Shown: positions 1 through 18,624, counted from the first letter of the stretch. The stretch: DNA of 18,624 nucleotides from Candidatus Micrarchaeota archaeon (GCA_043813365.1 JBDRLB010000037.1:1-18624), one strand, 5' to 3'. A program made the numbers and translations. Notes: generated by a model from the letters alone, not told the origin.

Positions 1-1
1 C

Positions 2-577
2 GGCGCAACAAAATACAAGGAGCCTGGGGTATACCTCACATTCGAGGAGAAGAAGGAGGACATATTCAAGCACACTTCGAGGTACGGCTGGGATTTGAAA
101 AAGCTGGAATCGGATGGGAAGCTGATTGTGCTGCAATACCCGCCGCATGACATCGATCGCTTCATCCTCGAGGGGGAGATAATCGAGGATACGATCAAGG
201 ACATGGGCGCCAAGCGGCTTGTGATCGATTCGATAACGAGTTTTGCGCTTATTTTTGACAGCAGCTACAAGCGGAAACTGGGGATCATAAAGGTGCTGGA
301 GCTCCTGAAGAAGTGGGGATGCACCACTTTGCTTACATCGGAGGCAATAACCGAGAAGGAGGGCGAGATCCGCGCGCGCTTCGGGCTGGGCTACCTTTCC
401 GACGGGCTGATTCATATGTATAATATTCGGCAGGGAGACCAGAGGCAGAAAGCGATCGAAGTAGTGAAGATGAGGGGAGTCTCCCACAGCAACCTGATCG
501 TGCCGTTCGAGTTCAAGCAAGCGGGGATAGAGCTTTACCCGAACCAGCCGGTGTTTGGAGGATTGGAGAGGAAATAA
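2..577 (+). CDS. KaiC/RAD55-family (RecA-superfamily) ATPase, 5'-truncated by the window edge
   Basis: The frame is open from nt 2 (GATKYKEPGVYLTFEEKKEDIFKHTSRYGWDL...), upstream of the track start at 95. It has KaiC-type motifs YLTFEE, Walker B RLVIDS, TTLLTSE, DGLIHM and the VVKMRG arginine-finger motif. Walker A lies outside the window. Confidence 0.92.
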   Translation, partial: GATKYKEPGVYLTFEEKKEDIFKHTSRYGWDLKKLESDGKLIVLQYPPHDIDRFILEGEIIEDTIKDMGAKRLVIDSITSFALIFDSSYKRKLGIIKVLELLKKWGCTTLLTSEAITEKEGEIRARFGLGYLSDGLIHMYNIRQGDQRQKAIEVVKMRGVSHSNLIVPFEFKQAGIELYPNQPVFGGLERK

Positions 578-590
578 CCTTTTTTTATTC
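578..590 (+). terminator. Putative archaeal oligo-T terminator
   Basis: A T-tract (cctttttttattc) follows the stop codon directly. Confidence 0.45.
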
Positions 591-636
591 GCGCATACTA
601 AGTACCCCAGCTTTCGCCATCCATTGGCTTCAATAT

Positions 637-645
637 GTTTAAATA
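637..645 (+). promoter_or_regulatory. TATA box of the minor-pilin operon (probably a leaderless transcript)
   Basis: GTTTAAATA ends about 22 nt upstream of the start at 667, and there is no obvious SD. Confidence 0.6.
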
Positions 646-666
646 CGCGGAATCTGTTTTCATTGC

Positions 667-1794
667 ATGGGGATTTTGGAGGGGAAAAGCCTCAGTCTTA
701 GGGCACAGTCGGCTGTGGAGTTCCTTATAATACTTACAGTTGGTTTGCTATTGCTGGCATTCGTGATCTCCACATCGCAGCAACGGATCACTGGATCGCA
801 GCAGGCGCTCGCTTTCTCAATAGCAAAGGGATCCGTGGATGCGCTTGCAAAGGCAGCTGATTCCGTGCATTATGAAGGGGTGGGCTCGAAGCGGCAAGTT
901 AAATTTACAATTCCGGAAGGCGCGATCGGAGCAATTATTCAGGGGAATTCATTTAAAATCAGCATCAGCACGCAAGGGAACGTGGCGGATGCATCTGCAA
1001 TGACGCAAGCAACCATCTGCACAAATTCGAAGCTTCCTGAAAAAATTGGCACATACACGGTAACTGTGGAGGGGCTTGACGGCTGCGTCCTCATTGGGAG
1101 CGGCTCCAATCTCACGGTGAGCACAACATTGATTTCAGTGAGATCGTATGCAAATGCGAGCCTCACCAAATCGGTCGTATATTCGAATGAAGGCAGCACT
1201 CCAATCGATGTGCTCCTGAACCTCACGTTCATCAGCCCAGATGTGAAAGTGGATTTGCTTAACCCATCGGATTCTTCCTTCACTTTGGCAGCTGGAATGC
1301 AGAAGGAGGTGCAATTGAACATCACTATCTCATCAACAGCACTGCAAACACAGACCGGATCCCTCATTGCCGAAGGCGGCAACGGAGAAAACCTGACTAC
1401 GGCAATAATAATATCCGTTGAAAGCCAGGAATGTGGATCGCAGCTGCCTTGCATTGCCTCATCGGATGTAGCTGAAATTGAAATTGAAACCTACGCTTCG
1501 GCATCGTATTCCCATAAAAAGGAAATATTCAATCCTCCTGAAACAATCGCCATTCAGGGAGGAAGCTTTGACCCAAACACCGCACTGAGCCTCGATGTGC
1601 GGAATCCGTCGGATGCCGCATCAATTGCGGGTTACCCGAAGGCGCTCACAACAAATTCCAGCGGGGGGTTCAAGGAAGAGATAGCAGCTAACCTCATGGA
1701 TGAGGCAAATGGGTACATAATCAGGGCGAGCGGAGTGTTCGGCGGGATGCCAGTTGTCGCAAACGGCAATTTCAATGTCAATGCATGCACGTGA
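667..1794 (+). CDS. Class III signal-peptide (type IV pilin-like) protein with C-terminal beta-rich/Ig-like domains; minor pilin or adhesin
   Basis: RA/QSAVEF followed by a hydrophobic helix matches the archaeal [KR][GA]/Q-x-x-x-E prepilin motif. The remainder is S/T/N-rich beta-type sequence with Cys pairs. Confidence 0.85.
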   Translation: MGILEGKSLSLRAQSAVEFLIILTVGLLLLAFVISTSQQRITGSQQALAFSIAKGSVDALAKAADSVHYEGVGSKRQVKFTIPEGAIGAIIQGNSFKISISTQGNVADASAMTQATICTNSKLPEKIGTYTVTVEGLDGCVLIGSGSNLTVSTTLISVRSYANASLTKSVVYSNEGSTPIDVLLNLTFISPDVKVDLLNPSDSSFTLAAGMQKEVQLNITISSTALQTQTGSLIAEGGNGENLTTAIIISVESQECGSQLPCIASSDVAEIEIETYASASYSHKKEIFNPPETIAIQGGSFDPNTALSLDVRNPSDAASIAGYPKALTTNSSGGFKEEIAANLMDEANGYIIRASGVFGGMPVVANGNFNVNACT

Positions 1795-1799
1795 AAAAA

Positions 1800-3494
1800 A
1801 TGGAAAATAAAAAAATCAGAAGGGCGTTTGCAGCATTATTTGCATTGCTGCTATTCCCCTTCATCAATGCAGCTGAAATAAGCTATAGTCAGGACGGGTT
1901 TCCATATGTCGCGAATGGCACCGCAACAAGCGGCATCGCAAACATCAATTTACCGGATCTCTCATCCTACAATGTGACGGAAGCGCTCGTTTCAACTGAA
2001 TCCACATATTCAGACTTGGTATTGAACGGCAATTTCACGGGCGGTTCGGGAAGCAATTGGGCATACGCTGAAACGGACCCTTCCGGAAGGGCAAGTTCGG
2101 CGTTCCTTACGAGCGGGGGGGATGATGAGAGTGGAAGGTGGAGGTTTAGGATGACCGACTCTTCCAACTTCTTCAGCTACGATGTGGTGGGAAACCTCAC
2201 GAATGACGGCGTTTTCTGGGATGGCTCGGCAATTTCAGGGGCGATCCTAAACCTCTCGTTCATCAAAGAATGGCAGACCCTTGCACCTATCGAAAATACG
2301 GTCGCGGCAGTGCTCATCAGACCCGACGGTTCGCAAGTGGAAATCTGGAGCAATGACACGATATTTGATTCAAGTATGTATGAGCGTTTGAGCATTCCGG
2401 TTGGTACGGGCAATTTCACGCAGGCAGGCACATACCGATTAAGGCTTTTCAACCGGGTCGTTTCGCCTACCAGGAGATCCACGGTCTCCAACTATTGGGA
2501 CCAGATCTCATTGACTCTAGTAAAAACGGCGTTCTCCTATTCATATGGAGTTTGGCATAACTCCTCATCGATCAATGTTCCCGCCAACTTGAATGAAATC
2601 TCCGAAATCAACGTAACGCTCAGGTTCCTTGCCAACACTACAGCAACGCCCGCAATTGGAATATTCAATTTCCAGAATGGCGCATGGGAAAATTCGGGCT
2701 GCACCCCATCTTCAGCAGTTGCAGCAAATGCGCGGTACCTTTGGAATTGCATAATTGCATCCTCTCCCCAAAATTACATCAGCACGGATGGCAGCCGTAG
2801 GATCAGGATGCGGCTTTACACTCCCGGCACGGATAACCTGCAAACCGCGTTCTCGGAGGACTGGCTTAATTATAAAATCACGTATGCGATACCGCAGGCG
2901 TTCGTCAATGCAGACAAGCCCAGCTATTCAAGTTGCGGCCGTGTTTATTACCGGGCGGAATTTTTTGATTCCGAACATCAACTATACACGCAAGCAATCT
3001 GGGCGAATATGAGCATTTTTTATGGGAATTCGATGCTTCTAAGCTCGGTGGTTCCGGTAGGCGGAGGGACGCTGGAATCCGTCTACTTGTTGCCCCTTGG
3101 TTCCGCTTCTGGGGACTATACAATTAAGGCCCTTTCCGGCGCAATTGGAAGGAAATACTTCCACGTAAGCGAGGGCTCAGCTGATGTTTGGAAAATGGCG
3201 CTTTCTTTCATTCCCGACCAGGGAAAATATTCCGCAAGCGATTCGCCTTCGGTTTCGCTTACCGTTCTCAGCCAGAAAGGCATGGGGATAGATACGCTTG
3301 TCCTGAATGGGAATTTGCTTTTATTCAGGGATGCATCGCCATATTCTCCAGCAATATTAAATCACGGGAACGGCACATATTCATTCAATCTGGCAATGGC
3401 GGGGCTTGCTGCAAATGCTTCCCATCAACTGAGGGCAGTTGCAAATTCCAGCGGCATCAACGCTACTGCATCCAGGGGATTCTTCATAGGATAA
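1800..3494 (+). CDS. Large secreted surface glycoprotein (beta-sandwich-like), pilus-associated
   Basis: The N-terminus MENKKIRRAFAALFALLLFPFINA is a signal peptide (ATG 1800 preferred over 1785). The protein is S/T/N/G/aromatic-rich, has over a dozen N-x-S/T sequons and sits inside the pilin operon. Confidence 0.7.
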   Translation: MENKKIRRAFAALFALLLFPFINAAEISYSQDGFPYVANGTATSGIANINLPDLSSYNVTEALVSTESTYSDLVLNGNFTGGSGSNWAYAETDPSGRASSAFLTSGGDDESGRWRFRMTDSSNFFSYDVVGNLTNDGVFWDGSAISGAILNLSFIKEWQTLAPIENTVAAVLIRPDGSQVEIWSNDTIFDSSMYERLSIPVGTGNFTQAGTYRLRLFNRVVSPTRRSTVSNYWDQISLTLVKTAFSYSYGVWHNSSSINVPANLNEISEINVTLRFLANTTATPAIGIFNFQNGAWENSGCTPSSAVAANARYLWNCIIASSPQNYISTDGSRRIRMRLYTPGTDNLQTAFSEDWLNYKITYAIPQAFVNADKPSYSSCGRVYYRAEFFDSEHQLYTQAIWANMSIFYGNSMLLSSVVPVGGGTLESVYLLPLGSASGDYTIKALSGAIGRKYFHVSEGSADVWKMALSFIPDQGKYSASDSPSVSLTVLSQKGMGIDTLVLNGNLLLFRDASPYSPAILNHGNGTYSFNLAMAGLAANASHQLRAVANSSGINATASRGFFIG

Positions 3495-3503
3495 GTGGGA
3501 AAT

Positions 3504-3902
3504 ATGAACAAGGCACAATTCAGTGTTGACCTGCTCATGGTAATAGGGATCATGCTGCTCCTGTTCCTGGCATTGTTCCAGTTTTACCTCTCGAAATCCC
3601 AAGATGTGCGGCTGGTATCGGAAAAGCTGAAGGGGAAAGAGATTGCTGATTCCGTATCCGAAAAGGTGAATTTGGCGCTTCTGGGAGGGAACGGGACTGA
3701 AATCAAGTACAATTTGCCCGGCAATATATTGGATAAGGATTATGACGTATCCATCAGCGGCAGGCGGGTGGAAGTGGGGATGCAGGGATTCGTGGTATCA
3801 TCGCCGATCCTTACGAGCAACATAGAAACTCCGGATTTGAATTCAAAAAAGGGCCAGGAGATGGTTTTCGTGAACCTGGATGGGAAAATAATTGTAAAGT
3901 GA
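3504..3902 (+). CDS. Minor pilin, class III signal peptide
   Basis: MNKA/QFSVDLLMVIGIMLLLFLALF gives the motif plus a hydrophobic helix; ATG at 3504. Confidence 0.85.
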   Translation: MNKAQFSVDLLMVIGIMLLLFLALFQFYLSKSQDVRLVSEKLKGKEIADSVSEKVNLALLGGNGTEIKYNLPGNILDKDYDVSISGRRVEVGMQGFVVSSPILTSNIETPDLNSKKGQEMVFVNLDGKIIVK

Positions 3903-3908
3903 GGGGAT

Positions 3909-4421
3909 ATGAGGGCACAGCTTTTTTCATTCGATTTCATCGTCTCGATAGCACTGATCATTTTGCTGCTTGGGATGGCTATTTACGTATCCGACAAGAC
4001 ATCGGAAGCGATCAATAGCGGGGAGGGATCGAGGCAAATGCAGAACTCCCTCTCCTACTCGCTTTCGGCACTTGTGCTATCTCCTGGCGACCCCACAAAC
4101 TGGAACCGCATGGAATTTTCAGATGGGAATGTCCGGTCAATAGGACTGGCGGCATCGCCGAACGTGCTCGACGGGAGGAAGGTAGTAGATTTCTTTGCGA
4201 TTGCAGGTTCCTCATTCTCCAATTATTCGGCCTTGAAGGCAATACTGGGGCTGAATTACCCCTCGTCTAATTTTTCAGTTACAATATACGATTCCGAAGG
4301 GATGGAATTGTATTCAACGGAATACTTGCCGGGAAGCGATGCTACCGTCTATGCCGGCGAAAGGCTCGCGTTACTAGAAGGGGAAGGAGTGAGATTGAAA
4401 ATGATGGTGTGGGTGGAATGA
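3909..4421 (+). CDS. Minor pilin, class III signal peptide
   Basis: MRA/QLFSFDFIVSIALIILLL; the SPGDPTNW and SIGLA motifs resemble minor pilins of archaeal pilin clusters. An SD-like GAGGGG lies upstream. Confidence 0.85.
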   Translation: MRAQLFSFDFIVSIALIILLLGMAIYVSDKTSEAINSGEGSRQMQNSLSYSLSALVLSPGDPTNWNRMEFSDGNVRSIGLAASPNVLDGRKVVDFFAIAGSSFSNYSALKAILGLNYPSSNFSVTIYDSEGMELYSTEYLPGSDATVYAGERLALLEGEGVRLKMMVWVE

Positions 4422-4822
4422 TGAGGAAGGCCATATTTTTCAGCATCGACGCGGTACTGGCGCTACTGATATCCTCAGTATTGCTGGCAGCCACTTTGCA
4501 GTCGCTGTCGCAGATGGAAAGTCTGAAACCCTCCGACCCGACGCTTGCAATTTCCAGGGATGCGCTCGCAACCATGGAAAAAAGCGGGATCCTCCAGGAT
4601 GCGGTTAAGGCCGGCTCCTCCGCAAGAATCAGGAATTTCCTGGAATTCATGCCCGAAAACGTGTGCTACAGGGTTTCGATATTCGCCCAAAATTCCCAGG
4701 AGCCCGTGATGGCCGAGGAAAATTGCGCGTGCGATGAAATAACATCCGTTGCGAGGAGCTTCATAGCCGAGGGGGCGGAAGCGGAAATCTACGTAGCGGA
4801 AATGAGGTCGTGCATCAGATGA
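4418..4822 (+). CDS. Minor pilin-like protein, class III-like signal peptide
   Basis: MMRKA/IFFSIDAVLALLISSVLL; the ATG overlaps the upstream TGA (ATGA at 4418-4421). Confidence 0.8.
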   Translation: MMRKAIFFSIDAVLALLISSVLLAATLQSLSQMESLKPSDPTLAISRDALATMEKSGILQDAVKAGSSARIRNFLEFMPENVCYRVSIFAQNSQEPVMAEENCACDEITSVARSFIAEGAEAEIYVAEMRSCIR

Positions 4823-5652
4823 GGAAGGCAGTATTTTTCGCATTGTTGTACGGAGCATTCTTCATGCTTACGCTGTCGCTTGCGCTTTTCTATTCCTCGC
4901 ACATTTCGGAATCGGAAAGGACGGCAGTAGATGGAAAAAAATACATGAAATTCTCGTATGTTGCTGACGATGTCGGCACGGACATCCTCTCGCTGCTAGG
5001 CATTGAAAAAATCGCCCTTGGGAGGAACGGCTCAGTCTCTGAAATAAGCATCACGGAACGTCTGCCTTCACCATATGCGGATCCGGATTACGAGCTCTCA
5101 AGGTACGGCGAGTTTGCTGAGGGCGAGTATGCCAAGAGGAACAACCTGCAGGGGAAAATTTCGCTTGAGACAGGCGCGCTCGGATCGCCGTTCATTTATT
5201 TCAGCGGCCCGGAGTTCAATTATTCGTATTCAGGGTTAGGAAAAAGCGGATCGCTGTTCGTCGCGGGGCCTTCATTGGAAAAAATTTCCGTCTCGATTTC
5301 TTCCGGAAAGGATGCAATACAGGCGTGCGGCTGGACGCAGCTCTCAAGCGGCAGCATGGAGGCCGTGGTCGATTTCAATTCGCCGAATTGCATGCGCCAA
5401 ACGCCATCCATAAATGCGCTCGCACCAAGCAGCTTCTGGGCGAACACGTCCTCCGGGAAATACATAAATTTGACTTTCGGCGTCGCAGACGGGAATTTTT
5501 ACGCGCTCAAAATTGCCCCGGATTCCGTCCCTCTGGAGGTGCAGATAAACGTAAGCTATTCTTACGAAGGCCCAGTGTCTGCCTACTTGCCGGCCGGAAT
5601 CACATATTCGGACGGCTATTCCCTCTCGGCATTGCCGATCGTAAAAAACTAG
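4819..5652 (+). CDS. Pilin-like secreted or membrane-anchored protein, last gene of the minor-pilin operon
   Basis: MRKA/VFFALLYGAFFMLTLSLALF with ATGA overlap at 4819-4822; beta-rich C-terminal part with N-glycosylation sequons. Confidence 0.7.
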   Translation: MRKAVFFALLYGAFFMLTLSLALFYSSHISESERTAVDGKKYMKFSYVADDVGTDILSLLGIEKIALGRNGSVSEISITERLPSPYADPDYELSRYGEFAEGEYAKRNNLQGKISLETGALGSPFIYFSGPEFNYSYSGLGKSGSLFVAGPSLEKISVSISSGKDAIQACGWTQLSSGSMEAVVDFNSPNCMRQTPSINALAPSSFWANTSSGKYINLTFGVADGNFYALKIAPDSVPLEVQINVSYSYEGPVSAYLPAGITYSDGYSLSALPIVKN

Positions 5653-6012
5653 TCACTTTTTCTTGAAGAAGTTGCTCTCCACCTTCGCGAACCCGTAAAC
5701 TTTGGAGAATTTCCTGATTTCATAGGTTATTTTGATGAAGCACAGAGCGATTACCGTGTTATACAAAGCGCGATAATTCTCGATGAAATTCGGGCCTATC
5801 TCGTCAAAAACGCTGATGCTCTTTACGTATACGAGGCCGTTGAATATCATCTGGAATATGAAGAACAATACCGCCGTGTAGTAAATCCAGTCGACGATCC
5901 GCTTGAATTCGCCCTTCTCGAAGCGCTTGCTCGCCCTCCAGATGATTATCGCTGCCAGGAAGGTTACGAGTATGTCGATCGCATTGAAGAATATTACGCT
6001 CTCGTTTACCAT
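5653..6012 (-). CDS. Small membrane protein (about 3 TM helices), putative sensor partner of the adjacent KaiC-like protein
   Basis: 119 aa with three hydrophobic segments and a basic C-tail. SD-like AAGGCGG upstream; co-oriented with 6061..6627. Confidence 0.7.
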   Translation of the reverse strand: MVNESVIFFNAIDILVTFLAAIIIWRASKRFEKGEFKRIVDWIYYTAVLFFIFQMIFNGLVYVKSISVFDEIGPNFIENYRALYNTVIALCFIKITYEIRKFSKVYGFAKVESNFFKKK

Positions 6013-6060
6013 GTTTGTTTCCGCCTTAACACATTACACGCTGCTTAATTATATTTGCCC

Positions 6061-6627
6061 CTAATCCGCCTCGACCACCTTGTCGCAGAACTGGCTCAAA
6101 TCCTTTATCAGCTTCTGGTCGGTCTCTTTCTCCAGCGATACAAGCACCATCCCCACCTTCCATAAACGCATCTTGCTCACGAGGAAATGCGTGAACTGCG
6201 CTACGGTGCCTGCTGAATTGTAAATCAGCATCGTCGCAAGCGAATCGATGAATATGAACCGGTTATCCTGCTCCATGCGCTCAACCAGCTGCGTAAGCGC
6301 GATGCTCAGTTCGGTGAGGTTGCGCGGCGAGGGCAGGAATATGCAGTTTTCCGTGCGTTCACCGCGCTTGCCTGTTGTCTGCGTAATAAGATCGAGGAAA
6401 TAGAGCCTTTCAAGATCAAGCTTCTCCTTCCCAAGCGAGGAGGTGAGGTTCTCATACGGCCTGTTGAATGTGACGTAAATTCCCGCCGAATCCTTTTCCG
6501 AAAGAAGCAGCCTCAGGGTTTCCACGTTCACTTTCATGTAGTTCTTCGAGCTCGTAACGAGCAGGATTACGTAATGCGAGGGAAGGCCCGCGAGCTCCTT
6601 GTGGAGCAGCCGTTTTATGTCCGTCAT
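6061..6627 (-). CDS. Inactivated KaiC/RecA-fold ATPase-like protein (DUF835-like)
   Basis: Retains GIYVTFNRP, LYFLD, Walker-B-like FIFIDSLATMLIYN and C-terminal SQFCDKVVE, but has no GxxxxGKT Walker A. ATG 6627 is preferred because a TATA box lies about 25 nt upstream. Confidence 0.75.
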   Translation of the reverse strand: MTDIKRLLHKELAGLPSHYVILLVTSSKNYMKVNVETLRLLLSEKDSAGIYVTFNRPYENLTSSLGKEKLDLERLYFLDLITQTTGKRGERTENCIFLPSPRNLTELSIALTQLVERMEQDNRFIFIDSLATMLIYNSAGTVAQFTHFLVSKMRLWKVGMVLVSLEKETDQKLIKDLSQFCDKVVEAD

Positions 6628-6645
6628 GGAAACGTTACGCAAGGG

Positions 6646-6656
6646 TGTTTAAATAT
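6646..6656 (-). promoter_or_regulatory. TATA box for the minus-strand KaiC-like/membrane gene pair
   Basis: The minus strand reads aagaaTATTTAAAcac, about 25 nt upstream of ATG 6627. Confidence 0.55.
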
Positions 6657-6772
6657 TCTTGCGCGATGGGGCCGTTGGCGAAAACGCCTTCCAAGTATCT
6701 GGAGGGGCGGGATTGCCCGGAAAAGCATTAGCCAGAAATCAATATCGCCCCAAAATGGCGTCAAAGTAATGC

Positions 6773-6810
6773 TTTTTATATGGCGGCTGATTAGGCAGTA
6801 TTGTGAGGGA
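6773..6810 (+). promoter_or_regulatory. TATA box (TTTTTATA, 6773-6780) and SD-like GAGGGA for the ATPase-TadB/C operon
   Basis: Position and spacing relative to ATG 6813; divergent from the promoter near 6650. Confidence 0.55.
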
Positions 6811-6812
6811 AA

Positions 6813-8639
6813 ATGAAGGCCGGTGAAGAGCACCTTAAGGGTTCCAGTTTGGTGGAAAGGAAGCATGGATGGCTCCTGAAAACCAAAATTACGCAGTACT
6901 GCGAATACCTCGCATCCCAGAAAAACAGGGAGGCGGATTTCTCTTCCCTTTCGGAGCATCTCCAGCTTCCCGTTAATGAGGTTGAACGCCTCGGGAAAAT
7001 CCTGCAGGAACAGGACGTGCTCGAGCTGAATTATCCCGTCAATATCCTCACCAAACCTTTCGTGCGGCTCAAGGCAGAATTGCCGTATCCGCACGCAAAG
7101 CCAACTGCCGGGGAAAAGCTATTGCTTTCATACGAAATTTCAGCCAACAATGTGCCTGCGAAAGTGCAGATATGGCAGGCGCATGACAGCAGCCGGCCCA
7201 TTTATACGCTCGAATACCCCCATGCATGCCCCTACACCGAGCGTTTCCTGAACTACATGCGCGATACGCTTGCAAAGAACCTCCCGGTTGAGACGGACGA
7301 GATTGTTGACGCGGCGAAATTCCAGAAAATGAAGGAGCGGTTCTATGTTGCGGCGCTCGAGCTTTTAGAGAAGGAATCGATGGCGCATTCGGAAGAGGAG
7401 AGGAAAGTCATCGCGGGCCTGCTGCTGCAAAGGATGTACGGGCTTGGAGTCGTTGAAATCCTGATGTCGGACGATTACCTTGAGGAGGTCTCCATAAACG
7501 GCGCTGCCTCGCCGATTGCAGTTTACCACCGGAAATTCGGCTGGCTGAAAACGGACATCATGATGCAAAGCGAGGAGGAAATCTACAATTTCGCAGCCCA
7601 GATCGCAAGGAAATCCGGCAGGGAAATCTCAATACTCAGCCCCATACTTGATGCGGCGCTTGTTTCGGGCGACAGGGTATCCGCAACGCTTTTCCCGATT
7701 TCCACAAATGGCAATACGATCACAATACGCCGCTTCGCGCGCAATCCCTGGACCATCACTTCCCTGACGGACCAGAAAACGAAAACCATGTCAGTTGAGA
7801 TGGCCGCATTCCTCTGGATGGCAATACAGTACGAGCTGAATGTGCTTGTGGCAGGCGGAACCGCATCCGGGAAAACTTCCACCCTTAATACGCTGACATC
7901 ATTGATACCGCCAATGCACCGCGTGGTCTCCATCGAGGATACGAGGGAAATTTCACTTCCATCTTATTTGCGCTGGAACTGGGTGCCTTTGCTCACAAGG
8001 ACCAACAACCCTGAAGGGAGGGGAAGGGTATCGATGCTCGACCTGATGGTGGAGAGCCTTAGGATGCGGCCCGACCGGATCATTATCGGGGAGGTTAGGA
8101 GGAAGCGCGAGGCGGAAGTGATGTTCGAGGCGATGCATACCGGCCATGCGGTTTATACGACGATACATGCGGATACTGCTGCGCAAGTTGTAAGGAGGCT
8201 GGTAGAGCCGCCCATTGAAATACCGAAGCTTGAGCTGGAATCCCTCCACCTCATTGTTGTGCAATATCGCGACAGGAGGAAAGGGATTCGGAGGACTTAC
8301 GAGATCAGCGAGCTGGCGCAATCCTCAACCGAGGCAGCAGGGCTCAATTTGAACACGCTATTCAAATGGCGGCCGCGCTCGGATCAATTTGAAAAGGTCA
8401 ACGAGAGCTCCCGCGTATTTTCAGAGCTCAACTTGCATACAGGGCTGACTGTTGGTGAAATACAGGAGGACCTGAAGAATAAGCAGAAGATACTCGAATG
8501 GATGCTCTCGAGGCAAATTCTTCTGACCGAGGATGTCGGGCACATCATGAGCTTTTACTACAAGGATCCGCATTCACTTCTCGATGCTGCAAGGAAAAAC
8601 CTCCGTATGCAGGATCTTTTGGGCGGGGAAGGGCAATAA
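6813..8639 (+). CDS. Type IV pilus / type II-IV secretion assembly ATPase (CpaF/VirB11/FlaI family)
   Basis: Walker A GGTASGKTS, Asp box SIEDTRE, Walker B LRMRPDRIIIGEVR and His box HTGH...TIHA. N-domain motifs LEEVSING and TITIRRF are also present. Confidence 0.95.
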   Translation: MKAGEEHLKGSSLVERKHGWLLKTKITQYCEYLASQKNREADFSSLSEHLQLPVNEVERLGKILQEQDVLELNYPVNILTKPFVRLKAELPYPHAKPTAGEKLLLSYEISANNVPAKVQIWQAHDSSRPIYTLEYPHACPYTERFLNYMRDTLAKNLPVETDEIVDAAKFQKMKERFYVAALELLEKESMAHSEEERKVIAGLLLQRMYGLGVVEILMSDDYLEEVSINGAASPIAVYHRKFGWLKTDIMMQSEEEIYNFAAQIARKSGREISILSPILDAALVSGDRVSATLFPISTNGNTITIRRFARNPWTITSLTDQKTKTMSVEMAAFLWMAIQYELNVLVAGGTASGKTSTLNTLTSLIPPMHRVVSIEDTREISLPSYLRWNWVPLLTRTNNPEGRGRVSMLDLMVESLRMRPDRIIIGEVRRKREAEVMFEAMHTGHAVYTTIHADTAAQVVRRLVEPPIEIPKLELESLHLIVVQYRDRRKGIRRTYEISELAQSSTEAAGLNLNTLFKWRPRSDQFEKVNESSRVFSELNLHTGLTVGEIQEDLKNKQKILEWMLSRQILLTEDVGHIMSFYYKDPHSLLDAARKNLRMQDLLGGEGQ

Positions 8640-8648
8640 GGTGTCGCG

Positions 8649-9578
8649 ATGAATCTTTTCGTGTTCAAATACGGCGGCATTCTGAACGGCTACTTGCGCC
8701 GGCTTGTAGGCATCTCCACAAAAATCGGCGGAATGCTCCCGGGCCTGAAATACGACCTTCAGGAGGCGGGGTACGTTTCAACAGTGGGGGAATATGTCGC
8801 CGTGTTGGTTGCGAATTCGTTCTTTTATGGGCTGTGCTTCTTTCTCATCCTTGCAGTCCCGCTGTCGATAAAGGAAGGCACGCTTCCCATTGCAATAAGC
8901 CAATTTTCCATGGGGAATCTGCTTGCCCTTGCAATTTCCGTGAAGGTTGCATTCACCGCAAGCTTTGTGCTGATGCTCGTATTCTTCTCATTCCTTCTCT
9001 ATTATCCGAAAGTGGAGGCGCGGAAAATAGCGGAGAACATAGACCGCGACCTCGTTTTTGCGCTCAAGGACATGCAGCTGCAAATCTCTTCGGGTGTTCC
9101 GCTGTATGACGCGATGCGCAACGTGGCGCATGCGGATTACGGAAGGGTCTCGAGGGAATTCGATACGGTTGTGAGGGATGTGAATGCGGGCGGCGCGGAG
9201 GACAAGGCGCTCGAAAAGCTTGCTGACCGCACCGATTCGGAATTCATGCGCAAAACTATTTGGCAGATGCTCACTTCCTTAAGGGCGGGCAGCAGCCTTG
9301 AGGGCGCCCTGAAAACCACAATTTCTACATTGAATAATTACCAGAGACAGCAGATAAAGGGCTTTACAGGGGAGCTGAACGCGCTCACTTTGGTTTACAT
9401 GATATTCGCGGTTGCGATCCCGGGCTTAGGTTCCACACTGCTAATAGTGCTTTCCGCATTTGGGGGAATCAAGGTGAACGAATTCTTCTACATAGCATTG
9501 GTTTCATTGTGCTTCTTCGTTGAAATGGTCATAATCGGTTTCATAAAAAGCAGGAGGCCAGCGGTGCACTCGGCATGA
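8649..9578 (+). CDS. Type II secretion system F family / TadB-TadC pilus platform membrane protein
   Basis: IDRDLVFALKDMQLQISSGVPLYDAM...YGRVSREF core with flanking TM helices, directly after the ATPase. Confidence 0.92.
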   Translation: MNLFVFKYGGILNGYLRRLVGISTKIGGMLPGLKYDLQEAGYVSTVGEYVAVLVANSFFYGLCFFLILAVPLSIKEGTLPIAISQFSMGNLLALAISVKVAFTASFVLMLVFFSFLLYYPKVEARKIAENIDRDLVFALKDMQLQISSGVPLYDAMRNVAHADYGRVSREFDTVVRDVNAGGAEDKALEKLADRTDSEFMRKTIWQMLTSLRAGSSLEGALKTTISTLNNYQRQQIKGFTGELNALTLVYMIFAVAIPGLGSTLLIVLSAFGGIKVNEFFYIALVSLCFFVEMVIIGFIKSRRPAVHSA

Positions 9579-10780
9579 GCAAAAGGAAAAAAACAAGAAC
9601 AGCAAGGGAAAGGAAGGCGCATTCTCCTAAAGTGCACTCGCATAAGCTGCATGCCCCTGAGCCTCAAATTGAAATAATTCCCGTGTTAGAAAAATTCATT
9701 GAAAATGCGGTAATGCACCAAAAATCGCACGTGCATCAGGCACCCGCCTTCAAGCAGCAGGCGCCGGCAAAAAAATATGCTTCGGGGAAGCCGCTCATGC
9801 ACAAATTCTATTTTTTCCTGAGCAAATTCACGACCAGGTCGCAGCGCAATCACTTCAGGCAGGAGCTCGCCTATGCCGGCGTTTCCGAGGAAGCGGAAGT
9901 ATGGCTGGGGCAGGTGATCCTTCTCGCGCTCCTTTGCGGAGGCGCTGCATTCATGGCAGGCTGGGTGCTGATCGGTGAGGCGCTGATACAGGTTTTGGCG
10001 CTTTATTTTGTGATCGCTTTCATGATGGTATTCGTTTCGTTCATTGTGCATCTCAATGCGGAAATAGATGACAGGAAGCGCAGGCTTGAGGAAGTTCTGC
10101 CGGAAGCGCTGCAAGTGGTCGCAGCTAATCTCCGTGCGGGCATGTCGCCCGTTGTTGCACTACGCGCGTCTGCAAGGCCGGAAATGGGGCCCTTGCAGGA
10201 AGAGATAAAGCTTGCAACTACCAAATCACTGGGAACGGAATCATTCACGGACGCAATGCATGAGATGGCCCGCAAAACAACTTCGGCCGTTTTTCAGAAA
10301 ATTGTCGCGCTTTTCACTGCAAGCCTGAAATCCGGCGGCCATCTGGCGCTGCTGCTGGAAAATACCGCAGCGGATCTGCGGGAGGCGCAGGAGCTGAAGA
10401 AAGAGCTCGTTTCAAGCACGAAGCTGTACGCGGCATTCATCCTGTTCACGGTCATCATAGGGACACCCATGCTCCTCTCGGTTTCGATACATTTCAGCGA
10501 GATGGTGCTGAAGCTGCAGCAGCAGGCTCCTTCGCAGGGGATTGCATCCGAACTCTCGTCAGTTCCGCTGATCAGCACCCCGCTCTCCCCGAATTTCCTG
10601 AACAACTCCGCCTTGGTGGTGTTGCTGATCACTTCGGTGCTTGCATCCGCGCTCCTTGGAGTGATAAACAGGGGCAATTATTCCACGGGCTTGAAATATG
10701 CGCCCATGGTGGCAGCATCCAGCATTGCAGTATTCATCATAGTAAAGGACTATGTGCTAAGGGCGATACTGCCTTTATGA
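9575..10780 (+). CDS. Second T2SS-F / TadC-family platform membrane protein
   Basis: LEEVLPEALQVVAANLRAGMSP...GPLQEEI core, SGGHLALLLE and several TM helices; ATGA overlap with the upstream gene. Confidence 0.92.
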   Translation: MSKRKKTRTARERKAHSPKVHSHKLHAPEPQIEIIPVLEKFIENAVMHQKSHVHQAPAFKQQAPAKKYASGKPLMHKFYFFLSKFTTRSQRNHFRQELAYAGVSEEAEVWLGQVILLALLCGGAAFMAGWVLIGEALIQVLALYFVIAFMMVFVSFIVHLNAEIDDRKRRLEEVLPEALQVVAANLRAGMSPVVALRASARPEMGPLQEEIKLATTKSLGTESFTDAMHEMARKTTSAVFQKIVALFTASLKSGGHLALLLENTAADLREAQELKKELVSSTKLYAAFILFTVIIGTPMLLSVSIHFSEMVLKLQQQAPSQGIASELSSVPLISTPLSPNFLNNSALVVLLITSVLASALLGVINRGNYSTGLKYAPMVAASSIAVFIIVKDYVLRAILPL

Positions 10781-10896
10781 TTGGAAAAGATTGCGACGAT
10801 TGGGCCATTTTTTTCAAACACGGCGCCATAATGCCACCTGCCCAGCCATTCCCTTTTACAGCCCTTATTTTGGCCAAACGATCCATTCGGCGATAG

Positions 10897-10943
10897 GTTT
10901 AAATATCGCCTGAATATAATGGATAAAAAAATCGGTAGGTGAT
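10897..10943 (+). promoter_or_regulatory. Promoter (TATA GTTTAAATA, 10897-10905) and strong SD (AGGTGAT) of the major pilin
   Basis: TATA box about 42 nt upstream of the ATG; AGGTGAT lies 3 nt before ATG 10947. Confidence 0.65.
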
Positions 10944-10946
10944 AGG

Positions 10947-11390
10947 ATGAAATTTAGAGCACAGGCAGCTGTTGAATACCTGATGATCCTGGCGGTAGTC
11001 ATAATTATCGCTTTGGTGGTTGTCGGTGTTCTCGGCGGATTCCCAACCCTTACTTCCGGAATTTCGGAGAAGGAGAGCGCGGCATATTGGACTACGGCGG
11101 ATGTAGGGATTGTCAGGGCCATAATTGACGACACCAATACGCAGATGGTTTTGAGGAACAACAAGAACTTCGCAATCAAGGACTTGACGGTTACAGTTGG
11201 CGGCACTGCCGGCACAACGCAGTCAGTGACTTTGCAGCCCGGGGAAACAACCGGCCTCATTGTAGCGGCCGTAAAACTCTGCACGCCCGGGTCGTACTCG
11301 TTCCCGATATCGATAACATATGATGATGCGACATACGGGACAACATACACGTTCACCGGAGCAAAGCCGCTTGTTGGCACCTGCCAGTAG
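10947..11390 (+). CDS. Probable major type IV pilin (class III signal peptide)
   Basis: MKFRA/QAAVEYLMILAVVIIIALVVVGVLGGF; a short T-rich globular domain with a Cys pair. It has its own promoter, a strong SD and a terminator. Confidence 0.88.
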   Translation: MKFRAQAAVEYLMILAVVIIIALVVVGVLGGFPTLTSGISEKESAAYWTTADVGIVRAIIDDTNTQMVLRNNKNFAIKDLTVTVGGTAGTTQSVTLQPGETTGLIVAAVKLCTPGSYSFPISITYDDATYGTTYTFTGAKPLVGTCQ

Positions 11391-11394
11391 GCGC

Positions 11395-11418
11395 TTCCTT
11401 TTTTCTTTTTATTTTTTC
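11395..11418 (+). terminator. Oligo-T terminator after the pilin
   Basis: A long T-rich run (three T-tracts) directly follows the TAG. Confidence 0.6.
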
Positions 11419-11507
11419 AATAGTTTAGCTTGAGCCTCCCACCTCCCCGTTCACACTCCCACTCATTTCATTTATATTCCTATCCCGCCTAATTTGGAAA
11501 GATCAAC

Positions 11508-11663
11508 ATGCCCTCAAGGAAAACGGATGGAATTGATGTGCGGCTCGGCTCGATTGAACGCGAGCTTTTGGGGGTTAAAAGCAGCCTCTCCTTCCTCACG
11601 CTCATGGTAACGATGATATTGGCGCTCCTTCTGGGCGCGATAATCAAACTGTATTTTGGTTGA
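11508..11663 (+). CDS. Small 51-aa protein, short coiled-coil plus C-terminal TM helix (not in the ORF track)
   Basis: Manual translation: MPSRKTDGIDVRLGSIERELLGVKSSLSFLTLMVTMILALLLGAIIKLYFG*. TATA-like TTTATATT at 11471-11478; the stop is 4 nt before the tpiA ATG. Confidence 0.7.
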   Translation: MPSRKTDGIDVRLGSIERELLGVKSSLSFLTLMVTMILALLLGAIIKLYFG

Positions 11664-11667
11664 TGAT

Positions 11668-12348
11668 ATGAAAACACCGGTAATTGCGCTGAATTTGAAA
11701 GTGTATGCGGAATCAGCAGGGGAAAAGGGATTTCAACTTTGCGAAATCGCCCACAAATTGGCGGAAAAGCACCAAAAAAGGATTATTGTTTCGCCACAAG
11801 CGGCTGATTTGGGTCGGATCTCCCAATCCTTCCCACCATCCCCCTTTTTCGAGGTATTCGGGCAGCATTTCAATAGCAATGAGCAGGGCGCGTATACCGG
11901 AACCATTACGCCGGAAGCGCTTCTAGCATCAGGATGCAAAGGCTCGATTCTTAATCATTCAGAAAAGAAAATCAATGTCGCAGAACTCATCAACCTGATA
12001 CCCCGGGCAAAGAAAATCGGGCTTGATCTCATTGTTTGCGCGGATGACGTGCATGAGGCAGTTGCTATTGCAAAACTCCATCCTCCATGCATCGCGGTTG
12101 AACCGCCGGAATTGATCGGGAGCGGAATTTCTGTGAGCTCTGCCCAGCCGGAAATTGTGGAGCATTCCGTTTCCGAAATCAAGAAAATCGATTCCGAAAT
12201 CAAAGTGCTCGTCGGAGCCGGTGTTTCAACTGCTGCTGATGTGAAAAAGTCCATCGAATTAGGGGCCGAAGGGGTGCTTCTTGCCAGCGCATTCGTGAAA
12301 AGCAAGGATCCGGAGAAGCTGCTTGATGAGATGCTATCGGTTCTTTGA
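11668..12348 (+). CDS. tpiA: Triosephosphate isomerase, archaeal type
   Basis: NLKVY (catalytic Lys), ILNHSE (His), AVEPPELIG (Glu), GAGVS and GVLLASA motifs; short ~226-aa archaeal length. Confidence 0.97.
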   Translation: MKTPVIALNLKVYAESAGEKGFQLCEIAHKLAEKHQKRIIVSPQAADLGRISQSFPPSPFFEVFGQHFNSNEQGAYTGTITPEALLASGCKGSILNHSEKKINVAELINLIPRAKKIGLDLIVCADDVHEAVAIAKLHPPCIAVEPPELIGSGISVSSAQPEIVEHSVSEIKKIDSEIKVLVGAGVSTAADVKKSIELGAEGVLLASAFVKSKDPEKLLDEMLSVL

Positions 12349-12350
12349 AA

Positions 12351-13400
12351 TCAGCCTCTAGAAAAGCCGATTCCCTCTATCTCCACCCTTTTTCCCACCC
12401 CATCAATCTGCACTATCTCCTTCCCCACAAATTTCTCAATAGTGTACTTGTTCGTCAGCAAGTGATGGGTGATTTTCTCGGCAGAGTATTCTGTTTTCCC
12501 TTCCGCAAGGGCTGCGGGAAGCATCAACTGGTCCGCCAAGTGTTCATCCACTGCTCCGGTTCCATTCTCAAATTCAGTAAGCTTTTTCGCCGCCTCATGC
12601 CCCACGATTTCCGCCCTTTTGTTTATCTCCCCTAAGGTGAAAAAGCCGCCGATGCCGTTCTCGTGAACTGCCTTCAGGAAAAGGATGGTGCCCTTCCCAA
12701 CTGACGGTTTTATCCCAACTGAAATTTTCTTGTCGCAATTGAGGAACACCAGCTCCTTCAAAGCCGGCCCTTTTTGCCTATCCGCGATTTCGAGGGGGAG
12801 GTTTGATACAAAGGAATAGCCTTCAATTTTATGAAGGGAGCCACGTTCAACCATTTGCAGCGGCTTCAGCTTTTCGGCTCCGTTGATTCTCACTTCTATT
12901 TCCCCCATCCCTTCCGGATACCAGCCGTAATTCCTGATCTGGATTTCCGTATGAACCCCCATTTTTGCTACAGTTGGAAGGAAAATCTCATGCAGGTACT
13001 CGAAGCAAGGCGAAAAATGCACGTGCGTGCCCCCCCTCAAAATAACGCGGGATTCTTTTCCTGAGAATGCGAGAGGTAGGAGGATGGTCTGCAAAATCAG
13101 GCTAACGGAGCCTGCGGATTCCTTCACATCTCTCACGTCGAAAATGTATTTTCCAGAATTTATTTGATGGGGTTTGAAGACTAGCTCCTTCGAATGCAGT
13201 TCCGCTCCCTCCACTTCTGCACCGCAGATTTTCTGCATTGCCAAAACGCATGTGAGGTGCTGCGGCTGCAAGCCCGGCTTTGCCCTCCTCGCACGGATGT
13301 TCGTGATTTTGAAATCCTTTTCCAGCAAACCGCCCAATGCAAGGCTCGTCCTGAGGATCTGCCCTCCTCCCTCCAAATAGTCGCCGTCTATATTGATCAT
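12351..13400 (-). CDS. rtcA: RNA 3'-terminal phosphate cyclase
   Basis: EGGGQILRT, NIRARRAKPGLQPQH, GGTHV, GWYPEGMG, HLADQL and THHLLTN (adenylylated His) motifs. Confidence 0.96.
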   Translation of the reverse strand: MINIDGDYLEGGGQILRTSLALGGLLEKDFKITNIRARRAKPGLQPQHLTCVLAMQKICGAEVEGAELHSKELVFKPHQINSGKYIFDVRDVKESAGSVSLILQTILLPLAFSGKESRVILRGGTHVHFSPCFEYLHEIFLPTVAKMGVHTEIQIRNYGWYPEGMGEIEVRINGAEKLKPLQMVERGSLHKIEGYSFVSNLPLEIADRQKGPALKELVFLNCDKKISVGIKPSVGKGTILFLKAVHENGIGGFFTLGEINKRAEIVGHEAAKKLTEFENGTGAVDEHLADQLMLPAALAEGKTEYSAEKITHHLLTNKYTIEKFVGKEIVQIDGVGKRVEIEGIGFSRG

Positions 13401-13440
13401 GATATTTCAGTGTTCAGATTGTTGAGCCAACAGATGAAAA

Positions 13441-13689
13441 TCATTTCCAGGGCAGCGGCCCCTTGGGGCCTGCGATGCCGATTGCAGCCTGCATTCTCAG
13501 TAAAGTTCCTCTGGAGATTTTTCCACCGGCCGCAACATGGGCTATCAGGCTCTTTTTTTCCGTTCCCAGCCCCCTCCAAAGCTCATGTGTTGGCGGAAGC
13601 TCTTCCAAGTCTTCCAGCAACTGCTCTCTGGCGGATTTCCCTTTTAAAGTAAGACTTATACGGGGTTTCTCTTCACCATCATTACCCAA
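13441..13689 (-). CDS. Small hypothetical protein (82 aa)
   Basis: Fills the nac-rtcA gap on the same strand; TTG start preceded by SD-like GGGTGG; protein-like composition. Confidence 0.55.
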   Translation of the reverse strand: MGNDGEEKPRISLTLKGKSAREQLLEDLEELPPTHELWRGLGTEKKSLIAHVAAGGKISRGTLLRMQAAIGIAGPKGPLPWK

Positions 13690-13702
13690 TTATAACCACC
13701 CA

Positions 13703-14107
13703 TCATTTCTGCAGCTTCATTATTGCTTCCGCGATGTCGCCGTTCGCTTCCTCAAGAGCGGCTTTCGCCACTTCCTTAGTTACCTTCGCCTGCTCCGCAA
13801 CCATCGCGATGTCCTTTTCGGAAATGCCCTCTATTTGTTCCTCCTCACTTTCCTCCTGAGAGGGGATTTCGCCTTTTTCCGTTTTCTCCTCGCTGCCAGC
13901 ACCTGTGCCCGCGTTTTCTTCCCTCTCCTGCCCCGATACGGTGTAATTTTTCTGCCCGCCCAGGTCCATGGCCATGACGGTGGGGTTCTCGATGACAATT
14001 TTTCCGCCGTCGGATTTCTCGATGGTTACCCGCTTTGATTTTACCTCGTTGCTCACAATGCCCATCTGCCTCGCAAGAGCTGCCATCTGCCTTGGATCCA
14101 TTCTCAT
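13703..14107 (-). CDS. nac: Archaeal nascent polypeptide-associated complex protein
   Basis: MDPRQM...RQMGI NAC domain and a C-terminal UBA (DIAMVAEQAKVTKEVAKAALEEANGDIAEAIMKL). SD GGAGGTG upstream. Confidence 0.95.
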   Translation of the reverse strand: MRMDPRQMAALARQMGIVSNEVKSKRVTIEKSDGGKIVIENPTVMAMDLGGQKNYTVSGQEREENAGTGAGSEEKTEKGEIPSQEESEEEQIEGISEKDIAMVAEQAKVTKEVAKAALEEANGDIAEAIMKLQK

Positions 14108-14247
14108 GAAATTTACACCTCCAAAACGGGCTTAATCGGAGCACTATTTCCGGAAAATAAGCCCAAAATTCACTTTATTTTCACATACTTTTAACTCCTA
14201 ATGTTTAAAAAGCAGGTTTGCATAAGCAATTAGGAGTGAGCTAGTTT

Positions 14248-14622
14248 ATGCCGCCAGTAGACAACCGGTCGCCGCAGGTGAAGACGCAGGATTCGATAAG
14301 GCAGGACATCCATACGCTGGACTCGAAAATTTCCCTCATAGCGCAGAAGCTGCGGACCATTGAGCAGAACGAGGAGATCATCGGCCGCACAATTGTCGCG
14401 CACAACGAGAAAATAAAGGAATTGGAGGAGAAGGGCTCCGACGGCGCGGAAGTAACTGCAGCTGGGAATGCCGATTCCAAACTCGTCGAGAACCTGAAAA
14501 AGCAGGTGGAGGAGCTTAGAAAGGAAGTGGGGGAGATGCGATATGTGCTCAACTCAATAAACCCTCTTGAATTTGCAACGCTCGACCAGGTTAAAGAACT
14601 GCTGAAGGAAAAGAAGCAGTGA
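14248..14622 (+). CDS. Coiled-coil hypothetical protein
   Basis: Heptad-rich 124 aa ending INPLEFATLDQVKELL; TATA TTTAAAAA at about 14204 and SD AGGAGTGA upstream. Confidence 0.8.
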   Translation: MPPVDNRSPQVKTQDSIRQDIHTLDSKISLIAQKLRTIEQNEEIIGRTIVAHNEKIKELEEKGSDGAEVTAAGNADSKLVENLKKQVEELRKEVGEMRYVLNSINPLEFATLDQVKELLKEKKQ

Positions 14623-14629
14623 ACCACTT

Positions 14630-16426
14630 ATGCTAATCGGCCTTATTTTTTTATTAGCAGCAATCCTGCTAGGGTATGCGGTTTCCTGGAAAATATTCAA
14701 GGAGGAGCGGTTTTCCCCCGCAATTTTGTTCGGAATCGTTGTTGCGACATGGGTTCTTTTTGCCGCATCAATGCTATTCGGGTTCGGGGAATTTTCAATC
14801 GCAATTGCTGCAATAATTTGCTACGCCGCAGCATCTTATCTGTTGGTAATTAAGAGGCAAAAAATAGTTTTTGGGGAAATCGCATCGAAAGAATCTGCAG
14901 CCGTCGCATTCATCGCATTCGTGTTCTTCTTTTATTCCGTGCATGTAGGAATTTCCCTTAACAATGGTTTTTCGCTTGCAACGCAGGATTATGCGTTCCA
15001 TTTGGGAATTATGAATACCATTTCTCAGGGGAATTTCCCTCCCGTTTACCCCAATTATTCGCAGGCACCACTCTCATATTATTATTTCATCGATTTCTTC
15101 GGCGCGGCGCTTGTGGGGGGGGGAATGGGGTTATTTTTTGCCTTTGAACTAATAATTGCACTTTTAATGGCGGCAATCGCCCATTCGGCATTCGTGCTGG
15201 CAAGAAAAATTTCCGGGAGTACGCTGGCCGCAATTTTGGCTCTGGGACTCCTTTTACTAATTCCTTCCTGCGTTGGCTGCCAGCCCGGAGGAGCCGCTTT
15301 CTTTTCAATTTTTTCGCAAACGGGCGATTCGGCAATTCCGAAATGCTTTCCGATTGCTCCCCTATTGCCGTCGTTCCCGCTATCCCAGCCCCCGATTGCA
15401 GTAGGTTTCCTTTGCATTTTCGTGCTGCTGCTTTCCTCGCTGGAGAAAATAAGCGGAAATAAGCCGATTTTGCTGGGAGTTCTGGTGGGGTTAACTGCGG
15501 CATTCCACGTTTATTTCTTCCTTGCAATGCTTGCAATAGCATTTGCTTGGCTGCTTCTTGAAAAAAATAGGGAAAGTGCACTGCTTTTCGGGTCGGCTTT
15601 CATTTTTGGCGCCTTGCAAATACTCCTATTGTTCAAGGATAAGGCAGGTGCAGCTTTTGGGGAGTTCATAAAGCCAAATCTTTTCGCATATTCGAATAAT
15701 TTGTGGGATCTTTTCCTGTTCTGGCTGCTGAATGCAGGTCCGCATATGTTGTTGGCGGTTTTGGGAATTTTGGTTTGGAAGGGGAAAAATCCGAAAATAA
15801 TCATTGCTTTGGGGGTTTGCGTGCTGATTTTTCTCTTCGGGAACGCGTTCAACATCGCGCCCTACAATTGGGACAGCAATAAATTGTTCCTTCCGTTGCT
15901 GCTATTGCTGCCGGTTTTCGGCGGAATATTCCTGAATTGGCTGTTTGACCGGAAATTGGGAGGGAAGGCGGTTTTCGGAATCATCGCATTGTTTGCGCTA
16001 GCGTCCGCCTATTACCAGACATTCATTTATTTCACACCCGCACTTGACCAAACTCCCGTGAAAGTATCGGACGCAGCCAGCTTTGATGCGTGCATCTGGA
16101 TGAAGGCGAACATTCCGGTTTCTTCCATCGTGCTGGCGGGCGATACACTTGAGGAAAGCACGTGCATATATGCGGTAGGGGGGAGGAAAGCATTCTATTC
16201 GGTGCCTTTTTGGGTGCGGACGCATGGTTTCAATTGGGATTTGGGGAAGGATGAGCAGAAAATGGTACTGAATGGCGATTTGGAACTGGCGAGTAAATTC
16301 GGAATCTCGCACGTCATGGCAGATAGGGAATTGGAGAGGGAAATATCCCCGAAATTGAGGGAAAAACTGCTCGGAGTTTATTCAAAAGACGGCGTCAATA
16401 TATACCGGATCACCGAACAGGAATAG
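14630..16426 (+). CDS. Polytopic membrane protein, probable GT-C-fold glycosyltransferase (YYY-motif type)
   Basis: Many TM helices; loop DYAFHLG...NFPPVYPNYSQAPLSYYYFIDF; soluble C-terminal domain with WMKAN...VLA, GGRKAF and FGISHV motifs reminiscent of GT-C/AglB-like C-termini. Confidence 0.6.
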   Translation: MLIGLIFLLAAILLGYAVSWKIFKEERFSPAILFGIVVATWVLFAASMLFGFGEFSIAIAAIICYAAASYLLVIKRQKIVFGEIASKESAAVAFIAFVFFFYSVHVGISLNNGFSLATQDYAFHLGIMNTISQGNFPPVYPNYSQAPLSYYYFIDFFGAALVGGGMGLFFAFELIIALLMAAIAHSAFVLARKISGSTLAAILALGLLLLIPSCVGCQPGGAAFFSIFSQTGDSAIPKCFPIAPLLPSFPLSQPPIAVGFLCIFVLLLSSLEKISGNKPILLGVLVGLTAAFHVYFFLAMLAIAFAWLLLEKNRESALLFGSAFIFGALQILLLFKDKAGAAFGEFIKPNLFAYSNNLWDLFLFWLLNAGPHMLLAVLGILVWKGKNPKIIIALGVCVLIFLFGNAFNIAPYNWDSNKLFLPLLLLLPVFGGIFLNWLFDRKLGGKAVFGIIALFALASAYYQTFIYFTPALDQTPVKVSDAASFDACIWMKANIPVSSIVLAGDTLEESTCIYAVGGRKAFYSVPFWVRTHGFNWDLGKDEQKMVLNGDLELASKFGISHVMADRELEREISPKLREKLLGVYSKDGVNIYRITEQE

Positions 16427-16428
16427 GG

Positions 16429-16436
16429 TATATAAA
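16429..16436 (+). promoter_or_regulatory. TATA box of the rpl7ae-rps28e-rpl24e operon
   Basis: TATATAAA lies about 70 nt upstream of ATG 16507, implying a 5' UTR of roughly 45-50 nt. Confidence 0.7.
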
Positions 16437-16474
16437 GCTGATAGGTGCTAAATTATCTTCTGATTTTCTATTAG

Positions 16475-16506
16475 AACAATCAATGAAAATCAAGGGTGAG
16501 ATTGTT
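16475..16506 (+). promoter_or_regulatory. Kink-turn/K-loop RNA element in the rpl7ae 5' UTR (L7Ae autoregulatory site)
   Basis: 7-bp stem AACAAUC/GAUUGUU, 3-nt bulge AAU and tandem GA (16485-86) / GA (16498-99) pairs. It overlaps the SD GGGUGA and abuts the AUG. Confidence 0.75.
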
Positions 16507-17055
16507 ATGGCTAAGGAATACGTTAAATTCGAGACTCCGGCAGATGTGCAGAAGAAGATACTGGACTTGCTAGCGGATGTCAAAACCGCCAGCGGGATCC
16601 TGAGGAAGGGCACCAACGAATGCACCAAAGCCATTGAGAAGGGAGAGGCGCAGATCGTCATCATTGCGGAAGACGTGGACCCGGCAGAGATCGTGATGCA
16701 TTTGCCGCAGATATGTTCGGAGAAGAAGGTGCCTTATGTTTACGTGAAGGAAAAGGCGGCCCTTGGAAAAGCGGCCGGGCTGAACGTAGGCTCCGCTGCA
16801 ATCGCAATACAGAAAGCAGGCAACACTTCCAACGAGAACGCGCTCAAGGATATTGTCTCCAAGATGGCGGGCAAATTGAACTTCAAAGCGGAGGAGAAGC
16901 CTGCTGCAAAGGAGGAGAAGAAGGTCGCGCCGAAGAGGGCTCCAAAGAAGAAGGAGGAAAAGCCTGCTGCAAAGGAGGAAAAGCCTGCTGAAGAGGCAAA
17001 CGCTGCGCTGAAGGAGGAGAAGCCAGAGGAAAAGAAGGAAGAGGCAAAAGCGTAA
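16507..17055 (+). CDS. rpl7ae: 50S ribosomal protein L7Ae (eL8) with a long K/E/A/P-rich C-terminal tail
   Basis: YVKFETP, RKGTNECTKAIEKG, IIAEDVDPAEIVMHLP and LGKAAGL motifs. ATG 16507 follows the SD GGGTGA. Confidence 0.97.
   Translation: MAKEYVKFETPADVQKKILDLLADVKTASGILRKGTNECTKAIEKGEAQIVIIAEDVDPAEIVMHLPQICSEKKVPYVYVKEKAALGKAAGLNVGSAAIAIQKAGNTSNENALKDIVSKMAGKLNFKAEEKPAAKEEKKVAPKRAPKKKEEKPAAKEEKPAEEANAALKEEKPEEKKEEAKA
16891..16990 (+). repeat. Intragenic ~30-bp imperfect direct repeat encoding EEKPAAKEEK
   Basis: gaggagaagcctgctgcaaaggaggagaag (16891-16920) and gaggaaaagcctgctgcaaaggaggaaaag (16954-16983), plus a partial third unit. Confidence 0.8.
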
Positions 17056-17085
17056 CCTCCCGTTTTCTTATTTTGAGTGATTCAT

Positions 17086-17394
17086 ATGGGTGGACTTAAG
17101 AAGAAATTCAAGGACATGACGATGCAGGGAAAGGAGGAAACCAAGGAGTTCCGGCCTGCCGAAGGGCACCTTGCGGAAGTGGTCGAAATTGTCGGCAAAA
17201 CGGGCGTTTTCGGCGAAATCCTGCAAGTGCTCTGCAAAGTTCTCGAGGGAAGGGACAGGGGCCGCGTGATTCGGAGGAATGTGAAGGGTTCCGTGAAAAT
17301 CGGCGATTACCTGATGCTTTTGGAAACGGAAAGGGAGGCAAAGCCCCTCAAATCCAAGAAGCCGAAAAAGGACCTAAGGAGGTCGATGATGTAA
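17086..17394 (+). CDS. rps28e: 30S ribosomal protein S28e with N- and C-terminal extensions
   Basis: [56 protein letters not shown] core in the conserved L7Ae-S28e-L24e order. The start is ATG 17086 or GTG 17077. Confidence 0.95.
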
Positions 17395-17395
17395 C

Positions 17396-17584
17396 ATGGC
17401 AATATGCTCATTCTGCGGGTACGAAGTGCTTACGGGTACTGGCATGACCTACTTCAAGAGGGACGGCACCAGCATGCACTTCTGCTCCCGGAAGTGCGAA
17501 AAGAACCAGTTCAAGCTGAAGAGGAACCCGGCACACTTCAAGTGGACGGAGAAGTTTGCGACTTCAGCGAAGAAGAAAAAGTAA
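17396..17584 (+). CDS. rpl24e: 50S ribosomal protein L24e
   Basis: CSFCG...GTG...FCSRKCEKN...RNP...KWT zinc-finger signature. Confidence 0.96.
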   Translation: MAICSFCGYEVLTGTGMTYFKRDGTSMHFCSRKCEKNQFKLKRNPAHFKWTEKFATSAKKKK

Positions 17585-17704
17585 CTAGTTTATTTCAGCT
17601 TTTCCCTGATTACCTTAGCCAGATCCACGGGAGGATCGCCGTATTGGATTTCCAGCATGCACACGCGACGTTGTCCCCCCACGCTCCATGCCAGGCGATT
17701 CCTG

Positions 17705-18001
17705 CTACTGCCTCTTTGTTTTCAGGAATCGGACGGCTTCCCTCAGTTCCTCGGCTCGGGCGGCGGCGGATATCAGCTGTACTTTTTTTCCTTTCTCGAT
17801 GACCTGCACCGTAACCGGCAGCCTCATTTTTTTCAACTCCGCCGCGAGGGCAGCTTGGAATTCTTCAGTGTTTCTTGGCGCGGCTCCTTTTCTGAATGTA
17901 AAAACATGGTTCCCGCCATATGATTCGATTCTTCCGCTTAAATCCAGCCCATGCAACTCAAGCGTACGGCGGATCTGTTCCAAGTTTATCTTTAGGGCCA
18001 C
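17705..18001 (-). CDS. Hypothetical protein (98 aa), possibly frameshifted and continuing to 17590
   Basis: GTG start with an AT-rich TATA-like sequence about 25 nt upstream. A protein-like +1 frame continues to TAA at 17590. Confidence 0.55.
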   Translation of the reverse strand: MALKINLEQIRRTLELHGLDLSGRIESYGGNHVFTFRKGAAPRNTEEFQAALAAELKKMRLPVTVQVIEKGKKVQLISAAARAEELREAVRFLKTKRQ

Positions 18002-18179
18002 GATATGTTTCGGATAATGATAAATATTAAGCTAACTATGGCTCACGCTAACTATTGTAAAATAAAAATGCAGAAAGTGCTTTTTTGTATTTTACGCCGT
18101 ATAGGAAAACAATTCACTGAGAGTATCTTTCAGCCATCCTGATTTTCACTTCATTGAATCCATGAAAAAATGGCTGAGA

Positions 18180-18624
18180 GAAATGTGTTATGGTCTTTAG
18201 TAATGGTTGGCTCAAAAATCGCTTGCGCTTTTTTCTTACACCCCCATCCTATCGAACTTATCTGTTATAAGCGACCTATGCGGTTTCGTTTTAGGCATGG
18301 CTTCGTCCTTAGTTAGGCGGCAAAGTCAGAATCAATCAAATTTTGCCTGACTTCGCCTATGCCTTCAGGACTTATCCATTAGCGCGTAGCTACGCAGCTT
18401 GCCTTGGAAGACAGCTGCAATACCAGCGGCGCCGGTTCCCCGTTCCTCTCGTACTCAGAGAACCTTACCCTCAAACCGCAATGCACTTCTAGGAGATGCC
18501 ACCGAACTGTCTCGCGACGTTCTGAACCCAACTAACGTAGGTCTTTAATGGATGAACAACCCAACCCTTGGCGGCTCCTGCACCGCCAGGATGACCTGAG
18601 CCGATAGCGATGTACCAAACCGCG
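18180..18624 (-). rRNA. rrl: 23S rRNA, 3' portion (end of domain V and domain VI); the gene continues beyond the window end and the 3' end is approximate
   Basis: The reverse complement contains the A-loop UGUUC, GGGUUCAGAACGUCGCGAGACAGUUCGGU, the sarcin-ricin loop AGUACGAGAGGAAC (18442-18455) and GAUAGG...GUGUAAG...UACUAA, with helix pairings preserved (GGUC/GACC, UGCGGUUU/AAACCGCA). Confidence 0.97.
18313..18358 (-). other. 46-nt archaeal bulge-helix-bulge (BHB) intron in 23S rRNA helix 97
   Basis: The insertion splits the conserved GAAGGCAU|CUAAG. It folds as exon stem GUCCUGA/UAAGGAC, central 4-bp AGGC/GCCU, bulges AU|A and AA|C, and an 11-bp intron stem GGCGAAGUCAG/CUGACUUUGCC. Confidence 0.88.

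Follow-up and report, generated by a model that had tools for sequence, protein, structure and literature searches.

A probable 46-nt hairpin intron of the bulge-helix-bulge type in the helix 97 loop of a micrarchaeal 23S rRNA gene

The stretch of DNA analysed here (18,624 nt, hereafter the window) is an entire contig (C37) of a genome assembly designated G000. At its far end it carries, on the minus strand, the 3' part of a 23S (LSU) rRNA gene, a piece of 447 nt that spans positions 2581-2987 of the Rfam model LSU_rRNA_archaea (RF02540) and is cut by the contig end. This is the only piece of 23S rRNA gene in the assembly; of the rest of the rRNA operon only the 5' end of the 16S gene was recovered, with which contig C42 begins. 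A cmscan of the window returned LSU rRNA and no other Rfam family. A profile search of the assembly's own contigs with RF02540 gave no match, though cmscan of the window gives 327 bits, and we take this miss to be an effect of the truncated gene. Loci nearly identical to that of the window are labelled Micrarchaeota, in keeping with the DPANN-like host proposed in the initial annotation, which had been made from the sequence alone. The closest complete relative, G002 (locus L085, G002:C5 ~6330-6530), contains an insert of ~195 nt in the loop of helix 89, GAGUUCAUAUC[...]GACCACGCGG, which ends 8 nt upstream of the position at which the window's contig stops (18624); the helix 89 insert may be the reason why the rRNA operon of G000 did not assemble.

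The 23S genes of the order are unusual in other respects. Many of them are interrupted at more than one place, and numerous relatives within the order (for example G023, G030, G042, G057 and G016) carry further inserts of ~90-900 nt in the 3' part considered here, at about positions 109-113 and 174/175 of the 447-nt query (window:18178-18624:-). One of these sites lies near E. coli 2593, a known group I intron site, and another falls inside the sarcin-ricin loop (AGUAC|GAGAGG); the ~177-nt insert in the sarcin-ricin loop of G057 was folded, and its exon borders did not resolve cleanly. Within the peptidyl-transferase centre (window 18599-18612, minus strand) the gene reads UCGCUAUCGG, as against UCGAUGUCGG in E. 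coli (2501-2510) and in the Rfam archaeal consensus. The differences correspond to A2503C and G2505A, two near-universal bases, and are common to all 19 loci of the order that were inspected (L002-L028). Of 26 genomes from the order, counting G000, 25 contain this variant 14-mer, as does 1 of the 175 genomes that represent other orders of the class. Just 2 of the 201 genomes have the canonical 14-mer, and the other orders must therefore carry further variants or inserts there.

The alignment with RF02540 sets 49 nt of the window against 3 of the model within the hairpin loop UGAAGGCAU...AGGAC of helix 97, which the model writes as ggGCUGAAaGCAU-[3]-AGCcc, so that the 46 extra nucleotides described in the initial annotation are confirmed in this hairpin. 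Searched by BLAST with the 447-nt rRNA fragment, 48 of 60 genomes from the order gave matches, G000 included. In relatives lacking the insert the match breaks at query 266|313 while the subject coordinates on either side are adjacent, which places the insert at window 18313-18358; this border cannot slide, as the bases on either side differ. Among 30 loci that were fetched, three have an insert at the site (the window, G002 and G004), and the other 27 read TGAARGCAT followed directly by CTAAGG without interruption, the A/G position being the only one that varies apart from a single extra base in one locus and CTAAAGG in another. Excision of the 46 nt thus yields GAAGGCAU-CUAAGG, the sequence of the Rfam consensus and of each of the 27 relatives without an intron, and the conserved helix 97 sequence is restored as the initial annotation had predicted. 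Since the corresponding loop of E. coli rrlH, CTGAAAGCATCTAAG, occupies positions 2745-2759, the insertion lies between U2754 and C2755, the position given in the initial annotation. The features of the locus are listed in Table 1.

Table 1. Positions of the intron and of its structural elements in the window, with the evidence for each.
Feature	Positions	Strand	Evidence
23S rRNA gene 3' part, domains V-VI	18178..18624	-	Rfam RF02540, 327.5 bits
46-nt ORF-less BHB intron (very probable), E. coli U2754/C2755, helix 97 loop	18313..18358	-	RF02540, intron-less relatives, RNA contig
Outer helix h, 5' strand GUCCUGA (helix 97 stem, exon 1)	18365..18371	-	pairs with 18305-18311
Central 4-bp helix H, 5' strand AGGC (exon 1)	18361..18364	-	pairs with intron GCCU 18315-18318
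5' bulge AU|A, predicted cut between 18359 (exon) and 18358 (intron)	18358..18360	-	3-nt bulge in fold
Inner hairpin h', arms 18346-18357 and 18319-18330, loop 18331-18345	18319..18357	-	fold, compensatory changes
Central helix H, 3' strand GCCU (intron)	18315..18318	-	fold, covariation
3' bulge AA|C, predicted cut between 18313 (intron) and 18312 (exon)	18312..18314	-	fold, relatives, RNA contig
Outer helix h, 3' strand UAAGGAC (exon 2)	18305..18311	-	pairs with 18365-18371

When 87 nt around the insert are folded, the free energy is -34.6 kcal/mol (z = -5.79), and none of 200 shuffled sequences was as stable. Read 5' to 3', the elements GUCCUGA, AGGC, AUA, a 12-bp hairpin, GCCU, AAC and UAAGGAC form a near-canonical hBHBh' arrangement (window 18305-18371), exactly in the sense-strand order first read from the sequence. 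The two junctions, defined independently by the intron-less relatives and by an RNA contig described below, fall after the second base of each 3-nt bulge with the 4-bp helix between them, as had been proposed. The flanking GUCCUGA and UAAGGAC do form an outer helix, but not a continuous one of 7 bp: there are five Watson-Crick pairs, a G.A mismatch and then an A-U pair that adjoins the central helix. The inner hairpin has 12 bp, counting G-U pairs, and a loop of 15 nt. The 46 nt were also shuffled 200,000 times with the junctions kept fixed: a 4-bp central helix together with an inner helix of at least 3 bp formed in 179 of these sequences, and at least 11 bp in none. In the canonical substrate at tRNA position 37/38, the 5' strand from the exon likewise forms the central helix with the 3' end of the intron.

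These features (46 nt, no ORF, one 12-bp hairpin and a retained BHB core) are those of the hairpin (HP) type of intron (PMC4496867), and 46 nt are too few for an endonuclease ORF of the LAGLIDADG type. Other identities for the insert were considered and rejected. It is too short for the catalytic core of a group I intron (P3-P9, typically >200 nt), and cmscan found only LSU rRNA. A C/D-box guide RNA was discounted by eye, as just 2 nt separate the UGAUUGA and CUGA motifs and G002 does not conserve them. A mini-intron family common to tRNA genes or other loci was not apparent either: when the entire assembly was searched by blastn-short with the 46 nt, only the intron itself was recovered, the next-best match being of 18 nt (E 0.14).

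Sampling of 401 genomes of the phylum, 181 of which matched this part of the gene (the unpublished G086 is counted in this tally only), gave at least 11 Micrarchaeota carriers in 7 families, with inserts of 42-95 nt at the site among the matches listed. These are G000, G002 and G004 (46, 46 and 42 nt; family f1), G020 (43 nt; f2), G011 (90 nt; f3), G016 (95 nt; f8), G019, G023 and G058 (47, 47 and 65 nt; f11), G275 (54 nt; f19) and G240 (44 nt; f29). Presence varies even within the window's genus, as the species G003 and G005 have no intron. All four pairs of the central helix can form in 10 of the 11 carriers and three of the four in G011, and an adjoining inner helix of 3-12 pairs is found in every carrier. 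The 5' bulge is AUA in ten carriers and AUU in one, and the 3' bulge is AAC in nine and AGC in two.

In an alignment of the 11 carriers (A1), standard pairs form in 99.3% of 143 cells, and both partners vary in 7 of the 13 pairs; within the outer helix, three of the six counted pairs covary. None of 500 shuffles reached the observed values on four of five measures, and one did so on the fifth, the count of further pair types, while control alignments in which the partners were slid by 1-3 columns were only 23-43% paired. The interiors of the introns are unrelated between families yet still paired, and the Micrarchaeota families have no more than the 3' core (CCGCCUAA) and a low-complexity CUUUUCUUU in common, the exception being G019 and G058, whose interiors are 89% identical over 19 nt. 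The introns of G000 and G002 differ by compensatory changes, whereas that of G004, from the same genus, has a wholly different interior.

Occupation of the site in other archaea was followed with pattern scans of species-representative genomes, which are able to see inserts of 20-50 nt only. The first scan returned 40 stretches, among which six are real helix 97 inserts, all labelled Micrarchaeota or Norongarragalinales; the remainder comprised three insert-free rRNA genes, in which the pattern had begun at an upstream look-alike, and 31 bacterial chance hits outside rRNA. With lineage-neutral flanks, a second scan returned 20 stretches, two of them bacterial chance hits without the motif and 18 of them archaeal helix 97 inserts of 30-47 nt, labelled Micrarchaeota (7), Aenigmatarchaeota (3), Nanoarchaeota (1), Freyarchaeota (1) and “uncultured archaeon” (6). 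The helix 97 site is thus in use in several archaeal phyla and is not peculiar to the window's organism. In this second set, exon AAGC is matched by intron GCUU in six of six genes, and the 12 genes with exon AGGC have intron GCCU (seven), GUCU (four) or GCCC (one). Such compensation between exon and intron is needed by a splicing substrate and not by a retained hairpin. Insert sizes at the site range from 30 to 95 nt and none of ORF size was seen, the scans covering up to 50 nt and the BLAST pieces being those among the matches listed. Four of the introns (L086, L087, L089 and L103) have interior sequence in common (AGUUUGACAGCU...CAAGCUGUCG), and as their carriers are labelled Aenigmatarchaeota, Nanoarchaeota and “uncultured archaeon” they represent a sequence family that extends across phylum labels, unlike the introns of the Micrarchaeota.

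The window was also compared with the contigs of four sequencing runs, three of RNA (X1, X2 and X7) and one whose kind is guessed as DNA (X4); none of the runs screened contained more than 0.43 of the sampled words. The groundwater metatranscriptome X1 has a single contig of 355 nt (depth 24.4) that matches window 18190-18312 and 18359-18522 with no mismatches over 123 and 164 nt and skips exactly the 46 nt in between, so that the exons are joined at the predicted GGCAU/CUAAG junction; this support comes from one contig of one run in a third-party assembly, and an RNA library can contain DNA. No contig covering the intron was found in X1, X2 or X7, and mature rRNA retaining the 46 nt, which the initial annotation had named as the observation that would count against splicing, is accordingly not represented in these contigs. 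A contig of X4 over 18301-18408 includes the intron with no mismatches, in agreement with the genomic reality of the insert if, as seems probable, this run is DNA. A second X4 contig skips the 46 nt and differs at 8 of 129 nt, on which grounds we assign it to an intron-less relative. Short loose ends of 8-14 letters that span the junction in X2 and X7 belong to contigs that mismatch the window; they were attributed to relatives and not counted as support.

The two halves of the X1 contig differ in how well they discriminate. The 164-nt stretch of exon 1 is nearly invariant, with 159-163 positions identical in four other species of the genus, whereas the 123-nt stretch of exon 2 is diagnostic, as the four other species compared match at only 105-108 positions. 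Because the exon-2 stretch discriminates, the source of the X1 RNA must be much closer to G000 than these four species are, and its contig is without the insert. The contig may nevertheless derive from a near-identical strain that lacks the intron. It has a fold-back piece at one end, and at the other, below 18190, 14 letters that are unlike the window (18176-18189) and lie near the predicted 3' terminus of the 23S rRNA. These letters have no match in the G000 genome or its relatives, nor in the flanks of the G002 23S gene (≤2 mismatches, rRNA context). A circular pre-23S junction was tried as their origin and set aside, as neither the genome nor the flanks of the G002 23S gene contain a match; a difference between strains, a junction produced by processing or circularisation, or chimerism of the contig could each account for the letters.

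Both enzymes expected for removal of the intron are encoded in G000. EndA, a protein of 388 aa (contig C73), contains PF02778 and two stretches of PF01974. Its residues 12-388 give an end-to-end alignment (E 2e-128) with PDB entry 4fz2_A, which is annotated as a “tRNA intron endonuclease” and which we take to be the three-unit broad-specificity EndA of ARMAN-2. RtcB (PF01139) is found in three pieces on two contigs (322.6, 173.4 and 68.3 bits), located at contig ends (G000:C27:11425-13434 and G000:C7:31021-31758), with the C-terminal part ending the other contig. Profile positions 1-50 and 42-194 lie ~1.4 kb apart within a single open frame of 719 aa, and the large insert in this frame may be an intein. 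In the assembly, which is 88.6% complete, ARAGORN predicted 10 uninterrupted tRNA genes, or 21 tRNA genes with 12 predicted introns when introns were allowed; these counts are rough, the program not having been built for archaeal non-canonical introns, and many tRNA genes of G000 seem to be interrupted or otherwise unusual.

Taken together, the motif, the covariation across 11 genomes, the encoded enzymes and the X1 contig bear out the initial proposal of an ORF-less BHB intron, and we consider it very probable that the 46 nt are a hairpin intron cut by EndA, with the exons ligated by RtcB. Before splicing, the exon sequence AGGC, the 5' half of the loop, would pair with the 3' end of the intron (GCCU), giving a 4-bp helix flanked by the 3-nt bulges AUA and AAC, with the helix 97 stem outside it and the 12-bp intron hairpin inside. 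The single-chain EndA of G000 would cut after the second base of each bulge, and RtcB would join the exons, restoring the conserved loop GAAGGCAU|CUAAG; the released 46 nt would probably be circularised and degraded. No function of its own was detectable for the intron, which belongs to a group of small hairpin introns occupying the helix 97 site in several archaeal phyla.

The insert might instead be an expansion segment, the 46 nt being retained on helix 97 of the mature 23S rRNA as an additional hairpin. The rRNAs of DPANN and Asgard archaea do carry lineage-specific insertions, and the insert does fold as a stable hairpin. A retained hairpin, however, need neither pair its 3' end with the exon nor keep two 3-nt bulges, and the exchange of AGGC/GCCU for AAGC/GCUU, which holds in six of six AAGC cases, would be left without a reason; moreover the loop that the insert splits is near-invariant in all 27 intron-less relatives, the X1 contig joins the exons without the insert and none of the three RNA runs has a contig over it. 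An expansion segment is therefore very unlikely. Alternatively the 46 nt could be excised and the exons left unjoined, with the 23S rRNA in two pieces. Fragmentation of this kind follows the excision of intervening sequences from bacterial rRNAs, and contigs cannot show RNA ends, but the X1 contig spans the junction with flanks of 123 and 164 nt, RtcB is encoded, and the motif is used throughout the Archaea for splicing with ligation, all of which makes this outcome extremely unlikely. That the insert is an assembly artefact or a chimeric insertion in a metagenome-assembled genome could be suspected from the position of the rRNA at a contig end in an operon that is otherwise unassembled. We regard the probability as negligible, given that an independent genome, G002, has a homologous 46-nt insert with compensatory changes, that at least 10 other genomes have inserts at the same site and that the independent run X4 holds the intron form with 0 mismatches.

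A different question, which is compatible with a spliced hairpin intron, is whether the intron has decayed from a larger intron that encoded a LAGLIDADG homing endonuclease. Patchy presence in the genus and the class fits the gain and loss of a mobile element, and some 16S loci of the Thermoproteales have hairpin introns alongside endonuclease-bearing ones, with remnants also described (PMC4496867). On the other side, three 16S loci in the Thermoproteales likewise have hairpin introns only (PMC4496867), and at helix 97 the sequences show no trace of an endonuclease gene and none of the inserts, of 30-95 nt, is of ORF size within the reach of the scans (up to 50 nt) and of the BLAST pieces among the matches listed. 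The suggestion in the initial annotation that this is the remnant of a homing intron thus found no support, the largest insert at the site being of 95 nt, and we think such an origin unlikely.

It is conceivable, as a more speculative and rather improbable proposition, that LSU 2754/2755 is a pan-archaeal hot spot for protein-free BHB introns, gained repeatedly without a homing endonuclease. One genus has two introns with unrelated interiors at the site (G000 and G002 versus G004) as well as species with no intron there, and a sequence-related subfamily is common to metagenome-assembled genomes of different phylum labels. Introns might arrive if the EndA/RtcB reaction ran backwards on rRNA and the product was then reverse-transcribed and recombined, or they might pass between co-living DPANN cells.

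The helix 97 loop adds a site in domain VI to those at which rRNA introns occur, with covariation and RNA-level support, and small hairpin BHB introns are thereby extended from the 16S genes of Thermoproteota to the 23S genes of DPANN archaea. Inserts of this kind disrupt rRNA-based alignment, primer design and assembly, and the operon of G000 is indeed largely unassembled; rRNA annotation should not class such introns as expansion segments. Their patchy presence and unrelated interiors provide material on the spread of introns that lack an endonuclease. Together with the 12 introns predicted in 21 tRNA genes, the 23S inserts fit a heavy dependence of reduced genomes on EndA and RtcB.

Archaeal tRNA introns, at position 37/38 and at non-canonical positions, have exactly the same hBHBh' geometry, and processing by the same enzymes is expected; the host RNA here, in contrast, is an rRNA, and the intron of the window has no sequence relative in the tRNA genes of G000 or elsewhere in the assembly. 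The classic 23S BHB introns of Desulfurococcus, Staphylothermus, Pyrobaculum and Aeropyrum, studied by Kjems and Garrett and others, are reportedly released as circles, and some, for example in Staphylothermus, are said to be short and ORF-less. To our knowledge all of these lie in domains IV and V of Thermoproteota. The intron described here is likewise cut at a BHB core, according to the splicing model, but lies in domain VI and in the Micrarchaeota.

Introns in the rRNA genes of the Micrarchaeota have been noted before, in the 16S genes of ARMAN-type representatives in 2017 (PMC5498576) and in LSU genes by Nawrocki, Jones and Eddy in 2018, whose paper reports BHB introns beside group I introns in DPANN archaea, Micrarchaeota included, and catalogues group I introns at LSU 1923, 1931, 2500 and 2593 (PMC6125680, text and Table 1). 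Our observations resemble these cases in that BHB introns again interrupt archaeal LSU genes, including those of the Micrarchaeota, and in that relatives of G000 have large inserts near LSU/2593. However, the text and Table 1 of that paper contain no 2754 site, the BHB introns being shown in a figure only (PMC6125680). The main text of a paper on inserts in the rRNAs of the CPR has no mention of 2754, 2755 or H97 (PMC11270868), and no paper naming an intron at helix 97 or 2754 was found in the literature searched. Within these papers nothing contradicts the initial supposition that the site may be unreported; it is not peculiar to one organism, as it is used in several archaeal phyla.

Small hairpin BHB introns as such are already described in rRNA, and the novelty seems, in the literature searched, to lie in the helix 97 site. 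In the 16S genes of the Thermoproteales, Jay and Inskeep (2015) found small hairpin introns (<~50 nt) that keep the BHB at 7 of 13 loci, and in one case evidence of co-conversion with a neighbouring endonuclease-bearing intron (PMC4496867). The intron of the window shares with these the absence of an ORF, the hairpin and BHB core, the conserved rRNA position, the patchy presence and, as predicted, the same EndA/RtcB pathway (PMC4496867). It differs from them in its location in the 23S rRNA, in the helix 97 loop at 2754/2755, and in its hosts, which are Micrarchaeota, other DPANN archaea and one metagenome-assembled genome with an Asgard label (PMC4496867). A further difference from the Thermoproteales is that the 447 nt contain no neighbouring endonuclease-bearing intron, so that any co-conversion would have taken place without a visible partner.

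Follow-up and report, generated by a model that had tools for sequence, protein, structure and literature searches.

The 23S rRNA segment that ends the contig considered here differs from the canonical sequence at several nucleotides of the peptidyl-transferase centre (PTC), and this raises the question of whether these letters reflect an assembly error, a dead gene copy, drug selection or an inherited rebuilding of the ribosomal core. The PTC is treated as almost invariant, and its engineering has been limited by lethal mutations. The window, i.e. the whole stretch of DNA that was analysed (18,624 nt), corresponds to an entire contig (C37) of a Candidatus Micrarchaeota assembly of 78 contigs (1.34 Mb, 88.6% complete). 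The reading preferred here, with a probability of about 0.8, is that the window carries the terminal part of a single-copy, probably expressed 23S rRNA gene belonging to a Micrarchaeota archaeon, in which the second shell of the PTC has been rebuilt, in two layers, on the side of the A site and the tunnel entrance.

The Rfam model of the archaeal large-subunit rRNA (RF02540) matches window positions 18178-18624 on the minus strand with 327.5 bits (E = 1.9e-100; gathering score 50) and is covered from model position 2581 to 2987. The match corresponds to the final 447 nt of a 23S rRNA gene of archaeal type, from ca. E. coli position 2486 to the 3' end, the 5' side being lost at the contig end so that the gene is incomplete in the window. 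No further 23S piece was detected in the 78 contigs of the same assembly, either by Rfam search or by blastn with the full locus of a relative and with E. coli rrlB. Full-length 23S genes are present in relatives, and the states given below for positions 2056, 2448 and 2453, which fall outside the 447-nt fragment, were taken from these. Numbering follows E. coli K-12 rrlB (2904 nt; L039:642-3545), in which the landmarks A2058, A2451, G2576 and A2602 occur at their expected places and the canonical 23-mer begins at 2490. An ungapped blastn alignment pairs E. coli 2490-2609 with window positions 18620-18501, so that a window position equals 21110 minus the E. coli number. The features referred to throughout are as follows.

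18178..18624, minus strand: 3' part of the 23S rRNA gene (RF02540, 327.5 bits).
18486..18620, minus strand: PTC segment, E. coli 2490-2624 (ungapped alignment to K-12 rrlB 2490-2609).
18611, minus strand: A at 2499 (C2499A), found in 53 of 54 class loci and also in other DPANN records.
18607, minus strand: C at 2503 (A2503C), common to sister orders and other DPANN groups.
18605, minus strand: A at 2505 (G2505A), distinguishing the window's order from its sister orders.
18531..18534, minus strand: U at 2576 (18534) and U at 2579 (18531), order-specific with respect to the sister orders.
18524, minus strand: C at 2586 (U2586C), in nearly all class loci read.
18497..18501, minus strand: U2609-G2610-G2611-C2612-A2614, lacking one base near 2612/2613; G2610 and C2612 set the order apart from its sister orders, which have A and U.
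18313..18358, minus strand: 46-nt hairpin insertion, a candidate mini-intron (cmscan: 49 inserted nt versus 3 in the model).

An archaeal ribosomal-protein cluster (16483-17600, plus strand), comprising L7Ae, S28e and, by eye, an L24e-like zinc-ribbon ORF, adjoins the 23S gene at its 3' end and lies on the other strand. Genes farther away encode an RNA 3'-phosphate cyclase, a triosephosphate isomerase, a pilus-type ATPase and two proteins of a membrane platform. Beside the rRNA, where several ORFs are without a Pfam match, no gene was identified as one for an RNA-modifying enzyme, and Rfam detected neither a 5S rRNA nor a tRNA in the window.

The first-pass annotation had described C2499A, A2503C, G2505A and G2576U, together with a 2610-2613 segment shortened by one nucleotide. 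The rrlB alignment places the four substitutions exactly at 18611, 18607, 18605 and 18534, and being ungapped it disposes of the worry that the numbering had been shifted. The shortened segment is likewise borne out: after U2609 the window reads G-G-C-A versus C-C-C-U-A in E. coli and u-g-C-U-A in the archaeal consensus. Three differences can be added to that list, namely C2579U (18531), by which the G2509-C2579 pair becomes G-U, U2586C (18524) and C2496U, U at this last position being the usual letter of the Rfam archaeal consensus. Opposite C2612, relatives have A2056. A2503, G2505 and G2576 are written in upper case in the Rfam archaeal consensus and are replaced in 29/29 relatives (28/28 for 2576). 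U2506, G2553, U2585, A2602 and the sarcin-ricin loop, which had been reported as intact, are so both in the covariance-model alignment and in the projected loci, and all of the bases that contact tRNA or are catalytic have been kept (A2451, C2452, U2504, U2506, G2553, G2583, U2584, U2585 and A2602).

The location of the PTC segment in the last 140 bases of the contig, and the absence of the rest of the gene from the assembly, would fit an artefact or a dead copy, whether through contig-end errors, a chimera made in assembly or an rRNA pseudogene in decay. When 40 relatives were searched, the fragment was recovered in 32 genomes, including the window's own. A 141-nt stretch shows 100% identity in four further genomes of the same genus, and identities of 92-99% in the remaining members of the order. 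The letters at 2499, 2503 and 2505 are those of the window in 29/29 loci of relatives, and so is that at 2576 in the 28/28 loci that cover it; these loci belong to nine families, and a tenth is represented by an exact match over the first 30 nt. The adjacent helix positions vary among the same relatives with compensating changes. Since the changed bases stay invariant while the adjacent helices change, the derived bases are conserved and now under purifying selection. A pattern left free at 2499, 2503 and 2505, which would also match a canonical 23S copy, gave a single match in each of the 50/50 matched genomes (121 class genomes searched). The concerns that the letters are contig-end errors, or that a second, canonical copy exists, are thereby removed by the four identical genomes and by the single copy per genome. 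A decayed pseudogene, against which the first-pass annotation had already argued, disagrees with the strong covariance-model score, the paired helices, the intact functional loops, the single copy and the 29/29 relatives alike. With the same letters also found in contigs from RNA runs, an artefact or dead copy is regarded as extremely improbable. The comparison with relatives supports the view that the C2499A/A2503C/G2505A/G2576U set is a natural, inherited remodelling of the neighbourhood of the PTC and tunnel entrance, rather than error or decay.

The RNA-run evidence consists of assembled contigs that are 5-8 letters off the window, that may come from relatives, in which DNA carry-over is possible and from which amounts cannot be read. 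In two metatranscriptome runs (X2 and X14), such contigs cover 18604-18621 with a summed contig depth of 1913 and 7392, respectively, and show no other letter at 18605, 18607 and 18611 at a listing threshold of 10%; those of X2 also span 18534. Three RNA libraries cover the rRNA part, and depth is zero in all four runs over 18100-18189, directly past the 3' terminus of the rRNA. These data also bear on RNA editing or base modification by which canonical chemistry would be restored, such as an A-to-I change at 2505 that would be read as G. The idea was entertained since an inosine there would behave like G, and nothing was seen in its favour; the RNA-run contigs carry no other letter at the three positions, with the proviso that contigs drop variants below 10% and miss modifications that leave the base call unchanged. 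Editing is held to be very improbable, though slightly less so than an artefact.

The same runs were informative for the 46-nt hairpin (18313-18358), removal of which restores the archaeal consensus length. In its fold (z = -6.13), a bulge of 3 nt and an internal loop flank a 4-bp helix, both junctions lying after the second loop base as in a relaxed bulge-helix-bulge intron. In RNA run X1, 18312 is directly followed by 18359 in one contig, which matches the window over 123 + 164 nt (0 other letters); that 18316-18351 is uncovered in X2 and X14 gives a weak hint only. The DNA run X4 yielded one contig that includes the insert (0 other letters) and another, from a relative, that lacks it (8 other letters). 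The insert could be a spliced mini-intron, or the joined contig could come from an insert-free strain. Larger inserts were seen in relatives. Helix 89 is interrupted by ca. 190-200 nt (near E. coli 2477-2480) in 5/7 full-length relatives (G002, L031:4332-4530; G004; G005; G006; G023) and not in G015 and G031, and this insert ends 8 nt before the point at which the window's contig stops (18624). It folds stably (z = -5.65), gives no Rfam match other than LSU at E <= 1, and shows no clear bulge-helix-bulge at its junctions in the fold. G004 and G005 have an additional insert near 2449-2451, and split matches in other relatives suggest further ones near E. coli 2595-2600, 2660 and 2755. The helix 89 insert and those of the other relatives may each be either an intron or an expansion segment.

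The changes do not all have the same phylogenetic depth. A pattern scan of the class found 2499A and 2503C together with 2505A in 25/25 matched genomes of the window's order, and 2499A and 2503C with G2505 in 25/25 matched genomes of other orders. A finer table of states was obtained from 54 loci projected onto an intron-free relative, domain V being read by covariance model. Almost every class locus has A2448G, G2056A, U2586C and a missing base near 2613, and C2499A occurs in all but one, a genome of family f14 that has U. The 29 loci of the window's order have 2503C, 2505A, 2576U, 2579U, 2610G, 2612C and a C2512-G2574 pair (U-A in one locus). The 20 loci of 12 sister families have 2503C with G2505, G2576, C2579, A2610 (G in one), U2612 and mostly U2512-A2574. 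In the distant families f14 and f18, A2503 is found with 2505A, C2507G accompanied by G2582A or C, A2062U, A2453C or G, and U2554C. The loci L041, L042 and L043 (genomes G102, G062 and G042; families f18 and f14) thus have a still more divergent PTC, which also includes C2499A/U and U2586C/A. Within the order, locus L012 (G018, family f10) is the sole one with U2057 and A2611, a compensated swap of C2057-G2611, and it has in addition A2609 and an A at 2555.

Two layers can accordingly be read. The older one (A2448G, G2056A, C2499A, A2503C, U2586C and the base lost near 2613) is common to the order and the sampled sister orders, and most of its states also occur in the more distant families read. 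The younger one (G2505A, G2576U, C2579U, A2610G, U2612C and the 2512-2574 change from U-A to C-G) falls on the stem of the order and has not varied since.

Beyond the class, a scan for non-A2503 states in one genome per prokaryote species returned at least 113 stretches, of which 80 were read and which provide names, not frequencies. Among the matches listed, at least 8 records carry the full motif of the order, of which 6 bear the title Candidatus Micrarchaeota or Micrarchaeia and 2 simply "archaeon"; the titles of those that combine 2499A/2503C with G2505 are Pacearchaeota, Woesearchaeota, Nanoarchaeota, Micrarchaeota and Iainarchaeum, and 2499U/2503C was met in Methanomassiliicoccales. One of the latter (Methanomassiliicoccales archaeon, G287; L081/L227) has U2499, C2503, G2505 and G2576, and several Methanomassiliicoccus-titled records among the matches listed share its 23S motif. 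Bacterial 23S-like stretches with C2503 in an otherwise canonical context were met in L060 (Lagierella massiliensis) and L086 (a Rhodothermus sp. MAG). A few non-A2503 matches in bins titled as bacteria or other archaea were set aside as they look like mis-binned DPANN contigs or chance gene matches. Two stricter patterns are of limited use as counts: one that also fixed C2512 matched 39/251 genomes of the phylum, missing most sister orders (U2512) and including at least 3 matches off the 23S contig that are probably due to chance, and a 22-nt pattern matched 2/121 genomes in the phylum of the Methanomassiliicoccales record, its fixed flanks being too strict for this to measure the rarity of non-A2503. 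The presence of 2499A/2503C in sister orders and other DPANN groups indicates that A2503C and C2499A are of old date and widely spread among DPANN. The window's order is distinguished, as read from these loci and records, by the added 2505A/2576U/2579U/2610G/2612C set.

The first-pass annotation had proposed a naturally remodelled, co-varying PTC and tunnel entrance. The remodelling holds, the changes being fixed in 29/29 relatives; strict covariation is not supported, as the changes fall on a single branch and the pairs are broken elsewhere. G2576 stacks on G2505. In the order, 2505A, 2576U, 2579U, 2610G and 2612C switch together on one branch and therefore count as one event. Elsewhere, 2505A is found with G2576 in families f14 and f18, and 2576U is combined with G2505 in an uncultured archaeon as well as in Iainarchaeum-, Pacearchaeota- and Nanoarchaeota-titled records (among the matches listed). 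The combination of 2576U and 2579U occurs in the order, in an Iainarchaeum record and in three uncultured-archaeon records, and the Pacearchaeota and Nanoarchaeota records have 2576U with C2579 kept (again among the matches listed). A compensation between 2499 and 2453, whose covariation the first-pass annotation had listed as something to test, was not seen in the order: A2453 stands opposite A2499, an uncompensated mismatch in place of the A-C wobble that E. coli has. G2453/U2499 was read in one f14 genome. Over the 54 loci, clear Watson-Crick covariation was seen only at 2512-2574, plus the U2057-A2611 pair of one genome.

Ribosomal protein uL3 was compared across the class because Nissley et al. 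(bioRxiv 10.1101/2024.11.12.623245) link PTC variability to this protein. The window's own genome encodes it on a different contig of the assembly (locus L189). At the tip of the so-called tryptophan finger of uL3, Glu is found in 14/14 genomes of the order (6 families), opposite the Trp of the Gly-Pro-Trp-His-Pro motif in a gapless alignment to solved archaeal uL3 chains. The 34 other class members read have Trp (27), Phe (6) or Met (1), two more having escaped retrieval by pattern; farther away, Lys occurs in the Methanomassiliicoccales genome (G287), Ile in an Iainarchaeum genome, and Gln with a one-residue deletion at the same spot in P. calidifontis. An in-frame TGA in the uL3 matches of two f14 genomes proved to be the gene's own stop codon. 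The replacement of Trp by Glu falls on the same stem as the younger rRNA layer. An obligate coupling of 2576U with the loss of this Trp was rejected, as three other 2576U genomes keep it; 2505A likewise occurs with Trp or Phe in f18 and f14, so that neither rRNA change requires the loss of Trp. The association of the finger change with the rRNA changes, being confined to one branch and hence to one event, is suggestive and not a rule.

Work in yeast indicates what such a change may do. The W255C mutation of uL3 causes 25S A2397 to flip, its stacking on U2873 is lost and A2872-U2875 become disordered (PMC5331904). These bases correspond to E. coli 2055 and 2503-2506 by a constant offset established here, which was checked on six base identities (PMC5331904) and on the equivalence of A2940 with E. 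coli A2572 (PMC2577335). W255C thus disorders the bases that map to 2503-2506, from which it follows that the protein prop of the very wall that carries A2503C and G2505A is also changed in the order. In yeast the finger Trp would hold base 2055, stacked on U2504, and so brace 2503-2506. In the window's order, the 2503-2506 wall is probably held differently, by way of the changed 2505/2576/2610 neighbourhood, with the catalytic bases remaining in position. Altered binding of drugs that use the 2503-2506 pocket would be a likely side effect, and at most a putative function.

Several of the changes are known from resistance work. Resistance to linezolid is conferred by G2576U and by G2505A, and Cfr targets A2503. 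C2499A confers resistance by itself in Halobacterium, in M. smegmatis together with G2032A, and influences linezolid binding from the second shell (PMC4652758). A2503C is known from bacterial mutant studies related to chloramphenicol and oncocin, and C2610G is among the laboratory linezolid mutants of enterococci. The first-pass annotation had held intrinsic drug insensitivity to be probable. We infer from the match of four changes with bacterial or haloarchaeal resistance mutations that the ribosome of the order may be intrinsically insensitive to such drugs. It could be that the changes were fixed precisely because they reduce the binding of natural inhibitors at the A-site cleft or tunnel entrance. 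In addition to the four recorded mutations and to C2610G, this would agree with the anisomycin and trichodermin resistance of yeast mutants of the uL3 finger Trp, W255C itself giving resistance to anisomycin (PMC5331904), and the same idea is raised for Thermoprotei in the Discussion of Nissley et al. Yet changes at these sites are scattered over many DPANN groups and Methanomassiliicoccales in differing combinations, which relaxed constraint fits equally well. Mutationally flexible PTC positions in vitro moreover include A2503, G2505, A2448, C2496 and U2586, with A2503 and G2505 each having a mutant of at least 75% activity (PMC7049736), and a tethered-ribosome study agrees on the flexibility of G2505 and U2586; the positions concerned are thus those that tolerate mutation best, and drift predicts the same sites. 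Selection for intrinsic resistance is considered unlikely on balance.

The alternative is nearly neutral drift with compensation, in which small populations of host-dependent DPANN archaea with one rRNA copy would have fixed slightly harmful changes at tolerant positions of the second PTC shell, later buffered by others in rRNA and uL3, and acquired no new function. The nested, step-wise arrangement of the states points this way, as does position 2503, which is C, G, U or A within the class. So do the overlap of the changed sites with the mutationally flexible set, the small genomes of the class (0.5-1.8 Mb), and the still greater divergence of f14 and f18 (A2062U, A2453C/G, C2507G with G2582A/C, U2554C). 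Against it stands that the states, once fixed, are invariant over 9-10 families while adjacent helices change; the joint change of six neighbouring sites and of the uL3 finger on a single branch is likewise not explained by drift. Its chances are put just short of even. On the present data, selection and drift cannot be told apart.

A wider interpretation is offered tentatively. The order may have a differently built A-site wall in which G2505, G2576, A2503 and the uL3 finger were replaced together, and which would be co-evolved and intrinsically insensitive to inhibitors; it would be one step in a DPANN-wide loosening of which f14 and f18 are the extreme. Returning to the two-layered second shell favoured here, the order of events is readable, with a class-level layer followed by an order-level one, and it is matched by a protein change, from the finger Trp to Glu, of a substitution class reported as non-viable in yeast. 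The loci provide concrete base combinations for the testing of epistasis and a named target for cryo-EM. They also call for caution, as conservation-based rRNA numbering, universal probes and drug-site models fail across DPANN archaea.

Three known systems can be set beside this one. The first is that of acquired 23S resistance mutations in bacteria and haloarchaea (G2576U, G2505A, C2499A and A2503C), which are the same base changes at the same positions. These arise singly under drug, often in some of several rRNA copies, and carry fitness costs, whereas the window's order combines at least four of them in a single rRNA copy, with further changes in rRNA and uL3. Nor do the latter have the recent, polymorphic character of drug-selected mutations: they are fixed across 9-10 families with one copy per genome. 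The second is the yeast uL3 mutant W255C (tcm1), a laboratory allele with translation defects at a position that is viable with aromatic, basic or Cys residues only, acidic ones being non-viable (PMC5331904). In the order, by contrast, Glu is the wild-type residue in 14/14 genomes and coexists with altered rRNA at 2503, 2505 and 2576.

The third and nearest system is the divergent PTC that Nissley et al. described in Thermoprotei and Methanomethylicia, for which P. calidifontis is the one archaeon with a solved structure (PDB 9E6Q). A literature search that reached few subscription journals found no published report of the present set of changes in Micrarchaeota or DPANN. The main text of Nissley et al. 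does not name DPANN, Micrarchaeota, Nanoarchaeota, A2503, 2505 or 2576; its figures and supplements, including a GTDB entropy plot, may touch these positions. In both systems, a clade has fixed natural changes at PTC bases that archaea and bacteria otherwise conserve strongly; in both, the 2453/2499/2500/2504 cluster is affected, the changes coincide with known resistance mutations, and there is an accompanying PTC-proximal difference in uL3 (Glu in the order, Gln and one residue less in P. calidifontis). They differ in that Thermoprotei are hyperthermophilic Thermoproteota with changes at 2447-2453 and 2500-2504, whereas the window's order belongs to the mesophilic DPANN (Micrarchaeota) and is changed at 2499, 2503, 2505, 2576, 2579, 2586 and 2610-2613, plus 2448 and 2056. 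The overlap with the Thermoprotei ranges is limited to 2448 and 2503, positions 2447, 2450-2453, 2500-2502 and 2504 being canonical here. The order stands, after Thermoprotei, as a second and independent natural experiment, carried out in another phylum and on other bases of the PTC (2499, 2503, 2505, 2576 and 2610-2612).
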